Shown here: piece by piece, positions 1-64,000 of the stretch | Numbering within the stretch: the stretch's first letter is position 1 | Layout of the letters: each line of letters starts with the position of its first letter | NCBI GenBank assembly: GCA_046293175.1 | Contig: JBKBPM010000002.1 | Coordinates: 19,176 to 83,175, forward strand | Direction of reading: 5' to 3' | Source of the DNA: Minisyncoccia bacterium | GTDB taxonomy: Bacteria > Patescibacteriota > Minisyncoccia > Phycocordibacterales > UBA918 | DNA: 64,000 nucleotides | Program-made: the position numbers and the translations under genes | The notes under the pieces: generated by a model | Told to the model about the DNA's origin: nothing | The model's database searches: none | Seen by the model: only the letters and a program-made list of their open reading frames with translations

Positions 1-96
1 CCCGTAGAAGAAGTCACCTTCAGCGAGGTGGTCGGCCGTTGCCACCTGGGTGGTAGCAAAAACAAGAAAGAGTGCCGCAATGAACTGTCTGATCAT
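1..96 (-). CDS. partial CDS (N-terminus only); signal-peptide-like MIRQFIAALFLVFATTQVATA..., continues past window start
   Basis: Reverse-complement of 1-96 reads ATG then a hydrophobic leader with no stop before the window edge. Confidence 0.3.
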   Translation of the reverse strand, partial: MIRQFIAALFLVFATTQVATADHLAEGDFFYG

Positions 97-110
97 CTTT
101 TAAAGATACT

Positions 111-458
111 CTATCTATTATCTTCCTTCACTCGAAACTTCAGCATCTTGGTGATGAGGGTCTTCGGGAGCGGTTTGTCGTACGAAAAGCGAACGCAACC
201 CTTTGAGGTACTGTATGACGCGAGCTCGGTGGCAAAAGCTGTAATAGCAGATGGGGTCGGGTAAAAGCCGAGGTGGCCTTTCATAGCGGCGAAGTGAACC
301 AGATTACCCTTCCCGACTAGCGTCGGCATACCGTATTTGATCGCCTCACTCGCCTTGGGTGCCGCTGCCCTGACGATCTCGTACATGGTACGGAGCTGTG
401 GCTGCACATCTTTGGCCTGAGCTTTCATATACGCGGCAACTGTTTGATACGTTTTCAT
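111..458 (-). CDS. DUF1801 (YdhG-like) domain protein
   Basis: C-terminal 116 aa of ORF 111..767 starting at internal Met (MKTYQTVAAYMKAQ...); the long upstream extension overlaps the neighbouring gene and is likely spurious. Confidence 0.55.
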   Translation of the reverse strand: MKTYQTVAAYMKAQAKDVQPQLRTMYEIVRAAAPKASEAIKYGMPTLVGKGNLVHFAAMKGHLGFYPTPSAITAFATELASYSTSKGCVRFSYDKPLPKTLITKMLKFRVKEDNR

Positions 459-532
459 ACCAATAATTATAAAGTAGAAATACAAAAGCAGCACCTGTTG
501 GTACTGCTTTTGTGAAGCTAGTTCGATCTCTA

Positions 533-781
533 TTAGCCTCTGATGAGCTGCACTAACCAAATAAGTGCTACCGCCCCCACCACCGACACTCCGAGACTGT
601 AGAGATTTAGTCCGGTCACTCCCGCTCCCCCAAAGAAGCCAAAGAGCCATCCCCCAATTGATGCTCCAACGATCCCAACAATAATGTTGAGAATGATCCC
701 TTGTGATGCATCGGTCTTCATAATCATCGATGCAATCCAACCTGCAAGCCCACCTAGTACGAGCCACGCAATGTATCCCAT
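533..781 (-). CDS. GlsB/YeaQ/YmgE family transglycosylase-associated small membrane protein
   Basis: 82 aa, Gly-rich double-TM pattern GLAGWIASMI...IVGIVGASIGGWLFGFFGG typical of PF04226. Confidence 0.7.
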   Translation of the reverse strand: MGYIAWLVLGGLAGWIASMIMKTDASQGIILNIIVGIVGASIGGWLFGFFGGAGVTGLNLYSLGVSVVGAVALIWLVQLIRG

Positions 782-829
782 AACGGTTGTGAGTTAAAAA
801 ATAATCCTCTCTTAAATTGTATACCTGTC

Positions 830-1339
830 TTAGTCAGGGCACAATGCCCAATTACCGACGTTACTCGCTGCAGCAGCACGCGCAGCTTCTTTGAACGAGC
901 TAGCGAACATATCGTTTGGCGGTATGATGAGAGGCCGTGCCAGGCCAGCGGCAATGATAGCGTCGTTTACAAACACTTCCGCAGTCCCCTCGCCCACGTA
1001 GACATACCGTAAGAGGCGGTCATACTGGTCACGATCTTCGGCATCAGCCACGAGACGTACCGTCTTTCCTGCCACAAGTTCCCGATTGTATTTGGTGGCT
1101 TCGTGACTCCCACATTCAGGCTTGCCTTCGCGGCGTGGTTCGGGGGTATCGATACCGATGTAGCGCACCGTTTCTTTTTTACCATCCACGTTGACCTCAA
1201 TCGTGTCGCCATCAATCACCGACACCACCTCAGCCATAGTTTCTGCAGGTACATCTACCGGCGAGCTTGGGAAAGTAAACCACGGTACAAATAAACTGAT
1301 GATAGCCGTAAGGAAATTGATTATGAGATTAATGTCCAT
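830..1339 (-). CDS. thermonuclease (staphylococcal-nuclease-like) family secreted nuclease
   Basis: N-terminal TM/signal, motifs VIDGDTIEV...VRYIGIDTPE characteristic of SNase fold. Confidence 0.8.
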   Translation of the reverse strand: MDINLIINFLTAIISLFVPWFTFPSSPVDVPAETMAEVVSVIDGDTIEVNVDGKKETVRYIGIDTPEPRREGKPECGSHEATKYNRELVAGKTVRLVADAEDRDQYDRLLRYVYVGEGTAEVFVNDAIIAAGLARPLIIPPNDMFASSFKEAARAAAASNVGNWALCPD

Positions 1340-1371
1340 AGCAGTCGGTACTATTATGTCATAATAGTAGT

Positions 1372-2097
1372 ATGAAAAGTCATCGTGGCAACATTATCCC
1401 AGCCACGCTCGCAGCGAGCGCTATCCTTGGCATGATTGCGAGCGTAAGTCTCCTGTGGTTTCGTGACACACAGACGGCGGCCGTCGGCAACTTTAGCCTC
1501 ACCCCGAGTGCCGCTGTGGTTACCACTGACAACACCGTCACTTTTGATTTAATAGTCGAGACTGACACCAGCGTAAACGCTTTTGGCGGCACGCTCATGT
1601 TCGACGAGTCAATTCTCAGTGTCGAAAAGATTGATTACAATACTTCAATAGCAGACCTCTGGGCCAAAGCACCCTGGTACAAAAAAGGTTCTGGCACTAT
1701 TTCGTTTGGTGGTGGTACCACGAAGCCAGGTGGGTTCATTGGTCGTGACAACCTCCTCACTATCACTTTCAAAGCTCGTGTCCCTGGCAAAGCCTCGGTA
1801 TCAGTGGCTGATATCCAAATTCTCGAGCATGATGGGTACGGTACGCCACTAACCACCGAAACCGAAATCGACAGCATCTTAACCGTAGTGCCTCATACTT
1901 CAAGTTACGAAGAAAAATCAATTGTTATTGTCCGTCCAGAAAATGTTTCGAGTGACCTCAATGGTGATGGTGTGATCTCACTCAAAGACGCGAGTATCCT
2001 GCTCGGATATCTCGCAACCAGTGACCTCCGCGGCGATCTCACGGGTGATGGTCGAGTGACCCTTGGCGATATGAGCGCCCTTATGAGTAATTTCTAG
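1372..2097 (+). CDS. secreted cohesin-like domain protein with C-terminal dockerin-type repeats
   Basis: Signal peptide; beta-rich region; two D-x-N/T-G-D-G-x-h-x-x-x-D repeats (DLNGDGVISLKDASILL / DLTGDGRVTLGDMSALM). Confidence 0.55.
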   Translation: MKSHRGNIIPATLAASAILGMIASVSLLWFRDTQTAAVGNFSLTPSAAVVTTDNTVTFDLIVETDTSVNAFGGTLMFDESILSVEKIDYNTSIADLWAKAPWYKKGSGTISFGGGTTKPGGFIGRDNLLTITFKARVPGKASVSVADIQILEHDGYGTPLTTETEIDSILTVVPHTSSYEEKSIVIVRPENVSSDLNGDGVISLKDASILLGYLATSDLRGDLTGDGRVTLGDMSALMSNF

Positions 2098-3272
2098 CTC
2101 ACCGTAAATGATTCGGTCACCGCAAGGAGCTCAGCTGATTCATTCGTCCGGATAACGGCAGCCAACACAGCAGAACTCTGACTTGAGATAATGCCATCGC
2201 GTCCGATGGTCATTTCGTTGCGGTCTTCGTCGAGGTCAATACCAAGCGATTCTAAACCAGCCAGGAAAAGGGCGCGGAGTTGCGGACTGCGTTCTGCCGC
2301 GGTAGCGGTCAGTACCACCGCATCAAGGCCACCAAGCGCGACGAGGTACGAACCGAGGGTTTTTTGAAACCGGTAGACACATTGCTGGAAGGCTGCCATG
2401 ACCGACTCATCCCCTTGCTCGAGCCGCGCAAGTAGGTGGCGAAAGTCAGACTCGCCAGTGAGGCCCACAAAGCCACCACGTGTTTGGAGATAGGTGTGCA
2501 TATCAAGCGGCTTCATGTGGTGAATACGCATCAGCTCAAGCACGACTGCTGGTTCGATATCACCGGTACGGGCACCCATCATGAGTCCACTCCCCGGTGC
2601 AAAGCCCATGGTGGTATCGATACTGACGCCGTTCTTAAGCGCACACATACTCATACCACTGCCGATATGACAGACTACTACCCGTGAGGCAGTGAGCGGG
2701 AGGAGTGATGGTAACTGCTTTGCAATCGAAGCGTACGATAAGCCATGGTAGCCAAAGCGATACAGATCATGGGTGCGGATGTCTTCTTGTTCAATCGCAA
2801 AAGTACGCGCGTAGGTTGGAACAGTATTATGGAATGCGCTGTCAGAAACCCCTACCACTACCGCAGTTGGCAGAAGGCGGAGTATCTCTAGAAGCTCAGC
2901 GAGTGTATGAGGAATGTGTAGTGGAGCAAGCACCAGTGCCGCCTCAAGACGGTCTCGGTACTCCTCGTCAATCTGGCGATGGGTCGTGAAGTAGGTACCG
3001 GGCGCCACAATCCGTAGTCCAACTCGGGTGATGGCATTTGCACTTGGTATCAACTGGTCGGTCACTGCTGCAGTAAGCACATACGACAACGCCGATGTAT
3101 ATTCAGTCCCCGTAATACCAGCGCAGAGCTGGCCTTGGCCGTTATGTTCGCGGCACACTTCATACTGATGCTCGTTGCGTTCAAAGCGGTAGGTGGCAAT
3201 AGTTCGCCCAGCGTCAATAAGCGTGTATTTTTTTGAAGAAGAACCCGGATTGATTATTAACGTGAATGCCAT
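2094..3272 (-). CDS. ackA: acetate kinase
   Basis: 392 aa; hallmark motifs FGYHGLSY and VVCHIGSGMSMCA; 16-nt overlap with upstream xfp. Confidence 0.9.
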   Translation of the reverse strand: MAFTLIINPGSSSKKYTLIDAGRTIATYRFERNEHQYEVCREHNGQGQLCAGITGTEYTSALSYVLTAAVTDQLIPSANAITRVGLRIVAPGTYFTTHRQIDEEYRDRLEAALVLAPLHIPHTLAELLEILRLLPTAVVVGVSDSAFHNTVPTYARTFAIEQEDIRTHDLYRFGYHGLSYASIAKQLPSLLPLTASRVVVCHIGSGMSMCALKNGVSIDTTMGFAPGSGLMMGARTGDIEPAVVLELMRIHHMKPLDMHTYLQTRGGFVGLTGESDFRHLLARLEQGDESVMAAFQQCVYRFQKTLGSYLVALGGLDAVVLTATAAERSPQLRALFLAGLESLGIDLDEDRNEMTIGRDGIISSQSSAVLAAVIRTNESAELLAVTESFTVS

Positions 3273-5611
3273 GTCCAGTTAGTAATTTCAATTGGATCGT
3301 CGCCGTGTTCGATAATGTACGCACGGTGTGATTCGAGCTTTTCTTGATAGACGTCGCGGAGTTGCTTGGCTTCCTGGGCCGTGATGACACGCGCGTGTTC
3401 AGCAATGGCAAACGCTTCCATCGCGAGATGATACCGGTCGACGTGATTGCGGACCATCATGTCAAAGGCGGTAGTGGTTGAACCACTTTCTTCGTAGCCG
3501 TGGACAGTAAAGCGAGTGGCATCTCCCCCATAATCAAAGAGGATTTGTTTGATGGTCTGTGGGTAGCCGTGGAAGTTGATGCGAACTGGTTTGTCTTCAG
3601 TAAAGTAGTCTTCAAATTCATGCCGAAGGACGAGGTGCTTGGAGTTGCCAAGTCCTCCGCCTGAAAGGGCATTGATGTTCACGTAGCGCATACGGAAAGC
3701 AGGGATTTCACGACGGACGATACTGATGGCCGCGAGCGTCTCCTGGGTTGGGTAGTCACCGGCTGAGGCAAAAACCATATGAGGGTCGTTGTCGGTAGCA
3801 AAGTCCCAAATAGCAATACCCATATCGATATCACGCTTGGCTTCAGTCGCGGTCCGCCAGATTGGGAGCGGGCGCTTTTCACAAACCATCACATTAATCT
3901 CTCGTTCACTATCCATCATGCGGGCAAAGGCTGCGAGCGCTAAGTTAGCGTCCGCTGGAAAATAGACATTGGTGAAATCACTTTGGCGTTGGAGTACTCC
4001 ATCAATAAAGCCGGGGTTCTGGTGCGAGAAGCCATTATGCTCTTGGCGCCAGCCAGTTGAAGTGAGGATGTAATTTAAAGACGCAATCGTGCCGCGCCAT
4101 GGCACCTGACGCGCAATCTTGAGGAACTTCGCGTACTGGTCGGTCATACTCGCAACAATCTGCGCAAAGGCTTCGTAAGACACGAGGAGCCCATGACGAC
4201 CAGTGAGTACGTACCCTTGGAGCAATCCCTGGAGACTGTGTTCGGAAAGCATCTCGAGGACTCGCCCATCGCGCGAGATGTCTTTGTCCCAGGGCTTTAG
4301 GGGCCAGAGAAAAGAGCGGGTGGTCGTCTCAAAGACAGCGTGGATTTTGTTTGAGTAGGTTTCATCCGGCGACATAAGACGGAGATTGCGACGGTCGGCA
4401 TTAAGCGTCATGGTATCGCGCAGGTAGGCACCAATTTTTTCCATACTACTTTCCATACCGCAGATGGGATCATCGAGGTTGCAGGTGTTTCCCGAACTAT
4501 AGGCGCTCGTGTCTGGGAGCACCAGCTTCTGGTAGTGCGGCTGACCACCACGGGCGTACGCTGAATTACCCATGCGTCGCTCGGGCGACGGAACCAGTGA
4601 CTCAATACCAGCTGTGAAGCCCTGCCCACTAAAGAGTTCGTCAAAGTGGTAAGAGCGAAGCCAAGTCTCGAGGGCGGCGAGATGCGTCTCGTTGGTCTTC
4701 GCGAATTCAGCAATCACCTGGTGTGAGGTGTGATTGTCTTCAATACGCTTACCATCAAGCTCGGGAATACTGTGCCAACCTTTGGGGGTACGTAAAATAA
4801 TCATAGGCCAGCGTGGTGGTTCTTTGAGGTTCCCCTCGCGAGCAATGTACTGGGTAAACTGAATAGCCGACACGGCGGTATCAAGTACCTCCATCATGCG
4901 GGTATGCACATCGGCCTCGGTATAGGCATCAACAATGTGTGGCTCGTAGCCATAACCGATGAATAGCGCGGTTAGTTCTTCGTCGCTCATCCGCCCGGCA
5001 AAAGTTGGACCAGAAATCTTGTACCCATTGAGGTGAAGAATTGGTAGCACAGCTCCATTGGTCGCTGGATCAACAAGCTTATTGAGGTGCCAAGCGGTCG
5101 CGGTAGGACCGGTTTCAAATTCACCATCACCAATGAGACACGCCGCGATAAGGGACGGATTATCAAGGACGGCACCGTAGGCGGTAGCAAGCGCGTAACC
5201 GAGTTCCCCACCTTCGAGAATCACTCCCGGAGCTTCCGGGTTACTGTGACTCGGGAAACCATACGGCCAACTAAACTGCCCAGCAAGGTAGGACAAGCCG
5301 GCTTCGGTACGAGGGATTTTTTCGTAGTACTGGCTGAGGGTACCTTCGAGGAAAAGATTCGCTTGTATCGCTGGAAAACCGTGGCCCGGACCAAGCACAA
5401 AGAGCATGTCGAGGTCACGAGCGACGATGGCGCGATTGAGGTGAGCGTAGGTAAAGTTGATACCTGGGCAGGTACCCCAGTGGCCCAAGAGACGAGACTT
5501 CACATGCTCCGGCGCCAATGGCTCCTCAAGGAGAAAGTTGGCTTGTAAGTAGATTTGAATGGCCGAGAGATAATCTGCGGCGCGGATGTATTCCAAAAGA
5601 GCTTCGCGCAT
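3257..5611 (-). CDS. xfp: xylulose-5-phosphate/fructose-6-phosphate phosphoketolase
   Basis: About 784 aa from internal Met MREALLEYIRAADYLSA; GHWGTCPG TPP-binding hallmark; upstream 10 codons of ORF likely not translated. Confidence 0.9.
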   Translation of the reverse strand: MREALLEYIRAADYLSAIQIYLQANFLLEEPLAPEHVKSRLLGHWGTCPGINFTYAHLNRAIVARDLDMLFVLGPGHGFPAIQANLFLEGTLSQYYEKIPRTEAGLSYLAGQFSWPYGFPSHSNPEAPGVILEGGELGYALATAYGAVLDNPSLIAACLIGDGEFETGPTATAWHLNKLVDPATNGAVLPILHLNGYKISGPTFAGRMSDEELTALFIGYGYEPHIVDAYTEADVHTRMMEVLDTAVSAIQFTQYIAREGNLKEPPRWPMIILRTPKGWHSIPELDGKRIEDNHTSHQVIAEFAKTNETHLAALETWLRSYHFDELFSGQGFTAGIESLVPSPERRMGNSAYARGGQPHYQKLVLPDTSAYSSGNTCNLDDPICGMESSMEKIGAYLRDTMTLNADRRNLRLMSPDETYSNKIHAVFETTTRSFLWPLKPWDKDISRDGRVLEMLSEHSLQGLLQGYVLTGRHGLLVSYEAFAQIVASMTDQYAKFLKIARQVPWRGTIASLNYILTSTGWRQEHNGFSHQNPGFIDGVLQRQSDFTNVYFPADANLALAAFARMMDSEREINVMVCEKRPLPIWRTATEAKRDIDMGIAIWDFATDNDPHMVFASAGDYPTQETLAAISIVRREIPAFRMRYVNINALSGGGLGNSKHLVLRHEFEDYFTEDKPVRINFHGYPQTIKQILFDYGGDATRFTVHGYEESGSTTTAFDMMVRNHVDRYHLAMEAFAIAEHARVITAQEAKQLRDVYQEKLESHRAYIIEHGDDPIEITNWTWHSR

Positions 5612-5714
5612 ACAGTGGTAGTATACCAGTGCTAACCACAACTGTTTGACGTCTGCTGTTCACAAAAGTAGTAGTGGAGTGAATCAAATATCTTGTGGTA
5701 TACTCTTTCGCGCT

Positions 5715-6122
5715 ATGAAAAAAACTGATCACCTCGTGGTAAAACGCGGTACACACGGACTTGGACTTTTTACCACTGCTCCAATTGCGAAGGGATCTCT
5801 CATTATTGAATACACAGGGGAGAAAATTACTGCCGACGAAGCAAACAGACGCGGTGGTCAGTATCTCTTTGAGATCAACGACAGTTACACGGTTGACGGT
5901 CGCGGTCGTGAGAATACCGCCCGGTACATTAACCATTCTTGCCGCCCAAACTGCTATCCCGAAATTGATGAAGATGAGGAACATATCTTTATTTACGCCA
6001 AACGTGCCATTAAGCCAGGCGAAGAGCTCACGTACGACTACGGGAAAGAATTTTGGAACGAATACATCAAACCAAAACAGTGCCGCTGCGAAAAATGTAC
6101 TGAAGCGAGAGCAAAAGCCTAA
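5715..6122 (+). CDS. SET-domain protein (putative lysine methyltransferase)
   Basis: 135 aa from ATG (MKKTDHLVVKRG...); NHSCRPNC and ELTYDYG SET motifs; the listed ORF start at 5646 is a TTG-extended artifact. Confidence 0.8.
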   Translation: MKKTDHLVVKRGTHGLGLFTTAPIAKGSLIIEYTGEKITADEANRRGGQYLFEINDSYTVDGRGRENTARYINHSCRPNCYPEIDEDEEHIFIYAKRAIKPGEELTYDYGKEFWNEYIKPKQCRCEKCTEARAKA

Positions 6123-6157
6123 ACAAAAACTACTCACCTTGATACTGGTGAGTAGTT

Positions 6158-6808
6158 TTAGGAAGTAGGAGTAGTTGTCTCGGCCGGGACAAGACCGCTT
6201 GGTGTAGCACCATCACCTAGGGGAGTGTTGTCGGTGCCTTCGGTATTGCTATCTGTAGTTTCAGTAACTGCCTCAGAGCTGGTAGCCGTGGTAGTAGCGG
6301 GGGTCTCAGGAACAGGTGGTGGGGTCGGCGCATCTGCTGGAGTGAGTCCACCATTTGGACGGAGGTCACTACTCTGAACTGGAACCGTGATGGTGCTTTC
6401 GCCTTCGCGCACTTCGCCGCGATTGATACGTTCATTGCGTTCGTTTACGACCGCCACCACATCAATCTGACCATTATCGCTCATCCCAATTCCGACCCCA
6501 GCACCACACAGAAGAAGGACAATGCTCAGTGTCCACATGAGTGAACGGCGACCACGCGACACCGCCTTTCGCTGTTCGCTGATTGAGGTCGGCGCACGCC
6601 GAGCCGGTTCGGTCCGAGCCGCTGCAACGAAAGTAGTCTCTTTGACCGGTTCAACACGCTTCCGTGGTCCCCGTGGTGCCCGCGAGGCTGGTGCTTCGCC
6701 GTCAGAAACAACCGTCACCCGCTTGCGAGGCGCGCGTTTTTTGGGGACTAGCGTTTCTTCTTCAGTTGTCGTTGTTCGCGCACGCGGCATGTCAAGATAT
6801 TCTAGCAT
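6158..6808 (-). CDS. hypothetical single-pass membrane protein with basic N-terminus and Pro/Thr-rich extracytoplasmic tail
   Basis: ORF with one predicted TM helix (WTLSIVLLLCGAGVGIG); low-complexity composition; start may be internal Met at 6790. Confidence 0.4.
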   Translation of the reverse strand: MLEYLDMPRARTTTTEEETLVPKKRAPRKRVTVVSDGEAPASRAPRGPRKRVEPVKETTFVAAARTEPARRAPTSISEQRKAVSRGRRSLMWTLSIVLLLCGAGVGIGMSDNGQIDVVAVVNERNERINRGEVREGESTITVPVQSSDLRPNGGLTPADAPTPPPVPETPATTTATSSEAVTETTDSNTEGTDNTPLGDGATPSGLVPAETTTPTS

Positions 6809-6826
6809 TTGTTACACTAGATACAT

Positions 6827-7633
6827 ATGGCTACCACCCTTCTTATCAACATCTTTCTTTTTGCACTGATTATCTTCACACTGTCGACACTTATCTTCTT
6901 ATACTCAGCCCACAAAGAGGATATGAGTGTGATGGACATAGCGTATGGGCCTTTGTTTGCCATTGGCGCCTGGTCAGCCATTGTGATAACCGAAGGCTAT
7001 TACCCACTTACTCTGCTCGTTGCCACACTCATCACGCTCTGGGCACTGCGACTTGGTGTGCGTATCTGGCGCAAAAATCACGAGAAGCCCGAAGACGCCC
7101 GCTATGCCGCTTGGCGCCAAGCCTGGATGCGGCAAGGTCGGCAATACTTCCTCATACGCAGTTACCTGCAGGTAAATTTATTCCAGGGATTGATTATCTG
7201 TATCATCGCACTGCCGTTTATCGTCACGCTCTCAGCTGGCGACGCACACGGTACCTGGCAGACGGCGGTCGGTGCGCTTCTCATGCTCTTTGGACTCGCT
7301 TATGAAACCACGGCTGACTGGCAGCTGGATGCCTTCCTCGCGCGCAAGCGGTCTGGCATTGAGGCAGCTACCATCATGACCTCCGGACTCTTCCGCTATA
7401 GTCGCCGACCCAATTATTTTGGTGAGGTCTTGATCTGGGTTGGGCTCGCTATGATGGCGTATCCTCTCCCCTACGGAGAATGGGCCATACTCAGTCCACT
7501 CCTCATCTGGTACATCGTGACCCGTGTCACCGGACCAATGCTTGAAAAAATCTTTTTGGAAAAATATCCCGATGCCTACCAAGCCTACATGGCCCGTACC
7601 AACTATTTTATTCCTGGCAAACCACGTGAATAA
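6827..7633 (+). CDS. DUF1295 / ICMT-like (steroid 5-alpha-reductase family) polytopic membrane protein
   Basis: 268 aa, multiple TM segments, C-terminal motif LFRYSRRPNYFGE matching the RHPxYxGE signature of this superfamily. Confidence 0.7.
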   Translation: MATTLLINIFLFALIIFTLSTLIFLYSAHKEDMSVMDIAYGPLFAIGAWSAIVITEGYYPLTLLVATLITLWALRLGVRIWRKNHEKPEDARYAAWRQAWMRQGRQYFLIRSYLQVNLFQGLIICIIALPFIVTLSAGDAHGTWQTAVGALLMLFGLAYETTADWQLDAFLARKRSGIEAATIMTSGLFRYSRRPNYFGEVLIWVGLAMMAYPLPYGEWAILSPLLIWYIVTRVTGPMLEKIFLEKYPDAYQAYMARTNYFIPGKPRE

Positions 7634-7650
7634 TAATCACTATATACTAA

Positions 7651-7690
7651 AAACAAGCGGTGCCCACTATTTAGGTGCCGCTTGTTTTAC
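7651..7690. terminator. bidirectional rho-independent terminator shared by convergent genes
   Basis: Stem aagcggtgcc/ggtgccgctt (two G-U pairs) with T-runs on both strands; overlaps stop codon of the minus-strand DUF2256 gene. Confidence 0.5.
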
Positions 7691-7809
7691 TTCCCCGCCT
7701 TACACCGCTCGCTGCAATAGATAACCTGTTCCCACTGACCGCGGAGCTTCCAGCTTTTGCGATTCGTAAACGGTTTACCACACCGAACACAGAGTTTTGA
7801 ATCTTTCAT
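7687..7809 (-). CDS. DUF2256-like small zinc-ribbon protein (40 aa; below ORF-track cutoff)
   Basis: Translation MKDSKLCVRCGKPFTNRKSWKLRGQWEQVIYCSERCKAGK; CxxC...CxxRC pattern of DUF2256. Confidence 0.55.
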   Translation of the reverse strand: MKDSKLCVRCGKPFTNRKSWKLRGQWEQVIYCSERCKAGK

Positions 7810-7854
7810 TATGCACTTATCGTACGCGTTTTTACTCTTTTGTTCTATCCCCAA

Positions 7855-7883
7855 TTGACAGGCTCCACCATCGCGGTTACTAT
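7855..7883 (+). promoter_or_regulatory. sigma70-like promoter (TTGACA-17-TACTAT) followed by 5'UTR hairpin 7892-7913
   Basis: Perfect -35, 17-nt spacer, TAnnnT -10; hairpin ccgctcta/tagagcgg; GAGGA RBS before ATG 7941. Confidence 0.4.
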
Positions 7884-7940
7884 CGCAGGTTCCGCTCTAC
7901 CGGTATAGAGCGGAAGTATGAAGCAAAGAAACGAGGATAA

Positions 7941-8189
7941 ATGCAGATGCTAACCACAACACAGCCCACCACGACCCCGCGGGGCCAAACGAGGGCGTTT
8001 CGGATCTTTGAGGAGATCCGCTCGATCCTGCCGATCGCCGAGCGGGTGCGGCAGCGGTGGCAGAAGCGACCGGTGGCCGCACTGAACCGCGAACAGCTGA
8101 TCGACCAGCTTGTGCGCGAGCATCATCTCCATTGCCATGGAGCATGTGGTAGCTGTCGCCACACTATCCAAGACATCTTCAGCGACTAG
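7941..8189 (+). CDS. hypothetical small protein with C-terminal His/Cys cluster (HHLHCHGACGSCRH), in high-GC islet
   Basis: 82 aa ORF with own promoter, RBS and terminator; GC content far above surroundings. Confidence 0.45.
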   Translation: MQMLTTTQPTTTPRGQTRAFRIFEEIRSILPIAERVRQRWQKRPVAALNREQLIDQLVREHHLHCHGACGSCRHTIQDIFSD

Positions 8190-8220
8190 CGCCGACGCGG
8201 TGCCAGCCTGAACACGACGC

Positions 8221-8251
8221 GGCCGAAGGGAACCCCTTCGGCCGTTTTTTA
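8221..8251. terminator. rho-independent terminator (bidirectional)
   Basis: ggccgaagggaaccccttcggcc hairpin followed by TTTTTT. Confidence 0.7.
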
Positions 8252-8314
8252 TTTCTGATATAAAATACCCCCCGACCGTTCCCGGTCGGGGTGATTTCTT
8301 TTCTTGCAGCCAGA

Positions 8315-8635
8315 TTAGGCGGCAATGGCAGGGACGAGGGTAAACTGCTCCGGCGGTTCCTCCTTGAACCGCGGCAGGTCAGCTGGAAGGTACGTCATGC
8401 GCCAGCCGAGCACCAGCATGATGCGGTCGAGCGTCCAGGCCGTGGGACGCCTCGTCACACCATTGAGCAGATTGTTCATGGTCGACACGCCGACATACGC
8501 TTCCTTGGCGATGTCTTCGAGTGTGCGGCCATTGCGCAGTGCTATGCGCAACATCCACTTCACCATGCTGACGCGCATTTGGAACAGCGCTTCGGCTTCG
8601 GCGAAGCCTTCGGGGTCAGTTTCGACATACTTCAC
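8315..8635 (-). CDS. helix-turn-helix (XRE/Cro-like) transcriptional regulator, in high-GC islet
   Basis: 106 aa; RTLEDIAKEAYVGVSTMNNLLNG HTH-like segment; convergent with 7941..8189. Confidence 0.55.
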   Translation of the reverse strand: MKYVETDPEGFAEAEALFQMRVSMVKWMLRIALRNGRTLEDIAKEAYVGVSTMNNLLNGVTRRPTAWTLDRIMLVLGWRMTYLPADLPRFKEEPPEQFTLVPAIAA

Positions 8636-8815
8636 AGTGTAGTCCTTTCCTCTGGGAACAAAATCTTATGCGAAGCATTATATCACAAAATTATTAAAAT
8701 GCAATAGTTCATCATTAGACTTAAATGTACTTCTCCTACGAAGTGGGCTTTACGAATACAAATATACGAAGTACGGTTATAGGTAGCAACAACCATTGAC
8801 CGAAAGGAGGTCACT

Positions 8816-9440
8816 GTGTCGAATCTACCCTCACTCCTTCTCGTGATGCTGGCCATGATCTTTACGGTCTTAGGTAGTAGTCGCTTCAGCACCGCTGAAG
8901 AACCGGTAACTCGGTCACACCTTATCATCGTCGCCGACCATAGTACGAGTATGCATACAAGCGGTGCCATGTTCGTACTCACGAACGCTATCATCACAAC
9001 CCTCGATAGTTTTCCAGGCGACTGCGGTGAAACCAAGGTCACCTATATCGCCTGGGGAGATTCTATCCGATCAGTTTCAGCGAACGTAAATGGCTGATGC
9101 GCGATACAACCTCATGCTCGAGATCGGTGATTTCTCTAATCTCGACCTTAGAGGTACGAATGATAAAGAAGCTATCGAAGTGGCAAATGCTTTAGTCAAC
9201 CCGGAAGAAAAAACGATTGTCGTCTTTCTCACCGACAATGTGTCCGGAGGATATGCGATTGGCCAAGTTAATTATGAACTTCACAAAGTCGGCATCATTC
9301 GACCCGGTGCAGCTGAGAGTCTTCGTGATAAGTTCCTCCCGGGACAAGGAATTGTCCATAACATCGACACAATCGATGATCTCACTGTCATTATGACAGA
9401 TATCCTCGCTTCGGCTCGTAGTTCGCTCTGCCTCGGATGA
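8816..9440 (+). pseudogene. frameshifted paralog of the downstream secreted vWA-like gene (two ORFs 8816..9097 and 9090..9440, +1 shift)
   Basis: GTG start with AAGGAGG RBS; IIVADHSTSM (D-x-S-x-S MIDAS-like) in ORF1, VVFLTDN...ESLRDKFLP...SLCLG in ORF2 collinear with the 9614..10267 protein. Confidence 0.5.
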
Positions 9441-9445
9441 CATCT

Positions 9446-9485
9446 TCGTCCGCCGTTCCTTTTCTGGACCGGCGGGCGCTTTTTA
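9446..9485 (+). terminator. rho-independent terminator, copy 1 of duplicated cassette terminator
   Basis: GC-rich stem (c)cgccg...cggcggg followed by TTTTT; about 90% identical to 10283-10326. Confidence 0.5.
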
Positions 9486-9613
9486 GTTTAAAACTTCATA
9501 CACTCACTTTCGAATGGTGTTTTCTATATCAATGCGGCACACCTCTTTACGAAAATCACCATAAGGAGTACGTTTATAGGTAGCGAAACACTAACCAGGC
9601 AAGGAGACTACCG

Positions 9614-10267
9614 ATGTCTATCCGACTCGCACTCGTCACTTCCTTGGTCGCGATCTTCCTGATCTTTGCTACCAAACCAGTAAAAGCTGATCCGACCATC
9701 GGTCACGTCATTATCCTTGGTGATCAAAGTACGAGCATGTATCCGAGAATAGATGAAGAAACCACCACTCTGGCAACCTTAACCGATATCGTGTTTCAAC
9801 GAGTTGGTATCACGAATGCCCTTCGTGAATTTACTCCCTGGTGCAACAGCGTTCGGGCCACCTATATCGCTTGGGGTGAACTGCAAAGCCAACCCATAAG
9901 CGAGTTGGTAGAACCAGGCAAACATTTTTCAGACGAATTCATCGCGATGATCGATGATGAATCTGACTACCCACATGGTGGTACCGCCCATGGTGCAGCC
10001 CTCACGGAAGGTATCCGGCAAGTGTCGGCGACCGAACCAACTGCCCTGGTGTTCATCACTAATGGTGCAGGGAAACCTGTCTCAAACGTGGACCTCACAC
10101 CAGTCACCGTGTTTAAAGTCTCTTTATTCAATGAAGAGGTGACGGAGTACCTCCGTGACGAGTTCTTGCCAAACGAACCTCATCTCGTGCAGGCAGAAAG
10201 CGCAGCGGACGTATCATTGGCGGTGAAAGCTGCGTTGCAATCGGTCGATACCCTCTGCCTCGGTTAG
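9614..10267 (+). CDS. secreted von Willebrand factor A (vWA)-like domain protein
   Basis: Signal peptide; IILGDQSTSM MIDAS motif; FITNGAG (TDG-like) strand; ends TLCLG like its upstream paralog. Confidence 0.55.
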   Translation: MSIRLALVTSLVAIFLIFATKPVKADPTIGHVIILGDQSTSMYPRIDEETTTLATLTDIVFQRVGITNALREFTPWCNSVRATYIAWGELQSQPISELVEPGKHFSDEFIAMIDDESDYPHGGTAHGAALTEGIRQVSATEPTALVFITNGAGKPVSNVDLTPVTVFKVSLFNEEVTEYLRDEFLPNEPHLVQAESAADVSLAVKAALQSVDTLCLG

Positions 10268-10282
10268 GACAAACATGCTCAT

Positions 10283-10326
10283 GCCCGCCGTTCCTTCTCT
10301 GGACCGGCGGGCGCTTTGTTTTTTGG
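10283..10326 (+). terminator. rho-independent terminator, copy 2
   Basis: gcccgccg...cggcgggc stem followed by gctttgtttttt. Confidence 0.5.
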
Positions 10327-10528
10327 TGATGTATTAGTTAGTCACAACACCATAGACCCCACCAATTGACAACCTGCATGACAGGTATAGAGTAATGAGA
10401 AGCCCAGCTGCCACAGGGACAGTGGAATGGGCTACTGTCGCGGATGGCCTCTAGCACCGCACAAGTGAACCACTCAGACATTCCTCGACTGAGCAAACTG
10501 TAACCAAAACAACCACAGGGATAAGACC

Positions 10529-10708
10529 ATGGATCTGCCGCTGGCAACGTTCAGCTACGATGAGCTCGAAGCCATTCTGAAAGATGGAGGTTTCGAGCCC
10601 GGAACCAATGAGTTCAATGACGAATTCAGAAGGCGCTATCGCGCCACTGACAACCACACTGGTCGCTACATGGAACGCCAGGAATGGCTCTGCAGCAAAG
10701 CTACATAA
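10529..10708 (+). CDS. hypothetical small protein (59 aa)
   Basis: ATG..TAA ORF MDLPLATFSYDELEAILKDGGFEPG... followed immediately by a terminator; no strong RBS. Confidence 0.25.
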   Translation: MDLPLATFSYDELEAILKDGGFEPGTNEFNDEFRRRYRATDNHTGRYMERQEWLCSKAT

Positions 10709-10728
10709 TCTGCATCGAAACAGTCGAT

Positions 10729-10756
10729 GGGCGCGCCATAGTTCGGCGCGCTTTTC
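10729..10756 (+). terminator. rho-independent terminator
   Basis: gggcgcgcc-atagttc-ggcgcgc then TTTT. Confidence 0.5.
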
Positions 10757-10802
10757 TCTTACCCGCTCTTATTTCTATATTCTGCTATACTCAGAGAAAT
10801 CT

Positions 10803-12266
10803 ATGGACGCGACCATTATCTACCCACACCAACTCTTCCCATTCTGTGACCACACCGCTCTCGCTCCTGGACGTGTCGTATATCTCATTGAAGAACCACT
10901 CATTTTAACTCACAACCCCATTCACCGAGCGAAGCTTGTCCTCCATCGCCTGACTCTCAAAGCCTATGAAAGAGCTCTTTTGCAAGCAGGTTACACCGTC
11001 AACTATATTGAATTACTTAAGTATTCAACTACCGAAGAAATCTTTGCTCGAATTGCCAAAGATGGTGCCAGGACACTCCATATTTGTGATACCACGGATG
11101 ACTACCTTGAACGAGCGATTGATGCTGCATGTGCAACTCTTGGCTTCACCCGCATCTGGTACGAATCACCACTATTCCTTCTGCCAAAGGAAGAAGCTAA
11201 AGAACGGTTTGTAAAAAGCCGCCGGCATATGGCGAACTTCTACAAGAAACTCCGTCAGGATACGGGTATCCTTATGGATGACGGCGAACCACTTGGCGGG
11301 GCGTGGAGTTTTGACAGTGAAAATCGACAGAAGCTCCCAAAGTCAATCACGCTACCAGACGATATTACTCCCTACCCGAGTACACCGGCATATGTAGCGG
11401 CGGTCGCTTGGGTGAAAACCGTACCGGCCGAGCAATACGGCGAGGCCGTGTGGTATCTCCCGATCGACCACCAAGGTGCTGAAACATTTTTACATGATTT
11501 TTTGGTCAAACGATTTGCGCAGTTTGGACCGTATGAGGACGCCATGACGACCGAACACACCCGGCTCTTTCATTCTCTCCTCTCGCCCCTTATGAATATC
11601 GGTCTCCTCACATCTAAGTACGTAGTTGATACAACTCTTGCCTACGCCAAAACACATGAGGTGCCAATCGCTTCACTTGAGGGCTTTATCCGGCAGATTA
11701 TCGGCTGGCGGGAATTTATTCGTGCGAGCTACGAAGTCGATGGACGAGTAATGCGTGGTCGGAACTTTTTTAAGCACAAGCGGAGGCTGCCTGCTACATG
11801 GTGGACTGGCACCACGGGACTCCTGCCACTTGATACCACTATCTCGCGCGTTCTCCAATATGGGTACACACACCATATCGAACGACTGATGGTCGCCGGG
11901 AATCTCATGTTGCTCTCGGGCATTCATCCGCACGAGGCCTACCGGTGGTTTATGGGGATGTACCTTGATGCCTATGATTGGGTGATGGTCCCCAACGTCT
12001 ACGGCATGAGCCAATTTGCCGATGGCGGCAGCTTTGCCACGAAGCCCTACATTAGTGGCGCCCTCTATATAAAGAAGATGAGCAACTACCCAAAAGGTGA
12101 CTGGGAAGCCACCTGGACCGCCCTCTACTGGCACTTTATTGCCACGCACCAAGCGGTCTTTCAAAAAAATCATCGCCTCTCAATGATGCCGAAACTCCTT
12201 AAAAAAATGTCGAAAGACACTTACGACGAACATATGCGTCTTGCCGTGCAATGGTTCTACCACTAA
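10803..12266 (+). CDS. cryptochrome/photolyase-related protein (COG3046 / FeS-BCP-like)
   Basis: About 487 aa from Met MDATIIYPHQLF; C-terminal LDAYDWVMVPNVYGMSQFADGG and YGYTHHIERLM motifs typical of photolyase-related family; the 73-codon upstream ORF extension likely not translated. Confidence 0.65.
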   Translation: MDATIIYPHQLFPFCDHTALAPGRVVYLIEEPLILTHNPIHRAKLVLHRLTLKAYERALLQAGYTVNYIELLKYSTTEEIFARIAKDGARTLHICDTTDDYLERAIDAACATLGFTRIWYESPLFLLPKEEAKERFVKSRRHMANFYKKLRQDTGILMDDGEPLGGAWSFDSENRQKLPKSITLPDDITPYPSTPAYVAAVAWVKTVPAEQYGEAVWYLPIDHQGAETFLHDFLVKRFAQFGPYEDAMTTEHTRLFHSLLSPLMNIGLLTSKYVVDTTLAYAKTHEVPIASLEGFIRQIIGWREFIRASYEVDGRVMRGRNFFKHKRRLPATWWTGTTGLLPLDTTISRVLQYGYTHHIERLMVAGNLMLLSGIHPHEAYRWFMGMYLDAYDWVMVPNVYGMSQFADGGSFATKPYISGALYIKKMSNYPKGDWEATWTALYWHFIATHQAVFQKNHRLSMMPKLLKKMSKDTYDEHMRLAVQWFYH

Positions 12267-12305
12267 AAAACCCTTACAAACCATCTCTCAAAAAGCCATA
12301 CATCG

Positions 12306-12333
12306 TTGCAAATATATGTTTCTATGGTATATT
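12306..12333 (+). promoter_or_regulatory. candidate sigma70-like promoter for infC-rpmI-rplT (TTGCAA-16-TATATT)
   Basis: Hexamers seen in sequence upstream of infC. Confidence 0.3.
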
Positions 12334-12448
12334 TACACTACGAATTGGTAGTCATTCCACTCCTACCCTGAAGTTTGTTTATCCATTAAGCCCACACAAT
12401 TTGCAAAACCAATCAAAGGACGCGTATACCCCAAAAGTAAAAACTCGT

Positions 12449-13066
12449 ATTAATCAGGCTATCAAAGCCAAAGAGTTACGCGTGGTTGGTCCAGAAGGTC
12501 AAAACTTTGGTATTCTTTCGCTCGCCGATGCGCTTGCGAAAGCGGATGAGCTCAACCTCGACCTCATTGAGATTAGTCCAAACGCCAAGCCTCCGGTGGC
12601 CAAAATCATTGACTATGGTAAGTATCGCTACAACACTGGCCAGAAAGAAAGTGAAATGCGTGCCAAGTCACACGTCACCGAGACCAAGAGTGTACAGGTA
12701 AAAATCGGAACTGGTGAAAACGACCAGCTCCTTAAGGCCAGCCGCGTCGCAGAGTGGCTCGAAGAAGGCCACCGCGTGAAAGTAGACCTCTTCCTCTGGG
12801 GCCGCTACAAGTTCATGGAACCAGCCTTCCTCAAGGAACGCCTTGATCGCTTTCTCAAGATCATCCCTACCGAATACAAGATTGCCGACGAAATGAAAAA
12901 GAGTCCAAAGGGCTACACCACCACCCTCGAGCGTATGCCTGGTACCAAGGTCCAAAAGCTCAAGGATGCCGCAAAGCCAGTCATCGAAGAGAAAAAAGCC
13001 CCTGCCGCCCCCCAGAAAAACAAGAAAAAAGACCTCGATTCACTCCTTGAAAGCGGTCTCATCTAA
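12449..13066 (+). CDS. infC: translation initiation factor IF-3, probable non-AUG (AUU) start
   Basis: KTRINQAIKAKELRVVGPEGQNFGIL...NAKPPVAKIIDYGKYRY strongly IF-3-like; no in-frame ATG near N-terminus; ATT at 12449 aligns with the E. coli AUU-start position; Lys-rich C-terminal extension. Confidence 0.7.
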   Translation: MNQAIKAKELRVVGPEGQNFGILSLADALAKADELNLDLIEISPNAKPPVAKIIDYGKYRYNTGQKESEMRAKSHVTETKSVQVKIGTGENDQLLKASRVAEWLEEGHRVKVDLFLWGRYKFMEPAFLKERLDRFLKIIPTEYKIADEMKKSPKGYTTTLERMPGTKVQKLKDAAKPVIEEKKAPAAPQKNKKKDLDSLLESGLI

Positions 13067-13299
13067 GATTAGAAAAACTCGAGAAAATACTCGGGTTTTT
13101 CATTTTCTTGCAAACCCCAAAAAGGAACTCGGGGTATTGATATTTATTGTGAAATAAGGTATATTTCTGCCACCTTGCCAGATCCCCTTTTGGCAACCCG
13201 ATCAATACTGTTGAGGTTTGTGATTATCAAAACGCTTCAAATTTCCGTTTTATAAGCACTCACTCAACGAACTTTACTTACCCATCTAACTGCACTGGT

Positions 13300-13527
13300 A
13301 TGAAAACCAACAAATCTTTCACCAAGCGCGTCAAAGTCACCAAAAATGGAAAGGTGGTGGCTCGCAAAATTGGTCAAAATCACTTCAACGCTCGCCAAAC
13401 TGGTCAGCAGCGCCTTCGCCGCAAGCGAACACAGCTCCTCAACTTCAGTAAGCGTTTGAGTCGCCGCTTCCTTCCAGGGATGGGTGCCAAGCCATTAGCA
13501 GAAACTACCGGCTCAGCCGCTAAATAA
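13300..13527 (+). CDS. rpmI: 50S ribosomal protein L35
   Basis: 75 aa basic protein MKTNKSFTKRVKVTKNGKVVARK. Confidence 0.85.
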   Translation: MKTNKSFTKRVKVTKNGKVVARKIGQNHFNARQTGQQRLRRKRTQLLNFSKRLSRRFLPGMGAKPLAETTGSAAK

Positions 13528-13535
13528 ACCTTCAT

Positions 13536-13883
13536 ATGTCACGTGTAAAGGGAGGCCTCATGGCCCAAAAGCGCCGCCGCAACATCCTCGCTGAAGTAAA
13601 GGGTTACCGACTCCAGCGCTCAAAGAAGAAGCGCGTCGCTAAAGAAGCAATCTATCATGCCCAGCTCCACGCTTTTGCACACCGCAAAGACAAGAAGAAT
13701 GACTTTCGTCGTCTCTGGACTGTTCGCATCAATGCTGCACTGCAAGCACTTGATCTCAAGTACAGTCAGTTCATCCATACTTTGGATACCAAGGGGATCA
13801 AGCTCGACCGTAAGGTCCTCGCGACCCTCGCTAAAGATCGCCCAGAAGCGTTCAAGCGAGTAGTCGAAATAGCTACTAAGTAG
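13536..13883 (+). CDS. rplT: 50S ribosomal protein L20
   Basis: 115 aa; typical L20 sequence, follows rpmI by 8 nt. Confidence 0.9.
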   Translation: MSRVKGGLMAQKRRRNILAEVKGYRLQRSKKKRVAKEAIYHAQLHAFAHRKDKKNDFRRLWTVRINAALQALDLKYSQFIHTLDTKGIKLDRKVLATLAKDRPEAFKRVVEIATK

Positions 13884-13896
13884 CTCTCCACACAAA

Positions 13897-13930
13897 GAAA
13901 ACCCGACACTAACTGGTGTCGGGTTTTCTG
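13897..13930 (+). terminator. rho-independent terminator of infC-rpmI-rplT
   Basis: aaaacccgacac-taactg-gtgtcgggtttt. Confidence 0.8.
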
Positions 13931-14071
13931 TTGTAGCCGAGGAATCAAAAGTAGTTTCAGAATTGAGTCGAGTTCGAGGAAGACAAATATTTGTGAGGGA
14001 GGCGTACTTTGAGGTACGGTAACTGAACAAATATGCCGTCTGACAAAGAAATCGGCCAATTATGAGACTGC

Positions 14072-15442
14072 TTAGAAGTCTATCTCGATTTCTTCATTAG
14101 CATTTGGCGCCTTCGCCTTCACCCCAAGATAGTCGCGGAGACGCTGCGTGAGGAATAGGGACGACCGCTCCTCCCCCATCACCACATAGATCCCTTTGAT
14201 ATCTTCGGCCTTCTCTGCCCCCTGCGCCACCAGATTAATGAGCTGGTCACGATCGGCATGTCCCGAGAAGCCGGCGATACGGGCGATACTCGCCCGGACC
14301 TTTACTGGCTTACCATCGATTGTGACCTTCTTGGCACCATCTTGGAGAATCCGACCAAGACTGCCAGCGGCCTGGTACCCCACAAGGAGTACGGTGGTCT
14401 TTGGGTCATCGAGGTAGTTTTGCTCGTGACGCTGGATACGACCGCCGTGACTCATCCCTGAGCCAGCGATAATTATCTTTGCACCCTTTTCCTCATCAAT
14501 CTCATGTGATTCTTTAACCGTCCTGGTAAACGAAAGACCGGAAAAATCAAAGATATCATCCCCACCCTTAATCTGGGCCTGTATCTCGGGCGCGAGATAC
14601 TCACGATAGCGCCGGTAGATATCGGTCACACTGATAGCTAAAGGCGAATCAAGGAAGACTGGAATTGGTTTCATGGCGCCACTTTCGACGAGGTTGTTTA
14701 TCTCAAGGAGCATCCCTTGGGTACGTTCAAGGGAGAAGGCTGGAATGATGAGCGTCCCACCTTTCTGTCTTGTTTCCTCAATATAATGCTGCAACAGTGC
14801 AGTGCGCTCTTTGACCTGTTCGTGGAGTCGGTCGCCGTAGACACTCTCCATGACGAGGTAATCATAACCAGTTGGTGGCACCGGCGGTGCCAACAGTGGC
14901 TGCGGCACATTGCCAATGTCGCCCGTAAAAACAATCTTCTGACCACCCCGTTCAAGGTGGACCATGCCCGAGCCGAGGATGTGCCCAGCATCCGTATAGT
15001 GGGCGGTCACACCATCAGGCAAACTAAATCGTTCGTCGTAGCCAACGGTCTTCCAGAGCGAAAGAGCGTGGTCGATATCACCCACTTCGTAGAGCACCTC
15101 GTAGCCGTAGCGTTCGTGCTCATATTCCATGACTTTTAGCGCATCCCGCAACATGATGTTTGCGAGGTCTTTGGTCGGATGAGTTGAGTAGATAATACCG
15201 TTAAAACCGTCTTTGACGAGCTTTGGGATACGACCAATATGGTCGGCATGCGCGTGAGTCACCAAGAGCACATCAACATCAGCCGGATTATACACAAATG
15301 GTATAGCATTTTGCTCCGCCGCAAACCGATCGCCTTGGACCAATCCACAATCCACCAAGAACGCGGCATTGCCCGTATCAAGCATAAAGTTCGCGCCTGT
15401 AACACTCCCTACTCCCCCATAAAATCCTAAGGTACTTTTCAT
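14072..15442 (-). CDS. MBL-fold beta-CASP family ribonuclease (RNA-metabolising metallo-beta-lactamase)
   Basis: 456 aa; HAHADH motif, beta-CASP/RMMBL architecture. Confidence 0.7.
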   Translation of the reverse strand: MKSTLGFYGGVGSVTGANFMLDTGNAAFLVDCGLVQGDRFAAEQNAIPFVYNPADVDVLLVTHAHADHIGRIPKLVKDGFNGIIYSTHPTKDLANIMLRDALKVMEYEHERYGYEVLYEVGDIDHALSLWKTVGYDERFSLPDGVTAHYTDAGHILGSGMVHLERGGQKIVFTGDIGNVPQPLLAPPVPPTGYDYLVMESVYGDRLHEQVKERTALLQHYIEETRQKGGTLIIPAFSLERTQGMLLEINNLVESGAMKPIPVFLDSPLAISVTDIYRRYREYLAPEIQAQIKGGDDIFDFSGLSFTRTVKESHEIDEEKGAKIIIAGSGMSHGGRIQRHEQNYLDDPKTTVLLVGYQAAGSLGRILQDGAKKVTIDGKPVKVRASIARIAGFSGHADRDQLINLVAQGAEKAEDIKGIYVVMGEERSSLFLTQRLRDYLGVKAKAPNANEEIEIDF

Positions 15443-15454
15443 GTGATTTGTCTC

Positions 15455-15922
15455 TTAACGGTTGTCATCCTGACGCTTGGTCAGTTTCATAAATTCAGTC
15501 ATCGTCCGGACCAGCATGTAACCAGTCACAATACCAGTGATACCACAGACGAGATCTCCCAAGGTATCTGACCAAAAATCGGGTTTCAGGCCACCATAGC
15601 GCAAGATACCAAACACCTCCCATCCAATCAGGGCGGCACTAAAACCAATAGCAGAAAGGTATGAAGGGAGTCGCTTCAAAGTCGGTGACATCTGGCGGAG
15701 ACTTGCGAACATAAACATGAGCACAATACCACCAAGGATATGCATGGGCATATCAAGCCATTCGTAGTGCCAGTAGAGGGATAGGGCTTCGGCCAAGGTG
15801 TGTAAAACAGCAAAGGTGACGCCAAAGATAATCGTAACTGCGTAGATCATTATGTATATCGTACCATACAAACTCAGCCTGAAAATCAATTGATACTTCG
15901 TTGCTGTTTCGCAAAATGTCAC
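15455..15922 (-). CDS. hypothetical integral membrane protein
   Basis: 4-5 predicted TM helices; no recognisable motif. Confidence 0.45.
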   Translation of the reverse strand: MTFCETATKYQLIFRLSLYGTIYIMIYAVTIIFGVTFAVLHTLAEALSLYWHYEWLDMPMHILGGIVLMFMFASLRQMSPTLKRLPSYLSAIGFSAALIGWEVFGILRYGGLKPDFWSDTLGDLVCGITGIVTGYMLVRTMTEFMKLTKRQDDNR

Positions 15923-15960
15923 TTACCGTATAAAAAATGACTCGTTCCATCTTACTCACG

Positions 15961-16039
15961 CTTCTTACAGAAGCTGTACACCTTTTGGAAATCAAGGATT
16001 TCTCAAAAGGTCTTGCGGCAGTTCCCCAAACTGCCTCAC
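15961..16039 (+). repeat. intergenic repeat unit copy 1 (TTACAG-N6-TACACC box + variable-stem hairpin + TCAC)
   Basis: cttcttacagaagctgtacaccttttgg...caaaaggtcttgcggcag-ttccccaaa-ctgcctcac; family members at 41.5-41.9 kb and 48.5-48.7 kb. Confidence 0.55.
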
Positions 16040-16368
16040 CTGGTCTGAATTGATTATCAAGCCGAGTTAGACGAAAAAAACGCACTCTGGTGCGATTTTT
16101 TCGTGGGAACGACAGACGCATGCTCCTAGACGAAGTCCAGGTGGGCACCCTTTCCGATTTGTGTCTGAAATTTCTTGCGAATTCTCATTACTCCTCGCGA
16201 CTACAGGCAGCCCTGCGTGTTATATAACCGGAACATACGTGATGTCGTTCCTAGTACAGTATAACAAAAAAATTTTCTCACACCAAAGACTGAAATTCTT
16301 TGGTGTACATATGCATAGAAGAAAAGCGGGTAGATTTCGAGGAAAATATGAGGCACAAGAAAAAAGAC

Positions 16369-16414
16369 CCGAGTGGGATAAATTATCCAGTACGGGTCTT
16401 TTTTCGAAGAGCAA
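16369..16414. terminator. bidirectional terminator downstream of ndk
   Basis: aagacccg...cgggtctt stem with nested ggata/tatcc hairpin, A-run and T-run flanks. Confidence 0.6.
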
Positions 16415-16433
16415 CAAAATAGTTTTCCGAAAT

Positions 16434-17036
16434 CTATTCGCTTTTGCCGTCAAAGTTTACATCGTACATGATGCGTTCCTGTGCTGTCGTGTACTTCATG
16501 ATCTCATCTTCGGTGAACCAAAGAGCAATTTCACGCTCTGCTTCTTCTGGAGATTCTGAACAGTGTATAAGATTTCGTACTGAACGATTTTCGTATGATG
16601 AGTGACTATACGAGTCAACGGTGAAGTCACCACGAATTGTTCCCACATCTGAGGTAGTTGGTTCGGTCGTACCAACCAGTTTTGTCACCACCGCTACTGA
16701 TGCATTTCCTTCCCACACCATCGCCACAACTGGAGCAGCTTTCATGTAGTGCACAATCGTACGAATGATATCCTTTCCGTACTCAATAGCTTCTTTTTCT
16801 ACTGGACGACCTTGCGCCTTAAGGTCTTCAACGATACGAGTGCCCTTCTTGAGGAACCAGGCGTCATCCTTGTTGTAGTGCGCGAGAAGACGAGCTTCAT
16901 CAGCCATAAACATCTTCATGGCGGTGCACTTGAGGCCAGTGCGCTCAAAACGCTTGATAACCTCGCCAATCAGTGAGCGCTGGACGGTGTCGGGCTTTAA
17001 GATAACAAAGGTGCGTTCTTGGTGTGGGTGCTTCAT
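16434..17036 (-). CDS. ndk: nucleoside diphosphate kinase (with C-terminal extension)
   Basis: ERTFVILKPD and NLIHCSES active-site region motifs. Confidence 0.85.
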   Translation of the reverse strand: MKHPHQERTFVILKPDTVQRSLIGEVIKRFERTGLKCTAMKMFMADEARLLAHYNKDDAWFLKKGTRIVEDLKAQGRPVEKEAIEYGKDIIRTIVHYMKAAPVVAMVWEGNASVAVVTKLVGTTEPTTSDVGTIRGDFTVDSYSHSSYENRSVRNLIHCSESPEEAEREIALWFTEDEIMKYTTAQERIMYDVNFDGKSE

Positions 17037-17084
17037 GGTAAAAATAAGTTACAAAATAACGCCAGAACTATACCATTGTATGTA

Positions 17085-17127
17085 TAAAAAGAAAAGATCT
17101 CGGGAACCCTTGGTAGCTATTCCCGAG
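17085..17127 (-). terminator. rho-independent terminator on minus strand upstream of ndk
   Basis: ctcgggaa/ttcccgag 8-bp stem with 13-nt loop followed (minus strand) by T-rich run. Confidence 0.45.
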
Positions 17128-17225
17128 ACCAGTACAGTACAGCCTATCGCAGGCACGAGGAGTGGTGACAGTCGCTAGAAGGATGAGTTCGAACACGGCT
17201 GATGTTATAAGTAATATGCCATACG

Positions 17226-17262
17226 TAATAAAAAGAAAAAAGGCCGGGCTTTGCGTCCGGCC
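17226..17262 (-). terminator. rho-independent terminator of map
   Basis: ggccgg-gctttgcgt-ccggcc followed on minus strand by TTTTTTCTTTTT. Confidence 0.5.
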
Positions 17263-17427
17263 AGGTCCAACAGGGAGGATGCCGCGCCATAACCCCGACA
17301 CGACCAGGGGAACCACTACATTCAGTGTATGCCTGTACGTGGCTACTGTCAAAATAAATCTGGGACAAACAGATATACCCCGATCGATTGGAGTATTGTC
17401 AATATGAAATGTGAGGACGTTAACAGA

Positions 17428-18207
17428 CTAGACTTTCGTGAGTATCTCTGCCCCATGCTCGGTGATGGCGACGGTGTGTTCAAAGTGGGCACTCCAGGTA
17501 CCATCGGTGGTGTAGACGCTGTAACCGTCGCCTTCGTCATCAAAATAAACATCGGCTTTGCCGAGGTTTACAATCGGCTCAATGGCGTAGACGTGCCCCA
17601 CTTCAATGAGCGGTCCTTGTCCCGCTTTGCCGACGTTTGGAATGAGTGGCTCTTCGTGGACAGCATACCCTACCCCGTGACCACAGAGGACCTCAACTGG
17701 GCTCATGCCGCGACTACGGACAAATTCCTCAATCGCATGACTGATGTCCCCGATGTGATTGCCGGGCTTTGCCTCCTTAATGGCGTGCGCGAGTGCCTCA
17801 CGGGTACAGGCAATGAGCGACGAGGCCTCATTAGAAATCTCGCCCACCCCAACGGTTATCCCCGAGTCGACAATCATCCCCTTATGTCCAATCGACATAT
17901 CAAGATTCACCACATCCCCTTCTTTGAGGACGATATCAGCAGACGGAATACCATGCTGCACGCAGTCATTGACTGAAATACAGACCGCAGCCGGATAGGG
18001 TGTCGGGGCAAACGATGGATGGTAGCCAAGAAGGACTGGCTCGACCCCGTATTCTTCGACCATTTCCATAGCCAGGTCATCGAGATCAAGCGTCGAGACA
18101 CCCGGCTTTGAGGCCTCACCAAGACAACGAAGGATGGTCGCCAAAATGCGCCCCGCTTCGCGCAGTACTTCGATTTCTTCTGGTGTTTTCTTCTTAATAC
18201 CCGACAT
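17428..18207 (-). CDS. map: type I methionine aminopeptidase
   Basis: 259 aa; metal-ligand pattern of MetAP (D...D...H...E...E). Confidence 0.9.
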   Translation of the reverse strand: MSGIKKKTPEEIEVLREAGRILATILRCLGEASKPGVSTLDLDDLAMEMVEEYGVEPVLLGYHPSFAPTPYPAAVCISVNDCVQHGIPSADIVLKEGDVVNLDMSIGHKGMIVDSGITVGVGEISNEASSLIACTREALAHAIKEAKPGNHIGDISHAIEEFVRSRGMSPVEVLCGHGVGYAVHEEPLIPNVGKAGQGPLIEVGHVYAIEPIVNLGKADVYFDDEGDGYSVYTTDGTWSAHFEHTVAITEHGAEILTKV

Positions 18208-18267
18208 AATAAGGCTACTATAGAGGAAAAAGGACCTAAAGGCAACAAAAGATATTTATTCATCAAT

Positions 18268-18401
18268 CAAAAATACTTCATTTAAATGAAGTATTTTGCT
18301 TACAGGATGCTCTTGCTTGATTAATTGAGAGCTGTACAAAAGACAAAACTTTTCTACCGGTAGAAAAGTTTTGTCTTTTGATTTAGGGGTTGGACCCCTA
18401 A
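18268..18401. repeat. cluster of three long perfect palindromes (14-bp, about 20-bp centred on ACCGGT, 7-bp) plus a TACAG...CTGTACA box, between adk and map
   Basis: caaaaatacttcatttaaatgaagtattttg; aaaagacaaaacttttctaccggtagaaaagttttgtctttt; ttaggggttggacccctaa. Confidence 0.5.
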
Positions 18402-18423
18402 AATAAAGTAGTTCGTGGAATGT

Positions 18424-19017
18424 CTAGTCTAACTTAAGTCCAGCAATAATAGCAGCGTGGACTTCATCGATTGAGAGAGTGCCATCGATGTCGTGGACAC
18501 GGGTATTGGGGCGAGAGCGGTAGTACTCAATTACCGGCAGCGTTTCCTCGCGGTACCAACGGAGGCGCTCTTCGATCGAGTCACTGGTATCATCCAATCT
18601 AGCGCGGCTTTCCATACGTGCACGTACCACCTCCTCGGGAGTGGCAAGGTTCACCACATCAATATTGGAACGTTCGAAGAATTTAAACGCATCATCAAGG
18701 TCGGGGATCTGTCCGACGGTACGAGGGAAACCATCAATGAGGAGATGACTCTTGTCATCAAGCTGATCGAGCATGGCCCGCCCCCAAAGCACGGTCGTAA
18801 TGAAGTCTGGCTGCAAAATGCCGCTGTTAAGGGTGGTAGCAATTTTGTCTTCGGCAAAGGTTTCCTGAGTGGCAGCCAAGGCGCGGAAACGACGACCAGT
18901 CTGAATGTCGACCACCCGGCGGCGATCACGAGCTTCGAGGACGGCCTTCAGCTTTTCAATCTGTGTCCCCTTACCGCTCCCTTGCGGCCCAATAAAAATG
19001 ACTGTTTTGATATCCAT
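18424..19017 (-). CDS. adk: adenylate kinase (short, lid-less form)
   Basis: GPQGSGKGTQ P-loop, FLIDGFPRT-like motif. Confidence 0.9.
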   Translation of the reverse strand: MDIKTVIFIGPQGSGKGTQIEKLKAVLEARDRRRVVDIQTGRRFRALAATQETFAEDKIATTLNSGILQPDFITTVLWGRAMLDQLDDKSHLLIDGFPRTVGQIPDLDDAFKFFERSNIDVVNLATPEEVVRARMESRARLDDTSDSIEERLRWYREETLPVIEYYRSRPNTRVHDIDGTLSIDEVHAAIIAGLKLD

Positions 19018-19159
19018 CCCGCTAGAAATTAAAGTTACTCACGAAAGCAACAGAACTGAATAATGTAGATGTATTGTACCCGATTTCTAACGGAAACCAT
19101 ACTGGTACAGTGTACCGATGTTAGATAAAAATACAAGAAAATGGTAGTCTGTTGTCATT

Positions 19160-19735
19160 ATGCAACGAGCAAAAAAGCATATCATAACTATAGCTGGCAA
19201 ACCTGGAAGCGGTAAATCGACCACCTCAAAGGGTCTCGCGGCCAGCCTCGGATACCTCCATTTTTCTTCAGGTGATTTTTTTCGTGCTATCGGCAAAGAA
19301 CGAGGATTTGATGTACTGGCTACCAATCTCCTCGCTGAACAAGAAAAAGCAATTGATGAAGCTGTTGATCAAAAACTTCGAGACCTTGGTGAAAAAGAAA
19401 ATCAGATGGTGATTGATTCTCGTATGGCTTGGCACTGGATGCCCTACTCTTTGCGAGTATACCTCGACCTCGATCTCACCATTGCCGCCGAGCGCATTCT
19501 TGGTCATATGGACGAAGCCCGACGTGCAGCGGAGTTCATTCCAGATTCTCCAGAACTCTACGCCAAAACACTACAGGACCGACTTGATAGTGAAAGTAAA
19601 CGCTACATGAATCTTTATAATGTTAATCCCTACGATCCATCAAACTACGATCTGGTTATTGATACGGCCACTCATAATATTCCTGAGGTACAAAAGATAA
19701 TTTTGGAAACTTATTCGAAATGGATTGAGCAGTAA
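19160..19735 (+). CDS. cytidylate kinase-like P-loop NMP kinase (paralog 1)
   Basis: IITIAGKPGSGKST Walker A; about 35% identical to the downstream paralog. Confidence 0.55.
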   Translation: MQRAKKHIITIAGKPGSGKSTTSKGLAASLGYLHFSSGDFFRAIGKERGFDVLATNLLAEQEKAIDEAVDQKLRDLGEKENQMVIDSRMAWHWMPYSLRVYLDLDLTIAAERILGHMDEARRAAEFIPDSPELYAKTLQDRLDSESKRYMNLYNVNPYDPSNYDLVIDTATHNIPEVQKIILETYSKWIEQ

Positions 19736-19780
19736 AAAACTGCAGACTGACGCTGCGGGTGAACATGCTATACTACCAAC

Positions 19781-20413
19781 ATGAAACGGCAGCATATCAT
19801 CACCATTTCAGGCAAACCAGGTAGTGGGAAATCCTCAACAGCTGATATTGTGGCGGAACTTCTTGGCTACACCCGTCACTCGTCAGGCGATATAGTACGC
19901 CAAATCCTCGCCGATAAGGGTATGTCGCTCGCTGAATACAACGAGCGCGCGAAAAGCGACCATGCGCTTGATGACGCCGTTGATGATCGCCTACGGGCAC
20001 TCCGGACCAAAAAAGATATTGTGGTTGACTCACGTCTTGGCTTCTACTGGATACCCGAGTCATTTAAGGTGTACCTCGACCTTGATATCGAAGTAGCGAC
20101 TGTCCGTATCTACAAAGATGCAGTGAGTAACGCGAACCGTAGCCAAGCGGGTGAAGGTGTCAGTTCGCTTACCGAAGTCACAAAACAAGTCAGACATCGC
20201 ATGGAAGAAGAACGAGCCCGCTTCCGCGAGCTTTACCATGTGGACCCGTACGACCTCGCCCACTTTGACCTTATCATCGATACCTCACGGCACTCACCAC
20301 AGACGGTGGCGCTCGTGGTCTTTGACACGTACCGCCGTTGGCTTGAAACTCAGGTCTGGAAGCAAGAACGGAGTGCTATTCCAGCGGGCTACTCGTTTAA
20401 GAATCAGTATTGA
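19781..20413 (+). CDS. cytidylate kinase-like P-loop NMP kinase (paralog 2)
   Basis: IITISGKPGSGKSS Walker A; collinear with 19160..19735. Confidence 0.55.
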   Translation: MKRQHIITISGKPGSGKSSTADIVAELLGYTRHSSGDIVRQILADKGMSLAEYNERAKSDHALDDAVDDRLRALRTKKDIVVDSRLGFYWIPESFKVYLDLDIEVATVRIYKDAVSNANRSQAGEGVSSLTEVTKQVRHRMEEERARFRELYHVDPYDLAHFDLIIDTSRHSPQTVALVVFDTYRRWLETQVWKQERSAIPAGYSFKNQY

Positions 20414-20733
20414 TTGGGAACACCATTTTTGGTTATGTAGTAACAACACACAGATGTGTGCACGGTAACTAGAGGATAGCGTCTACGCAGTGAGAAAACT
20501 AATAAATGAGGAATTCGGTATGACTCGACTTTTGTTGCAGCCCTTCTCTGCATTGGCATCTTGACCAACGGTTCCGTCAAGCCGACCGACCTGTAAGTTA
20601 CAGAAACCCCAGCCGCGAATCCGTAGCCATACCGAAGCGGAATGGTACCGTAAAAGCCCGGTGTGCATGCACCAGGCCTTTCCTTTGTTTCATTTATTGG
20701 TTTGCTTCACTCTTGCCCACAATGATGGATAAA

Positions 20734-20759
20734 CAAAAGACCCATGTTGGGTCTTTTGT
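20734..20759. terminator. bidirectional terminator downstream of secY
   Basis: caaaagaccc-atgtt-gggtcttttg flanked by A- and T-runs. Confidence 0.6.
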
Positions 20760-20790
20760 GTTATCAACTTCTAAAATTGCTTAGATACGA

Positions 20791-22068
20791 TTAGTACTCA
20801 CGCAAGCTGACCTGGGCATCCAAGCGGCGGATGAGATCAAGCACCACATTAACCACAATCAGAATCGCTGTTCCACCAATGGCGAGCGCAGCAATACCGG
20901 TTGCTACCTGAAGGGCAATTGGGAGTACTGCTACAACCGCGAGGAAGAGCGCACCAACCAGCGTCAGACGTGTAATCAAGTTACCAAGATACTCGGCTGT
21001 GTGATCGCCTGGACGGATACCTGGAATAAATGAACCGTTCCGCTGCAAGTTCTTTGCAATCGCTTCTGGATCAAAGGTCACTGCCGTATAGAAGAAGGTA
21101 AAGAAGAATACGAACACGAAGTAGACAGCACCGTAGAGGACGTAATCGTTCATGAAGCCGGTTATTGCGGTATTCGCACTTGCTACCCATGAGAGATTAA
21201 ACGCACTGAGGATATTGAGGATCATCTGTGGGAAGAGGAGGATTGAGAGAGCGAAGATGATTGGAATCACACCAGCCTGGTTGAGGCGTAGTGGCAGGTA
21301 TGAGTTGCTCCCACGAGTGGTCAACATCATATTGCCGCGACTCTGCTTGGCGTTGGTGATTGGTACCACACGTTCTGCCTCAGTCATCACCACTACCGCA
21401 TAGATAATACCAATCGCGAGGAAAGTAAAACCAATGTAAAGTGGCAACTGCGCAGCGTTGAAGTTGAAAATCAACTGACTGATAGTAGTGGGAAGTCCAG
21501 CCATAATACCAGCGAAGATGATAATCGACACACCATTTCCTACCCCATATTCGGTCACAAGTTCACCAAGCCACATGAGCAAGACAGCACCAGCAACAAC
21601 GAGGATAACATTAAGAGCGAAGTCAAAGAAGGTCAAGTGACTGATGACACCCTGACTTTCAAGAAGGGTAAGAAATCCAAACGCCTGGAGGATCGCAAGT
21701 GGCAGAGACAGCATACGCGTATATTGCGTAAACTTGGCTCGACCAGCTTCACCTTCTTCGGTGTAGAGACTCTTCATTTTTGGTGACATCACCGTCATGA
21801 GCTGCAAAATGATGGACGCTGTAATAAACGGACCAACACCGAGCATCACAATCGAGAGATTTGACAGTCCACCGCCGGAGAAAATATTAAGGAGACCAAG
21901 GAACTGGTTGTTCGCAAAGAATTGCTGCAACACTGCCTGATCAACCCCAGGAATTGGTACTGCCGCCAAAAGACGGAAGATGACGAGTGCTCCAAGGACG
22001 AAGAGTACACGGTTACGAATAGTCTTGTCGGTAAAGACTACTTTCAATTTTCGGAAGAATGTTTGCAT
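20791..22068 (-). CDS. secY: preprotein translocase subunit SecY
   Basis: 425 aa, 10-TM SecY pattern. Confidence 0.95.
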   Translation of the reverse strand: MQTFFRKLKVVFTDKTIRNRVLFVLGALVIFRLLAAVPIPGVDQAVLQQFFANNQFLGLLNIFSGGGLSNLSIVMLGVGPFITASIILQLMTVMSPKMKSLYTEEGEAGRAKFTQYTRMLSLPLAILQAFGFLTLLESQGVISHLTFFDFALNVILVVAGAVLLMWLGELVTEYGVGNGVSIIIFAGIMAGLPTTISQLIFNFNAAQLPLYIGFTFLAIGIIYAVVVMTEAERVVPITNAKQSRGNMMLTTRGSNSYLPLRLNQAGVIPIIFALSILLFPQMILNILSAFNLSWVASANTAITGFMNDYVLYGAVYFVFVFFFTFFYTAVTFDPEAIAKNLQRNGSFIPGIRPGDHTAEYLGNLITRLTLVGALFLAVVAVLPIALQVATGIAALAIGGTAILIVVNVVLDLIRRLDAQVSLREY

Positions 22069-22086
22069 ATAGCACTATTCTACCGA

Positions 22087-22536
22087 TTAAAGTACCTTTC
22101 CGCCAGCTTTTTCGATTTTTACCTTCGCGGTAGCTGACACCTCACAACCTTCGATAGTGAGAGCCTTTGTAAGTTCGCCGGTAGCGAGAATCTTTACAGT
22201 TGGAGCTTTCTTGCGGATAGTTTCAACAATACCAGCCGCAACAAGCGTCTTTGGTGTAACCGTGTCCCCCGCCTTAAAAGCGAGCTCAAGTGCACCAACA
22301 TTCACTGGCATTGGTCGAACACGTTCAGCATTTACAGTGGCTGCTCGGTTCACACCATGACCACGGAGCTTTGGCAACTTTTTGATGAGGTCACGCATTT
22401 CTGGACGCATACTGTTACCAGCGCGTGCAGTCTGCCCCTTTCCACCACGACCGGAGGTCTTACCACGCTTACCACCGCGACCAATTCGCTTCTGGGCTTT
22501 CTTTTGGGTAGCTGGCTTTAATTCATGAAGCTGCAT
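22087..22536 (-). CDS. rplO: 50S ribosomal protein L15
   Basis: Gly/Arg/Lys-rich N-terminus typical of L15; directly follows S5 with no L30 gene. Confidence 0.9.
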   Translation of the reverse strand: MQLHELKPATQKKAQKRIGRGGKRGKTSGRGGKGQTARAGNSMRPEMRDLIKKLPKLRGHGVNRAATVNAERVRPMPVNVGALELAFKAGDTVTPKTLVAAGIVETIRKKAPTVKILATGELTKALTIEGCEVSATAKVKIEKAGGKVL

Positions 22537-22537
22537 G

Positions 22538-23173
22538 TTACTTTACGTTTTTTAGTAGCTTGAGCGCTTCGACTGCAGCGCGTGCATTGTTAAGTTTGTT
22601 CTTACTGCGTGAGAAAATCTTCGCGGTAACATCCTTCACTCCAGCCATTTCAAGGACAGTACGGACTGAAGAACCAGCCACGAGTCCTCGACCTGGAGCC
22701 GGCATAATCATTACTTCACTTGCGGCATACTTAGTATGTACATCATGTGGAATATGACTATCCTTATTCATTGGTACGACAATCATATGCTTCTTGGCAT
22801 CACGCACCGCCTTATCAATAGCGAGCTGGGTGTCCCCGGCCTTACCAATACCAACACCAACTTTACCCTTCTTGTCTCCGACGACCATCGCAACTGAGAA
22901 ACTGAAACGACGACCACCAGCCATCACGCGAGTAACGCGGCGAATACTGATAATCTTCTGATCAAACTCGGGACGAGTTCGTTCTGGACGAGCTGCCCCA
23001 CTACGACGTGTGCGGCGGGTGCCGCGATCTCCGCCTCGATCATTTCCACCACGGCGAGGACGGCGACCATCAGCTGGTACAGCGTCACTAGCGGGTGCAT
23101 CGGTCGCTGGCACATCTAGCGCCGCGATGTCTGGGGTGTTTTCCACCGCAGTTGTAGCTTCCTGCTCTGACAT
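22538..23173 (-). CDS. rpsE: 30S ribosomal protein S5 (with about 60-aa low-complexity N-terminal extension)
   Basis: Conserved S5 core RVTRVMAGGRRFSFSV...; Ala/Asp/Arg-rich extension. Confidence 0.9.
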   Translation of the reverse strand: MSEQEATTAVENTPDIAALDVPATDAPASDAVPADGRRPRRGGNDRGGDRGTRRTRRSGAARPERTRPEFDQKIISIRRVTRVMAGGRRFSFSVAMVVGDKKGKVGVGIGKAGDTQLAIDKAVRDAKKHMIVVPMNKDSHIPHDVHTKYAASEVMIMPAPGRGLVAGSSVRTVLEMAGVKDVTAKIFSRSKNKLNNARAAVEALKLLKNVK

Positions 23174-23200
23174 AATTAATTCATTAGTTGAGATAAATCC

Positions 23201-23548
23201 TTAGAAGGTAAGGCCATTGCCGCGAGCACTATCAGCAAGCGCAGCGATGAGTCCCTGGTACTTGAAGCCACCGCGGTCAAAAACCACTGTGGTTACTCCT
23301 TTGGCTACGGCAGCTTTAGCGATTGCGGCGCCGACTGCAATAGCTCCTTCGGTCATCGTACCTTTGGTCTGGCGTGAATCAGCTGAAGCCAAGGTAATAC
23401 CCTTTTGGTCATCGATAAGCTGGGCGTACACAAAGCGATTACTTTTGTAAATCGCGAGACGTGGACGTTCAGTCGTACCGGTAACTTTAGCGCGGATACG
23501 ATTATGCCTTACCGCACGCTTCGCATGTTTGTATTGAGTTTTTTCCAT
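23201..23548 (-). CDS. rplR: 50S ribosomal protein L18
   Basis: 115 aa from internal Met MEKTQYKHAKRAVRHNRIRAK; upstream ORF extension overlaps rplF. Confidence 0.85.
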   Translation of the reverse strand: MEKTQYKHAKRAVRHNRIRAKVTGTTERPRLAIYKSNRFVYAQLIDDQKGITLASADSRQTKGTMTEGAIAVGAAIAKAAVAKGVTTVVFDRGGFKYQGLIAALADSARGNGLTF

Positions 23549-23558
23549 ACGTGTGGGC

Positions 23559-24089
23559 TTACACAGCCTTCTTACCTTGCTTGCGGATAATAAATTCACC
23601 TCGGTAGCGAATACCCTTACCCTTATACGGTTCTGGCTTTCGTACCTTACGCACGTTCGCAGCAAACTGACCAAGGAGGTCTTTGTCGTGACTTGTGAGT
23701 GTGATTGTACTCTTCTCTACCGTAGCAGTGATGCCAGTTGGAATAGCGAGGAGTACTGGGTGTGAGTAGCCCATACTCAGTGAAAGATCGGTGCCTTTTA
23801 CTTCCGCACGGTACCCTACTCCTTCAATATCAAGAATCTTGGTGAAACCAGTGGTTACACCAACAATCATGTTACGGAGGTGTGCAGCATACGTACCCCA
23901 CAACGCTTTTGCGAGCACCGTGGTACCTGGAACCAGCGTGATGGTGTTACCCTCAATGGTGATGGTGACATCATCTCGAACTGGTCGGATTAATGTTCCC
24001 TTTGGTCCCTTCACGGTCAGATGACCGTCTGCGAGTGTTACCTCGACGCCAGCTGGAATAACTACTGGCAATTTTCCTAAACGACTCAT
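23559..24089 (-). CDS. rplF: 50S ribosomal protein L6
   Basis: 176 aa from Met MSRLGKLPVVIPAGVEV. Confidence 0.9.
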   Translation of the reverse strand: MSRLGKLPVVIPAGVEVTLADGHLTVKGPKGTLIRPVRDDVTITIEGNTITLVPGTTVLAKALWGTYAAHLRNMIVGVTTGFTKILDIEGVGYRAEVKGTDLSLSMGYSHPVLLAIPTGITATVEKSTITLTSHDKDLLGQFAANVRKVRKPEPYKGKGIRYRGEFIIRKQGKKAV

Positions 24090-24090
24090 A

Positions 24091-24483
24091 TTACCAAATG
24101 AGGAAAAGCTGCTCACCTCCGACATTCTTCGCCTTGGCCTCAACGTTGGTGAGGATACCAAGTGGAGTCGAGAGGATGAGATGCCCCTTTCCGAACTTAA
24201 CTTGATGGATAGATTCGACCTTTGTGTAGAGACGGCGACCTGGCTTACTAACGCGCTTAACGCCATTAATACGGTGTACCCCATCTTCATACTTGAGTGT
24301 TACTTCAAGTGTCTTCTGCGCAACTTTTCCTTTGGCTGTTGCTGCTTCAACGTATCCTGCCTCAACCAGCTTGTCTGCCACGGCATGACGGAGCTTTGAG
24401 TACGGCACCGAAACGGTCTTGTGACCAACTGCGCCCGCATTCTTGAGACGAATGATGAAATCGCCAATTGTATCGCCTACCAT
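24091..24483 (-). CDS. rpsH: 30S ribosomal protein S8
   Basis: 130 aa, typical S8. Confidence 0.9.
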
Positions 24484-24662
24484 GATGATTTCTTTATACC
24501 TGGTATATGTCCTTCGTGAGCCAATTCACGGAAGCAGATACGACAAATGTCGAAATCTCGCATGTATCCGTGCTTGCGGCCACAGAGCTTGCAGCGTCGT
24601 ACGACGCGTGAAGCATACTTCGGAGTACGCTGTGAGCGTACTATGACTGATGTTCGAGCCAC
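24477..24662 (-). CDS. rpsZ: 30S ribosomal protein S14 type Z (zinc-binding), GTG start
   Basis: 61 aa with CxxC...CxxC (CKLCGR...CRICFR). Confidence 0.9.
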
Positions 24663-24870
24663 TTTTTATTATGTTATCTGTACGAGGCCGTATCACCGAG
24701 AAAGTGGTGACGTACCTCCTAATAAATGTGCCAAAAAGGTCATAACGAGTACCGGGGACCGGTTCTCTACCCCTCCAACACACCACTTGGTCTAGAAATG
24801 CAGTGAGTTCATAGACTTCGCAGTTGGTCGCAATAGTATCAGAAAAATAAGAAATAGCAAGGTTTTTTGT

Positions 24871-24905
24871 CAAAAACAAAGCCCCCAGTTGGGGGCTTTG
24901 TTTTT
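24871..24905. terminator. bidirectional rho-independent terminator inside the rplE-rpsZ spacer
   Basis: acaaagccccc-agtt-gggggctttgt with T-runs on both strands; candidate minus-strand promoter TTGCTA-16-TACTAT just downstream (about 24840-24870). Confidence 0.65.
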
Positions 24906-24954
24906 GATCTTTTTTTGAGTATTACTCAACCTTCTGGAGTGGCACCCACCAGTT

Positions 24955-25043
24955 TCTAAGTAAAATCAGCGCACTAGGCGTTGATTTTACTTAGAACTGT
25001 CGGGCGAGGGCTCGCGGTTTTCTCTTTTGGTGAAAGAGAAAAC
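24955..25043. repeat. two unusually long perfect hairpins (17-bp stem 24955-24993; 11-bp stem 25016-25042) in rplE-rpsZ spacer
   Basis: ctaagtaaaatcagcgc-actag-gcgttgattttacttag; gttttctcttt-tggtg-aaagagaaaac. Confidence 0.55.
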
Positions 25044-25098
25044 ATCGCTGCGCCTCTTGCCCGCTGCCGCAAACAAAGTAGTTTGCTTGCTAAAAAGC

Positions 25099-25644
25099 TT
25101 ATTCAGCTTTTTGCAGCGGCAAGCCAATATGTCGCAGAAATGCTTCGGCTTCAGCCTTGGTCTTCGCGGTGGTCACAATCGTGACGGCAAATGAGAAAGC
25201 ATCCTTGAGTTCATCGTCAGCACATTCTGGAAAGATAGTGCTGTCTTTGATACCAATGGTAATATTTCCCATCTCGTCAATCGCAGTAGTCTTCAGACCG
25301 CGGAAGTCGCGCGTCTGTGGGATAGCAATGTGGATGAGCTTGTCGATGAAGTGAATCATGCGATCGCCACGGATAGTTACCTGGTGACCAATGATTTCGC
25401 CTGCACGAAGCTTAAATGAGGCAATTGATTGCTTCGCTGGACGAGCTGATGGCTTTTGTCCAGTGATGAGTGAAAGACGATCCACAATCAAGGCTTCGCG
25501 GTGTTTGTCTTGCACACGGCCAGTTCCCACTGACACCACCACCTTTTCGATTTTTGGTGTCTGCATCACATTCGTGTATCCGAAGGTACCTTTCAGGGCT
25601 TCGTAGGTTGAAGCAAGCTTTTGTTTGGTAGTTTCCATATGCAT
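25099..25644 (-). CDS. rplE: 50S ribosomal protein L5
   Basis: 181 aa; start overlaps rplX stop (TAATG). Confidence 0.9.
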   Translation of the reverse strand: MHMETTKQKLASTYEALKGTFGYTNVMQTPKIEKVVVSVGTGRVQDKHREALIVDRLSLITGQKPSARPAKQSIASFKLRAGEIIGHQVTIRGDRMIHFIDKLIHIAIPQTRDFRGLKTTAIDEMGNITIGIKDSTIFPECADDELKDAFSFAVTIVTTAKTKAEAEAFLRHIGLPLQKAE

Positions 25645-25955
25645 TAGATTTTCTTACCGCTTGGACGAGCAACACGAACTTTCTTCTTCTTGTCACCTTC
25701 GCCTTCGAAGATGTAGCCAACACGCACCGTCTTGTTACCCTCCATGAGTGCAACATTTGACGCGTCAATGGGCATACTCTTCTCGATAATCTGTCCCTGT
25801 GAACGAGCTGTCTTGCTCTTTTGGTGCTTGGTAGCGACGTTCACCCCTTCGATAACCACCTGATTCATGTCCTTTATGGTCATGAGGATGGTACCGGTCT
25901 TGCCTTTATCTTTTCCGGCAATCACCTTTACGGTGTCTCCTTTCTTGAGTTTCAT
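25644..25955 (-). CDS. rplX: 50S ribosomal protein L24
   Basis: KOW-motif protein MKLKKGDTVKVIAGKDKGK. Confidence 0.9.
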   Translation of the reverse strand: MKLKKGDTVKVIAGKDKGKTGTILMTIKDMNQVVIEGVNVATKHQKSKTARSQGQIIEKSMPIDASNVALMEGNKTVRVGYIFEGEGDKKKKVRVARPSGKKI

Positions 25956-25975
25956 ATGATGAAATAGTTAGGCGA

Positions 25976-26347
25976 CTACACGACCTCCGGGGCCAATGAG
26001 ACGATTTTCTGATAACCAGCTTCGGCTAATTCGCGAGGGATTGGACCAAAAACGCGATTCGCTTTTGGTTCTTTCTTCACCTTGTCGACAAGCACGACGG
26101 CGTTGTCGTCAAAGCTCACGTATGAGCCATCCTTGCGGCGGTAGGGCTTGACCTGGCGCACCACTACTCCGTACACAACATCCTTCTTCTTTACCGCTTT
26201 GCGAGGTTCAGCCGTCTGTACTGACAGTACGACCATTTCACCGAGCTCAGCGTAACGCTTCTTTGAGCCACCAAGAATCTTGAACACACGTCCGACCTTG
26301 GCACCCGAGTTGTCCGTAATCCGAACAATTGTCTGTGGCTGAATCAT
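25976..26347 (-). CDS. rplN: 50S ribosomal protein L14
   Basis: MIQPQTIVRITDNSGAK typical L14. Confidence 0.9.
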   Translation of the reverse strand: MIQPQTIVRITDNSGAKVGRVFKILGGSKKRYAELGEMVVLSVQTAEPRKAVKKKDVVYGVVVRQVKPYRRKDGSYVSFDDNAVVLVDKVKKEPKANRVFGPIPRELAEAGYQKIVSLAPEVV

Positions 26348-26357
26348 AGTGAATTCA

Positions 26358-26609
26358 TTACTTGGTTAAAAGAGTGAAGTGCTTGCGCTTTGACATTGGT
26401 CGAGTTTCGCGGATTTCTACAATCGCGCCTTCTTTCGCCGTATTGCCAGCATCGTGTACCAAGAACTTCTTAGTACGACGCATGAACTTCTTGTACTTTG
26501 GATGCATCACGTACCGCTCGACAGCGACCGTAATAGTATCCTTCATCTTCGTAGAAACGACAGTCCCTTTGAGGACACGACCGTTCTGTGTAGTTGAATT
26601 TGTTGTCAT
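26358..26609 (-). CDS. rpsQ: 30S ribosomal protein S17
   Basis: 83 aa typical S17. Confidence 0.9.
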   Translation of the reverse strand: MTTNSTTQNGRVLKGTVVSTKMKDTITVAVERYVMHPKYKKFMRRTKKFLVHDAGNTAKEGAIVEIRETRPMSKRKHFTLLTK

Positions 26610-26615
26610 ATCCTA

Positions 26616-26819
26616 TTACTTGGTGTCGGCCTGACGTGCACGAGTGTTGAGTTCGGTGAGGGTACGTGCAATCGTGAGCTTTGCCTTTCTAATAACTGAT
26701 GCCTTGCGGGTAAAACGGTCTTTGAAGCGTTCACTCTGGATTTCACCGCGCGAGGTGGTCACGAGCTCTTCAAGCTCTGAGTCACTCTTCTTTGCAATAT
26801 CTTCGTATTTCATATGCAA
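26616..26819 (-). CDS. rpmC: 50S ribosomal protein L29
   Basis: 67 aa helical protein in canonical position. Confidence 0.85.
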   Translation of the reverse strand: MHMKYEDIAKKSDSELEELVTTSRGEIQSERFKDRFTRKASVIRKAKLTIARTLTELNTRARQADTK

Positions 26820-26825
26820 TGCTGG

Positions 26826-27266
26826 TTACTTAGCGATAGTGTCTGCTTTTGAGACTACCTTGGCTTTTAATGGGAGCTTGTTGACTGACTTGCGAAGTGC
26901 CTTGCGAGCAAGTTCTTCACTCGTTGCGCCCTTCACTTCGAAGATGATGCGACCTGGTTCTACCTCAAAGACGTAGTGGTCAAGATCGCCCTTACCCTTA
27001 CCCATTGGTACTTCAGCGGCCTTCTTCGTAACTGGACGGTCTGGAAAAATACGGATGTATACCTGACCAGTCTTACCAAGCGTACGAGAAATTACTCGAC
27101 GAGCGGCTTCAATTTGGTTTGAACGAACACGAGATGCAGTAGTGGCTTGAAGACCAAATTCACCAAAGGCGATAGTGGTCCCACGGGTAGCTGGACGATT
27201 GCGCTTCTCTTCACTCTTGCGGCCAGTTTGCCACTTGCGGTGTGCTACTTTTTTTGGAAACAACAT
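26826..27266 (-). CDS. rplP: 50S ribosomal protein L16
   Basis: 146 aa typical L16. Confidence 0.9.
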   Translation of the reverse strand: MLFPKKVAHRKWQTGRKSEEKRNRPATRGTTIAFGEFGLQATTASRVRSNQIEAARRVISRTLGKTGQVYIRIFPDRPVTKKAAEVPMGKGKGDLDHYVFEVEPGRIIFEVKGATSEELARKALRKSVNKLPLKAKVVSKADTIAK

Positions 27267-27272
27267 ACCTAT

Positions 27273-28007
27273 TTAGCGGTTACGTGGCGCTCGGGGAGCG
27301 CTTTCTCTGGCCTCGCCGCGAGCTGGAGTTGCCTCCTGGCCTGCCTTGCGATCACCAAAGATATCACCCTTATAAATCCAGACCTTAATACCAATAGCAC
27401 CGTATGGCAAGCGCGCAGTAACGCGAGCGAAGTCAATATCGGCACGGAGTGTCTGGAGCGGAATTCGACCCTTCTTCAATTCTTCAATACGAGCCATATC
27501 AGCACCACCGAGGCGACCTGACAGCTTGATACGAACTCCCTGTACATCACGACTAGCCATCACTTTTTCGATGGTCTGCTTCATGACGCGACGGAAGGTC
27601 ATACGCTTTTCAAGACCTTCAGCAATCATCTGACCGACAATGTTCGCACTACTTTCTGGTGTACGAATTTCTTCAATGTCAAGCTTGATTTCTGGCTTAC
27701 TGATAAGCCCAGCCTTACGGAAGAGCATATCAATCTCTTGCTTGAGCTTGACGGCGCCTTCCCCACTGCGTCCAATCACAAGACCTGGACGAGCAGTGTT
27801 GATAATGATACGAACCATCTTCTGGTTGCGTTCAATTTCAACCGTATCAACGGACATACCCTTAAGACGCTTTTCGAGGAACTTACGAATCGCGGCGTCG
27901 ACGCGAATGTACTCACGGTACTGCTTTGGATCGGTAGTGAACCAACGACTCTTCCAGTCGCGGATGATACCGACACGCTGTACGTATGGATGTGCTACGT
28001 GTGTCAT
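27273..28007 (-). CDS. rpsC: 30S ribosomal protein S3
   Basis: KH domain; Arg/Ala-rich C-terminal tail. Confidence 0.9.
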   Translation of the reverse strand: MTHVAHPYVQRVGIIRDWKSRWFTTDPKQYREYIRVDAAIRKFLEKRLKGMSVDTVEIERNQKMVRIIINTARPGLVIGRSGEGAVKLKQEIDMLFRKAGLISKPEIKLDIEEIRTPESSANIVGQMIAEGLEKRMTFRRVMKQTIEKVMASRDVQGVRIKLSGRLGGADMARIEELKKGRIPLQTLRADIDFARVTARLPYGAIGIKVWIYKGDIFGDRKAGQEATPARGEARESAPRAPRNR

Positions 28008-28010
28008 AGA

Positions 28011-28334
28011 TTATTTGGTACCGAGCTCAATAGTAATGTGACTGGCTCGCTTGTTGATGCGAGAAGCCGAACCACGAGCACGTGGCATAAAACGCTTTAG
28101 AGTTGGTGCCTTATCAACAGACACAAACTTCACAATAAGATGATCAGGATTCTGTCCCGCCTGCTTGGCGTTTGCGACAGCTGAAGCGAGGAGCTTACCG
28201 AACTGTACGGCGGCACGCTTTTCAACGAATTGGAGTGCGTGTTGCGCTTTTCCAACCTTTTGACCGCGAATCACATCAGCCACGAGGCGAACCTTGCGGG
28301 GTGATTGGCGATAGTTTTTGAGAGTTGCTTTCAT
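28011..28334 (-). CDS. rplV: 50S ribosomal protein L22
   Basis: 107 aa typical L22. Confidence 0.9.
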   Translation of the reverse strand: MKATLKNYRQSPRKVRLVADVIRGQKVGKAQHALQFVEKRAAVQFGKLLASAVANAKQAGQNPDHLIVKFVSVDKAPTLKRFMPRARGSASRINKRASHITIELGTK

Positions 28335-28339
28335 ACAGT

Positions 28340-28687
28340 TTATTTCTTCTTAGTAGCAGGTCCTGCTGATTTAGCGGCCTTGGCTGCTGCGATTTCGGCT
28401 TCCTTCTTCTTCTGTTCAAGTTCCTTCTGCATCTTACCTCCGTGACGATGGAACTTCTTCGTTGGTGAGAATTCACCAAGACGATGACCCACCATTTCTT
28501 CTGCAACAGTAACCGCAATGTGATCTTTCCCGTTGTGAACGCCGAAGGTGAAGCCAACCATTTCTGGCGAGATCATTGATGCTCGCGCCCAGGTCTTGAT
28601 TACACCACTCTCTCCGGGTTTCTTTCCGGCGATCTTTTTGAGGAGCTTTTCGTCTATGTATGGTCCTTTATATAATGATCTCGACAT
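28340..28687 (-). CDS. rpsS: 30S ribosomal protein S19
   Basis: From internal Met [15 protein letters not shown]; 4 extra upstream codons in ORF track probably not used. Confidence 0.9.
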
Positions 28688-29076
28688 ATTGAGATTCAAA
28701 CTCTGTTGCGGCGAATTTCTTTGTCGCTACAGTTTCGTGCGTCGTCACGGTACAAAAGTACCGCTCCTCGCCCTCAACTTAGGCTCCTCGAACTTCATCC
28801 ACACCAGACGTTTTCATAGTTAGAATTTGGTAATCCGCTTGCAGCTGTTTTCTCACGTACGAGAAAACCCGCGCAGTGGCGGTGCGATGAGAATCCCTCG
28901 TAAAGACAGGTAACGGCCGGCCTTAACAGGGATTCCCAACATCTTTCATCCCTTTGTTTTGACACTTCCTTGGTAACAGAACGTGCTGTTACCCGAGGTT
29001 GGAACGTGGCCAATACTACGTGAAATAAGGAAAAAAGTCAATCAAATGCTCTCCACCGAGTGCATCCGCATGTTGC

Positions 29077-29140
29077 TTGACATTAATAATTTATTAAATT
29101 ATTATTAAACTACTTCATTATTAATAATTTAAAACATATT
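29077..29140 (+). promoter_or_regulatory. vapB promoter (TTGACA-17-TATTAT) embedded in AT-rich inverted/direct repeats (putative antitoxin operator)
   Basis: ttaataattta / taaattattattaa inverted repeat and third attattaataattta copy between -35 and start codon. Confidence 0.5.
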
Positions 29141-29144
29141 TAGT

Positions 29145-29393
29145 ATGTATCAAACTAAAATAACCAGTCAAGGCACCATTTCTATCCCTGCCCCACTGCG
29201 CAAAAAATATGGTCTTATCCCAGGTGACACCGTAACTCTCGAGGACAACGGTAAAATCACCATTCAGAAAAGTCCCGACTTTGCCTCGGTGCGGGCTCAA
29301 AATGCTAAATACCTGGTTGGTAAAAAACCCTTTATTGCTAAAGGAGGTGATGGTTTTACCATGCATGTGTTAGAAAAATATGGCCAAAAATAA
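29145..29393 (+). CDS. vapB: AbrB/SpoVT (MazE/VapB-like) antitoxin
   Basis: SQGTISIPAPLRKKYGLIPGDTVTLE swapped-hairpin DNA-binding motif; overlaps downstream PIN gene by 14 nt. Confidence 0.7.
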   Translation: MYQTKITSQGTISIPAPLRKKYGLIPGDTVTLEDNGKITIQKSPDFASVRAQNAKYLVGKKPFIAKGGDGFTMHVLEKYGQK

Positions 29394-29784
29394 ATCCGGT
29401 TCGCTTGATACCAATATCTTGCTCCGCCTGATTGTAGGCGATGTTCCAGAGCAAACCGCTGTTATTGAAACTCTTTTGACCAAAGCGGCGGTGCTGCAAG
29501 TAGCCGATATTACCATCTTTGAGACTGTCTTTGTGTTACAAAGTTATTACAAATTTTCTCGGGAAGATATCTATGGGTCACTCACTGCAATTGTCCGTCA
29601 CCCTAAAATTAATTGTAACCGTCGGTTTTTTGAGCAAGCTTTTGCACTATATCGCCAGTACCCAAAACTCTCACTCGTAGACTGTGCTTTAACACTTTAT
29701 GCAGAACTGAACAATGCTTCGCCGTTATTCACCTTTGACAAAGATCTGGCCAAGTCATTAGCCAATACCCAAACATTGTCATGA
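29380..29784 (+). CDS. vapC: PIN-domain ribonuclease toxin
   Basis: LDTNILLRLIVGD (acidic residue 1), ITIFETVFVL, SLVDCALTLYAEL, FTFDKDL PIN signatures. Confidence 0.75.
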   Translation: MAKNKSGSLDTNILLRLIVGDVPEQTAVIETLLTKAAVLQVADITIFETVFVLQSYYKFSREDIYGSLTAIVRHPKINCNRRFFEQAFALYRQYPKLSLVDCALTLYAELNNASPLFTFDKDLAKSLANTQTLS

Positions 29785-30383
29785 TCACCCCTTCGCATCT
29801 CATTTATAGCTGGGCACTCGCCAAACAGACTGAAAAAGTGGCGGCGGGTGAACCAAACAAGTACCGCACGGCCGCCTTTGTTCTAGGCGCCCTGCTGCCA
29901 GATATTCCAGTCTATGTCTTCTTTTTGGTCTGTGGAATGCTGCTCGGCTATGGGCACGAACAACTCTGGGATGATATGTACTTTAATTCCGGCTGGTCGG
30001 TAGCCTTTACCCTCAGTCATTCCCTCCTCTTCTGGCCAAGCATCTACCTGGTAGCTAAGTACAAACGATGGTTTTTGGCGAAGTGGGTGGCTATTTCGGC
30101 CATTTTTCACATTGTGGTCGATTTTTGTGTGCATACGGCTGATGCCTACGCTCACTTTTGGCCGCTCACTGACTGGCGCTTTGTAAGCCCTATCTCCTAC
30201 TGGGACCGGGCGTTTTATGGACAATACGTAGGGTGTTTTGACGCCGCTTTGGTGCTTGGTCTCCTCTGCTGGCTCGCCACTCGCTACCGTGAGAGCAAGC
30301 AGCACTTTTTGATCTACGGACTTTTAGTTCTCGCTTTGGTACGTTTTGGACTCGAATGGTATAACCTCATCAAATATGCCTAA
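29781..30383 (+). CDS. hypothetical His-rich polytopic membrane protein (possibly YdjM/DUF457-like metal-dependent hydrolase)
   Basis: 200 aa, 5-6 TM helices, conserved-looking His/Asp in TM segments (FHIVVDFCVHTADAYAHFWPLTDW). Confidence 0.4.
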   Translation: MITPSHLIYSWALAKQTEKVAAGEPNKYRTAAFVLGALLPDIPVYVFFLVCGMLLGYGHEQLWDDMYFNSGWSVAFTLSHSLLFWPSIYLVAKYKRWFLAKWVAISAIFHIVVDFCVHTADAYAHFWPLTDWRFVSPISYWDRAFYGQYVGCFDAALVLGLLCWLATRYRESKQHFLIYGLLVLALVRFGLEWYNLIKYA

Positions 30384-30684
30384 ACCTCGCGGCAGCGAAC
30401 ATACCACCCTCACCGAAACGGCCGAGCTTCTCGTTCGGGAGCTCAAAAAGCAATCGGGTATCAAAATGATTGCACCAGGTATCATCGACGCTAAACGTTC
30501 AGGTAAGCGTTATATCACTGCAGTCTATACTTCGGCCGGTATTCACTTTATTGTCTCCGGGACCGGGGTGCAAAAAATTGCGGTGCACCTCTCCGATGCG
30601 GAAGATGGACCAAAGCTCGTGGCAACGCTGAAAAACGCAAAAGCCCTCAAGCAGTTTGCCTGGGGCGAGCGACACCGCGAATAA
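30376..30684 (+). CDS. hypothetical protein
   Basis: About 102 aa from ATG overlapping previous stop (ATGCCTAA); no motif recognised. Confidence 0.35.
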   Translation: MPKPRGSEHTTLTETAELLVRELKKQSGIKMIAPGIIDAKRSGKRYITAVYTSAGIHFIVSGTGVQKIAVHLSDAEDGPKLVATLKNAKALKQFAWGERHRE

Positions 30685-30691
30685 ATAGTGT

Positions 30692-31489
30692 CTAGAGCGT
30701 TTCTCGTGGTGGTTTTTTTGGTTGGAATTCTTCAGTGTGCGTTTTCCAGTCAATCACTGTATCATCTACAGGGTGAATTGGATCCTCTGATGCGATATGT
30801 CTAGGCACATCTCCAGCGTAGGGACTCTTAAAAATCTCATTTTTTGTGCTACTGGCACTGCCGTCCTTGACTGAGGCAATAATAGCCTCTTCTTTGGCCT
30901 TTTTATACATATCGAATTCTTTACTTGCGACAATTTCGGTACAAAGAGTGTCTACATCAACACTGGTGAAGGTCAGTGGAGTTAATACACGAATAGCATC
31001 TTTGATTTTTGCCAACACAGCCCTTGCATCTTGGTTGTTTGGATTTTCAATGTTGACAAGCGCCTCCATCAGTTTTGACTTCAAAAAATCATTACGTCCT
31101 AGCACCAACTTTAATTCTTCCAGTCGAGATTCTGGTTCTGCATTAAAATACTCAGCAACAGCTTTTTCCATGACCTCTACACCATACTCATCTCGAATTG
31201 CATCTTTTACATACGACAGCGCAATTATTTGTTCAGAAGTTAACTTTCCGTTTCGTTTCTGTGCGTCTCTGAGAACATTTAGAGTATTGAACATACTAAA
31301 ATTAGTTTGTTCAAGAGACTTTAATACATCTGCTGTCTGCGGTGCTTGTTCTGCTTTAGGTGTGATAAAGCGCTTTACAAAATTATCCAATGCCATAATG
31401 CCAATAGTATACCAGAAACCCAAGAGGGCAACACAAAACCACCCAATCAATGGGCGGTTTTGTGTTGCTTTGAGGCAAATGAGCAACAA
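30692..31489 (-). CDS. hypothetical N-terminally anchored protein, translationally coupled downstream of rplB
   Basis: 265 aa; start 3 nt after rplB stop; AT-richer than flanking ribosomal genes. Confidence 0.45.
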   Translation of the reverse strand: MLLICLKATQNRPLIGWFCVALLGFWYTIGIMALDNFVKRFITPKAEQAPQTADVLKSLEQTNFSMFNTLNVLRDAQKRNGKLTSEQIIALSYVKDAIRDEYGVEVMEKAVAEYFNAEPESRLEELKLVLGRNDFLKSKLMEALVNIENPNNQDARAVLAKIKDAIRVLTPLTFTSVDVDTLCTEIVASKEFDMYKKAKEEAIIASVKDGSASSTKNEIFKSPYAGDVPRHIASEDPIHPVDDTVIDWKTHTEEFQPKKPPRETL

Positions 31490-31491
31490 TC

Positions 31492-32352
31492 TTATGACTG
31501 TCCGCGCATCAAGCGTCCTGGCTTGCGGCGAGTGACAATAAACTTGTTACTAAACTTCTTTGGTGAGCGAGTCTTCTGACCCTTGCCCACTGGACGACCC
31601 TGCTTTGTGCGCGCACGACGGTGACCACGTGGACTGCGTCCCTCACCACCTCCGTGTGGGTGGTCTACCGCGTTCTTGGCTGAACCGCGAGTCTTTGGAC
31701 GAATACCGAGGTGACGAGCACGTCCAGCCTTTCCAATCTTCACGAGGCGGTATTCTTCGTTTGATACCGCACCAATCGATGCCCACGCTTGGCTTATAAT
31801 CTTACGCACTTCAGATGATGGCAACTTAACGAGGGTGTACCCAGCGTCTTGGGCCACGACTTCAGCGTAGTTACCAGCGGAACGAGCGATCCGAGCTCCA
31901 GCGCCAGGCTTGAGTTCAATGTTGAAGATAAAGGCACCAACCGGAATCTTCCCAAGCGGGAGACGGTTACCAGCCTTTGGCTTTGCCTCAGTAGAGGTAA
32001 TAATCTCGTCTCCAACCGCTACCTGCTGTGGAACGAGGATATACCGACGTTCACCGTCCTTGTAGAGAACCAGGGCAATAAAGCCTGAACGGTATGGGTC
32101 ATATTCAATGGTTTCAATCCGAGCTGGAACATCCTTCTTGTCGAACTTGAAGTCAACGAAACGATAGGTTCGCTTGTTTCCACCACCACGGTTGAGAGTG
32201 GTGGTACGACCGAGGTTGTTGCGGCCACCAGTACTGCGTCCACCCTTTGTCAACGACTTCAGTGGGTTACTCTTCGTACTTGTGAGCTTCTTTTTGTACT
32301 CAATCACAGTTCCATCGCGGCGACCGGCTGAGGTGGGTTTATATGCTTTCAT
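31492..32352 (-). CDS. rplB: 50S ribosomal protein L2
   Basis: 286 aa typical L2. Confidence 0.95.
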   Translation of the reverse strand: MKAYKPTSAGRRDGTVIEYKKKLTSTKSNPLKSLTKGGRSTGGRNNLGRTTTLNRGGGNKRTYRFVDFKFDKKDVPARIETIEYDPYRSGFIALVLYKDGERRYILVPQQVAVGDEIITSTEAKPKAGNRLPLGKIPVGAFIFNIELKPGAGARIARSAGNYAEVVAQDAGYTLVKLPSSEVRKIISQAWASIGAVSNEEYRLVKIGKAGRARHLGIRPKTRGSAKNAVDHPHGGGEGRSPRGHRRARTKQGRPVGKGQKTRSPKKFSNKFIVTRRKPGRLMRGQS

Positions 32353-32360
32353 ACGAATTA

Positions 32361-32723
32361 TTACGCAATACTGATAATATCACCGGCCTTAAGATAGACA
32401 TATGCCTTCTTGTAACCAGATTTCTTTTCCTTGCGACCTCGACTCGCTGAGACAGAGGTACGTGGCAATTTGTTCACGATGTTGACCGACACCGGCGTCA
32501 CCTTGTAGAGGGCAACCACCGCTTCAGATACAAGGCGCTTCGTAGCATCTTTGCGAACAAAGAAGGTGTACACGCGTGCGTCCTGAGCCAAAACCGCTTT
32601 TTCGGTTACTACCGGCGCGATAATCACTGAGGTGAGATCGCGGTCGATTGACCGAGCGTTGGTTTTTACCTTGGCGGGGGTTGTCTCTTCGGTTGTTTTT
32701 TTACTGCGACTAAAGAGTGCCAT
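32361..32723 (-). CDS. rplW: 50S ribosomal protein L23
   Basis: 120 aa in canonical position. Confidence 0.85.
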   Translation of the reverse strand: MALFSRSKKTTEETTPAKVKTNARSIDRDLTSVIIAPVVTEKAVLAQDARVYTFFVRKDATKRLVSEAVVALYKVTPVSVNIVNKLPRTSVSASRGRKEKKSGYKKAYVYLKAGDIISIA

Positions 32724-32729
32724 AATACG

Positions 32730-33449
32730 TTACTTAGTAGCTGATACACTCGCCACACGAGCAGTCAAGACTTCGAGAGCTGCGGTTGGTGCAGTCACGA
32801 CGACATACTTGTACGTGAGTAGTTCAACTGGGTTAATATCCTTTGCCATCACCACTTCGATGTTTCCGAAGTTGCGGAAACTCTTTTCGATAGCGAGATC
32901 ACGCTTCGGGAGGATGACTACCGCTGCATTCTTGCGCTTCGTCGCTAAGTCGGCCTTGCCACTACCTGTAGCGAGAGCCTTCACAATATTCTTTGCGACC
33001 GCTGTTTTTGGTTCACTAAATGATACACCATCAAGGAAAAGGACTTCGCCGTCTTCATACTTCTTTGAAAGCACAGTTGCGAGGGCTTTGGCCTTCACCT
33101 TGCGGTTGAGCTTTACACTGTAATCCTTTTCACTGCGTGGCCCATGAGCCACACCACCACCTACCCAAATCGGACTTCGAGTTGAGCCATGACGAGCGCG
33201 ACCAGTTCCCTTTTGCTTCCATGGCTTCTTACCACCACCACTGACTTCACTGCGGTTTTTGGTGTGAGCGGTACCGGCTCGACTGTTTCCCTGCATCGCC
33301 AGTACAACATCGTGCACGAGATCAGCATTCCAAGCAACACCAAATACAGCTGCTGGAAGTTCTACACTTCCGGTTTCCTTTCCTTCAACAGAATAGATTT
33401 TTGCATTCATCCCGTTAGAAGTACTCTTATTTTTTTGTTTTGTTTCCAT
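32730..33449 (-). CDS. rplD: 50S ribosomal protein L4
   Basis: 239 aa typical L4. Confidence 0.9.
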   Translation of the reverse strand: METKQKNKSTSNGMNAKIYSVEGKETGSVELPAAVFGVAWNADLVHDVVLAMQGNSRAGTAHTKNRSEVSGGGKKPWKQKGTGRARHGSTRSPIWVGGGVAHGPRSEKDYSVKLNRKVKAKALATVLSKKYEDGEVLFLDGVSFSEPKTAVAKNIVKALATGSGKADLATKRKNAAVVILPKRDLAIEKSFRNFGNIEVVMAKDINPVELLTYKYVVVTAPTAALEVLTARVASVSATK

Positions 33450-33503
33450 ATAAGTTTTGTATAAACCTCGTTAGAAATTCTAACGTGATTCATATAATTG
33501 GTC

Positions 33504-34130
33504 TTACTTAACACTTCCACGTACTTCGACTAATGTACCCGGACGACCTGGAATTGCACCCTTCACGAGGATGAGATTCTCTGCGGGATTTACCTGGAGA
33601 ACAGTGAGGTTCTTCACCGTGATACGATCCCCCCCCATACGCCCAGCCATGCGCAGACCCTTGATTACACGCTTGAAACCGGTAGCACCGATGGATCCTG
33701 GTTCACGTTCTGAGTGCTTCTGACCGTGACTACGACGTCCACCGCCGAAGCCGTGTCGCTTTACCACACCCTGGAAGCCCTTACCTTTTGATACAGCACT
33801 GACGGTAACAATGTCACCTGGAGCGAAGACTGAGGCGTTAATAGTAGCGCCTACGGTCATGTCACCTGGTACTGTTTCACCGTACGATGATTTTGGACGG
33901 AACTCACGCACAACTGCGGCGCCGGCAAACTGGCCCTGCTGTGCCTTCGCAATCCGGTGACTCTTTTGAGAGCCGGTAGCGAGCTGTACAGCATCATAGC
34001 CATCTACGGCAGCAGTCTTGACCTTGGTAATTGTCGCTGTTTCTACCCTAAGGATAGTGGCTGGGTGACAAACACCGTTTGCGTCAAAAACTTGTGTCAT
34101 GCGGTCTTTGGTTCCAACAATAAACTTCAT
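33504..34130 (-). CDS. rplC: 50S ribosomal protein L3
   Basis: 208 aa typical L3. Confidence 0.9.
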   Translation of the reverse strand: MKFIVGTKDRMTQVFDANGVCHPATILRVETATITKVKTAAVDGYDAVQLATGSQKSHRIAKAQQGQFAGAAVVREFRPKSSYGETVPGDMTVGATINASVFAPGDIVTVSAVSKGKGFQGVVKRHGFGGGRRSHGQKHSEREPGSIGATGFKRVIKGLRMAGRMGGDRITVKNLTVLQVNPAENLILVKGAIPGRPGTLVEVRGSVK

Positions 34131-34374
34131 TTATTCTGGACTTATGCTTATAACATAGCCTTTAAAAACCTCAATGACAAACCGCGCTCTTTTATGGGCG
34201 CGAGCACAAGCTCGCTGCATAAAATAAGCGCGGTTTGTGCCCATTGGTTCTCCGGTACTTACTATATTTCGGTACCTTCAGCGAACATAGGTCTTATAAA
34301 GCTAAGGAGAGTATACCAGAGACGGCTAGTTTTGCAACTAGCCGTCTCTTTACGCTGCTTATGTACTGCCAACC

Positions 34375-35049
34375 TTAGCAATCACTACCGCTACCGCGCC
34401 GTGAACACGCTCCGCCATCTGTGGTTGGCTTTGGTGCCGTACAGTTACTATCAGACACAATCGAGCCGTACTGATCACGACATTCTACCGTACGGACATT
34501 TCTTCCGTTGGTTGTGCTACATGAAGGTGGCCACGGCGCGTTACAAGCATAGGCGCCGGTTACCCACCCATAGACCGGGGTTGAACATTCGGCTAATACA
34601 ACGGTGTGATATTGGTACGTACGTCCAACTGAAGCACAGACATTAGCGGCACTTCCAGTCATTGGTCGGATATACGTACTGTTATCATTTCCATCCCCAC
34701 TCCAGTTCCAGTTACAGGTTACGGCCCAAGCTGGTTCAAAGCATTTTCCCCCAACAATAATTGGGTCATCACCTCCACCCCCTCCTGGTGCACCAGTTGA
34801 TGGATCCCAACAGTTGGCGCCGAGTTCGTCACAATAACGTGGGGACCAGGTTGAGGTAGCAGCCGCCACTATATTAGCCATAAAGTTACCGGTCTTTGCT
34901 TGGGTGGTAGCACCAACATTTATTGGCGCAGGAGTATTATCATTTGGTGCAGTGGCGGTGGGTGCAGACCACTGGGCAGACATGAAGTTGTAGCTTACAA
35001 AAAGAAGGGCAACAAGGCTAAAGATGGCTAAGGAGCGATATTGTTTCAT
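34375..35049 (-). CDS. secreted Cys-rich protein, cassette-family paralog A
   Basis: Signal peptide MKQYRSLAIFSLVALLFVS; conserved N-module ...WDPSTGAPGGGGG; 12-Cys variable C-terminus. Confidence 0.55.
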   Translation of the reverse strand: MKQYRSLAIFSLVALLFVSYNFMSAQWSAPTATAPNDNTPAPINVGATTQAKTGNFMANIVAAATSTWSPRYCDELGANCWDPSTGAPGGGGGDDPIIVGGKCFEPAWAVTCNWNWSGDGNDNSTYIRPMTGSAANVCASVGRTYQYHTVVLAECSTPVYGWVTGAYACNAPWPPSCSTTNGRNVRTVECRDQYGSIVSDSNCTAPKPTTDGGACSRRGSGSDC

Positions 35050-35140
35050 ATAGGAGTATTATAACACACACGCCTACTTAGTTATCTGTAAAATTGGGGA
35101 CAGTATACCAGGAAACTACGTTTGTGTAACTCTTTGTCAC

Positions 35141-36001
35141 TTATGAGCAAGACCGAGTACTACCGAAGGTAACTCCAGTTGGCAATACACAACCAAGACT
35201 AAAACCAGACCCAGCACCAGTTGCCCCAGTGGCTGTCCCGTATGAAGCACATGCGCTAAAATCCCAACTAGCTGGCACATTGAATGAATCCCGCCAATTA
35301 CCAGAAAGTGCAACCGAGCAGAATTTCAGGTCCTGGGCTGCGGTTGATCCACCCGAATTACAGGCTGAGGTACTACCAAACGTCACACCAGTATCGGTCA
35401 AACAACCCATTTGTCGTCCTACTGCGCCGGTTGTTGTCTGAAAACTGGCACACTGAGCATCTCCAAAGCTTGCTGGCACGAGAATAGTATCGCGCCAGTT
35501 CCCAGAAGCAGCAACTACTGAACAAAACTTTCGTGATGGCATCGGTTCTGCAACCGCCCCATCACAGGCGGTATCGTCGTTCTCATAAAATTTATCACCA
35601 GCAATGCAGCCAAAAGCATAGCTCGTCGCACCTACAGCAGTCATAAAGCTCTGGCAGGTAGTGCTGGTCCAAGACCCAGGAACTACAATCGTATCGCGCC
35701 AATTACCACTTACGAGTACTGAACAAATCTTGTACACCAAGCCGTTACCGTTAGCAGCGGTACAATTATTCCCGAGAGCATCACAGTAGCGGTTTGAGCG
35801 CATCTCCGTTGTGGCGGCCAAGATATTGGCGGCCAAGTTGCCATTCTTAGCCTGAGTGGTTGTACCAACATTTATTGGCGCAGGAGTATTATCATTTGGT
35901 GCAGTGGCGGTGGGTGCAGACCACTGGGCAGACATGAAGTTGTAGCTTACAAAAAGAAGGGCAACAAGGCTAAAGATGGCTAAGGAGCGATATTGTTTCA
36001 T
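35141..36001 (-). CDS. secreted Cys-rich protein, cassette-family paralog B (three internal about 68-aa 4-Cys repeats)
   Basis: First about 47 codons and 13 nt of 5'UTR identical at DNA level to paralog A; repeats SGNWRDxIxVPxS...GVTFGSTSxC. Confidence 0.55.
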   Translation of the reverse strand: MKQYRSLAIFSLVALLFVSYNFMSAQWSAPTATAPNDNTPAPINVGTTTQAKNGNLAANILAATTEMRSNRYCDALGNNCTAANGNGLVYKICSVLVSGNWRDTIVVPGSWTSTTCQSFMTAVGATSYAFGCIAGDKFYENDDTACDGAVAEPMPSRKFCSVVAASGNWRDTILVPASFGDAQCASFQTTTGAVGRQMGCLTDTGVTFGSTSACNSGGSTAAQDLKFCSVALSGNWRDSFNVPASWDFSACASYGTATGATGAGSGFSLGCVLPTGVTFGSTRSCS

Positions 36002-36105
36002 ATAGGAGTATTATGACAGAAAAAGCAGTAGCACGTTGTTGTTATACACAAAAACGCCTGAGAGGCGCTTTTGTACAACATTTGAGACGATTCCTGGACG
36101 TATGC

Positions 36106-37302
36106 TTAGCGGCGCAGTAACCAGCCTGCATCTGCCGCGGTAACCGGCCAAGTGTACGTGGGCTGCATATTGCTATACATACACTCGGTGAGTAAATCGG
36201 CACCTACAAATTTGGTTTTGCGCAGCGTGTAGGCAATGACCGGCGCATGAGCGTCACCAGTTACCGACTTCAGTGCATTACAATCACCTTTTTCGAGTGC
36301 CATTGGCGGCAATTGGGATTTGAGAGCCGTGATTGCTCTTGTGAAAGTTGGTGTAGTGGCCGTTTGACCAAAAGCGGTTGGCCAGAGTTGTGCCATTATG
36401 TCCGGGTACCAAGTCTTCATATTTGAATGACCAAACACCCCAGCACCATCTTTATAGATTGCATACTGGGTAGTACTGGCGTTATAAAAGCTGCCAGATG
36501 AACCACCGTAAAGCGCTGTTTTTAATACAGCGGCGCGATCAGATAATTGTTTGGCCCGAGCAGTGTCACTAAATATTTGTTTTTCAATACGGGCAGCCGC
36601 TTCAAGTCCAGCCAAGACCTCCACATTGTCCATCAGGTATTTGATAGGGTAGGTCTTTTTGGCCCAACTGACTCCGTCTACATCTATGAGTGCCGTCAGA
36701 GTGTCCTCCACATTTCTGATTGCTGATTTATTACTCCGAACAAAGGACTTACTCCCACCCGCTGTAATGTAGCGATCCACAACAACGAGAAAGAGAGCTG
36801 CTGAACTGTCCTCTGCGTCAACAGTATTACACTGTCGTTCATCACTTTTCACGGGACAGGTAGTACTATATGCACCATCAAGCGAGTACCAGGTATCAAG
36901 CGGTACCCCTGCTGTGGCATCAATATGGCGGGTATACCACTGTATCCAACGCTGGGCCATGGTGACACTCCCTGATTGACCAGCATCAAGCACACCGAGA
37001 ACTGCTAGGTGGGAAAAATATGGAGTTACTCGACGTAGTGGAGTCTCGGTCCCTTCTTCATACACTGCCACTCCATCGCTTACCGTAATTGCACCAAAGC
37101 TACTCTGGCGACTATTCGTGTATTGGAGCTTTTTAATCCAACCGACTACATTTTGTGTCTGTGTTTTAGATAGCGTGGCAGTGGCTGCTTGCTCGTCGCC
37201 GCTACCGAGCGTCAGCGCTACGACATTTCTATCAGTGGCTACATATATACCTGCACCAATGAGTGTAAGTCCCAGTATTAATAATATAATTTTTTTTCGC
37301 AT
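36106..37302 (-). CDS. hypothetical secreted protein
   Basis: 398 aa, N-terminal signal/TM, no recognised motif. Confidence 0.45.
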   Translation of the reverse strand: MRKKIILLILGLTLIGAGIYVATDRNVVALTLGSGDEQAATATLSKTQTQNVVGWIKKLQYTNSRQSSFGAITVSDGVAVYEEGTETPLRRVTPYFSHLAVLGVLDAGQSGSVTMAQRWIQWYTRHIDATAGVPLDTWYSLDGAYSTTCPVKSDERQCNTVDAEDSSAALFLVVVDRYITAGGSKSFVRSNKSAIRNVEDTLTALIDVDGVSWAKKTYPIKYLMDNVEVLAGLEAAARIEKQIFSDTARAKQLSDRAAVLKTALYGGSSGSFYNASTTQYAIYKDGAGVFGHSNMKTWYPDIMAQLWPTAFGQTATTPTFTRAITALKSQLPPMALEKGDCNALKSVTGDAHAPVIAYTLRKTKFVGADLLTECMYSNMQPTYTWPVTAADAGWLLRR

Positions 37303-37381
37303 AGTAACTATACTGTAGCATACGTACTAACATTGCTTCGCGGTAAATTTAAACACAGCACCTGCCGGCGCTGTGTTTCTC

Positions 37382-37973
37382 TTATGGTGCGCGCAATTCA
37401 CGGACTACATAGTGACCATTACCAGAATTAGTGGTCAGGGTACCAAATCTATAATAATGTCCTGGCGAAATAATAATGGTTGAACCGTTATCAAGATCAC
37501 TGTCATAGTCTTGGTAGTTCATTCTCACTGAGGTGGTAGTTGAAACACCCACATCGATAATCGTACCGTCCCAAATATTCTTATGGAAAACCATAATTGG
37601 CTGATCAGTATTATTTTGGTACCAAACACCCTGGGTACGGTTAACCACTTGCCACGTTTGATTATAACCAATACCACCCCCCGCCCGGCGCGCCAGTACT
37701 TGGATCCCAACAATTATTCCCGGTCTCATCGCAGTACTGTGGAGACCAGGCGGAGGTAGCGGCCGCCACTATATTAGCCATAAAGTTACCGGTTTTGGCT
37801 TGGGTGGTAGCACCAACATTTATTGGCGTAGGAGTATTATCATTTGGTGCAGTGGCGGTGGGTGCAGACCACTGGGCAGACATGAAGTTGTAGCCGGTAA
37901 GAAGGCTTGGGCAGATAACTAACGGGATAAAAGCAAGGGTTTCTTCATATGTAGTCATTCTATTAAGAGACAC
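37382..37973 (-). pseudogene. cassette-family paralog C; reading frame broken at a C6-G-C3 homopolymer (37677-37686); N-terminal signal region replaced
   Basis: ORFs 37662..37973 and 37382..37729 overlap; DNA 37762-37896 about 98% identical to paralog A 34862-34996. Confidence 0.45.
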
Positions 37974-38046
37974 TGCTGCGTAGAAGAGATGCTGGGTATA
38001 ACAAAAGCGCCTTTTAGGCGCTTTTGTTATACATGTGCCATGCTCC

Positions 38047-38379
38047 TTAGAGCATCTTCACATCAATATTGACTCCGGAAGGGAGTGAGAGGTTCGTAAG
38101 AGCCTCTACTACCTTTGGTCCTGGGTTCAAGATATCAATCACTCGCTTATGCATTCGCATTTCGAATTGTTCTCGCGCGTCTTTGTACACGAACGTCGAA
38201 CGGTTGACTGTATATTTCTTGATCTCGGTGGGGAGTGGGATTGGTCCAACTACCTTGGCATCGAAACGCAAGGCAGTATCAATGATCTGCTTGACTGAAG
38301 CATCAAGAATCTTATGCTCATACGCGCGAACGCGGATGCGCAACTTGTTGAAGGCTTCGGCTTTCTGAGTTGTTGCCAT
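38047..38379 (-). CDS. rpsJ: 30S ribosomal protein S10
   Basis: 110 aa typical S10. Confidence 0.9.
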   Translation of the reverse strand: MATTQKAEAFNKLRIRVRAYEHKILDASVKQIIDTALRFDAKVVGPIPLPTEIKKYTVNRSTFVYKDAREQFEMRMHKRVIDILNPGPKVVEALTNLSLPSGVNIDVKML

Positions 38380-38531
38380 AGATAGTAATTAATTTACTCA
38401 TCATAGTGGAAGTGTGCTTGGGATGCCTCAGATACGAGGAGAAACAAAGTTTTGGAAGAAGGCGTATTTATATACGACGACTGACTAAACTGAAGTTTCG
38501 ACAAAGTAGATGAGGTATATCCAAGTGCACT

Positions 38532-39725
38532 TTACTTGATGATCTTAGTTACAACACCAGCACCAACAGTCTTTCCACCTTCGCGGATAGCAAAGTTAGT
38601 CTGCTCTTCCATCGCTACTGGAGCGACGAGCTTGACCTTAAACTTAGCAGTATCTCCTGGCATAACCATTTCAACTCCCTCGCTGAGAGTTACCTCACCA
38701 GTAACGTCAGTGGTACGAATGTAGAACTGTGGCTTGTAACCAGTAAAGAATGGTGTGTGACGACCTCCTTCATCCTTCGAGAGTACGTATACTTCGGCTT
38801 CAAATTCTGTGTGTGGAGTCACTGAGCCCTTCTTCGCAAGTACCTGTCCACGGTGGATGTCTTCCTTCTTCACACCACGAAGAAGAATACCAGCGTTGTC
38901 TCCGGCCTGAGCCTGATCAAGCTGCTTGTTGAACATTTCAACTCCAGTCACCGTAGTAGTGGTAGTATCCTTGATACCAACGATTTCTACTTCTTCACCA
39001 ACCTTCACCGCACCACGTTCTACACGACCGGTTACTACCGTACCGCGTCCTTCAATTGAGAAGATATCTTCAATTGGCATAAGGAACGGCTTATCGAGCT
39101 GACGTTCTGGTAGTGGGAAGTATGAGTCCATCGCATCAACGAGTTCGATGATCTTGTCACCCCACTTACTCATTGGATCATTGAGAGCCTGGAGGCCTGA
39201 ACCGTGGATGATTGGAGCGTTCGCACCATCAAATCCGTTGTGGGTGAGGAGTTCACGGAGTTCTTCTTCCACGAGCATGAGCATTTCTTCGTCGTCAACC
39301 ATATCGCACTTGTTGAGGAATACGATGATGTTTGGCACACCCACTTGCTTTGCGAGGAGTACATGTTCACGAGTCTGTGGCATCGCACCGTCGGTAGCTG
39401 CTACTACGAGCACAGCGCCGTCCATCTGGGCTGCACCAGTAATCATGTTCTTGATGTAGTCAGCGTGACCAGGCGCGTCGATGTGCGCATAGTGACGATT
39501 TGGAGTCTCATACTCACTGTGTGAGAGAGAAATAGTAATACCACGAGCTTTTTCTTCTGGAGCCTTGTCGATTTCATCAACACCCTTAGTGGTAGCATCG
39601 TAGCCATTTCCACGAGCGTGGAGAGTGCTAAGAATTGCAGCAGTAAGCGTAGTCTTTCCGTGGTCAACGTGACCAATGGTACCTACGTTTACGTGCGGCT
39701 TTGTGCGGTCAAATGAACCTGCCAT
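38532..39725 (-). CDS. tuf: elongation factor Tu
   Basis: 397 aa; [14 protein letters not shown]-like motifs. Confidence 0.95.
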
Positions 39726-39976
39726 AAACTTTATGATTAGTTATTCTCAATAATATTCCGCACACAGCTGCTTTTATATACAAAAGCCGTGCTTCCATGA
39801 GTTAGAACCGTAACGGCGCGAGAACAAAGTCGCGCTACGACTATAACCCATCGAAAGGGTGTGAAAGAGCAATATATGTTCGCTCCGACGACAACCAAAG
39901 GCTGTGGCGGTAGGGAGAATAGTAGCAGACAACAAAAATTATGCAAGCAGAGCTTTACTGCCTACAACTGGTTTAA

Positions 39977-40303
39977 TTAACGAAGCGCTTCTAAAATGGC
40001 TGTTCGGTCTGACTCTGAAGCACTCGGGGCAGCTTCGAGGGCTTTCACTACCGCTTCGGTATCTTCTGTTGTTGCTATAGGTGCGACCTCAAGTGCCTTC
40101 AAAATTTCAGCCTGATTTGCGTTTGTTGGGGCTTCAGCCACGGGCATTTCTGGGGTTGAAGTTGATTTTGCTGCTAGTCTCATGCCGTAATAAATATAAG
40201 CAGCCAAAATACCAACCAACATGAACACAAGCCCAATAGTTATAATCGTACGCAAATACTTGGCTTCGCGTGGGTTGATGGAAATTGGTTGTTCAGGATT
40301 CAT
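39977..40303 (-). CDS. hypothetical small membrane-anchored protein
   Basis: 108 aa with one TM helix and Ala/Glu-rich tail. Confidence 0.35.
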   Translation of the reverse strand: MNPEQPISINPREAKYLRTIITIGLVFMLVGILAAYIYYGMRLAAKSTSTPEMPVAEAPTNANQAEILKALEVAPIATTEDTEAVVKALEAAPSASESDRTAILEALR

Positions 40304-40314
40304 ACTTTTTTGTA

Positions 40315-41436
40315 TTATACTTCCACAGCTACTGGTATAACCTCAATACTCAATCGTTCTTCGACAGTGCCATACGCACCCGTACAGGTCATACGTACAG
40401 TGGCAGTATTCATAATTGGACCAGTCTGTACAGAGCCACTGACCGCACCAACCGCTAAATTGGTAATACCAGGACCGTTAATTACACAAGTATTCCCAAT
40501 GAGTGATGATAGACTCCAGGTCACGGTAGCGGTGTTACCACGCCGTACTATTGGTGGAATGGCATTGAGATCCATTGTTGGACTAGTAGTACCAGTGCCG
40601 AGTATACAAATACCGCCACTAGGTATTAGACCAGCTGCACAGGTGGCACTGAGGGTAACCGCATCGAGCATGGTAGTACCACTACGAGCATGGAAGGTGG
40701 TATTACCAAGACCGATGGTTACACCAAAGTTTGTTTGTGTGTGGTTCGTACTCAATTGACTGGCCGGAGCCGTTACCCGATATATATTTGGTGAGGCTAC
40801 ACTGTTATCAATATCCCAATTAAGCTGGGTAACACAGGTACTTGCGTTCTGTGCTACCATACAGTTATTACCCCAGATAGTGGCGCTTGTGGTGGCGAAA
40901 GTAACGTGTGAAAACATATCAATCCAACCAACCACCTCACTTCCCCAAGCGTATGAATCTGCGTTCATACCGGTTGCCATATTTGATGTGATGGCATGAT
41001 TGGTGCCGCGCAGTGAAATCCAACCATCCCAAGCACCAGCTTCAGGATTGTTACTCATAGTACTGCAGGTACCACCAAGTGTCCCCGCACATGCCCTGGC
41101 CCAGCCACTCCAAGTGAGGTTTGGATATGTACCGGTCAAGCGAGCATTTTCTGCTGCCGTACCGCCACCGGTTGGGAAACCAGCAAGACCGCCAAACTTG
41201 ATCCAGCCAATATTACTACTCCAACCCCAGCCGGTGATAGTCCGGTCGGCGTTAATGGTTACTTTGTAGTCACTTGAGGCACAGTTACTATCATTACGAC
41301 AGTTGAGTGAAATCCATCCGATATTACTGCTCCAGGCAAAGCCATCGAGATCAATCGGAGCTGGAAGTGTCTGGGCATGAGCAAAGGCCGCTCCAACAAA
41401 TAGCATAGCGAGTAAAAACAACTGGTACAGTTTCAT
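40315..41436 (-). CDS. secreted repeat protein (SSNIGWI / GW-type repeats)
   Basis: Signal peptide; repeated WSSNIGWISL, WSSNIGWIKF, WDGWISL, VGWIDMF motifs. Confidence 0.45.
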   Translation of the reverse strand: MKLYQLFLLAMLFVGAAFAHAQTLPAPIDLDGFAWSSNIGWISLNCRNDSNCASSDYKVTINADRTITGWGWSSNIGWIKFGGLAGFPTGGGTAAENARLTGTYPNLTWSGWARACAGTLGGTCSTMSNNPEAGAWDGWISLRGTNHAITSNMATGMNADSYAWGSEVVGWIDMFSHVTFATTSATIWGNNCMVAQNASTCVTQLNWDIDNSVASPNIYRVTAPASQLSTNHTQTNFGVTIGLGNTTFHARSGTTMLDAVTLSATCAAGLIPSGGICILGTGTTSPTMDLNAIPPIVRRGNTATVTWSLSSLIGNTCVINGPGITNLAVGAVSGSVQTGPIMNTATVRMTCTGAYGTVEERLSIEVIPVAVEV

Positions 41437-41533
41437 ATACTAGTAGTATAGGGTACAGAATGATACAAAGGAGGCGCTTGTACACAAATGGGGGATACCG
41501 TTATCAGATGCTTTTCTTGTTATGCTTCTTCCA

Positions 41534-41562
41534 TTAGATCCTTCTTCTTACAGAAACTATAT
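41534..41562 (+). repeat. intergenic repeat family, truncated copy 2a (box only)
   Basis: cttcttacagaaactatataccatttggg. Confidence 0.4.
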
Positions 41563-41581
41563 ACCATTTGGGCATTTCATT

Positions 41582-41674
41582 TCTTTACCCTTTTACAGAC
41601 ACTATACACCTTGTCGCTACTTTATTTCGTTTCACTCATAAAGTACCTGGCAAGGTCTTGCTAAAGTGACCCGC
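41582..41674 (+). repeat. intergenic repeat family copy 2b (type A)
   Basis: tttacagacactatacaccttgtcgctactttatttcg...ctggcaaggtcttgctaaagtg-acccg-cactttctcac. Confidence 0.55.
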
Positions 41675-41840
41675 ACTTTCTCACTCATAGAATTCCTCAA
41701 ATGGTCTTGCAGAATATGAACGGATTAATAAAAAGGCTCTCTCTGGAGCGCCTTTTCTTATGCCTCTTCTACAATATCCTTCAAGGTCAAGTCATTAAAT
41801 ATATTTCTTACTTGGTTCAAAATCTTCTCAGTGCTTCCCG

Positions 41841-41936
41841 CTTACAGCGGCAGTACACCTTTTGGATATCTTGTTTCGTTTCACTTACAAATTATCACAA
41901 AAAGTCGTGCGAAATGGGGTCCCATTCCATTTCTCA
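41841..41936 (+). repeat. intergenic repeat family copy 2c (type B)
   Basis: cttacagcggcagtacaccttttggatatcttgtttcgtttcac...caaaaagtcgtgcgaaatgg-ggtcccatt-ccatttctcac. Confidence 0.55.
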
Positions 41937-42056
41937 CCCCCCGCCTCGCTGATTCGGCGCCTGTAGAGTCGCCCTACTTCGTTCCGGCTCGTCAAAGATA
42001 TAGTGGGAAGACATATATAAAGAGAGCACCCTCGTCGGGTGCTCTCTTTATTATTA

Positions 42057-44228
42057 TTATGCTTCCTCCACTATATCTTTGACACCTCTCGACTTCTTGA
42101 TTTCCATTGCCACGTTTGGTGGGACGACATCATAGTGATCGAAAGTCATGGTCATACTAGCGCGACCTTGAGTCATCGAACGGAGAGTGTTTGTGTAACC
42201 AAACATTTCAGAGAGTGGTACTTGGGCGGTAATCACCTTCTTATCACCAAGATCGGTCATTCCCTCTACCTGACCACGCTTACTCGAGATATTTCCGTTA
42301 ACGTCACCCATGAACTGCTCTGGAGTACGCACTTCAACCTTCATTACTGGTTCAAGGAGCACAGCACCGGCCTTCGCTGCTGCTTCCTTAAAGGCGTAAA
42401 TAGCCGCAAGCTTAAAAGCAATTTCACTTGAGTCTACTTCATGGAATGATCCATCATAGAGCTCCACAGTCACGTCTTCCATCTTGTAACCGGCCACAAA
42501 ACCACGTGCCATCGCTTCACGACAACCCTTCATAACAGCTGGGATAAATTCACCTGGGATCGCCCCTCCTTTGATACTGTTCACAAACTCAAAGTGATCT
42601 TCACGAGTGACATTCTTGGGCACTTCCTTCCCTTCTTCAAGTGGTTGCATTGGGCGAATCTTAATCTTGACGTGTCCGTACTGTCCACGACCACCAGATT
42701 GCTTTGCGTACTTGTAGTCTGCTTCAGCTTCGTGTTGAATCGTTTCTCGATAGGCTACCTGAGGAGCACCAACGTTAGCTTCTACACCAAATTCACGCTT
42801 CATACGGTCAACGAGAATTTCTAGGTGAAGCTCACCCATACCCTGAATAATCGTCTGCATGGTTTCTTCGTCAGTAGAAACGATGAAGGTTGGATCCTCG
42901 TCAGAGAGCTTCTTGAGTGCAGTACTCATCTTCTCCTGGTCATTTTTGGTCTTCGGTTCGACACTCATTGCGACCACTGGTGCTGGGAACACAATTTGTT
43001 CAAGAATGATTGGATTCTGCTCATCACAAAGTGTATGTGATGTCTTTACATCTTTGAGTCCTACGCCAGCCGCAATTTCGCCTGCGTATACTTCTTCGAT
43101 TTCTGTACGTTTATCGGCCTGGAGTCGCACGATACGACCAAGACGTTCTTTCTGACCAGTTGTCGCATTGTAGATATAGCTACCAGCTTTTACCACACCT
43201 GAGTACACACGGAAGAAAGTGAGCTGCCCCACAAATGGGTCAGTCTGTAGCTTAAACGCAAGCGCGCAGAATGGTTCTTCATCTGAAGCAGTGCGAGTGA
43301 TTTCCGCTTCGGTATCTGGATTTGTACCCTTAACTGCTTCGAGGTCAGTTGGTGCGGGAAGATAATCAACTACACCGTCAAGTACGAGCTGGACGCCAAT
43401 GTTTTTCAAAGCTGAACCAGTGAACACGGGGAAAATTTCGTTAGCAATCACCGCTTTACGGAGAGTGGCTTTGATTTGTTCATTCGTTGGCAATTCTCCA
43501 TTAAGATAGGCCTCCATCAAGGCATCATCATGCTCTACAACACGCTCAATGAGCTCGGCGCGGTACATTTCTGCATCATCCTTAAGCTCGGTCGGAATCT
43601 CATGCTCCACAATTTTAGTACCCATTTCTCCTTCGAAGGTATATGCCTTCATGCGGATAAGATCTACAACACCTTTGAAGTGTTCTTCCGCACCCCAGGG
43701 AAGTTGTACTCGTACGGCCTTCTTTGAAAGTCGGTCAAGAATACTGGCATATGACTTCTCAAATGATGCACCCATACGGTCCATCTTGTTGATGAAACAG
43801 AGACGAGGCACTTTCGCTTCGTCGGCGTAACCCCAGTTGGTTTCAGACTGTGGTTCTACTCCAGCTACTGAGTCAAATACGACGACAGCACCATCAAGTA
43901 CACGCATTGAACGCTTTACTTCAGCGGTGAAATCGATGTGACCGGGTGTGTCGATAATGTTAAAGGTGTACATCTGTGACTTGTCTTTACGATCAGTCAC
44001 ATCTGATTTTGACCAGTTACAAGAAATCGCGGCCGCGGTAATGGTGATACCACGTTCACGTTCCTGTTCCATCCAGTCGGTTACCGTCGCACCATCATGC
44101 ACTTCACCAATCTTATGTGACATACCGGTATAGAAAAGCACGCGCTCTGAGGTAGTAGTTTTACCAGCATCAACGTGCGCAACAATACCGAAGTTACGCA
44201 TTCTATTAATAGGAAATTCTCGGGCCAT
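42057..44228 (-). CDS. fusA: elongation factor G
   Basis: 723 aa; [10 protein letters not shown]-domain. Confidence 0.95.
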
Positions 44229-44403
44229 ACTATAATTTATGTATAAAGGTTTATTAATGTGCGTCTTTTACAAAACACGATTGGGGCGCGTACTAGAAAA
44301 GAAAAAGCCAATGAGGCGTCGCGCGTGTACTATACGGTATTTGGCATCTTTCGGCAATAGGAAATGGATTGGCCGAAGCAAACCCAAGAAGCGAACAATT
44401 GGA

Positions 44404-45729
44404 CTAATAGCCTAGTATCTTCATTGCAGCGAGCACCCGCTTTGCACCAGCAATATTGGCGCCGCGCACATAATCAATTCCCCAATCCGCTTTGCCCTCT
44501 GTCTTACAGAGTTCATGGATATTTTCCATGATAGCAACGAGTTTTGCCTCCACTTCCTCGGCTGACCAGGGATAATGGGCGGCATTCTGGGCCATCTCAA
44601 GTCCTGATACTGCCACCCCGCCAGCATTACTCGCTTTGCCGGGGGCGTGAGCAATATGTGCATCATGGAGGACCGCCACCGCCTCGTTTCTAAGTGGCAT
44701 ATTAGCCCCTTCGACAACAAGCACGGCGTGACTAGCAATTACCCTAGCATCGACTTCATCAATTTCGTTTTGAGTAGCGCAAGGGAAATAACCATCAGCC
44801 ACTACGGTTTGCCAGGGTGTACCGATTATAAACGTAGTACCTGAAATAGCTACGGTGTCGAGGTTAGCACCGGTGTCTTTATGAGCGATAATCGCATCGA
44901 TATCACTTATAGTTAGACCAGCTTCTTTGTAAAGGTAACCAGTGCGATCAGACAAGGTTAGAACCACCGCACCTTCGGATACCAGTTTCCGAGCCGTATG
45001 CTCGGCCACGTTACCAGATCCAGAGACCACACAGCGTAATCCTACCAAAGTCTTCCCTACTTCACGAAGCATGGCGCGAGCGAAATACACAACTCCATGC
45101 CCAGTTGCAGCAGTGCGACCAAAACTCCCACCAATCAGAGGATCTTTGCCAGTCATCGCCCCTTCACTACGATGGGTCAGTTCCTTATACATACCCATCA
45201 TGTAGCCAATCTCGCGACCACCAACACCCATGTCCCCAGCTGGTACATCTATTTCGACACCAATATGGTGGTGGAGCTCAACCATAAACGCTCGACAAAA
45301 ACTGCGAATTTCGCTGTCGCTGCGACCTTTTGGATTAAAATCGCTTCCCCCTTTCCCTCCCCCTAAGGGAAGACCCGTCAGGGCATTTTTGAAAATTTGC
45401 TCAAATCCGAGGAATTTAAGCACATCCTCATTCACTGTCGGATCAAACCGCAGACCACCCTTATATGACCCGAGCGCTGAATTGAATTGCACTCGGTAAC
45501 CAATATTGTGTTCAATTGCACCTTGATCATTGGTCCACAATACTTTAAAAGCAATAATACGCTCCGGAATAGCAAGCCGTAAAAGCCGTTCGTAGTCTTC
45601 TTTAGTCGCACCCGTAGCTTTTAAGTATGGTTCCAAAGTTACGAAAACTTCCACAACAGCTTGCAAAAAAGTTGGTTGATGTGGCAAGTGAGCGGTTAAG
45701 GCAGCCAAAACGTCAGTGGTCGATGTCAT
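44404..45729 (-). CDS. gdhA: NADP-specific glutamate dehydrogenase
   Basis: 441 aa; GGGKGG and Rossmann motifs. Confidence 0.9.
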   Translation of the reverse strand: MTSTTDVLAALTAHLPHQPTFLQAVVEVFVTLEPYLKATGATKEDYERLLRLAIPERIIAFKVLWTNDQGAIEHNIGYRVQFNSALGSYKGGLRFDPTVNEDVLKFLGFEQIFKNALTGLPLGGGKGGSDFNPKGRSDSEIRSFCRAFMVELHHHIGVEIDVPAGDMGVGGREIGYMMGMYKELTHRSEGAMTGKDPLIGGSFGRTAATGHGVVYFARAMLREVGKTLVGLRCVVSGSGNVAEHTARKLVSEGAVVLTLSDRTGYLYKEAGLTISDIDAIIAHKDTGANLDTVAISGTTFIIGTPWQTVVADGYFPCATQNEIDEVDARVIASHAVLVVEGANMPLRNEAVAVLHDAHIAHAPGKASNAGGVAVSGLEMAQNAAHYPWSAEEVEAKLVAIMENIHELCKTEGKADWGIDYVRGANIAGAKRVLAAMKILGY

Positions 45730-45799
45730 AGCTATCAGTATACGCCTCTTTGGTGGAGGCTTCCAATAGTCACTGTTTAGCCATTAGTCGTCATCAGAT

Positions 45800-46771
45800 T
45801 TACCGGAATTGTCTTCCTTTTTTATCCTCACCCTTATCTTCGTCCTCATTTTTATCATCATCACCTTCGCGGTCTTTTGAACGTTCGTCATCATCGTCGC
45901 GCCTATCCCTCATATCATTTACACTGCCATGACCACTCGTATCACGCTTATCTTCTTCCTCATGGTCATCATCATTTAAATCATCGCTTTCCTTGTCACG
46001 TGGATTACTATCATCAAACTTATTGTCATCATCCTTATGAATACTTCGGTCATTATCGCTATCGTTATCATCACGATGATTATCATCATGGCCTATGCGA
46101 ACCTCGAGTTCGCCATCATCACGACTGCGTACTCGCATAGTTTCGGTACGGATCTCAAAACGATCATCATCGATACGCAATCGCATATCATCACCTTCGC
46201 GACCATGCACACGAACTTCGTCAATTAAAGAAATAACTGCTCGTCGCCGACTTTCGGTATCTGACTGAGGTAGCTGCTCAGCTTGCCGCAAAAATGCATC
46301 TACGGCTCGCGCGATCCGCTCTTCACCCTGTTCATTAACTTTTAAGCTATCGGAGATTTCTTCGATTTCCCTTTTAGTCCTCTCGACTTCTTCTGCAATA
46401 ATAGCCGTCAGTTCTTGTTGGCGCTCGTCTAAAAAGGCAGAACGAAGTTCCACTTTACGTGCTTCACTAGCCAACAATAGACGCATTGCCTCAGTTTTTT
46501 GATCAACTGAAAATAGCCAATCTCCTGGCTTAGCCGCTTCGGCAGCGGCTACTGTGCCGCCTAAACCAACCACCAAAAATACTCCAAACAATCCCGCCAC
46601 TAAAGACCGTGCAGGCTTTTGGAGCCACATTGTATACGGGGACACAATCTTGGTCGACACTGGCATACCACCCGACACCTGTTCCATCACTCGAACAAAC
46701 ATCGCCTCCCGAGCCGGTATAGATTGTTCCGGCCGACTGACGTGCATTTTTTCATCAAATAAATCTTTCAT
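45800..46771 (-). CDS. putative anti-sigma factor / membrane protein with extremely acidic-basic low-complexity C-terminal tail
   Basis: Immediately downstream of sigma factor gene; one TM helix; D/E/R/K/H-rich tail. Confidence 0.4.
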   Translation of the reverse strand: MKDLFDEKMHVSRPEQSIPAREAMFVRVMEQVSGGMPVSTKIVSPYTMWLQKPARSLVAGLFGVFLVVGLGGTVAAAEAAKPGDWLFSVDQKTEAMRLLLASEARKVELRSAFLDERQQELTAIIAEEVERTKREIEEISDSLKVNEQGEERIARAVDAFLRQAEQLPQSDTESRRRAVISLIDEVRVHGREGDDMRLRIDDDRFEIRTETMRVRSRDDGELEVRIGHDDNHRDDNDSDNDRSIHKDDDNKFDDSNPRDKESDDLNDDDHEEEDKRDTSGHGSVNDMRDRRDDDDERSKDREGDDDKNEDEDKGEDKKGRQFR

Positions 46772-46781
46772 GATGCTCGTG

Positions 46782-47309
46782 TTACGTGAGTAATGTTCCT
46801 AAAAATTCCTTCGCTCGGTGATGCCTCGTCCGTACTGCCCCTTCCTCTATCCCGAGCAAGACACCGATTTCTTTAAAGCTCAACCGTGACCAGTGATGAA
46901 GGACCACAATCTCCCGCGCTGTCTCATCGAGTGCAGTAAGAGCTGATGCGACATCAAGTCGGATTGCTCCCACTTCGACAGTCGAGCTTCCTTGCTCACT
47001 CACCGTTGTTTCATCAAGCGTCTTTGGCTGTCGTTTTTGGTTTTCATATGTCTGCGCTAATTGCCGACGTACGATAGTAAATACATACTGATAAAGCTGT
47101 GGCGTGGTTGTATAAGTAAAAGTCGGTACAGCTTTGAAAAAAGCAATGAGGGTTTCCTGCACTATATCAGCTGCTTGTTCCGCTTCAAACACCCGTGACC
47201 GCACATAGGCATACAACCGCGGCTCAAGTTCATCAAAGAGCGCTTGGTAGGCCTGTTGGTCTCCCGCTTTTGCGGCTTCACACTGTGTTTGCCACTCATG
47301 GTCAGTCAT
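46782..47309 (-). CDS. ECF-type (sigma-70 family) RNA polymerase sigma factor
   Basis: 175 aa; region 2 (YQYVFTIVRRQ) and region 4 HTH (LSFKEIGVLLGIEEGAVRTRHHRA). Confidence 0.75.
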   Translation of the reverse strand: MTDHEWQTQCEAAKAGDQQAYQALFDELEPRLYAYVRSRVFEAEQAADIVQETLIAFFKAVPTFTYTTTPQLYQYVFTIVRRQLAQTYENQKRQPKTLDETTVSEQGSSTVEVGAIRLDVASALTALDETAREIVVLHHWSRLSFKEIGVLLGIEEGAVRTRHHRAKEFLGTLLT

Positions 47310-47368
47310 AAAGGTGAGCCAACTTACCCTATATATGGGTTAAGCTGGGCAAAACGTTACATTAATGA

Positions 47369-48382
47369 TTATTCTCCGTCTGCGGTAGTGGCTTCATCAG
47401 CATATTCAAGAGCCTGTCCCGCGAGGACAAAGACCATGGTACTACCATCAGCCAATGTAAAGGTGAGGTTGCCATTCTCTGCTTCATCGTACGACTTAAT
47501 CTGACTCACCATCTCGAAGTACGGCCCCTCTTCTTTGGAATCACAAAACTTCTTGGTCGCTGCTACCGCGCCAAAGGTCATAGCAGAGGAAGTTCCCATT
47601 GGTGGAACATACTCGCTACTACCGGTATTACAGTCGGTTCCGAGAGATACCCGCGGTCCATCAAACAGCATGGTAAATACATCCGGTGTCGAGGGTTTAA
47701 CTACCGTGCCATCTGCCTTTTTTGTTTCACGCCAAATGTACTTACCTTTGAATTCTTTAGCAGCAAAAGCCGCTTCCTGCCAAGGCTTGCGACCTTCTTG
47801 GATAAAGGTGCCGGTGGTAATGTCTATAATAGCGGTGGTCTGCACCCTGGGTACTTCAGTCATAGCTTGATTTTGATCGTGCACAAAATACGTGACGGTA
47901 ACAGTATTACCCTCCCGCGTTAGTTTGGTCACCCGAATCCGGTCACCGAGGAATACTGAAGAAACGTGATTAAAACTTGTATCATTCTCGTCAATGAGCG
48001 CCAAATATACAAATGATCCTGTGCCTGGTGTAGAAACAACAATTGGTACCGCTCGGCGGCCGTTTTCTAGGTTAGTCGCAAAATCATCCATCGCGTAGAG
48101 TTGGCCTTCGCCAGTACCGGTAGCGAGCGCAAAACGATTCATTGGATAGTCACGAGTCGCTGATGGATAAATCAAATCAAGGACAACTTTGGTTGCCGGT
48201 TGATCTGGTACCACAAAGGTCTTACCTTTCATACTGTGCGCTACTGGTGGGATAGTCCAGGCATTAGGGTCACGAGTATAACGTGGCGGTTTTTCCGGTT
48301 CATAAAAGAAGTACCAATACGCACCACCCGCCAATACCGCAGTTACTACAACACCCAAACCAATAAAAAGATACTTTCTCAT
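47369..48382 (-). CDS. membrane-anchored protein with C-terminal META (HslJ-like) domain
   Basis: N-terminal TM; C-terminal GTDCNTGSS...FCDSKEEGPYFEM pattern of META/DUF306. Confidence 0.45.
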   Translation of the reverse strand: MRKYLFIGLGVVVTAVLAGGAYWYFFYEPEKPPRYTRDPNAWTIPPVAHSMKGKTFVVPDQPATKVVLDLIYPSATRDYPMNRFALATGTGEGQLYAMDDFATNLENGRRAVPIVVSTPGTGSFVYLALIDENDTSFNHVSSVFLGDRIRVTKLTREGNTVTVTYFVHDQNQAMTEVPRVQTTAIIDITTGTFIQEGRKPWQEAAFAAKEFKGKYIWRETKKADGTVVKPSTPDVFTMLFDGPRVSLGTDCNTGSSEYVPPMGTSSAMTFGAVAATKKFCDSKEEGPYFEMVSQIKSYDEAENGNLTFTLADGSTMVFVLAGQALEYADEATTADGE

Positions 48383-48482
48383 GCACTATCTTTAGAATTA
48401 CTCGGGTAGTATACCAGATTGTTTTGGAGTAACGACATGTTATTTCAATTCCAAGAATGCGTTCAAAAAGCATTCAGACAAG

Positions 48483-48574
48483 TGAGAAAGCGCGGGGCGC
48501 TTTCGTAAAACCTTTTGCGATAGTTTGTGAGTATAACAAAACAAACTAGCCAAAAGGTGTACTGTTCCTGTAAG
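48483..48574 (-). repeat. intergenic repeat family copy 3b (type B, inverted orientation)
   Basis: Reverse complement reads cttacaggaacagtacaccttttggctagtttgttttg...caaaaggttttacgaaagcgc-cccg-gcgctttctcac. Confidence 0.55.
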
Positions 48575-48602
48575 GAAGCGCAAACGGGGCGTATATAGAC
48601 AC

Positions 48603-48684
48603 TTCTTACAGAAGCTGTACAGGTTGTCGCTATTTTTTCATAATAGCTGGCAACCTCTTGCGAAAGTCTCCCAGACTTTCTCAC
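48603..48684 (+). repeat. intergenic repeat family copy 3a (type A), head-to-head with 3b
   Basis: cttcttacagaagctgtacaggttgtcgctattttttcataatagctggcaacctcttgcgaaagtct-ccc-agactttctcac. Confidence 0.55.
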
Positions 48685-48738
48685 GATGAGTGTTTCTGAG
48701 TGTAGCGCAACAAATTCTGAGAGATTTTTGGACGCGTT

Positions 48739-50217
48739 CTAGAGTGCTTTTGCAAGGTCAAGAATCTCATCGATGCGTATCTGCTCCACAAAATCTGGTA
48801 CGTGGGAAACGAGAATCATCGCGCCTTTGTAGTTATGCAAGGCTTTTGCAATCACGGGGATATGGCGGAAGTTAATGTGGTTCGTTGGCTCATCGAGAAT
48901 CAAAAGACCTGGTCGCTCCATGGTCAGCTTGGCGAAGGCAACGAGACCTTTCTGTCCTTCTGAGAGATTTCCAACCTTATTCTTCATGACATCACTGTAC
49001 AAAAGAAAGCCAGCGGCAATCGAACGCATATCTTCTTCAATCTTCCTTGGCATTGAATCCATAAGAGTTTCAAAGACCGTCTTATCAAAATCAAGATTAG
49101 AAAAGTCTTGTCGATAGTAGCCAATTTTTACCCCCGGCGCGACATGTTCACCCTTGGCGTGTCCAGAAGCGATTGACTCGAGGAGAGTAGTCTTCCCAAT
49201 ACCGTTTGGACCAATGATTTGGAGATGGGACCCACGTTTCAAAACCAAATCACATTCTACCTCTTTTGGCTGGTGGTTCTTGATAACTTTGTACGAAGTG
49301 AGTCGCACTACTTCAAGTGGTACTTCGCCTTGGGTCTCAATGGTAAATGCACGAATAGTCCGGTCTTCTTTACGAACATCAACTTTGTTTTCTTCGGCTT
49401 CCTCAACATCATCACGCATGCGCTTCGCGACAAGACGCATCTTACCCCCCTTACTTGCAAAGTAGTTAATCTTATCTTTGTCAGCCTGAATTTGTTTGGC
49501 GAGCTGGGCATTCTGGCGCTGCTCTTTTTCAACTCGCGCCGCAATATCCTTGAGCACTGTGTGATAGTTACCATTATATTGCTCAACCTGGCGATTTTGA
49601 GTGTTAAGGTATAATACCCCATCGGTAAACGAGTTGAGGAACTCAGCATCGTGCGAAATCACCAATACTGTCTTCTTATACTCCTTGAGGAAAACCGTGA
49701 GGTGCTCAATACCGGCTATATCAAGATTGTTCGTTGGTTCGTCAAGAAGGAGCACATCAGGATCTTGAATCAGCGCCTGCGCAAGCAAAAGACGAGCCTG
49801 CTGCCCACCAGAAAAACTCCCGATGATACGCTCTTTAAAACTCTCTTTGATCTTCTCGGTTGGGGTGAGGTTTACGATTTCAAGGACGGCATCAATCCGC
49901 GGGTCAATGTCATAAACCTTCTCCTTAAAACAATTTTCAAAAAAAGCACGTACCGTGAGAGTAAGTTCATCACGGGGAATAATCTGCCTCGAAATCGCGA
50001 TCGTGGTACGAGGCTGAATATTAATATCACCTGAATCAGGCGTGAGAGTCCCGGAAATAAGTCCAAAAATAGTACTCTTTCCAGCCCCATTTTGACCCAT
50101 TAGGGTCATCTTGGCCCCTCGACGCACCACAAAATTCGCCTCCTTAAGAATGGGGCGAGTGGGATCGTGTTCAAACGACACATCATTAAAAACAATGAGA
50201 CCATCTGCGCGTGACAT
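48739..50217 (-). CDS. ABC-F family ATPase (tandem ABC domains, no TMD; translation-factor-like)
   Basis: Two Walker A/B + signature motifs (LSGGQQARLLLAQAL; LSEGQKGLVAFAKL). Confidence 0.85.
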   Translation of the reverse strand: MSRADGLIVFNDVSFEHDPTRPILKEANFVVRRGAKMTLMGQNGAGKSTIFGLISGTLTPDSGDINIQPRTTIAISRQIIPRDELTLTVRAFFENCFKEKVYDIDPRIDAVLEIVNLTPTEKIKESFKERIIGSFSGGQQARLLLAQALIQDPDVLLLDEPTNNLDIAGIEHLTVFLKEYKKTVLVISHDAEFLNSFTDGVLYLNTQNRQVEQYNGNYHTVLKDIAARVEKEQRQNAQLAKQIQADKDKINYFASKGGKMRLVAKRMRDDVEEAEENKVDVRKEDRTIRAFTIETQGEVPLEVVRLTSYKVIKNHQPKEVECDLVLKRGSHLQIIGPNGIGKTTLLESIASGHAKGEHVAPGVKIGYYRQDFSNLDFDKTVFETLMDSMPRKIEEDMRSIAAGFLLYSDVMKNKVGNLSEGQKGLVAFAKLTMERPGLLILDEPTNHINFRHIPVIAKALHNYKGAMILVSHVPDFVEQIRIDEILDLAKAL

Positions 50218-50287
50218 AGGTAGTCACCATACACTATTTTTTTGAAACTGTCTAAAATATCACCCACAAGGGGTGGCCGTAGACACA

Positions 50288-50318
50288 TACAAAAACCGGC
50301 CTAAAGTCCGGTTTTTGT
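50288..50318. terminator. rho-independent terminator
   Basis: aaaaccgg-cctaaagt-ccggtttt. Confidence 0.55.
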
Positions 50319-50330
50319 ATGTCATTATTT

Positions 50331-51569
50331 TTACTTCGCTGTCGATAAGGTATTGACTTCTTCCTGGATAGCTGCAATGACAGCCGCCATTTGCACAAAG
50401 ATGTCAGTGGATGCACCTCGCACTGAACCAGAAATACTTGTAGGTGGTGTGCCGGTATCCGTACGGTTTGAGACACCTGTTGCACCACTTTGAGACGGTA
50501 ATGGTTTTATCACTGGAGTTGGCTCCCAAACCCCATTATTACACGAGTAGACAATCGAAAGACTGTTCACAAAACTAGTAGAATTTCCGTAAAATGGATG
50601 AGGTGCGCCTTGGTTAAACGTTCTATCTTGGAAACGACAAGGTTGTACAGTAAATCTTTGATTTGTTAAACCACTCACTCCATTGTGATAACTTCGTGCT
50701 GCATTACTGGTAGGTCTTGTTGCACAATCTGTGCTGGTGGCATGGTCTGGATAACCAGCTCTCGATAGAGCAAATGCAGCATAACTTGTATGTCTCGTTG
50801 TTGTAGCAACGCATGGATTTCCGGGGAGAGAGCCAACACGTGTCCATACCCCCACTCCGTTATTATTTCGACAAACGAAACGAGCATCTGCTACAACACT
50901 GGTGATCCCACTAGCGTTTGTAATGGTGGTTCGTTCAGTTCCTTCCGGAAGTCTTTCAGTACCATTACGACAATAGATGATGTCTTTGGTAGTAGAGGCA
51001 ACCGGCGTTCTGGTGACTCCAGGCAAAGAAGGGTTACCCGTGACACTCGAACGAGGAGTTTGGGGAAACTGTGCTGTATTAAGACGATTACTTGATTCAT
51101 TGTTGTAGCGGATGGCTTGTAGACTAAGTCGTGAGCGGTTGGTAGGCACATAAGCTATTTCGAATGTTTCGCCCTCACCCTCACGAACTACGTAGTTAGT
51201 GCCGCTGGTTGTAGCACTAGATATGATCGTTGCTGGTACGGCCCGGACCCCGGCATTTTGCCAAACGAGTGCGCTTCCCCGTCCCGTGGTTACAGTTGGC
51301 ACATACACATCGCCATTGTCAGCACTGATTGTGAAGCGAACAACATGGGTAACTGTTTGCCCATCGGCACTTGTCGAGCTAGCTCGAGATACATCACTAA
51401 TTGTTGCTCTTCCTGAATCACCTTGTGAGACGCTGCGATTAAGTCCTACACCATTGGCGGTCGACATTTCTGCCGCAGAAACCAGCGATACCCCGAAGAA
51501 AAAAGCCGCGACGCTGAGAACTATTACACACGTTACGATCTCGGTGAATGTTAAAACACTTTTTTTCAT
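50331..51569 (-). CDS. hypothetical secreted protein (Ser/Thr/Asn-rich, 8+ Cys)
   Basis: N-terminal signal/TM; no motif recognised. Confidence 0.45.
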   Translation of the reverse strand: MKKSVLTFTEIVTCVIVLSVAAFFFGVSLVSAAEMSTANGVGLNRSVSQGDSGRATISDVSRASSTSADGQTVTHVVRFTISADNGDVYVPTVTTGRGSALVWQNAGVRAVPATIISSATTSGTNYVVREGEGETFEIAYVPTNRSRLSLQAIRYNNESSNRLNTAQFPQTPRSSVTGNPSLPGVTRTPVASTTKDIIYCRNGTERLPEGTERTTITNASGITSVVADARFVCRNNNGVGVWTRVGSLPGNPCVATTTRHTSYAAFALSRAGYPDHATSTDCATRPTSNAARSYHNGVSGLTNQRFTVQPCRFQDRTFNQGAPHPFYGNSTSFVNSLSIVYSCNNGVWEPTPVIKPLPSQSGATGVSNRTDTGTPPTSISGSVRGASTDIFVQMAAVIAAIQEEVNTLSTAK

Positions 51570-51707
51570 GGATGTTTATTGCTAAAAAGTATATAAGATT
51601 GATTTTTGCTACAACAGAATGGCCGCTAGGGGTATTATCCCTAGCGGCCTCCGTTACTTTTTAGTATACGTCTATTTTATTCCTTGTCAGTAAGTCAGTG
51701 TGTATAA

Positions 51708-52346
51708 CTACATTGACGGCATCATGCCACCCATCCCTTCCATCATCTTTTGCATCTCACTCATATCCATAAATTCAACAGAGGCTGGCGGCACAAACAC
51801 TGATCCATCAACGCGCCATGACTTACAATTGTAATCAACATCCATATCTGGTGTGACCGCTGGCGCACTAGAACCGCTCTGCGGATTATTCATTGGCGCT
51901 GGAGTTGGGCTCTCTGCTGATGGAAGGGTCATCTTGATACCTTGATCACCTTGTGCACTGCCCCACAGGTACATGGTATTACTTTTTTTATCCATGATCA
52001 TATACGAGGCAATATCTTCAGCGGCAGCACCCTTGATGAGGGTGTCGACGCGAGCATTGCCACCATCATAAAACGCTGTCCCTTCTTGCACTATGCCATC
52101 TGTTCGTACCACAAACGTACACTCCTGACTGCGACCAAGGGCGAGGAGACCAAGAAGACTCCCCCTGCCGCTCATTGCACCATCAGTTGATTCTTCTGCT
52201 ATCAGATTATTTTCGGTTGTTTCATTTTGATTCATCGTCGTATTATCAGCCACCAAAGCATCTTTTGTTACTTTTGTAGCCAAACCAATACCCACCACAA
52301 TAACAAGGATAATAAGCACTGCTCCAATGATGATGTTTTGTTTCAT
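51708..52346 (-). CDS. hypothetical membrane-anchored protein with Met/Gly-rich C-terminus
   Basis: Start at Met MKQNIIIGAV within ORF 51708..52367. Confidence 0.4.
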   Translation of the reverse strand: MKQNIIIGAVLIILVIVVGIGLATKVTKDALVADNTTMNQNETTENNLIAEESTDGAMSGRGSLLGLLALGRSQECTFVVRTDGIVQEGTAFYDGGNARVDTLIKGAAAEDIASYMIMDKKSNTMYLWGSAQGDQGIKMTLPSAESPTPAPMNNPQSGSSAPAVTPDMDVDYNCKSWRVDGSVFVPPASVEFMDMSEMQKMMEGMGGMMPSM

Positions 52347-52558
52347 ATTCCCTATATTGTACACCAAAAACCGCCAATGGCGGCTATTTGGTATTTAGGA
52401 CCGGTGTTTATTAGATGAGACTGTTTTTATCCTTTTTATCTTTTTTTGGTTTTTTTACTTCTTTTTTATGTCTAAATTCACCTTTTGCCATATATTGTAT
52501 ATCTAATCTTAACTGCTACCATCAAGTATACAAGCAGATAAAGCGAAGAAAAAGAGCT

Positions 52559-53122
52559 TTATGGGGCAAAGGAAACGACTATTTCTTTAGCTTCGGCATT
52601 TTCTGGTAAACCTGAAGGGTTGTCTTTTTGGAGAATAAGGGTGCCTCGCTTCATAAATTCTGGGTCCCCAGACGTATACGGTGAGGTAAATGTGAGGGTA
52701 GCAACAAATGGCACAAAATCGCTGGTCATCCAGTCACCCTGGGCGGTCGCTACCCCTTCAGCAATAATAAGTCCATCCCAATTAACAAGCGAGACGGGGA
52801 ACGAACCTTCGAAGTACCATCCTGCTGCCTCTCCTGTAATAGTGAGCGGACTGGCCACCACTGCGCCCGGGAGTGGTGAGGTCAGGCGTACCCGTTCATT
52901 AGTAGCAATTGGTGGACAGACAAACTCACAACTTGGTCCAGTCCGCCCCACGTATGAACCATCAGGACACTGCATCGCATCTTGTGTACACATCATTTCT
53001 TCCGGTAGCGGTGCTGGGGTTAGTTCGGTTGGTTGTGGGGCGGTCACGCGACCTACCATAAACCCGCCAAAAAATACCACCAACACTACTAAAGCAATAA
53101 ACAACGCTAACAAGTGTTTCAT
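52559..53122 (-). CDS. secreted/anchored protein with Gmad2-like immunoglobulin-like domain
   Basis: N-terminal TM, Cys-rich linker, C-terminal beta-rich domain FEGSFPVSLVNWDGLIIAEG...FVATLTF. Confidence 0.4.
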   Translation of the reverse strand: MKHLLALFIALVVLVVFFGGFMVGRVTAPQPTELTPAPLPEEMMCTQDAMQCPDGSYVGRTGPSCEFVCPPIATNERVRLTSPLPGAVVASPLTITGEAAGWYFEGSFPVSLVNWDGLIIAEGVATAQGDWMTSDFVPFVATLTFTSPYTSGDPEFMKRGTLILQKDNPSGLPENAEAKEIVVSFAP

Positions 53123-53168
53123 ATGCTTCTAGTATAGCAAAAATCGACCAAGATGTGGTCGATGAATG

Positions 53169-54227
53169 CTACTTACTTTCCATCTCCTTCACCTTTTGGA
53201 GGGCCACAATATACATACTTTCGGACCAGCCCAGTGGGGTATTATCGTTTGGCACCGGGCTTTGTGAGAAATAAAGTTCGGGAATTTCACCATTGCTCGT
53301 CACCGTATTACGAGCTTGGCGCAGGTAATACCAGGCCCGTTCTTTTTCACCACGCATGGCGTAGATGATAGCAAGCCACGAGAGACCAAAGCACCACTCG
53401 GCCTCTTCGCTATAGCCATCTTCGTTGGCGTTGTAGTAACGATCAAGCTTGTAGCGGATAACGCCACGGTCACGGGTGAGGTGATACACAACATTTTTGA
53501 TAATTGTATCAGTCTCGGCTTTGGTCGTCACCGCAAACGGATAAATAAGTGAGAGGAGAGCAAGGTCGGCGAACTTTGTCCGCGACTCACGGGGTAAGAG
53601 CTGGCGCAAGGCTTCCTCACCATAATGGATAGCCACCAATGGTACCTTAAGCCAATCGACCTGACTCGCGAGCTTCAGTGCCGCGACACCTGCCCCCACT
53701 GACGAAGCATGCACCTCCATATTTTCTTCCCAAATGCCATTATCGGCATCGTGCCAATACTCAACCCGGACGAGGTAGTCAATAATCATCTGAGTCACCT
53801 CTTTTTCTTCAGCGGTGATTGCGACCGCGTGCCCCCGGAGCTCAAGATCACAGATGAGGTAGAGCACTTCGGCCACCGCATCATTCTGACTATTACCCCA
53901 CTCTTCCCAATACTCTTCAAAGGTCTCCGGATGAAACCGAGCGTGGATGTACTGCCAGGTCTCGTGGGGCTTGTTCGCAATTGCCCAGTTGATTTTGTCT
54001 TTATGCTTCACAAAAACTGAGAGGAGGGCCTTCGCTGTTTTCACGACCGTATCAATATCTCCGGTCTCAAGGAACCCAAGCGTCATAAAGTAGTTGTCTC
54101 GGAGCCACGCCTTGTCGTAGCCAGTCCCTACGGTATGAGCAGCGGCAGTAAAGACTCCCGTTGGCCTTCGAAGGGATAACAGAACCGCGATGTGCGCTTG
54201 GATTTCTTTGTCAAAGTCGATACTCAT
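53169..54227 (-). CDS. glycoside hydrolase family 15-like (glucoamylase/trehalase-type (alpha/alpha)6 barrel) protein
   Basis: YDKAWLRDNYF and GIWEEN motifs characteristic of GH15 catalytic domain. Confidence 0.65.
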   Translation of the reverse strand: MSIDFDKEIQAHIAVLLSLRRPTGVFTAAAHTVGTGYDKAWLRDNYFMTLGFLETGDIDTVVKTAKALLSVFVKHKDKINWAIANKPHETWQYIHARFHPETFEEYWEEWGNSQNDAVAEVLYLICDLELRGHAVAITAEEKEVTQMIIDYLVRVEYWHDADNGIWEENMEVHASSVGAGVAALKLASQVDWLKVPLVAIHYGEEALRQLLPRESRTKFADLALLSLIYPFAVTTKAETDTIIKNVVYHLTRDRGVIRYKLDRYYNANEDGYSEEAEWCFGLSWLAIIYAMRGEKERAWYYLRQARNTVTSNGEIPELYFSQSPVPNDNTPLGWSESMYIVALQKVKEMESK

Positions 54228-54229
54228 AC

Positions 54230-54685
54230 TTATTCATTGAGATTTTGCCAGGCCTTTTCAGCATGCTTGGCTACCGCAGACAGGGGCGGGAGGACCGCCT
54301 CTACCTCACCAGCCGCGCGTGGGTAGTAACTGCGGAGTTCTGCATAGAGCGCGATCATTCGTTCGTACGCAGTGAAAAGTTCAAGTAATTTGGCGACTGC
54401 TTGTTCCGCTCGGTAGTGATTTTGTGCCACAATATCTTGATGTAAGGCCTCGACCGCTTCGCGGTGCTGCTGCGCAAAGGCGACCATGCAGTCTTCGGCA
54501 CTCGTGAGTGCATACTCTTTTTCTTTCGAGACGAAACTGCGCTTCAATTCCTGCGGGAGACGAGGTGAGAGCGCCTCCATCACCAAATCAAACGCCTCCT
54601 GGCGCTGTGCTTCAACAAGCGACAAGGGTCGCTCACCCTTGCCTTCCCCGCCTAATTCCTTACCACGCTTCGGAGTTTTTTCCAT
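54230..54685 (-). CDS. hypothetical helical protein
   Basis: 151 aa, 3 nt after GH15 gene stop (operon partner). Confidence 0.4.
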   Translation of the reverse strand: MEKTPKRGKELGGEGKGERPLSLVEAQRQEAFDLVMEALSPRLPQELKRSFVSKEKEYALTSAEDCMVAFAQQHREAVEALHQDIVAQNHYRAEQAVAKLLELFTAYERMIALYAELRSYYPRAAGEVEAVLPPLSAVAKHAEKAWQNLNE

Positions 54686-55046
54686 TTACGTAGTATAGCG
54701 TACTTATCATGCTCACTTGCGCATTAATTCACGTTACACTACTGTACAAAAGTAACAGTTCCAGAGGAAAAAGATGGACGAAGAAATTGCTCAAAATTTT
54801 ACATCACTTGTTCTCACAAAAATTTCAAAATTTGCAAGTATTAAAACTCCTGCAACAAAACTAGATATAAGTATACTAAGCTGATCTGAAGATTTTCTAT
54901 TTGATAACATTAAAAATAACTTAACAAAAATGAATCCTGATACTATGGCATGTTACAAATACGATATTTTCGAGTGAGACGTCCATATGTAAATCATATC
55001 ACGATTTATTCAAATGTAATTTCATTTAGAAAATCACACTAAAAAC

Positions 55047-55077
55047 TGAAAAAAGACCCCATATGGGGTCTTTTTTC
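55047..55077. terminator. bidirectional terminator
   Basis: aagacccc-atat-ggggtctt with A- and T-runs. Confidence 0.6.
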
Positions 55078-55175
55078 TGAAACCTTCATAAATTGGATGC
55101 AATGCGAGGCGCGAGCGAAAAATATTTGGAGGTGTACTGGGAATTTCATTTTGAAATGAAGTATAAGGCGAGTAG

Positions 55176-55220
55176 CAAAAAAGCCGCGACCGGGACCTAA
55201 GTCCAGGGAGCGGCTTTTTT
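55176..55220. terminator. bidirectional compound-hairpin terminator downstream of rpsG
   Basis: agccgc...(gggac ctaa gtcc)...gcggct TTTTTT. Confidence 0.6.
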
Positions 55221-55254
55221 GTGTGCTCAACACAGTAATTCGTTCAAAATGGAA

Positions 55255-55725
55255 TTACCAGGCGAAGTGTGCAAAAGCCCGGTTAGCCTCAGCCATCTTG
55301 TGTACATCATCTCGCTTCTTCACCGCCACACCTTCTTCTTTGGCAGCCAAGATGAGTTCGTTCGCGAGCGCCTTGTACATTGGTATACCCTTGGCTCCAC
55401 GAGCAGCACCGATGATCCAACGGAGCGCAAGTGCGAGACGTCGCTCAGGACGTACTTCACGAGGTACCTGGTAGTTCGCACCACCAACGCGACGTGAACG
55501 AACTTCCATGAGTGGGCCAGCGTTACGCAAGGCAGTCTGGTAGATCTCAAGTGGGTCGCCACCGTCTTTGCGGTTCTTAATTTCTTCAAATGCTGCGTAC
55601 ACAATCTTGCGGGCGGTTTCTTTCTGGCCACGCAACATGATGTAGTTGATGAGGCGCTCGACGTCGGTTGAAGCAAACTTGACGTCTGGCTTCACAACTG
55701 GGCGCTTCTTGATTGGTCGTCGCAT
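55255..55725 (-). CDS. rpsG: 30S ribosomal protein S7
   Basis: 156 aa typical S7. Confidence 0.9.
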   Translation of the reverse strand: MRRPIKKRPVVKPDVKFASTDVERLINYIMLRGQKETARKIVYAAFEEIKNRKDGGDPLEIYQTALRNAGPLMEVRSRRVGGANYQVPREVRPERRLALALRWIIGAARGAKGIPMYKALANELILAAKEEGVAVKKRDDVHKMAEANRAFAHFAW

Positions 55726-56023
55726 GTTGTTAGTTCTTAATTCTTATAATTAAGAATGAGAGTTTGGCAATCGCCTCTTTCATTCTTCGCATATTCTGAT
55801 TCCGTACCTTTCGGTTGAATCGCAGCCAGTATCTGTAGCGAATATAGACTATTGGTAATTTACTTCTCCAAGATACGTTATGTCTTGGTTTTTGCCTTTA
55901 CGCTTTCGCGTAAGGCTAAATAAATTGCTTTAGATGCGAGGCGGACAAACAAATTTTTCTGAGTCGTACTTGGTAGTACGGTGAGGGTAAATTTGTGCAG
56001 TCCAACAAAGCAGATGAAGTGAT

Positions 56024-56437
56024 TTACTTAGCCTTCGGTTTTTTAGCTCCGTAGCGTGAACGTCCCATCGTTCGGTTCGCAACGCCAGTGGCGTCGTACT
56101 TACCGCGAACGATTGTGTAGTTCACACCAATATCCTTCACACGTCCACCACGCACGAGGACCACAGAGTGTTCCTGCAAATTGTGCTTGATACCTGGGAT
56201 GTACGCAGTAATTTCCATACCGTTTGAAAGACGAACACGAGCAATCTTTCGGATCGCAGAGTTCGGCTTACGCGGCGTCTTGGTCGTTACCTTGGTACAC
56301 ACACCACGCTTAAATGGTGAGTTATACGAATTTGGCTTGTTGATGATTGAGTTAAAACCCATTGTCAACGCACCAGTTTTCGTACGTGATACCGGATCAC
56401 GGCGCTTCTTCTTGGTTAATTGATTGATTGTTGCCAT
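56024..56437 (-). CDS. rpsL: 30S ribosomal protein S12 (N-terminally extended)
   Basis: MATINQL...KRGVCTKV...PNSAIRK conserved S12 core. Confidence 0.9.
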
Positions 56438-56522
56438 AAAGCCCGCGTAGAATACTACAGCTGTCCTTGTTTTGCAAGACTAATCCTTTTAATCTAGCTG
56501 AACCTTTTGGAGGAACTAATAC

Positions 56523-57419
56523 CTAATGTAATGCTCGATAGATACCTTGAATTGACTTGAAATTGAGCGGGAACTCTAGCACAACGTGCAGGAAGCTAAG
56601 TGATAACAAAACCAAGAAACCAAGTTGATAGTCAATGACGTAAAGCACTACAGCACTGAGATAAAGAACCCCAATAGCTATCGCTCTATAACGGGATATT
56701 TTGTGCCATTCAATAATTGAAGTCTTGGAAAACCAATTCAAATAGTGGTAAGTATACGTAAAAGCCAAAAATGTCGCGATATGGAGAATGGTGGAGGTAG
56801 GGTCACTACCAAATATTGCCGCTATAGCCGTACCAATTCCGTCAAAAAAAGTATAATTCGCAGTCATATAGGCGGGCAAATGTACTGACGCAGACGGGCT
56901 AAAAAGAAGCAGAATGCTGAGTAGAAAAAATATGATCACATTAACGTAACCTAAATATGAATGGCTTTTCATTGCACCAAATAACATAAAAAGAGCAGTA
57001 AATATAAATACGTGACATACTGTTGGAATCAGAATTGCCAGCGCATAATTAGTTGTACTTCCAAGGAAGGGTAACAAACAAAGTATCCCCAGCCCTAAAA
57101 TTAATCCTCGTTTCCACCATACATTTACAAAGGCTGTGCAAAAAGCTAGCAGCAGTAATATCCAAACTAATTCAGCGCTACCTGGTACAATCGCTACACC
57201 GAGAAATAAAACCACAAGTGAAACTAAGGTTAAAATGTGAGGATCATAACGGCGTAGCGTAAAATAGCGTCGGTCGTGTAACCAAGAAATTTCTGTTAAA
57301 TAATGGAGAGGACCAAGAAAAGCATATGCGAGTATCAAAAGCTCAAACGAGAAAAGCCAAGCAGGAATTGCAGCGATTACTAGAAGGACGCTATTTATCG
57401 AGTCAACGGATAATTTCAT
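56523..57419 (-). CDS. hypothetical polytopic membrane protein (AT-rich gene)
   Basis: 298 aa, about 9 TM helices. Confidence 0.45.
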   Translation of the reverse strand: MKLSVDSINSVLLVIAAIPAWLFSFELLILAYAFLGPLHYLTEISWLHDRRYFTLRRYDPHILTLVSLVVLFLGVAIVPGSAELVWILLLLAFCTAFVNVWWKRGLILGLGILCLLPFLGSTTNYALAILIPTVCHVFIFTALFMLFGAMKSHSYLGYVNVIIFFLLSILLLFSPSASVHLPAYMTANYTFFDGIGTAIAAIFGSDPTSTILHIATFLAFTYTYHYLNWFSKTSIIEWHKISRYRAIAIGVLYLSAVVLYVIDYQLGFLVLLSLSFLHVVLEFPLNFKSIQGIYRALH

Positions 57420-57434
57420 TACGAATTGATTACC

Positions 57435-58067
57435 CTACCCAATGAGTACTTTTGCGATACTAAAGACAAAACTATACAAGTAGTCACCAAGCACCACCAC
57501 AAAGAGGAAAATGACGAGCGCAAAGGCCAAAAAGACGTTTTGTTCCATATAGCGGCGGAAACCCTCGTACTGCATCCGCAGTGGAAATGGTAAGAAACGA
57601 GGTAAAATCTTCGAACCATCAAGTGGTGGAATCGGGACAAGGTTAAAGAAAGCCAAAAAGAGGTTCATGACCACAAGCTGGGCGGCTAGATAGAGAAAAG
57701 TCTCACTCAACGTTGTCCCGGCGCCGACTTGCACAATCACCGCAAAGATAAGCGCCAGGGCAATATTCACAGCTGGACCAGCAGCGGCTACAATCGCCTC
57801 CCCCCACTTTTGGTTACGAAAATTATACGGGTTGTACGGTACGGGTTTCGCAGCGCCAAACAAAAGGGGTGACCCAGACATAATAAGGAGCCCAGGCACA
57901 ATCACTGACATTACCGGATCGATATGCACGAGTGGATTCACCGACAGACGACCTTCAAGACGGGCGGTTGGGTCACCAAGCCAATTGGCAGCATAGGCAT
58001 GCCCCACCTCATGGAGGACAATTGAAGCAATCAAGCCAATAATCAATGCGATAGTCAGTGGTTCCAT
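57435..58067 (-). CDS. site-2 protease (M50) family zinc metalloprotease
   Basis: HEVGHAYAA (HExxH) in TM helix and LDGSKIL (LDG) motif; start at Met MEPLTIALII. Confidence 0.7.
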   Translation of the reverse strand: MEPLTIALIIGLIASIVLHEVGHAYAANWLGDPTARLEGRLSVNPLVHIDPVMSVIVPGLLIMSGSPLLFGAAKPVPYNPYNFRNQKWGEAIVAAAGPAVNIALALIFAVIVQVGAGTTLSETFLYLAAQLVVMNLFLAFFNLVPIPPLDGSKILPRFLPFPLRMQYEGFRRYMEQNVFLAFALVIFLFVVVLGDYLYSFVFSIAKVLIG

Positions 58068-58172
58068 AACGCTCTTATTATACACGAATGCCAAAACTGC
58101 CATACATAATTACTCATTATGCTTGCAATATTGACCATCCGTGGTAGGATAGCGGGACTAAAAAACATCGAT

Positions 58173-58415
58173 ATGGCAAAAGTTTGCGACATTACCGGAA
58201 AAAAGACCCAGATTGGAGGGAAATATAGTAACCGTACCCGTGCTACGCAGTTTAACCCATCAGGAAAGACAAAGCGTGCGCCAAACCTCCAGAAGCGTCG
58301 AATTTTTGTACCGGAGATTGAAAAAACAGTAACAATTACTGTTTCAACCAAAGGTCTCCGTACTATTGCCAAAAATGGCGCGTTTAAGACGCTCAAGGAA
58401 GCTAAACTCATCTAA
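58173..58415 (+). CDS. rpmB: 50S ribosomal protein L28
   Basis: 80 aa from Met MAKVCDITGKKTQIGGKYSNR. Confidence 0.8.
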   Translation: MAKVCDITGKKTQIGGKYSNRTRATQFNPSGKTKRAPNLQKRRIFVPEIEKTVTITVSTKGLRTIAKNGAFKTLKEAKLI

Positions 58416-58455
58416 GCGCTATATCCAAAAATGCCAGCTATTTTGTTGGACTACG

Positions 58456-58502
58456 AAAAATGACCCTCGCTGGACAAGCTCGTCCCACTTGGGTCATTTT
58501 CT
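58456..58502. terminator. compound-hairpin terminator after rpmB
   Basis: aaatgaccc...gggtcattt with nested hairpin, TTTTCTTG tail. Confidence 0.55.
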
Positions 58503-58568
58503 TGTCCGCCTAGTATCTGTCTGATTTATTGAATAAAGCTTGTGGCTCCGAGTTGAATCTATTGAACA

Positions 58569-59447
58569 TTATTGCTTCTGCCAAATCCGAGTACCGTCAC
58601 TCAAAAAATGTATTGCACCCTCGGTGGCCGTATTACTAATCGGAATATTTCGGGCGGTTACCCTATCCACCACCTCACCGCTTGGGTGGCCGTAGCGATT
58701 GTCCTTCCCTGCGGACACCACCGCGTATTGCGGCTTCACCGCTTCGAGGAATAATTCGCCCGTTGAAGTTTTTGAACCATGGTGTCCGAGCTTGAGCACT
58801 TCACTTTGTAATTGTTCGCCGTAGGTGACACTGAGATAATCTTCGATCCCTTCGGGCGCATCGCCAGTAAACATAAAATCGCTTTCGCCATAGCTTACCT
58901 TAACGACAATTGACGACGTATTACTCTCGAGCAACGATGGATCCCGGGCTGGAGAGAATACGGTGATTGTGGTAGAGGCGCCAAGGGTGTACACCTGCCC
59001 GGCCCGAACAAAGTGGACAATATCGGTTTCGGCGGTGAGAGCTTTTTGGTACGCGCTCGCGGCTGTCGTCTCGCCGGTGTTTTCGGTAGTGAGAATACTC
59101 GCCACTTTGTACCGAGCAAGAACATCAATCAGTCCACCTATATGATCTTTGTCTGGATGGGTACCAATTACCAAATCAAGCGTACGATCGCCCCATGGGA
59201 GTTCACGTGCGAGTTCTCGCAAGACTGTACCATCCGGTCCGCCATCAATTAGTGCCTGTGCTCCATCGGGTGTCTCAATCAAAATAGCGTCCCCTTGTCC
59301 CACATCAAGAAAGGTAACCTCTAGGTACGGCGAACGGGTCGCAAATAATCCAGCAGATTGCCCACCGAGGTCATCAATAACTAAGGCAGCAAGGAGCAGT
59401 AAGAGCGCCCCGACACTTCCCCAGCGCGCTATAATGCGACGTTCCAT
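58569..59447 (-). CDS. ComEC/Rec2-type MBL-fold metallo-hydrolase domain protein (stand-alone C-terminal module)
   Basis: N-terminal TM; VTFLDVGQGDAILIETP and HPDKDHIGG, HHGS motifs of ComEC lactamase_B domain. Confidence 0.65.
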   Translation of the reverse strand: MERRIIARWGSVGALLLLLAALVIDDLGGQSAGLFATRSPYLEVTFLDVGQGDAILIETPDGAQALIDGGPDGTVLRELARELPWGDRTLDLVIGTHPDKDHIGGLIDVLARYKVASILTTENTGETTAASAYQKALTAETDIVHFVRAGQVYTLGASTTITVFSPARDPSLLESNTSSIVVKVSYGESDFMFTGDAPEGIEDYLSVTYGEQLQSEVLKLGHHGSKTSTGELFLEAVKPQYAVVSAGKDNRYGHPSGEVVDRVTARNIPISNTATEGAIHFLSDGTRIWQKQ

Positions 59448-59626
59448 AGTAGGTTTTCTAAAAAAGTATGATCAAAAGACCCAGAGACGGGGCGCGCGAA
59501 TGAGAAAATGAGAGACGTATTAAACATACGATGAACGTTTTCGAATGAAGCGCAACTAAGTATATGGGTTTTTTGGACATACTCTAATTATACCTTGTGG
59601 TACAATGTCATTCTAATCAACGCCAT

Positions 59627-60205
59627 ATGCATTACACCCCCCTTTCATTTGAAATCAGAGCACTTGATGGAATCAGTTCAGAGACTATTGAAGAACATAT
59701 TAATCTCTACAACGGCTACGTCAAACATGTAAACCTCATTGCCGAAAAAATTGAGGCGTTCAATCACGACCCCGAGAATAACAACTATGCCATCAGTGAA
59801 ATGCAGCGACGTCTTGGTTTTGAGTTTGGTGGTATGCGCAATCACGAATACTACTTCACCCAGCTTGAAGGTGGATCGAAGGCGCTCCCTGAAGGTAAGC
59901 TTAAAGAACTCATCGAGCGGCAGTGGGGTAGTGTCGAAGCGTGGCAGGCGCGGTTTGAAAAAATCGCCATGACCCGTGGCGTCGGTTGGGCAATGTTGTA
60001 CCATGATCCGCACACCGACCAGCTCGTTGTGACATGGGTCGACGAACAGCACATCGGGCAACTCGCTGACCTCGATATTATTCTCGCACTAGATATGTGG
60101 GAACATTCATACATGCGTGACTACGTCCCGAGTAAGAAGAAGGAATACATCGACGCCTTCTTCCGAAATCTCAACTGGGAAGTGGTTGCCGGTCGAGTGA
60201 TTTAG
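59627..60205 (+). CDS. sod: Fe/Mn superoxide dismutase
   Basis: DMWEHSYMRDY signature (D-x-W-E-H-[SA]-Y); start at Met MHYTPLSFEI. Confidence 0.8.
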   Translation: MHYTPLSFEIRALDGISSETIEEHINLYNGYVKHVNLIAEKIEAFNHDPENNNYAISEMQRRLGFEFGGMRNHEYYFTQLEGGSKALPEGKLKELIERQWGSVEAWQARFEKIAMTRGVGWAMLYHDPHTDQLVVTWVDEQHIGQLADLDIILALDMWEHSYMRDYVPSKKKEYIDAFFRNLNWEVVAGRVI

Positions 60206-60209
60206 AGTA

Positions 60210-61856
60210 CTACCGAAAAAATATTGGTACGTCAGGATGGGCAGCCGGCATATCGACTGCCCGTTTTAGTTTATCTGCTGTCATTAGCGTCTCTAAATAG
60301 ACACCCTCTTCCACTATTTCCCAATGTGCTAGTTCTTCCTGTTCCGCTTTAGTTAAAGTAGCGCCTCTTCCCTGCTTCATTTGGGGTTTGTGCCACCAGT
60401 ACCAACCCAGAGCCATGAGAAGATATAACACTAGTAGCAAGTACCCACTAAAAGCCGGTATCGTCACGGTGGCGATTGGCAGTTTCGCCGCAAAAGTGGC
60501 TACCCCAATGATGTACATGAGTGATACTTGGGCTATAAGTGCCAGCGGCATAGCAAGCATTGTCGAGCCAAGAGCTACGAGACCCGCGAGGAAGGTCGTG
60601 AGCATCGCCACGGGCACCATCGGCAGCGCGAGTAGATTGACCGGTATGGCCACCAGTGACCACTCGCCAATGTGGTAGAGAATGAGAGGGAGAACCGCAA
60701 TCTGGGTAGCGATGGTAGCGATGAGAAATGTCTTTATACCAAACCAGGTGGTGACTTTGGTGAAGAGCTGTTCAAACTGCGATGCAATAAGTACTAATCC
60801 CAAGGTCGCCATATAGGAGAGCTGAAAACCAATATCAAAAAGAAGTATATACGGTTGACTGGCAATCATGAACGTGCCGGCGAGTATAAGGGCACGTAAT
60901 ATATCGTAAGGACGGGCCAGCAGTGTCATAAGGAGAAACAAAAGGGCCATCGTTGTCGCTCGCATTACACTTGGTGAGTATCCAACCAAAAGTGCAAAAA
61001 CTATAATTGCTCCACCAGCGACTATCAGTCGTAAACGAAACGGCAAAAAGAAAGATGTGACTGCTAGTACAAATGTCACCACCAGCATGATGTTGTAGCC
61101 CGAGAGCACAACGATGTGCACAATACCCGCTGCCCGAAAATCATCAGCCAATTCTTCACCGAGGGCCGCCTGCACCCCAAGTAAGAGCCCAGCCCCCAGT
61201 CCATACGCCGGGTCAGGCAACACCTCTGAGAGACGGTCAAGAAAATATTGCTTCACCTGGTAGACTCGGGAGAGGAACGATGATTCGTCTCGCTTCAAAA
61301 TGGTTGGTGTCACAAAAGACATCGTATGGGTAATACCACGCGCCTCGAGGTATCCCGGATAATCAAATTCACGACCGAAGTCTGTCACAAAAGTTTCCGG
61401 TCGCTCAAGTTTGCCCGACACCTCAATTATATCGCCATACTTAATGTCGCTATAGCGATCAACACGAATAAGCACTCGTGTCTCTGCAGTTGCGACGGTG
61501 AGCATCGTCATACCTTCACGGACGTCCGGTTCACGAATCACACGACCTGTGATAGTCGTCTCCCCGACCGGCACCGCAGCAATTCGCGCGATCATCAAAT
61601 CCTTGGCACTATCCATCCGCACTATCCCTAAGCAAATAGCAGCCAAACCAACACTCATAGTAAGTAGTAATGCCAGGGACCAAAAAGCAGGTGGTGTTGT
61701 CGACTGGCGGGTCTTTGTCCGCCACCACAATACAAAAAGTCCTCCCGCCATGAGGAGAAGCAGAAGAACAGCAGAGATATATACATCGACCAACGAGCGG
61801 ACAAGTACCCCAAGAACAAACCCGAGCGTTACGGTATAAAACAGCACCGTCTTCAT
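60210..61856 (-). CDS. comEC: DNA internalisation competence protein ComEC/Rec2 (DUF4131 + competence domain, lacking MBL domain)
   Basis: 548 aa polytopic; conserved competence-domain pattern; MBL module encoded separately at 58569..59447. Confidence 0.7.
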   Translation of the reverse strand: MKTVLFYTVTLGFVLGVLVRSLVDVYISAVLLLLLMAGGLFVLWWRTKTRQSTTPPAFWSLALLLTMSVGLAAICLGIVRMDSAKDLMIARIAAVPVGETTITGRVIREPDVREGMTMLTVATAETRVLIRVDRYSDIKYGDIIEVSGKLERPETFVTDFGREFDYPGYLEARGITHTMSFVTPTILKRDESSFLSRVYQVKQYFLDRLSEVLPDPAYGLGAGLLLGVQAALGEELADDFRAAGIVHIVVLSGYNIMLVVTFVLAVTSFFLPFRLRLIVAGGAIIVFALLVGYSPSVMRATTMALLFLLMTLLARPYDILRALILAGTFMIASQPYILLFDIGFQLSYMATLGLVLIASQFEQLFTKVTTWFGIKTFLIATIATQIAVLPLILYHIGEWSLVAIPVNLLALPMVPVAMLTTFLAGLVALGSTMLAMPLALIAQVSLMYIIGVATFAAKLPIATVTIPAFSGYLLLVLYLLMALGWYWWHKPQMKQGRGATLTKAEQEELAHWEIVEEGVYLETLMTADKLKRAVDMPAAHPDVPIFFR

Positions 61857-62717
61857 AACTATAAGTGTAGCAGAGGTAAGAACGCCCCGACATGGTTAGT
61901 CGAGGCGAACGGCAACAAGTGCCAAAAAATTTGTGGTGCGAGACCACGGACGGTGTGTTCAGCCCGAGATGGGTAAAACTAGGATTTGTACCTCTCAATA
62001 ACCACGATAGGTCTCAAGGCTACCTAGCCATTCCTGACGGTGAGGTCAAGAATACCCCCTCGGGCATCATCTCCACCGGATCCAAAACGTCTTCTTGCGG
62101 AGGAGCTCATCACCGCCGTCACCGAAGGACGACAGATCGACGGTGGGTTTATGGGAAGGAACAGACTGGGGCATCACAGCCTCATAGCTAAGATTTCACT
62201 TCAGGGTGACGGCATGTCGAGCTCCCCTTGAGCGCATGCCTGCTTTTAGAATACGCCTCATCTACATATATTGCAAGCCAGTTACTGGACAAACGAAAAG
62301 ACTGGCAGGAGGCCAGTCAGCTTCGGGACGCGACACTATCGCGCCCCGAAGGAAATCTTCTACAGAAAAGAGCGGGCTTTGTGCCAAGGCACAAACAGCG
62401 AAGGAGTGAAAAAGCGTTTCGATTTGCCTTTGCCCTTCTGCACCATACCTCCAGAAGTAACTTTGAGATTGGTCCACCAGACACCACTGTGGTGGTAAGC
62501 ACGGTGATCAGGACCGACCACTGCTTTAGCAAACAAACGCTGCTTTCGAGTCATCCTCGGTTGAGTTGAGTTGCGATGCCGAGGCATATCAGGTCTGCTC
62601 GCTGCCGCCATCTCCCTTCTTGTGGTTTTCTTTCAGCCTTTTATACCAAGAAATCATCTCAATCTCCCTGTTCCTTGTGCCACCGAATGTAGCACAATGC
62701 CAGTACCCTACCGCAAA

Positions 62718-63140
62718 TTACCGCTTACCGTCAAGCGCTTCATTCACCAGACGATCCACTTCTTTTTTCTGTTCACTCGAGATCTGCGTGAAGACAATGT
62801 TTGGAAAACTCGCTACCCGCAAATTGTGAATCATAATAAAAAGCGGCACAAGACCAGGCTCGTTGATTTGATATTCATTATTAAGCTGCTTTTTTACAAG
62901 CTCACTGTCAAGGCGAATCTCAACGTTCGCTGCTTTGGTGTCTTCACCAAGCACTTGCTTGAGGGTCTCGAGTCCTACCATTACCGCATGATACTCGGCG
63001 TAGTTATTGGTACTATTCCCGATAGTCTTCCCTACTTCTTTGAGTACCGTACCAGCCGCATCAGTGATATAGACACCGATTGCAGCAGGGCCTGGATTCC
63101 CCCGTGCACTACCATCGGTGTAACAGATGACTTTATTCAT
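62718..63140 (-). CDS. rnhA: ribonuclease HI
   Basis: YTDGSARGNPGPAAIGV, NNYAEYHA, DSELV motifs. Confidence 0.85.
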   Translation of the reverse strand: MNKVICYTDGSARGNPGPAAIGVYITDAAGTVLKEVGKTIGNSTNNYAEYHAVMVGLETLKQVLGEDTKAANVEIRLDSELVKKQLNNEYQINEPGLVPLFIMIHNLRVASFPNIVFTQISSEQKKEVDRLVNEALDGKR

Positions 63141-63192
63141 ATACGTACTGTAGCATATATAACAAAAGGGCGCCTATTGTGGCAGGCGCCCC

Positions 63193-63414
63193 TCATTCGC
63201 TCGTATCAAAACTGAGCATTCCAGTGAACGTTTCTTTACTTCGTAATTCTGCACGGTACTCACCGGTAGATAACTTTTCAAGTTTCGTCCACCACTCTTC
63301 TTTTGCTGACCCTTTCAAGAAGCCTCTACCAAAAAGGTGTGCGCCGCCGATGTACACCTCTATGGTTAAGGAACCAAAACGGGCCTTTTTAATATTTGGC
63401 GATGCTGACATCAA
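63193..63414 (-). CDS. hypothetical small protein
   Basis: 73 aa ORF; overlaps an alternative plus-strand ORF; no motif. Confidence 0.25.
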   Translation of the reverse strand: MMSASPNIKKARFGSLTIEVYIGGAHLFGRGFLKGSAKEEWWTKLEKLSTGEYRAELRSKETFTGMLSFDTSE

Positions 63415-63451
63415 AGACCTCTTTCCACTTAAAAAACATCATACGGATAAT

Positions 63452-64000
63452 TTATAAAATATCAATAATACGCAAACGAGTAGACCGTCGCCCCATAAAA
63501 AATGATTCTTCAATATGTGCAACAAGTGTACAAGCCTGGCCATCTTTTGGGATCAGTTTAAAATCTTCTAGAGTAGCAAAAAAGGCAATCGCTTCAAGTG
63601 ATCCTCGTTTGGTCGAAAAAGTGAGTTTGAGATGCTCTTTAGCTTTGCCAAAGAGCGCAACCGAATCTGGTATCACCCCGATAAACGCAAAAACTGGCTT
63701 CGGGTTCCCCACCCCAAAAGGAGCAAGCTCTTTGAGTAACTGCTGCACAGGCCCCATGACTTCATCTAGAGTCAAAACCGCATCGACCTGGAGTGGTGTT
63801 TCGACTACCGCTTCACTCCCGAGACGGACAAACGCCTCATTAAGTACGTCGCCGAAAGTATGGATATGTGCATCCTGCACCGCAAATCCCCCCGACGCGT
63901 GGTGTCCCCCATACTCATGAAAAATATCAGGCACCGCTTCCATGAGACGAACAACACTCACACCACCGCCTGAGCGACACGAACCCTTAATCACATCATT
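63452..64000 (-). CDS. recJ: RecJ-like DHH-family exonuclease, C-terminal part (DHHA1 + C-terminal domain); gene likely continues beyond window
   Basis: GGHHASGGF DHHA1 motif. Confidence 0.5.
   Translation of the reverse strand, partial: NDVIKGSCRSGGGVSVVRLMEAVPDIFHEYGGHHASGGFAVQDAHIHTFGDVLNEAFVRLGSEAVVETPLQVDAVLTLDEVMGPVQQLLKELAPFGVGNPKPVFAFIGVIPDSVALFGKAKEHLKLTFSTKRGSLEAIAFFATLEDFKLIPKDGQACTLVAHIEESFFMGRRSTRLRIIDIL

Follow-up and report, generated by a model that had tools for sequence, protein, structure and literature searches.

Islets acquired by horizontal transfer are marked by an abrupt deviation in base composition together with atypical codon usage. Regulators of the XRE/Cro-CI type, such as the N-terminal domain of SinR, C.Esp1396I, HipB and DdrO, are small helix-turn-helix proteins whose genes can lie divergent from a target gene. 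The BFD-like [2Fe-2S] domain has four cysteines that start with a C-x-C motif, and its cysteine pairs are about 30 residues apart; Nfu-type proteins carry a CxxC motif (G-[AT]-C-G-S-C) at the start of a helix. At the RNA level, 5'-terminal stem-loops that stabilize bacterial mRNAs are known from the ompA leader and from the ermC/aprE-type 5' stabilizers of Bacillus.

Here we analyze a locus in a stretch of 64,000 nucleotides from a Minisyncoccia bacterium (the window), in which two small convergent genes, p82 and p106, form a G+C-rich islet. An earlier note on this DNA took the islet for a module recently acquired from a high-GC donor. As in acquired islets, composition deviates abruptly at p82/p106 and codon usage is atypical; unlike in acquired islets, the deviation affects only the third codon positions of the two genes, both genes are syntenic across the lineage, and no mobility genes, repeats or tRNA accompany them. 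We consider it probable (about 0.6) that the islet consists of two independent, long-resident small CPR genes, whose G+C excess is a third-position property and not the trace of a fresh insertion.

Results

Base composition

At 59.7% G+C, positions 7941-8640 are richer than any other 700-bp segment of the window (such segments average 48.1%, with an sd of 3.2%), and 200-bp windows across the islet reach a maximum of 0.61-0.62; the abrupt rise described earlier is thus real and is the maximum of the window, at about 60% instead of the claimed 65%. The edges of the step coincide with the start codons of p82 and p106. The rise does not extend beyond the coding sequences and terminators, and the promoter and untranslated DNA on either side has an average or lower G+C content (38% at 8600-8799). 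The excess lies in the third codon positions of the two convergent genes: GC1/2/3 are 0.63/0.46/0.75 for p82 (GC3 0.747) and 0.62/0.42/0.76 for p106, the values for the first two positions being unremarkable. Among the 78 ORFs of the window, GC3 has a mean of 0.485 (sd 0.073), and the runner-up below p82 and p106 reaches 0.589. Base composition and codon usage are both atypical in the two genes, which prefer CTG, CGC/CGG, GCC, GGC and CCG in the manner of a high-GC genome, unlike the remainder of the window.

Three antisense ORFs (8325-8642 and 8291-8707 on the plus strand, 7897-8145 on the minus strand) were rejected as by-products of the high GC3: because the third positions of the sense and antisense frames coincide, TTA, CTA and TCA are avoided. 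Their GC1 is lower than their GC2, the opposite of what real genes display. A second G+C peak, at 6500-6800, stems from the first and second codon positions of a low-complexity protein with a GC3 of 0.465.

The features of the locus are collected in Table 1.

Table 1. Genes and signals in and around the islet (positions in the window)
Feature	Position	Strand	Remarks
DUF2256 zinc-ribbon gene	7687-7809	-	40 aa from ATG at 7809; Pfam DUF2256 E = 5e-12
Promoter element CTATCCCCAATTGACA (also written CTATCCCCAnTTGACA)	7845-7860	+	16 nt; includes -35 TTGACA, 7855-7860
-10 hexamer TACTAT	7878-7883	+	17 nt past -35
Stem-loop at predicted 5' end of p82 transcript	7890-7915	+	10-bp perfect stem, 6-nt loop
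RBS GAGGA of p82	7933-7937	+	read from sequence
p82	7941-8189	+	82 aa; C-terminal Cys/His motif HLHCHGACGSCRH resembling a metal knuckle
p82 intrinsic terminator	8219-8255	+	12-bp stem and T tract; terminator signal at 8219-8245
p106 intrinsic terminator	8270-8291	-	9-bp stem; scored on both strands
p106	8315-8635	-	106 aa; predicted XRE-fold helix-turn-helix; conserved, predicted-disordered C-terminal tail
Probable p106 promoter	8677-8704	-	TTGCAT (8704-8699), 16 nt, TGaTATAAT
vWA-like gene copy 1	8816-9440	+	split into two frames near 9090
vWA-like gene copy 2	9614-10267	+	217 aa; signal peptide; DxSxS motif

Relatives and age of the locus

Both genes follow DUF1295 and DUF2256 in the relatives L001, L002, L004-L007 and L009, which are independent CPR/Saccharibacteria assemblies; in L010, L013 and L016, p82 is found at the same site and p106 is absent. 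All relatives whose contig spans the position have p82 there. Counted over covered sites, five lineages have p106 and the three just named do not. In total, at least nine lineages (L010, L013, L015, L016, L019, L140, L141, L176 and L177) have a p82 with no p106 next to it, and p106 always has p82 alongside where the contig is long enough, with one intervening gene in L003.

The related contigs display 74-90% nucleotide identity and hence come from different strains. Across orthologues, dS ranges from 0.4 to >2; between the window and L005 it is 0.6-0.8, alike for p82, p106 and DUF1295, and toward L003 it is saturated. GC3 is high throughout the orthologues, at 0.59-0.78 for p82 and 0.67-0.79 for p106, the most diverged copies having lower values (0.59 for p82 and 0.67 for p106 in L003; 0.53 in L177). 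Even in AT-richer genomes, p82 lies at or above the range of its neighbors, with 0.66 versus 0.28-0.46 in L015, 0.70 versus 0.42-0.65 in L140, and 0.62 versus 0.27-0.50 in L141, where one neighbor has 0.68. Since orthologues with high GC3 occupy the same site in relatives, the islet does not appear to be a recent import. The syntenic orthologues show the pair to be native to the lineage, an observation that the earlier note had itself named as speaking against its proposal.

The p82 cassette

The two genes are real and have a promoter and a terminator each, as had been proposed, and the near-consensus promoter, 5' hairpin, RBS and terminator ascribed to p82 are all borne out in the sequence and in relatives. 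The promoter, TTGACA-17-TACTAT, matches the consensus at 10 of 12 positions; in all aligned lineages the spacing is 17 nt, and the -10 hexamer varies as TAnnnT. The promoter element CTATCCCCAATTGACA occurs once within the 64-kb window. Relatives provide 18 non-identical p82 cassettes, of which 14 have an exact copy; L176 has one mismatch (the first base), L141 has two, in L177 the element is rearranged, and the contig of L009 stops short of it. A metagenome scan with the 16-nt motif returned 120 stretches, seven of them with p82; the remaining ones look like chance matches to a 15-base pattern.

For the stem-loop, RNAalifold yields nine pairs, of which five show compensatory double changes, and G.U wobbles occur in the sense strand only; the stem sequences differ in L003, L116, L141 and L176. 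Like the 5' stabilizers, this stable hairpin starts 6-7 nt past the -10 hexamer, where transcription is predicted to begin or directly beside that base, and is kept in structure and not in sequence. Unlike in the stabilizers, the loop, NNGGTA, is conserved in closer lineages, which could mean that it is a protein-binding site. Further downstream, the GAGG core of the RBS recurs at similar spacing among relatives, and a counterpart of the terminator (a hairpin and a T tract) is present in L010, L009, L140, L141 and L176. Terminator-like sites number 6, as compared with 1.6 expected from shuffles. An Rfam scan of 7400-9000 (E up to 5) gave a best E of 0.11, with all matches on terminators.

The hairpin and the CTATCCCCA element were considered as operators for p106 and rejected, both being kept in lineages without an adjacent p106. 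For the hairpin the same follows from a comparison of the window with L003, because the hairpins wholly differ and the recognition helices are near identical.

The p82 protein

The p82 family is small, with 27 representatives out of 1.84 billion proteins, and unannotated. Its ORF is intact in 34 of 34 members, every indel being in frame. The Cys/His cluster that had been reported is present at residues 61-74; it is not terminal, the protein ending in ...CRHTIQDIFSD. Over the family, the consensus is C-x-C-x(2-5)-C-x2-C-x-H-x-I-x-D-V, a CxC..C..CxH type, of whose four cysteines the window copy has three, the first being swapped for neighboring His residues; C69, C72, I76 and D78 are invariant. 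Judging from this motif, the knuckle may bind a metal, either Zn or an Fe-S cluster. Apart from it, p82 evolves fast, with a dN/dS of 0.43-1.0, near-equal substitutions over the codon positions (0.38, 0.37, 0.35), and protein identities down to about 25% at saturated synonymous sites. A stretch of 12 nt at codons 5-8, ACAACACAGCCC, is invariant in eight lineages, synonymous sites included.

The BFD-like domain and the Nfu-type CxxC motifs come closest to the C-terminus of p82. This C-terminus, HGACGSCRHTIQDIF, gives a weak alignment to the final 20 positions of Fer2_BFD, and the family consensus shares with BFD the four cysteines starting with C-x-C. Unlike in BFD, the p82 cysteine pairs are 2-5 residues apart and the first cysteine is missing from the window copy; the Fer2_BFD match scores 14.9 bits, short of the cut-off of 26, and is seen in just 2 of the 34 members. 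Searches of Pfam, PHROGs, PADLOC and NCBIfam with p82 gave no match above cut-off, the Pfam and NCBIfam matches of the family being below threshold and limited to at most 2 of 34 members, and a PDB profile search with the family gave no credible match. Two candidates were discarded: a designer PPR match in the PDB (E = 1e-9), which sums eight repeats with an i-E of at least 190 each, and the NCBIfam "RDAC family", which scores below its cut-off and matches just the window copy and a 96%-identical twin. The structural model of p82 is small and helical and of poor quality (pLDDT 59.7); Foldseek found no match with this model, which is too weak for trust.

The p106 protein and its surroundings

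The convergent gene that had been described as encoding a 106-aa XRE-type protein is present, and AF2 and Foldseek support the fold. p106 is under purifying selection (dN/dS 0.08-0.29), with changes mostly at third positions. In sequence searches it stays below the Pfam cut-offs (HTH_31, 20.6 versus 27 bits; HTH_3, 18.8 versus 23), and the best E in a PDB profile search is about 0.03. The AF2 model has a pLDDT of about 88-92 at residues 21-60. Among the PDB matches listed by Foldseek, almost all are XRE-type helix-turn-helix proteins (SinR, HipB, C.Esp1396I, DdrO), with probabilities of 1.00, TM scores of 0.6-0.73 (normalized by target length) and E values of 0.03 or worse; the SinR DNA-binding domain is the top match. 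In the model, the four-helix core (about residues 8-75) superposes on these regulators, and by this token p106 belongs, as a divergent member, to the helix-turn-helix proteins of the XRE fold. Like them, it is small and its gene is divergent from the likely target gene; unlike them, it falls below the Pfam cut-offs and has a tail, W78-R89 (GWRxTYLPADLPR), that is invariant, lineage-specific and predicted to be disordered. Relatives are few (4 among 5.8 billion clusters), and the p106 alignment found no match in GTDB genomes.

The probable promoter of p106, as read from the sequence, is of the extended -10 type (TATAAT, 8682-8677), with a -35 under the threshold of the scanner. This block is kept in the window, L001, L005 and L009, and L003 has the similar TGgTATAGT. 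No convincing conserved palindrome or operator was found in 8636-8815.

On the p82 side, the DUF2256 gene stands back to back with the p82 promoter and adjoins p82 in most relatives. On the other side, p106 is indeed divergent from what had been called a vWA cassette; the name "vWA" has as its basis the DxSxS motif only, Pfam giving no match. Copy 2 of these vWA-like genes is hypervariable among close relatives. L009 and L010 are 99% identical up to the end of the p82 terminator; beyond it, p106 is present in one only and the vWA-like genes are 66% identical. Between the window and L001, identity drops to 40-50% rightward of about 8700. p106 goes together with the hypervariable vWA-like genes on its right-hand side, and some relatives lack it. 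In L010, which lacks p106, the conserved blocks upstream of the vWA-like gene are retained, which counts against control by p106.

Discussion

A recent acquisition from a high-GC donor, possibly as a phage remnant, would account for a GC3 that exceeds the window mean by over 3.5 sd in both genes and for the relatives without p106, but with both genes orthologous and syntenic at dS values of 0.4 to >2, and with the rise in G+C limited to coding sequences and terminators, we regard it as very unlikely. No flanking repeats or integrase were found around the islet, the 64-kb window holds no tRNA or tmRNA that could have been an insertion target, and neither the two proteins nor the promoter motif found relatives in searches of phage, plasmid and IMG/VR sequences, which speaks against a phage remnant. 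A chimeric assembly at the GC boundaries would explain the compositional step and nothing else, and it is almost inconceivable: independent assemblies from different samples and pipelines have the same gene order, the NCBI MAG L001 and the Logan assemblies L002 and L005-L008 across both boundaries and the ENA assemblies L016-L018 across the left one. An ancient import from a very GC-rich donor, for instance an actinobacterial host of Saccharibacteria, with GC3 decaying ever since, deserves more weight and is a real, if minor, possibility. The high-GC type of codon usage fits it, as does the lower GC3 of the most diverged copies. Recent third-position changes, counted as GC-to-AT versus AT-to-GC, are 13:0 and 19:1 in p82 and 16:7 and 21:7 in p106, as compared with 27:22 (five-taxon set) and 27:13 (seven-taxon set) in the control gene DUF1295; polarized singletons at third positions thus run from GC to AT at about 29-40 versus 7-8, DUF1295 being far less skewed, and a rough calculation from the singleton counts gives about 0.4-0.57 for GC3 at equilibrium, close to that of the genome. 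This skew fits a decay from a GC-richer ancestor and a maintained bias equally well; parsimony overstates common-to-rare changes, and the singletons include transient variants. Moreover, the searches turned up homologues in CPR-like contexts only and not among phages, plasmids and viral contigs, the p82 promoter and 5' leader look native and are deeply conserved, and p82 keeps its GC3 above that of its neighbors in most lineages despite identities of about 25% and saturated synonymous sites. As the cause of the excess we favor, not strongly, a maintained gene-specific bias over the decay of an old import.

It is doubtful that p82 and p106 form an interacting regulator-antagonist pair, similar to SinR-SinI or a toxin-antitoxin system, in which p82 would bind the p106 tail and tune DNA binding by p106 in response to metal or redox state. 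Such a pair would fit the presence of p82 alongside p106 wherever the contig reaches (with the one gene between them in L003), the invariance of a tail that is predicted to be disordered, the SinR domain as top fold match, and the small, helical p82 model. However, the genes converge and each is served by a promoter and a terminator of its own, at least nine lineages have p82 with no p106 beside it, p82 evolves fast next to a conserved p106, and it matches no toxin family, PADLOC giving no hit. The toxin-antitoxin-like pair suggested in the earlier note is contradicted by the same arrangement; neither the co-directional co-transcription of type II systems nor a toxin-family partner with strict co-occurrence was found. 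Even less probable, in our estimate, is that the p82 unit works mainly as a structured RNA, either an sRNA or one of dual function, with a secondary ORF. The even spread of substitutions over codon positions, a dN/dS that reaches 1.0, the invariant ACAACACAGCCC, and the better conservation of promoter, stem-loop and terminator than of the protein point in this direction, and in eight of nine lineages the coding sequences fold better than synonymous-codon shuffles (mean z about -1.75 versus -0.25 in controls), a modest excess among lineages that are non-independent. Against this, the ORF is intact in every one of the 34 members with in-frame indels only, four residues of the knuckle region (C69, C72, I76 and D78) are invariant, the RBS is properly spaced in every lineage, and Rfam offers no match.

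Under the preferred reading of two independent resident genes, p82 is a monocistronic cassette with a sigma-70-type promoter, an upstream-extended -35 that is conserved to an extreme degree, a stem-loop, an RBS, an ORF of about 80 aa and a terminator. The stem-loop would act at the RNA level, either as an mRNA stabilizer or as a protein-binding site, and some conserved factor would read the CTATCCCCA element. p106 would be a dimeric-type XRE regulator that has a separate extended -10 promoter and a separate terminator and is part of the variable vWA-like segment; it may act as a repressor on itself, on the promoter of the divergent vWA-like gene, or on the two together. More speculatively, and probably too ambitious as a whole, p82 could represent an undescribed small metalloprotein cassette, conserved across CPR and equipped with a promoter element of its own that hardly varies and with a 5' stem-loop, that responds to redox or metal stress as a switch and in this clade acts through p106 on hypervariable vWA-like host-attachment surface proteins, its GC3 being kept by selection on the mRNA.

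A sharp G+C step around two small genes mimics a fresh import, and at this vertically inherited locus composition alone would mislead. Maintained in several lineages, including AT-richer ones, the GC3 excess offers a test case for selection or biased gene conversion versus amelioration. Very few regulators are known in CPR bacteria, including Saccharibacteria; p82, with a promoter and 5' leader conserved far beyond its protein, may offer a handle on the control of transcription in these organisms.

A native locus of a CPR genome

Two convergent genes, p82, encoding an 82-residue protein with a Cys/His motif, and p106, encoding a 106-residue XRE-type helix-turn-helix (HTH) protein, make up the GC-rich islet. 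The neighbouring DUF1295 protein is 89–91% identical to MAG proteins labelled Candidatus Saccharibacteria, Parcubacteria or "uncultured bacterium". Together with the surrounding genes (phosphoketolase, acetate kinase and a SET-domain gene; infC-rpmI-rplT in relatives), this places the window in a CPR genome, probably of Saccharibacteria.

Coordinates of the p82 and p106 genes and their expression signals
Feature	Position	Strand	Remark
p82 promoter, TTGACA-17-TACTAT	7855–7883	+	found in the sequence
Perfect 10-bp hairpin	7890–7915		at the predicted p82 transcript start
p82	7941–8189	+	82-aa ORF
Intrinsic terminator	8219–8245	+	
Intrinsic terminator	8270–8291	both	
p106	8315–8635	−	106-aa ORF, convergent with p82
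Probable p106 promoter, TTGCAT-16 nt-TGaTATAAT	8704–8677	−	conserved in relatives

In look-ups by exact protein and by profile, many independent assemblies proved to contain the locus; their contigs are designated by L numbers here. In L001 and L002, p82 and p106 are 96% and 94% identical to those of the window, and the genes run in the order DUF1295, DUF2256, p82, p106 and a vWA-like gene, the last so labelled for its DxSxS motif. L004–L008 have the gene order of the window at protein identities of 38% (p82) and 81% (p106), L009 carries both genes, and in L003, the most diverged (p106 62%), both are present in unchanged relative orientation with extra genes inserted. Synonymous divergence (dS) between the window and L005 is 0.6–0.8, alike for p82, p106 and DUF1295, and is saturated for L003. 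An earlier note had considered the islet recently acquired; these syntenic orthologues in independent assemblies contradict that, p82 and p106 being native to the lineage, and recent import is very unlikely. A chimera at the GC boundaries is excluded because independent assemblies are colinear across both. A phage remnant, as also proposed, is not supported: no relative of either protein was found in phage genomes or viral contigs, and plasmids searched with p106 gave just weak partial matches (≤38% identity) to unrelated HTH regulators. There is no tRNA in the window, and neither flanking repeats nor mobility genes were found at the islet. Of the features of acquired genomic islets, composition is the sole one in support, whereas presence in relatives, missing mobility signatures and missing donor homologues stand against.

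Origin of the high G+C content

Positions 7941–8640, at 59.7% G+C, are the most GC-rich 700-bp stretch of the whole 64 kb (mean of such stretches 48.1%, SD 3.2%). The reported jump is therefore real, but the 65% ascribed to it was somewhat too high, as 200-bp windows peak at 0.61–0.62. G+C steps up at the p82 start codon and down at the p106 start codon, and the promoter and leader DNA outside is average or lower (38% at 8600–8799). G+C at codon positions 1, 2 and 3 (GC1/GC2/GC3) is 0.63/0.46/0.75 for p82 and 0.62/0.42/0.76 for p106; among 78 ORFs of the window, GC3 averages 0.485 (SD 0.073), and the highest value after these two genes is 0.589. The excess is a third-codon-position effect, so amino-acid composition is not its cause. 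The islet uses CTG, CGC/CGG, GCC, GGC, GTG and CCG, where the window prefers CGT, GGT, CCA and CTT/CTC. A second G+C peak (6500–6800, 0.60–0.62) has a different cause: the gene there (6158–6808, − strand) combines high GC1/GC2 (0.65/0.59) with an ordinary GC3 of 0.465, its product being a low-complexity membrane protein rich in Pro, Thr, Ala and Arg. The long antisense ORFs overlapping p82 and p106 at 8325–8642 (+), 8291–8707 (+) and 7897–8145 (−), which are open in L005 too, are by-products of high GC3 and were rejected as genes, having GC1 below GC2 and third positions in common with the real genes.

All orthologues share the GC3 excess (p82 0.59–0.78; p106 0.67–0.79). In AT-richer genomes, p82 reaches 0.66 against 0.28–0.46 for its neighbours in L015, 0.62 against 0.27–0.50 (one at 0.68) in L141 and 0.70 against 0.42–0.65 in L140; L019, L176 and L177 show little or no excess. 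The persistence of the excess over saturating divergence argues for a maintained bias. The alternative is an ancient import, with GC3 decaying from a GC-richer ancestor. Such decay would fit the strong GC→AT direction of recent third-position changes, which also tells against a simple equilibrium: GC→AT to AT→GC counts, the ratio of which is inflated by parsimony bias, are 13:0 and 19:1 for p82, 16:7 and 21:7 for p106, and 27:22 and 27:13 for the DUF1295 control. The same counts, however, equally fit an AT-biased mutation supply that is purged later. Further support for a maintained bias comes from folding: compared with synonymous-codon shuffles, the p82 coding sequence has a more stable fold in eight of nine lineages (mean z about −1.75 versus −0.25 for eight control genes), a modest effect among non-independent lineages. 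We consider a maintained bias somewhat more likely than ancient import; it could arise from selection on the mRNA, or from biased gene conversion beside a recombination-active hypervariable locus.

The p82 cassette

The near-consensus promoter, hairpin and terminators described in the earlier note are all present. A 16-nt element, CTATCCCCAnTTGACA, has a single copy in the window. An exact match to it precedes p82 in 14 out of the 18 non-identical relatives' cassettes (L001, L002, L003, L005, L006, L007, L010, L011, L013, L015, L016, L019, L116 and L140; L058, the L007 contig re-fetched, is left out of the count), some of which have a p82 protein identity of just ~25–30%. Among the other four, L176 differs at the first base only, L141 has two mismatches, L177 is rearranged, and the L009 contig stops short of the promoter. 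Conservation of the regulatory DNA thus reaches far past that of the protein. In all aligned cassettes with the exact element, as well as in L141 and L176, it is followed after 17 nt by a TAnnnT −10 box, after 6 nt more by a stem-loop at the predicted transcript start, and then by a GAGG ribosome-binding site (RBS) and the ORF; a hairpin with a T-tract terminator follows in all five relatives whose downstream sequence was read (L009, L010, L140, L141 and L176). This conserved order from promoter to terminator indicates that p82 is a self-contained monocistronic unit with a predicted length of ~360 nt.

The stem varies in sequence between relatives with its structure preserved (CTCTA/TAGAG, CTGCA/TGCAG, CTGTA/TACAG, CTGGT/ATCAG), and the stems of L003, L116, L141 and L176 differ entirely in sequence. 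RNAalifold finds nine pairs, five of them with compensatory double changes. Several pairs are G·U wobbles, confined to the sense strand, an asymmetry that points to an RNA structure more than to a DNA palindrome. Stabilisers at the 5′ end of mRNAs are known in bacteria, and the p82 stem-loop resembles them.

The two proteins

A profile search of 5.8 billion clusters returned 13 relatives of p82, and an exhaustive HMMER search of 1.84 billion representatives 27 matches at E ≤ 1e-3 (55–93 aa). An alignment of 34 sequences shows an intact ORF in every one, with indels that all preserve the frame. Its invariant residues are C69, C72, I76 and D78; C65 and G67 are almost invariant. The Cys/His cluster, previously placed at the protein's end, occupies residues 61–74. 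The family's C-terminal consensus is C-x-C-x(2-5)-C-x2-C-x-H-x-I-x-D-V, of which the first cysteine is replaced in the window's subgroup to give HLHCHGACGSCRH, with adjoining histidines. Outside this motif the protein evolves fast (dN/dS 0.43–1.0), with first, second and third codon positions changing at equal frequency. The p82 gene is real, yet unusual. Separately, 12 nt near its N-terminus, ACAACACAGCCC (7953–7964, codons T-T-Q-P), do not vary among eight lineages even at synonymous positions, while dS elsewhere in the gene is 0.3–0.9 among the same lineages.

p82 has no match in Pfam, NCBIfam, PHROGs or PADLOC families and belongs to no described family. Fer2_BFD scores 14.9 bits (cut-off 26) in just two of 34 members, and the likeness to BFD/Nfu-type Fe-S or Zn-binding CxxC knuckles is at the motif level only. 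AlphaFold gives a weak three-helix model (pLDDT 59.7), for which no structural neighbours were found.

p106 is clearly under purifying selection in its own frame, judging from a dN/dS of 0.08–0.29 and third positions that change 3–6 times more often than first and second ones. The XRE-type assignment holds at the level of the predicted fold, though Pfam matches to HTH_31, HTH_3 and HTH_26 are all below cut-off: the helical core is modelled confidently (pLDDT 88–92, residues 21–60), and almost all Foldseek PDB matches listed are XRE-type (including SinR, HipB, C.Esp1396I, DdrO, HigA2 and 434 Cro), with target-length-normalised TM scores of 0.6–0.73 and E values of 0.03 or worse. By fold p106 is an XRE-type regulator and would work like one, with a sequence score under the membership threshold. 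Residues 78–89 (WRxTxLPADLPR), predicted to be disordered, are invariant in all five family members and may serve for docking. The p106 family is very small, with four clusters among 5.8 billion.

Relations within the locus

The islet had also been likened to a toxin–antitoxin pair. p82 and p106 are convergent, each has its own promoter and terminator, and at least nine lineages have p82 but no p106 next to it; p82 is therefore independent of p106, and the two are not a toxin–antitoxin operon. Conversely, p106 adjoins p82 wherever the contig reaches far enough, with one gene, SIMPL, between them in L003. By analogy with SinR–SinI, p82 may interact with the p106 tail. The p82 hairpin was rejected as a p106 operator, since the recognition helix of L003 is nearly identical and its hairpin completely different in sequence, and L010 retains the hairpin without p106. 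The gene arrangement of four lineages makes it plausible, in line with an earlier suggestion, that p106 regulates the divergent vWA-like gene; the conserved blocks upstream of that gene, CTTTACGAATA ... GTACGGTTATAGGTAG, are retained in L010, which lacks p106.

The part of the locus that holds p106 is variable. Identity between L009 and L010 is 99% up to and including the p82 terminator, past which p106 is present in L009 and absent from L010, and their vWA-like genes are just 66% identical; in L013 and L016, unrelated convergent genes take its place. Left of the vWA-like genes, an alignment of the window with L001, a close relative, alternates between blocks of 99% identity and blocks of 78–90%, a mosaic that suggests frequent homologous recombination; from ~8700 rightwards, over these genes, identity falls to 40–50%. 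The vWA-like secreted proteins (~8700–10300, versus 10750–11600 in L001) are hypervariable, at 33–68% protein identity among close relatives, against 97–99% for the flanking genes. The first vWA-like copy (8816–9440) is split near 9090 into ORFs of 93 and 116 aa where L001 has one 204-aa gene, and is either a frameshifted pseudogene or a sequencing error. A hairpin overlapping its RBS (TGACC-GAAAGGA-GGTCA, 8797–8813, +), kept in sequence in L005, may sequester that site. The p106/vWA-like intergenic region also contains three TACGAA[G/T] repeats at 8737, 8751 and 8765 (8737–8776, +; 14-bp spacing), followed by TACGG; only the middle one, inside CTTTACGAATA, is conserved in relatives.

p82 occupies other genomic contexts in L015, L019, L140, L141, L176 and L177. 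Stress- or repair-type genes recur near it (DUF2256, VF530, glyoxalase, AhpC/redoxin and Exo_endo_phos), and it may have a stress or repair neighbourhood, a pattern that is suggestive only. In the window, a DUF2256 zinc-ribbon gene (7687–7809, −) adjoins the p82 promoter in divergent orientation; 2.4 kb away is a photolyase-related (DPRP) gene (10584–12266, +). At the distant loci of L003, L019, L140 and L141, glyoxalase, AhpC/redoxin, Exo_endo_phos and VF530 recur within a few kb. The p106/p82 region of L003 (320–7240) lies amid defence-type genes (PycTM effector domain, NYN nuclease, RhuM). L140 (2170–3575) and L176 (1554–2572) carry an ECF-type sigma factor gene and a downstream gene 1.6–3.3 kb from p82; none is near p82 in the window, where its promoter is sigma-70-like.

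The islet is thus a native small regulatory locus of a CPR genome, real and mostly ordinary. What makes it memorable is a near-invariant promoter element and a covarying 5′ hairpin on a fast-evolving, unannotated mini-protein gene, together with the long-lived GC3 anomaly of the locus.

Follow-up and report, generated by a model that had tools for sequence, protein, structure and literature searches.

A probable small RNA gene conserved beside ndk in Patescibacteria, and a hairpin repeat inserted next to it that recurs in metagenomes downstream of tRNA genes

The raiA motif RNA and OLE RNA are lineage-restricted structured RNAs of unknown function. The Patescibacteria, or candidate phyla radiation, account for much of the diversity of bacteria, and to our knowledge almost nothing has been learned about their non-coding RNAs. 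The 6S RNA is laid out as a rod, in which a closing stem leads to a central bubble with an open 5′ strand and a 3′ hairpin and from there to an apical stem; in 6S-1 of the Bacillus type, this 3′ hairpin is pre-formed (PMC8876501). Here we describe a patescibacterial locus that bears comparison with these RNAs, situated in what we call the window, namely the whole 64-kb stretch of DNA that was analysed.

On the minus strand of the window, the gene order reads map, ndk, a 510-bp spacer, a gene for a 131-aa membrane protein and a gene for a beta-CASP metallo-beta-lactamase RNase. The ndk product has an exact protein match in the nucleoside-diphosphate kinase of a Candidatus Paceibacteria MAG. The spacer is a composite of four unrelated things, which in minus-strand order are the ndk stop, two putative ndk terminators in tandem, a probable small RNA gene and an inserted repeat, after which comes the apparent promoter of the next gene:

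16434..17036, minus strand: ndk coding sequence, 200 aa, PF00334 (from the list of open reading frames)
16355..16433, minus strand: first putative ndk terminator, with the hairpin GACCCG...CGGGTC at 16366-16398 followed by a U-run, and an inverted repeat at 16359-16405
16266..16306, minus strand: second ndk terminator-like hairpin, ACACCAAAG / CUUUGGUGU, then GAGAAAAUUUUUUU
16258..16266, minus strand: predicted extended -10 promoter element, TGTTATACT, read from the sequence, 6 nt upstream of the closing helix P1
16102..16254 (body about 16251->16106), minus strand, the same sense as ndk: conserved structured small RNA (covariance model R1 at 184.8 bits, covariation, RNAalifold, minimum free energy)
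16070..16105, minus strand: predicted intrinsic terminator of the small RNA, CGCAC-CAGA-GUGCG followed by U7 (terminator scan)
15848..15866, minus strand: promoter-like TGGTACGAT, read from the sequence, followed by 7 nt and then the ATG of the membrane protein gene
15455-15850, minus strand: coding sequence of the 131-aa membrane protein (the same 131-aa gene call in the exact-match contig L001 and in relatives)

The original prediction, made from the letters of the window, had proposed for this spacer an independent structured transcript of about 250 nt, built around a 9-bp long-range pairing, flanked by two terminator-like hairpins and lying beside a first repeat copy. All of the inverted repeats that it named are present, at the places given for them, in an inverted-repeat listing of the spacer: the long-range pair (GGAACGACA at 16106-16114 with TGTCGTTCC at 16243-16251, 128 nt apart), the hairpin at about 16280-16306 (ACACCAAAGA at 16280-16289 with TCTTTGGTGT at 16297-16306, 10 bp), the terminator-like hairpins at 16071-16104 and 16359-16405, and repeat copy 1 at 15959-16040, one among five full copies in the window. 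About 0.5 perfect 9-bp inverted repeats are expected by chance in 511 nt (some 130,000 position pairs x 4^-9), and therefore the long-range pairing alone is not significant and the window sequence alone cannot decide. The same listing also holds several chance-grade pairs of 8-10 nt, and the minimum free energy (MFE) folds of the spacer, with z = -2.4 on the plus strand and z = -4.5 on the minus strand, use the proposed pairing in neither case.

The orthologous loci of relatives were fetched via ndk homologues. The spacer of the exact-match contig is identical to that of the window and hence uninformative for comparison. Across relatives, the orthologous spacers range from 290 to 1400 nt and are variable in content, with one block near-identical throughout. 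On the ndk-sense strand, this block reads AGGAACGACAUCACGUAUGUUCC...GGAGCAUGCGUCUGUCGUUCCCAC and corresponds to window 16254->16102, the only part of the spacer that is conserved in relatives, which have lost or replaced 16263-16433 or never had it. In loci L002, L004, L006 and L008, ndk is followed by the same block or a nearly identical one, with a different terminator in each. The covariance model R1, built from five sequences, finds exactly one full-length match per locus in 12 of 12 relatives' loci (100-187 bits) and a single match in every one of 29 GTDB species genomes, selected by the pattern AGGGYTGCCTGN{40,70}AAAGGGTRCCCAC, all of which are Patescibacteria or likely mis-binned. The model has zero matches in 554 kb of other, unrelated metagenome contigs and zero matches in IMG/VR viral contigs. 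The synteny adk-map-ndk-RNA holds to 63% ndk identity, and the small RNA still stands beside ndk where the membrane protein gene is missing (L013/L016 and L030) and where the downstream genes are entirely different (L022).

Among 33 distinct sequences, 95.3% of pair cells hold standard pairs, and compensatory changes on both sides are seen in 36 of the 53 pairs; none of 500 shuffles reaches the observed level, and slid partners are 30-49% paired. This alignment was fitted to R1, and hence 32 sequences were realigned independently with MAFFT and folded with RNAalifold, which recovers the same helices and leaves the 5′ junction strand unpaired. The long-range pairing is judged real because it is conserved and covaries in relatives; its loss in relatives was the outcome that the original prediction had named as counting against it. 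A count of 208 G·U cells, compared with 11 A·C cells, places the small RNA on the minus strand. The plus strand, considered as the RNA strand, is ruled out by these wobble counts together with the fold scores: on the minus strand of the window, the single-sequence MFE structure is the consensus fold, at -56.6 kcal/mol (z = -4.1), and on the plus strand the same region reaches -45.4 kcal/mol (z = -2.5). The MFE structure matches the covariation fold only once the RNA is delimited by homology. Comparison across these genomes shows the predicted RNA gene to be single-copy, syntenic and compensatorily conserved across broad Paceibacteria/Kaiserbacteria-like Patescibacteria, and separate from its neighbours.

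The outer closing helix, P1, pairs 16251-16243 with 16114-16106 over 9 bp and is the long-range pairing itself. With the 10-bp inner helix, P1b (ACGUAUGUUC / GAGCAUGCGU), and a small internal loop it makes up a closing stem of 19 bp. P1 covaries freely, one position for example being C-G in 16 sequences and G-C in 12; P1b is almost invariant, with two U·G pairs kept. In the central region, the 5′ strand is open (17-21 nt, 66% A+U) and the 3′ strand forms a covarying hairpin of 6-7 bp. The apical arm comprises about 23 bp in helices 5-8, broken by conserved bulges and internal loops, and is near-invariant (AGGGYUGCCUG-AGUC / GAAAGGGURCCCACCU), the invariance of helix 5 being imposed in part by the pattern used to retrieve the GTDB homologues. 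Helices 3 and 4 of the first model, which placed pairing inside the 5′ junction strand, were discarded; they are 76-79% paired and absent from the independent fold.

The extended -10 element TGTTATACT (16266-16258) would drive a transcript of about 150 nt, 16251->16106, which would run on to end at the terminator at 16105->16070, for a primary transcript of about 185 nt. All 33 distinct homologues have a TAnnnT motif 4-10 nt before P1, and this motif is TGn-extended in about 30 of 34, as counted by eye; the conserved motif upstream of the RNA on the minus strand reads TGnTAnaAT / TGnTATAMT. The terminator of the window, CGCACCAGAGTGCG followed by TTTTTTT on the minus strand, is a G+C-rich hairpin with a U-run, and a hairpin with a T-run directly follows P1 in 28 of the 33 distinct homologues, as it also does in the window by the criteria of the terminator scanner. 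The stems of these terminators are unrelated in sequence from genome to genome, and their position is kept. The hairpin at 16081-16094 is symmetric and was scored as a terminator on both strands. From these promoter and terminator motifs we infer the transcription, the ends and the abundance of the small RNA.

Both right-hand hairpins lie upstream of the RNA promoter and, judging from related loci, probably terminate ndk. The first lies inside a terminator-bearing module of about 55-75 nt that recurs elsewhere, at window 58430-58505 and at L006 10630-10681 (90% identical over 52 nt), and the L006 copy is downstream of ndk there too. The second aligns with ndk terminators (..CCTTTGG..CTTTTTG) that stand directly before the RNA promoter in L004, L006, L008 and L002. 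The proposal that the flanking hairpins delimit a transcript therefore survives for the left one, as the putative terminator of the RNA, and is withdrawn for the right-hand ones, which would end ndk. More broadly, an independent structured transcript is well supported by the comparative evidence, and its strand, its limits, the roles of the hairpins and the part of the repeat differ from those first envisaged. Rather than filling some 250 nt between the outer hairpins, the unit has a predicted body of about 150 nt, which becomes about 185 nt once the terminator is counted, and it extends from about 16252 to about 16072. Nor does repeat copy 1 belong to the conserved unit, since relatives lack the repeat at this site. 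In relatives, ndk and the RNA are separated by no more than 60-300 nt, which leaves no room for a conserved version of the plus-strand ORF 16161..16559; this ORF, which had been thought spurious, is antisense to the conserved RNA.

We put at roughly 0.8-0.9 the probability that the small RNA is an independent, conserved, structured and trans-acting gene. That its structure arose by chance, or reflects the coding signal of a small ORF, is a reading effectively refuted by the covariation and the independent fold: a 9-bp inverted repeat alone is indeed at chance level, and short ORFs overlap the region, but compensatory substitutions occur in 36 pairs, loop lengths differ by 1, 4, 6 and 11 nt, which is incompatible with a conserved reading frame, and no ORF is common to relatives. 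Barely more credible is a transcript of about 250 nt from about 16105 to about 16414, of unspecified or plus strand, that would include both the enclosed domain and the 16280-16306 hairpin. The outer hairpins are both symmetric and could terminate either strand, and for 16106-16368 the plus-strand fold is somewhat more stable than those of shuffled sequences (z = -2.4); against this, conservation is limited to 16102-16254, with 16263-16433 absent or replaced in relatives, the wobble pairs fit the minus strand only, and there is no conserved promoter on the plus strand and one on the minus strand that separates the two parts. A highly divergent universal RNA (SRP/4.5S RNA, RNase P RNA, tmRNA or a Y-like RNA), overlooked by the Rfam models, would suit a single-copy, very conserved, housekeeping-like RNA with its own promoter and terminator, yet we regard it as very unlikely. 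The Rfam models of these families have no match, even below threshold at E<=10, in six homologues, ARAGORN finds no tmRNA in the window, and an alignment set beside textbook features gives a consensus without a GNRA-capped helix-8-like hairpin, a T-loop or an acceptor-like end.

A cis-acting leader, in which a riboswitch-like aptamer and a terminator would govern whether transcription continues into the membrane-protein and beta-CASP RNase genes, is also very unlikely. The RNA is upstream of and co-oriented with the membrane protein gene, the beta-CASP RNase gene or both in 25 of 27 GTDB loci, 28 of 33 distinct homologues are followed by a terminator, and many internal-loop nucleotides are invariant, as in ligand pockets. 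However, a conserved extended -10 element that belongs to the downstream gene itself stands 6-8 nt from the ATG, which places the RNA outside the 5′-UTR of that gene; the motif TGnTAnnAT-N6-8-ATG precedes the downstream gene in most relatives, and the membrane protein mRNA looks like one with a leaderless start, as the position of this motif suggests. Moreover, no part of the 19-bp closing stem is able to pair alternatively with the differing terminators, as an expression platform would; the RNA and the next gene can stand 75-550 nt apart, with unrelated DNA between them that in the window includes the repeat; and the RNA is kept beside ndk in L022 despite different downstream genes. The preferred reading is a gene acting in trans, most plausibly as a stable, protein-binding housekeeping RNA.

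With respect to catalogued families, Rfam 15 has no family over the RNA body, at the gathering threshold or at E<=10, in the window and five diverse homologues, where the searches give terminator-type noise and one sub-threshold malK-I alignment over the repeat; the 6S models (RF00013 and related) in particular give no match even at E<=10 in the window region and the five homologues. A literature search found no report tying 6S RNA or a lineage-specific structured RNA to Patescibacteria, and the RNA family appears to be undescribed. In layout, the covariation-supported consensus agrees with 6S RNA, in that it has P1 and P1b, an unpaired 5′ strand, a 3′ hairpin and helices 5-8, and it agrees further in having a gene of its own and in size (a body of about 150 nt, about 185 nt with the terminator, against 150-200 nt). 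A bubble-collapse test, which considered the duplex energy of the 5′ junction strand with the released 3′ strand, gives no signal (mean z = -0.49; 6 of 32 below -1). We regard the likeness to 6S RNA as resemblance, not membership. That the ndk-linked RNA is nonetheless of the 6S type, an open-promoter mimic that would bind RNA polymerase, is our leading specific proposal, a tentative one that we hold to be less likely than not. In a 6S-type RNA, unwinding and copying would take place in the invariant inner closing helix ACGUAUGUUC / GAGCAUGCGU, and the short product RNAs would be complementary to ...ACGUAUGUUCC... and would begin opposite ...GUUCC, as 5′-GGAACAUACGU... An almost invariant P1b with two U·G pairs, next to a P1 that is free to covary, might be expected if the inner helix were melted and copied.

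The main alternative to a 6S-type RNA is a structured trans-acting RNA whose function is other than RNA-polymerase binding, such as one that serves a different protein, the beta-CASP RNase being one possibility, as scaffold or sponge, or one that senses a ligand. To this alternative, which we place somewhat below even odds, all of the evidence for an independent gene applies equally; the invariant loops of the apical arm suggest a specific partner, and the 6S models find no match and the collapse helix gives no signal. Nothing specific speaks against it, although the layout fits 6S RNA better than it fits a compact multi-helix junction.

The second element of the spacer is the repeat, whose copies in the window were located with a covariance model (R2) and, within copy 1, with the inverted-repeat listing:

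15959..16040, no strand assigned: repeat copy 1 (R2 81.5 bits)
15983-16007: hairpin TTTTGGAAATC / GATTTCTCAAA in repeat copy 1 (inverted-repeat listing)
16014-16038: hairpin TGCGGCAGTT / AACTGCCTCA in repeat copy 1 (inverted-repeat listing)
41587..41685, no strand assigned: repeat copy 2b (R2 69.6 bits), with a partial copy at 41547-41592 before it and a further fragment after it
41836..41938, no strand assigned: repeat copy 3 (R2 84.8 bits)
48600..48685, no strand assigned: repeat copy 4 (R2 77.3 bits)
48481..48579, no strand assigned: repeat copy 5 (R2 86.8 bits), inverted and head-to-head with copy 4

The repeat consists of three hairpins: H1, N5-UUACA-N5′; H2, CCUUUUG...CAAAAGG with a variable tip; and H3, with a CCC-containing loop, the element ending in CUCAC. 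The H1 stem is CTTCT/AGAAG, CCGCT/AGCGG or TTCCT/AGGAA across copies around a constant UUACA loop, and compensatory changes among copies are found in all three hairpins. An internal hairpin that had been called extra in copy 1 does exist, but it is the variable tip of the central hairpin common to all copies, and this tip is shortest in copy 1. The repeat is multi-copy, short, non-coding, intergenic and conserved in its hairpins, as are MITE- or REP-like elements; terminal inverted repeats and target-site duplications were found at none of the five window copies. Its orientation relative to flanking genes is 60:40, and the wobble evidence conflicts between strands. Upstream of its CTTACAG end there is no conserved promoter, the information content being about 0; the other end was inspected by eye only. 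Three earlier ideas about the repeat were set aside: a first hairpin TACAG-aag-CTGTA was replaced by the covarying N5-UUACA-N5′, an IS200/IS605 element with a TTAC target was dropped, as the bases on either side of TTAC form pairs that belong to the structure of the repeat, and an anticodon-loop or tRNA reading was abandoned, ARAGORN finding a tRNA at no copy.

Repeat copy 1 is absent from the orthologous spacer of all relatives, and copy 1 is therefore an insertion. From this comparison it appears to be a later, lineage-specific one, placed between the RNA terminator and the promoter of the next gene and having no part in the RNA. A few relatives that bear the small RNA hold repeat copies elsewhere.

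In metagenomes, the 5′ motif of the repeat occurs on at least 120 contigs, and nearly all of the matches listed show the whole, unforced architecture; in IMG/VR viral contigs the repeat has zero matches. Of the 133 copies among the matches listed, 45 have a tRNA gene of the same orientation no more than 400 nt upstream, compared with 2 for which the orientation is opposite. At least 16-18 of the tRNA-linked copies among these matches carry, at a fixed distance, a direct copy of the last ~18-20 nt of that tRNA, starting in the T-loop, sometimes in tandem units. The tRNAs so copied are those for Gly, His, Ile, Ser, Leu, Asp, Trp, Glu, Ala and Pro; in one contig (L160), two units of 185 bp stand in tandem after a tRNA-Gly, and both have ttcgattcctctcacccgca at their end. 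Within its body, the element carries this tRNA end once more in inverted form, with a median complementarity of 8 nt to its own tRNA versus 5 nt to others, and this inverted copy could fold back on the tRNA end. A direct repeat of the tRNA 3′ end beside an intact tRNA is thus found for these 16-18 metagenomic copies and not for copy 1 of the window; ARAGORN finds no tRNA genes in the 64-kb window, and its five repeat copies are not near any tRNA. Read from these arrangements, the tRNA-linked copies look like the footprint of a tiny element, devoid of genes, that integrates site-specifically at tRNA genes.

The small RNA is single-copy and near-invariant while the ndk proteins beside it have diverged to 63% identity, and it therefore likely has a central role in minimal cells. 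If it is the 6S RNA of the Patescibacteria, it fills a gap in their core RNA inventory and broadens what 6S architecture is known to include; otherwise it represents a new RNA class with a specific partner. A bolder joint reading, which we hold to be possible but doubtful, is that the RNA is an unrecognised housekeeping class of Paceibacteria/Kaiserbacteria-like Patescibacteria and that the repeat is a new kind of gene-less element of about 100-190 bp. An RNA of such a new class, neither 6S nor any catalogued family, would bind through its invariant apical arm a partner unused by known bacterial small RNAs. An element of the new kind would copy a tRNA 3′ end in direct and inverted orientation, and may integrate as a folded single strand mimicking the acceptor/T-arm of its target. 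In any event, the repeat provides a concrete example, defined by its sequence, in which to study the targeting of tRNA genes by very small elements that carry no gene.

Set beside known systems, the ndk-linked RNA shares with 6S RNA (RF00013; Bacillus subtilis 6S-1 and Aquifex 6S) a stand-alone gene, a long closing stem made by the 5′ and 3′ ends and containing a small internal loop, a central region bordered by G-C pairs, in which the 5′ strand is open and the 3′ side has a small stable hairpin, and a long apical stem with bulges and loops and a variable cap loop. It differs in that its body of about 150 nt is at the short end of the range and its apical arm is far more conserved in sequence than is usual for 6S RNA. 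Like the orphan lineage-restricted RNAs (raiA motif RNA and OLE RNA), it is confined to one lineage, shows strong covariation and many invariant nucleotides, and appears to have its own transcription unit, and its function is not deducible from its neighbours; unlike them, it matches none in Rfam 15, and it is much smaller than OLE. It resembles riboswitches and other leaders with intrinsic terminators in having a conserved core followed by a hairpin and U-run upstream of co-oriented genes, whereas its 19-bp closing stem lacks an alternative terminator pairing and the next gene has its own promoter at the ATG.

For the repeat, a weak minus-strand alignment of malK-I RNA (RF03069) covers the repeat and terminator at 15945-16108 (26.9 bits, E = 0.007), a score far below the gathering score of 60.3 and owed in large part to the terminator stem, which does not amount to membership. 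With REP/BIME, Correia/NEMIS and RUP/BOX repeats and MITEs it has in common a length of 80-105 nt, multiple intergenic copies that are often tandem or head-to-head, and hairpins kept by compensatory change; it differs in its three hairpins and conserved UUACA loop and, as far as the window copies are concerned, in lacking both terminal inverted repeats and target duplications. Finally, a direct copy of the tRNA 3′ end is what the repeat shares with integrative elements at tRNA genes, CIMEs and folded att sites such as integron attC and CTX phage attP, in contrast to which its units are gene-less, measure only about 150-190 bp and bring the same core to many different tRNAs.

Among the metagenome matches listed, the three-hairpin repeat family (hairpins H1-H3) represented by copy 1 in the ndk-downstream spacer shows a strong linkage to tRNA genes (L160 4594-5040; also L159, L130, L127, L124, L100, L093, L083, L061, L048 and L047). 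At these loci the tRNA is followed by a terminator, the element and then a direct copy of the tRNA end, which comprises the last ~18-20 nt of the tRNA and begins within the T-loop. Each element additionally contains this tRNA end in inverted orientation, interrupted by H3, and in some cases the units are arranged in tandem. Judged from this sequence organization, the tRNA-linked element resembles a miniature integrative element devoid of genes.

Within the window, the copy-2 locus (41547-41730) is a pile-up in which a complete repeat is accompanied by a 5' partial copy and a 3' fragment, suggesting repeated insertion or decay at a single site. Copies 4 and 5 lie head-to-head with 20 nt between them, and a separate family of 217-nt direct repeats comprises three copies of 69-88% identity.

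41547-41592, 5' partial repeat copy
near 41700, further 3' repeat fragment, CAAATGGTCTTGCAG
48481-48685, copies 4 and 5
34778-34994, 35730-35946 and 37678-37894, 217-nt direct repeats
36048-36074 and 38001-38027, paired terminator-like palindromes

A terminator-bearing module of ~55-75 nt, with the pattern CTATTTTGTTG..CGAAAAAAGACCC..CTGGA..TCCCACTYGGGTC TTTTTCTTGT, was found again 3' of different genes and in the relative L006, in the manner of a terminator cassette that moves or is copied.

16355-16433 (-), module in the window
58430-58505 (+), module in the window
L006 10630-10681, module in the relative

The region 3' of the small RNA, the conserved structured RNA gene downstream of ndk, varies among relatives. 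L036 and L040 lack the usual terminator after its outer closing helix, P1, and have in common another sequence at this position, AAAATATGTTTCTAAATTTCCGTAATCC...; at another site, L040 has a member of the repeat family as well. In L013, a Kaiserbacteria relative without the membrane protein gene, the gap between the small RNA and the RNase gene contains a long imperfect inverted repeat (10855-11025; ccatccccaattaacgcttggacat ... atgtccaatggttaattggagatgg). The complete Patescibacteria block of ndk, small RNA, membrane protein and RNase genes also appears in two public MAGs labelled as a Thermoplasmatota archaeon (L035) and as Acidimicrobiales (L039), where it is probably present through binning contamination.

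In most relatives the motif TGnTAnnAT stands only 6-8 nt 5' of the ATG of the gene for the 131-aa membrane protein (15848-15866 (-) in the window; equivalents in L004, L006, L008, L010, L011, L017 and others). This spacing implies a leaderless mRNA from a putative extended -10 promoter, a promoter type common to this gene and the small RNA.

The spacer between map and ndk contains a further element.

17236-17310 (-), SorX-like element, match to Rfam RF02784

This 75-nt element includes a hairpin and a terminator as well as the motif CCUCCCUGUUGGACC, and its G+C content is 65% versus 48% for the genome. It is kept in the map-ndk spacer of the close relatives L005 (93% identity over 100 nt), L008/L009 (97% over 73 nt) and L011. 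Its match to Rfam SorX scores 61.7 bits (E = 1e-12), exceeding the gathering score of 46.6 bits; such a match is odd in a Patescibacteria genome, because SorX is a small RNA of alphaproteobacteria.

Follow-up and report, generated by a model that had tools for sequence, protein, structure and literature searches.

Gene order and architecture of the rplE-rpsZ spacer

The analyzed stretch of DNA (64,000 nucleotides, hereafter the window) comes from a bacterium of a Parcubacteria-type lineage and carries a set of spc operon genes on its minus strand. Three of these genes, identified as open reading frames with the corresponding Pfam families, are relevant here: rplE, encoding L5 (25099-25644; Pfam Ribosomal_L5 and L5_C), rpsZ, encoding a zinc-ribbon S14 (24477-24662), and rpsH, encoding S8 (24091-24483). 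The identities of rplE and rpsZ agree with a previous sequence-only reading of this DNA, as does the GTG start of rpsZ, which has an in-frame TAA two codons 5' of it. The A-rich 20-nt linker in front of the GTG lacks a Shine-Dalgarno sequence. The stop codon of rpsZ overlaps the start codon of rpsH (AUGGUAG), and rpsH, which encodes the putative repressor, is proposed to be translationally coupled to rpsZ. An ORF of 117 aa (24526-24879, minus strand), which overlaps the rpsZ leader, was rejected as spurious, as it has no Pfam match and does not share the reading frame of rpsZ.

The gap between rplE and rpsZ measures 436 bp (24663-25098). Its length ranges from 105 to 1341 bp, with unrelated cargo, in the 18 relatives where both genes were found, and L077 and L088 have gaps of ~5.4-6.5 kb. 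Folding of the minus strand gives z = -8.41 for the spacer, a value reached by none of the shuffled sequences. A second copy of any spacer segment was not detected in the 64-kb window. The spacer had been described as one structured region. The stems and the leader turned out to be separate modules, between which a terminator and a promoter are predicted, and the spacer is accordingly read from its sequence as the junction of two transcription units. Because a predicted terminator and a predicted promoter sit between rplE and rpsZ, the spc operon, as had been suspected, is probably split at this point. The seam would consist of a structured element (element 1) with a terminator, a promoter that restarts transcription and a leader with a mimic of the S8-binding site in front of rpsZ.

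Structure of element 1

Element 1 covers ~177 nt next to rplE (24922-25098, minus strand) and was defined by the covariance models R1 and R3 and by its conservation in relatives. The model match spans 24918-25106 and scores 171.6 bits with R1 and 136.5 bits with R3 on the minus strand. On the plus strand, R1 reaches 31.7 bits and matches the palindromic hairpin only. Among the paired cells of the family, G.U outnumbers A.C by 142 to 48, which likewise favours folding of the minus (sense) strand, so that the idea of a small plus-strand RNA has to be abandoned. Together with the rplE tail, element 1 folds with z = -7.12, which no shuffle reached, and a model scan of the 64 kb found this one copy only. 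All three stems noticed in the sequence-only reading lie within it. The 17-bp perfect stem (24955-24993) is part of a 19-nt inverted repeat with 95% complementarity (24954-24972 / 24978-24996), the 11-bp perfect stem, placed before at 25016-25042, was located at 25017-25027 / 25033-25043 (100%), and the 8-bp hairpin at the rplE stop extends across it (25092-25099 / 25105-25112, 100%).

Element 1 begins at the rplE stop codon and has a conserved core with two arms, P4/P5 and P6. On the 5' side of the core lies an inverted copy of the final ~23 nt of rplE, interrupted by hairpin P2, and on its 3' side a direct copy of this segment. The copied segment X1 comprises the last 23 nt of rplE (UGCCGCUGCAAAAAGCUGAAUAA, 25099-25121, minus strand), as seen by comparison of X1 with the direct copy X2. 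The first half of the inverted copy, X'a (AGCUUUUU, 25092-25099), is supported by the inverted repeat, the MFE fold and consensus helix P1. It can pair with 25105-25112, forming the 8-bp hairpin at the stop codon, or with X2, forming P1. The inverted arm is then interrupted by P2 (GCAAGCAAAC-UACU-UUGUUUGC, 25069-25090), a hairpin identified by family covariation, which is paired in 99.4% of the cells and shows double changes in all 9 of its pairs. The second half, X'b (GCAGC.GGCA, 25058-25067; MFE fold and covariation), is the complement of UGCCGCUGC in the rplE tail. With X2 it makes up P3, and this third helix is paired in 94.9% of the cells and covaries as well. Both arms of the core, P4/P5 (25005-25056, including the 11-bp perfect stem at 25017-25043) and P6 (24944-25004, with a stem of 17-19 bp at 24954-24996), appear as inverted repeats and in the consensus structure. 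The flanks of P4/P5, CGGAG and CGAG, are conserved family-wide and lie outside the pattern used for searching, and within P6 there is a conserved duplex, AGUUCUaAGUA / UACUUAGAAACU, in which a U.U is mismatched and an A is bulged. At the 3' side of the element, the X1/X2 comparison places the direct copy X2 (UGCCACUCCAGAAGGUUGAGUAA, 24922-24944), which would be translated into VPLQKVE* compared with LPLQKAE* in rplE. In the MFE fold of the window, the rplE tail is paired with the inverted arm over 8 + 9 bp.

Predicted terminator and promoter

Downstream of element 1, an intrinsic terminator with an 18-bp stem is predicted at 24870-24907 (minus strand) from an inverted repeat, terminator prediction and folding. 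The two arms of 18 nt (24870-24887 / 24890-24907) are 100% complementary and are flanked by an A-run and a T-run. With its G+C-rich GCCCCC/GGGGGC centre and its U-rich 3' arm, the structure has the G+C-rich stem-loop and the subsequent U-run of an intrinsic terminator. It was called on the plus strand and, being symmetric, reads alike on the minus strand, in line with the strong bidirectional terminator formerly seen at 24871-24905. It is predicted to end the upstream transcription unit with rplE. A comparable terminator lies 3' of 25 of 50 members of the element family. Rfam matches to ohsC, sraL and the Phe and Thr leaders near the terminator all scored below the gathering score and were discarded as generic matches to terminator hairpins.

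The putative promoter of the rpsZ unit (24833-24860, minus strand) is composed of the -35 hexamer TTGCTA (24860-24855), a 16-nt spacer and the extended -10 region TGaTACTAT (24841-24833), in which the TG at 24841-24840 precedes the hexamer TACTAT (24838-24833). The same pair of hexamers at this spacing had already been picked out by eye on the minus strand, and both of them as well as the TG are conserved in the closest relative, L002. Other relatives show extended -10-like TGGTAAT or TATAGT boxes at a similar upstream distance. Promoter prediction also offered TTGACA-18-TATTTT (24873-24844, minus strand) as an alternative candidate. Terminator, promoter and 5' end are predictions from sequence, and transcription of the rpsZ unit would start near 24826.

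Element 1 represents a widespread family of structured elements

A metagenome scan, followed by a covariance model, yielded 57 sense-strand matches on Parcubacteria-type contigs, 56 of which are non-redundant. The members were retrieved by an exact pattern inside P6, and sequence conservation of this arm is therefore overstated. Further copies without the search pattern were found with R3 in L048 (4055-4196) and L041 (6946-7069), both located just 3' of tRNA genes. Regarding host contexts, 23 of the 56 copies follow tRNA genes of many isotypes, 2-3 follow tmRNA genes, 16 follow rplE and one follows rplB. Many of the tRNA-linked copies are located behind a terminator-like hairpin and may be poorly transcribed, which weakens the case for a role at the RNA level. 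The core is flanked by inverted and direct copies of the 3' end of the very gene that the element follows. In comparison to shuffled sequences, the direct repeat is significant in 23 of 45 copies (p ≤ 0.01), and no repeat is recognizable in the remaining 22.

The fold is strongly conserved. Double (compensatory) changes were observed at 52 of the 60 base pairs across the family and 91.6% of the alignment cells are paired, compared with 34-48% when the partners are slid. Pair counts are inflated by the fitting of alignments A3, A6 and A7 to the models. For the family, the covariation score amounts to 0.412, compared with 0.04-0.08 in the slid controls. The comparison of the junction in relatives, which had been suggested along with the first description of the stems, revealed element 1 in L007, L008 and L010, with 18 of the 60 pairs of the alignment being compensatory. 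In the L5 tree, one clade is filled by the copies linked to rplE, with at least five nested absences. Thus, element 1 at rplE is not a decaying scar, as it is kept with compensatory changes in hosts whose L5 proteins are only ~70% identical.

Scanning of positions 23500-26500 with Rfam 15 gave no match at the gathering score, even with matches listed to E ≤ 10. At the gathering score the whole window contains SorX (17236-17310) only, and ten other loci with copies of the element yielded tRNA and tmRNA only. A description of a Parcubacteria/CPR RNA of this kind was not found by literature searches. Element 1 is a real and widespread structured family which is absent from Rfam.

Comparison of element 1 with known elements

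None of the known element types tested explains the combination of a core with inverted and direct copies of a gene end. MITE/REP-type repeats (Correia/NEMIS, REP/BIME, ERIC) are also multi-copy, non-coding and rich in hairpins and occur at gene 3' ends. They can stabilise the upstream mRNA and may split or rewire operons. In element 1, however, the terminal inverted repeat is copied from the target and is not the element's own, so that the arms differ at each locus and equal the 3' end of the neighbouring gene, and the duplications vary between 12 and 55 nt, compared with 2-10 bp in these repeats. In addition, copies within one contig differ strongly while retaining the fold, and the 64-kb window contains a single copy. 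Element 1 was therefore not assigned to the MITEs. The former interpretation of the long stems as inserted repeats or MITE remnants holds in so far as they belong to a repeated, insertion-like family and not to a ribosomal leader; neither the MITE class nor the state of a decaying remnant applies.

Elements integrated at tRNA or tmRNA 3' ends by tyrosine integrases share with element 1 a direct repeat that starts in the T-loop, an intact upstream gene and the use of 3' ends of protein genes. The direct repeat at the target 3' end is present here (23 of 45 copies, p ≤ 0.01), whereas no integrase was found beside the element (30 proteins on five contigs). Element 1 further differs by only ~170-230 nt between the repeats, by more than 12 targets, each with a matching repeat, by the added inverted copy and by a folded interior with covariation.

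Several other candidates were rejected. For a group I intron, whose 5' exon ends in a U paired to a guide G and which itself ends in a G, the repeat boundaries were taken as splice sites. The upstream boundary follows a U, but there is no consistent terminal G, as X2 is preceded by C in L048, L076 and L080, by U in L026 and by G in the window only, and Rfam gave no intron match. Neither TnpB, IscB nor DEDD recombinase genes lie beside the examined copies, and the likeness to TnpB/IscB omega RNA and IS110 bridge RNA is limited to the layout of a scaffold followed by flank-derived sequence. A T-box, suggested by GGUGGGUGCCAC in the window and GUGGGUACCGC in L010, was dismissed since this segment is the locus-specific copy of rplE and not a feature of the family. 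By inspection, a K-turn at the base of P6 does not fit in bulge length and G.A register, and integron attC R/L boxes, dif/Xer sites and the GTTC target of IS91 are partial look-alikes without a consistent fit. The template/variable repeats of DGRs do not apply either, given a repeat of insufficient length and differences that are not specific to adenine. Drum and other terminator-associated orphan motifs (PMC5737381) resemble element 1 in their elaborate conserved fold, which is rarely located in a 5' UTR and often followed by a Rho-independent terminator. They are different RNAs: all of them are contained in Rfam and none matched, and element 1 is associated with 3' ends of genes for tRNA, tmRNA and ribosomal proteins, not with one protein family, and carries locus-specific arms copied from its neighbour.

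Possible roles of element 1

In the rplE transcript, the inverted arm would pair either with the real 3' end of rplE or with the downstream copy. With either pairing, the transcript would terminate in a large multi-helix block followed by the strong intrinsic terminator. Judged by its position alone, we infer that this block sets the 3' end of the upstream unit and shields it from 3' exonucleases. Element 1 may have arrived as an insertion which duplicated the 3' end of its target and may have been retained later. The locus-specific inverted and direct arms are superfluous for a simple 3' stabiliser. Tentatively, element 1 could be an element type not yet described, in which a folded scaffold has arms rewritten per locus (antisense and sense). 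It would serve either as a self-targeting guide which surveys or processes the 3' ends of tRNAs, tmRNA and ribosomal-protein mRNAs in bacteria with reduced genomes, or in a nucleic-acid-guided insertion which copies the target end.

Just as possible, and equally doubtful, is a selfish, non-autonomous mobile element, present or recent, which inserts at the 3' ends of highly transcribed genes and duplicates the target end. Its hairpins would serve its own mobility (as RNA or single-stranded DNA), the host would have no benefit and the split of the operon would be collateral. The many unrelated loci with locus-specific arms, the occurrence of tandem copies, the patchy presence among relatives and the occupied junctions, which are insertion hot spots, speak for mobility, and in L056 and L069 perfect repeats exceeding 50 nt appear to be of recent origin. 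At tRNA targets the direct repeat begins in the T-loop at about position 56 and extends to the discriminator or past it; integrases targeting tRNA and tmRNA genes reportedly use the sublocation from the T-loop to the 3' end. Against mobility, none of 30 proteins encoded on five contigs (~44 kb with 12 strong matches to the element model) matches an integrase, transposase or reverse-transcriptase family; 24 of them match Pfam families unrelated to recombination, mostly housekeeping, and six are without a Pfam match. The exact pattern was not found in viral contigs, which gave one chance hairpin match of 15 bits, and the window contains only a single copy. The fold of the rplE-linked copies is kept by compensatory changes across deep host divergence, which indicates selection at the locus. 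Finally, we know of no transposition or integration chemistry that gives both an inverted and a direct copy of a target of 12-55 nt.

It is unlikely that element 1 acts as a scaffold-plus-guide RNA with a protein bound to its core. In such an RNA, the variable 5' arm would serve as antisense guide, directed at the 3' end of the adjacent gene's product, and X2 would mask this guide in cis. The 3' ends of tRNAs, tmRNA and ribosomal-protein mRNAs would thereby be monitored, processed or regulated. The constant core with arms matching each neighbour exactly would fit such an RNA, as would the ability of the arm to pair with the real 3' end or its copy, and the invariant bulged and mismatched duplex of P6 resembles a protein site. 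In several distinct contigs, moreover, X2 has kept the exact sequence of the tRNA 3' end (tRNA-Met in L040, L048 and L061), which is not expected from the decay of an orphan repeat. On the other hand, the repeat is unrecognizable in 22 of 45 copies, terminator-like hairpins are often located between the tRNA and the element, and the arguments for a guide are drawn from the architecture.

A riboswitch-like attenuator, in which element 1 is the aptamer for a ligand or protein and the terminator at 24870-24907 is the expression platform controlling read-through from rplE to rpsZ-rpsH, is very improbable. The complex conserved fold is followed by a terminator and the window copy lies between co-oriented genes, but copies follow tRNA, tmRNA, rplE and rplB genes, and 19 of the 56, about a third, have a convergent neighbouring gene or lie in some other way outside any 5' UTR. 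Others are without a callable downstream ORF. In addition, rpsZ appears to have its own conserved promoter, alternative pairing between element and terminator was not seen, and L002, the closest relative, keeps the rpsZ leader without the element. A riboswitch or other 5' cis-regulator was therefore discarded as a class for element 1.

A predicted S8-binding site in the rpsZ leader

The leader of rpsZ contains two structures. The upstream one is a hairpin (GAGAACCGG-UCC-CCGGUACUC, 24747-24767, minus strand), recognized by its conservation in L002, where it reads GAGUACUAGC-UUUG-CUAGUACUC due to compensatory changes. The second one, at 24683-24727 (minus strand) including a conserved AUUUAUUAGG lead-in, is predicted to mimic the S8-binding site of 16S rRNA on the basis of comparative leaders and known identity nucleotides. 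Its outer stem pairs 24714-24718 with 24684-24688. The core has the window sequence ACGUC...GAUACG (24713-24709 / 24694-24689), which corresponds in 16S numbering to A595 (24713), C596 (24712), G597 (24711), U598 (24710), A640 (24693), U641 (24692), A642 (24691), C643 (24690) and G644 (24689). The S8 identity nucleotides are G597-C643, U598-A640, N641 and A642, with C596-G644 in Thermus (PMC4176348). This helix-21 set, with G597-C643, U598-A640, an extruded N641 and an invariant A642, is present in the window, and the mimic lies on the mRNA that encodes S8, 20 nt 5' of the rpsZ GTG.

The folding energy of the leader (last 172 nt) is unexceptional (z = -1.33), and the support for it therefore comes from covariation. 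BLAST traced its conservation to L002 only, and it took an alignment of the regions 5' of rpsZ to reveal the S8 site. A fold of two helices, the outer stem of which covaries, is shared by 15 loci. In 518 kb, model R2 detected these 15 training loci, all of them upstream of rpsZ, and one new locus, L088, only. The inner helix is 100% paired, with the G597-C643 and U598-A640 pairs invariant in 16 of 16 and covarying distal pairs, and G597, U598, A640, A642 and C643 are invariant in all 15 leaders and likewise across 16 loci. Next to this core, a 595.(596-644) triple element would be expected of an S8 site. By inspection, positions 596-644 form a Watson-Crick pair in 10 of the 15 leaders (C-G, the Thermus pair, A-U, the E. 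coli pair, or G-C) and a purine-purine or A.C mismatch in the other five, possibly due to a different register.

The proposed autoregulation of rpsZ-rpsH by S8 is well supported by these sequence comparisons. In the proposed mechanism, a sigma-70-type promoter with an extended -10 region would restart transcription and give a leader of ~164 nt, which ends in the helix mimicking the helix-21 S8 site of 16S rRNA, 20 nt before the GTG. S8 in excess of free 16S rRNA would bind to the mimic and hamper loading of the 30S subunit at the A-rich start region, which lacks a Shine-Dalgarno sequence. Repression would then spread by translational coupling to rpsH, encoding S8 itself, and to later genes. 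In L004, L008, L012, L023 and L074, the site is 100-150 nt away from the start codon, and simple ribosome occlusion is therefore impossible in these five.

The sequence-only reading had pointed to structured, autoregulatory initiation at rpsZ. The autoregulatory-looking structured 5' UTR has persisted, with the difference that the likely regulator is S8 and not S14. It had envisaged a single rpsZ leader in which a hairpin brings the distant AGGAGG (24719-24714), ~52 nt before the GTG, to the start codon, possibly under control of S14. Although the leader does contain the AGGAGG, with a hairpin between this motif and the start codon, this is barely conceivable: the AGGAGG is the 5' strand of the covarying outer stem of the S8 mimic and thus paired, relatives have GGAAGC, GGGUAUG or CGGGGUA instead, each of which is matched by its partner strand, a distance of 20 nt still separates the 3' foot of the helix from the GTG, and the invariant nucleotides are those of an S8 site and not of any S14 site.

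The candidate site resembles the S8 operator of the spc operon of E. coli in the helix interrupted by G597-C643, U598-A640, a bulged N641 and A642, perhaps together with the 595/596-644 element, and in the location on the S8-encoding mRNA with coupled downstream genes. In E. coli, however, the site overlaps the rplE start codon, whereas the mimic described here would lie upstream of rpsZ in the 5' UTR of a separate unit, at a distance of 20-150 nt from the start codon, with a conserved AUUAUUAGG lead-in and an upstream hairpin. The S8 structure of E. coli is reported as narrowly gammaproteobacterial, and the host here belongs to a Parcubacteria-type lineage. None of the 20 ribosomal leaders described in PMC7247131 is a uS8, uS14 or uL5 leader. 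The Rfam scan of 23500-26500 gave no family match for the S8 leader, and a self-regulation site for S8 at this gene junction appears to be new.

Biological meaning

Autogenous control of spc genes is, to our knowledge, largely unknown outside E. coli and its relatives, and Parcubacteria-type bacteria have very few recognizable regulators. The rpsZ leader provides a directly testable candidate for an S8 operator in these bacteria, in which another gene junction would make use of the same protein-RNA recognition. The ends of those genes of the translation apparatus that are expressed most highly are marked by element 1, which carries sense and antisense copies of these ends. If it is a guide, it would represent a new RNA-guided system. 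If it is mobile, its insertion chemistry would lie outside the known classes, and it would explain the breaks of ribosomal-protein operons at fixed junctions in this lineage. As a 3'-end module, it would show how these organisms end and protect their key transcripts.

Organization of the rplE-rpsZ spacer

In the window, rplE (25099-25644), rpsZ (24477-24662), which encodes a zinc-ribbon S14 and starts with GTG, and rpsH (24091-24483) all lie on the minus strand, and the rpsZ stop codon overlaps the rpsH start (AUGGUAG). Its L5 relatives are found in Parcubacteria/Kaiserbacteria-type MAGs. No L30 gene is present between rpsE and rplO, which are separated by 1 nt (22536-22538); its absence is typical of candidate-phyla-radiation bacteria. 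A search for tRNA genes found none across the window (1-64000). The sole gathering-level Rfam match in the window is a near-identical SorX (CCUCCCUGUUGGACCUGGCCGG...CCGGCCUUUUUU; RF02784) at 17236-17310 on the minus strand, scoring 61.7 bits (gathering cut-off 46.6). SorX was described from Rhodobacter and is therefore unexpected in a Parcubacteria-type genome.

The rplE-rpsZ spacer folds far more stably than shuffled sequence (z = -8.41). All features listed for it by the sequence-only reading are present, including inverted repeats of 19 nt (95%), 11 nt, 8 nt and 18 nt, a terminator borne out by terminator prediction, and an AGGAGG about 52 nt 5' of the rpsZ GTG; the interpretation attached to them was right only in part. 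The spacer is composed of an ordinary predicted terminator and promoter plus two noteworthy parts, a predicted S8 operator in the rpsZ leader and a folded element directly 3' of rplE (24922-25098, minus strand; element 1). No second copy of any spacer part occurs elsewhere in the 64 kb, and an Rfam search of the spacer region gave no gathering-level match.

The terminator, an 18-bp stem at 24870-24907, is located 3' of element 1. No plus-strand gene in the window reads into it, so that its bidirectional form has no evident use. One of two promoter candidates, TTGCTA-16-TGaTACTAT (24860-24833), is retained in the closest relative, L002, as TTGCTA ... TGgTAGTAT; the spacer between the two boxes has diverged. 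In other relatives, boxes of the TGGTAAT or TATAGT type occur about 95-110 nt 5' of the leader helix.

The junction was compared among 24 genome loci encoding close L5 relatives. The distance between rplE and rpsZ ranges from 105 to 1341 bp (18 loci with both genes found), rpsZ is absent within 2-3 kb at three loci, and in L077 and L088 the operon halves are separated by 5.4-6.5 kb. The gap cargo differs and is unrelated between loci (a toxin-antitoxin-like pair, an antisense membrane ORF, a secreted protein). These variable gaps, unrelated cargo and distant halves show that the spc operon is broken here throughout the lineage. In relatives, the junction is an insertion hot spot (L023 2117-2616; L002 1375-2037; L003 3652-4731; L088 6066-12593), and its cargo can also comprise other genes over as much as 6.5 kb. 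The S10 operon of the window is also split, with a break between rplB (31492-32352) and rpsS (28340-28699) at 28700-31491. On the operon strand, this insert of ~2.8 kb contains a 265-aa ORF that matches no Pfam family; the opposite strand encodes a PIN-domain protein, a YdjM-like membrane protein and a protein with a weak DUF2103 match. An element 1 copy is located at the rplB 3' end in L085 (6338-6514); none was detected at the rplB-rpsS junction of the window.

BLAST of the spacer revealed two independently conserved blocks. The first, comprising the first ~177 nt 3' of rplE, is kept in L007, L008 and L010; the second, the last ~200 nt 5' of rpsZ, is kept in L002, which itself lacks the first block. 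Directly 3' of its rplE stop (1208-1230), L002 carries GCUCGACAGAGAGUAAG, which is similar to pieces of element 1 (GCU..., CGACAG, ...GAGUAA) and may be a deletion scar of it.

A predicted S8 operator in the rpsZ leader

The 220 nt 5' of rpsZ were lined up across all loci. A common order of motifs was found, namely AUUAUUAGG, the outer stem 5' strand, N-GUC-stem-loop-stem-GAUAC-N and the outer stem 3' strand, and each of 15 sequences forms a two-helix fold. The outer stems vary yet pair (GAGG/CCUC, GGAAGC/GGCUUC, GGGUAUG/CAUACC, CGGGGUA/UACCCCG). In 518 kb, a covariance model of this site matched only those 15 sequences and a single further locus, L088. In the inner helix, pairing is 100%, the G-C and U-A are invariant in 16/16 and the four distal pairs covary. 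Five invariant leader nucleotides correspond to G597, U598, A640, A642 and C643 of 16S rRNA, where the primary S8 site is defined by the (G597-C643).U641 triple, the invariant A642 and A640 (PMC4176348). The AGGAGG, previously taken as a Shine-Dalgarno sequence, is the 5' strand of the outer stem; the A-rich linker that leads to the GTG has no Shine-Dalgarno in the window and its relatives.

The spc operon of E. coli is repressed by S8 via a mimic of this kind at the start of rplE, and that RNA is reported as narrowly gammaproteobacterial (PMC3616713), whereas the site predicted here lies 5' of rpsZ. A set of 20 newer ribosomal leaders includes no S8, S14 or L5 leader (PMC7247131). Judged from sequence, the rpsZ leader is a new placement and lineage for a predicted S8 operator. 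Excess S8 would bind at -21 to -57 of the leader and would block 30S loading, and translational coupling would spread the repression to rpsH and beyond. Weak points of this model are that the 596-644 pair is canonical in only 10/15 leaders, that the site is 100-150 nt upstream in five relatives and that the leader folding energy is unexceptional. The C596-G644 variant of this pair in the leaders is the one known from Thermus (PMC4176348). In L004 (~3745-3790) and L008 (~4190-4240), short tandem repeats (CCCTGGTCCCTAAACCC twice, and CTAAGGACTAAGGACTAA) lie between the S8-site mimic and rpsZ, and the site is displaced to 100-112 nt from the start codon.

A structured element family behind tRNA genes and rplE

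Alignment of element 1 with L007, L008 and L010 gave a multi-helix consensus with compensatory changes in 18/60 pairs. Using an exact two-part pattern from P6, one of the two arms of the core, 64 metagenome loci were retrieved, and a covariance model (R1) confirmed 57 sense-strand matches (E <= 3e-7); antisense matches were limited to the palindromic hairpin. Among 55 distinct sequences, in an alignment fitted to the covariance model, 91.6% of cells are paired, compared to 34-48% with slid partners, both-side changes occur in 52/60 pairs and the covariation score is 0.412 versus 0.04-0.08 in slid controls. G.U occurs 142 times and A.C 48 times, in favour of sense-strand folding. The search pattern itself dictated the P6 duplex AGUUCUNNGUA/UACUUAGAAACU; the conserved CGGAG and CGAG beside P5, in the other arm, lay outside it. 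A further model (R3) found pattern-free copies in L048 (4055-4196) and L041 (6946-7069), both directly 3' of tRNA genes. Element 1 is a member of a widespread, uncatalogued structured family, whose architecture could be assigned to no known class.

Among 56 non-redundant copies, 23 are located 20-60 nt (a few ~130-240 nt) 3' of a same-strand tRNA gene (Gly, His, Met, Tyr, Lys, Asp, Arg, Leu, Glu, Ile, Phe), 2-3 are 3' of tmRNA, 16 begin at the rplE stop, one is 3' of rplB and about 7 lie elsewhere; for 6 copies at contig starts the context is not assessable. Several contigs contain 2-3 copies, some in tandem, and tandem copies behind one tRNA or tmRNA gene were observed in L026 (~500-570), L041 (6778-7069), L046, L060 (2575-2842) and L073 (7547-7713). 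In 25/50 copies, an intrinsic terminator lies no more than about 100 nt downstream. A role as 5' regulator does not fit, because 19 copies (about a third) are followed by a convergent gene and for others no downstream ORF could be called, and a riboswitch is ruled out by these contexts. In two unrelated contigs, tRNA-plus-element clusters adjoin genes for the CCA-adding enzyme and a UPF0102 (YraN-type nuclease) protein (L050 2-1018 and 1953-2393; L062 5086-6603 and 2514-2936), which may be plain synteny.

Arms copied from the host gene

Directly 3' of the core, the 3' end of the gene upstream occurs a second time. Behind tRNA genes this repeat begins at T-loop position ~56, covers the 3' strands of the T-stem and acceptor stem and reaches the discriminator, sometimes extending into the trailer (e.g., UCGAUUCCGGGCCCCGCAACAAAUA in L048 and CGAUUCUCCCUACCCGCACAAAAAU in L076); tmRNA 3' ends are likewise repeated (L042, L053). 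The direct repeat is significant against shuffles in 23/45 copies and is longer than 50 nt in L056 and L069. Its complement forms the strand on the 5' side of the core and is often interrupted by a hairpin, P2. In L080, the 5' arm reproduces the two G.U positions found in the acceptor stem of tRNA-Glu and therefore looks copied from the tRNA 5' strand and not like a perfect complement.

The arm layout in the window matches this plan. On the minus strand, the real rplE tail X1 (UGCCGCUGCAAAAAGCUGAAUAA, 25121-25099) is followed by the inverted half X'a (AGCUUUUU, 25099-25092), P2, the second half X'b (25067-25058), the core and the direct copy X2 (UGCCACUCCAGAAGGUUGAGUAA, 24944-24922). The inverted copy pairs with the real rplE tail (8 + 9 bp) in the MFE fold and with X2 in the family consensus. 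X2, noted at 24922-24944 in the window and in L008, L010, L031, L032, L039, L044, L071 and L074, retains the P-L-Q/K-K codons, with 20 synonymous versus 5 non-synonymous differences from the real tail (12 rplE-linked loci). Its TAA in the window lies 177 nt (59 codons) past the real rplE stop. In L044, X2 reads PLQKAE*, the usual L5 end, and the gene's own end reads PLQKPAV*. Gene conversion, reversible excision, or pairing constraints coinciding with third codon positions are possible causes of this codon retention.

A classical MITE is ruled out since each inverted repeat derives from the target and the duplications are long and variable. An integrase island is ruled out as well, as 0/30 scanned neighbouring proteins has a recombination-related Pfam family; these neighbours are mostly housekeeping proteins, and six have no Pfam match. 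Boundary rules exclude a group I intron, an Rfam family is ruled out by the lack of any match for element 1, and a search for element 1 in viral contigs found none. In an L5 tree, every rplE-linked copy falls in a single clade, within which at least five absences are nested. This placement, together with the compensatory changes, argues for long retention at rplE under selection. We infer that element 1 was inserted once and has since been retained as a structured 3' terminus of transcription units with high expression.
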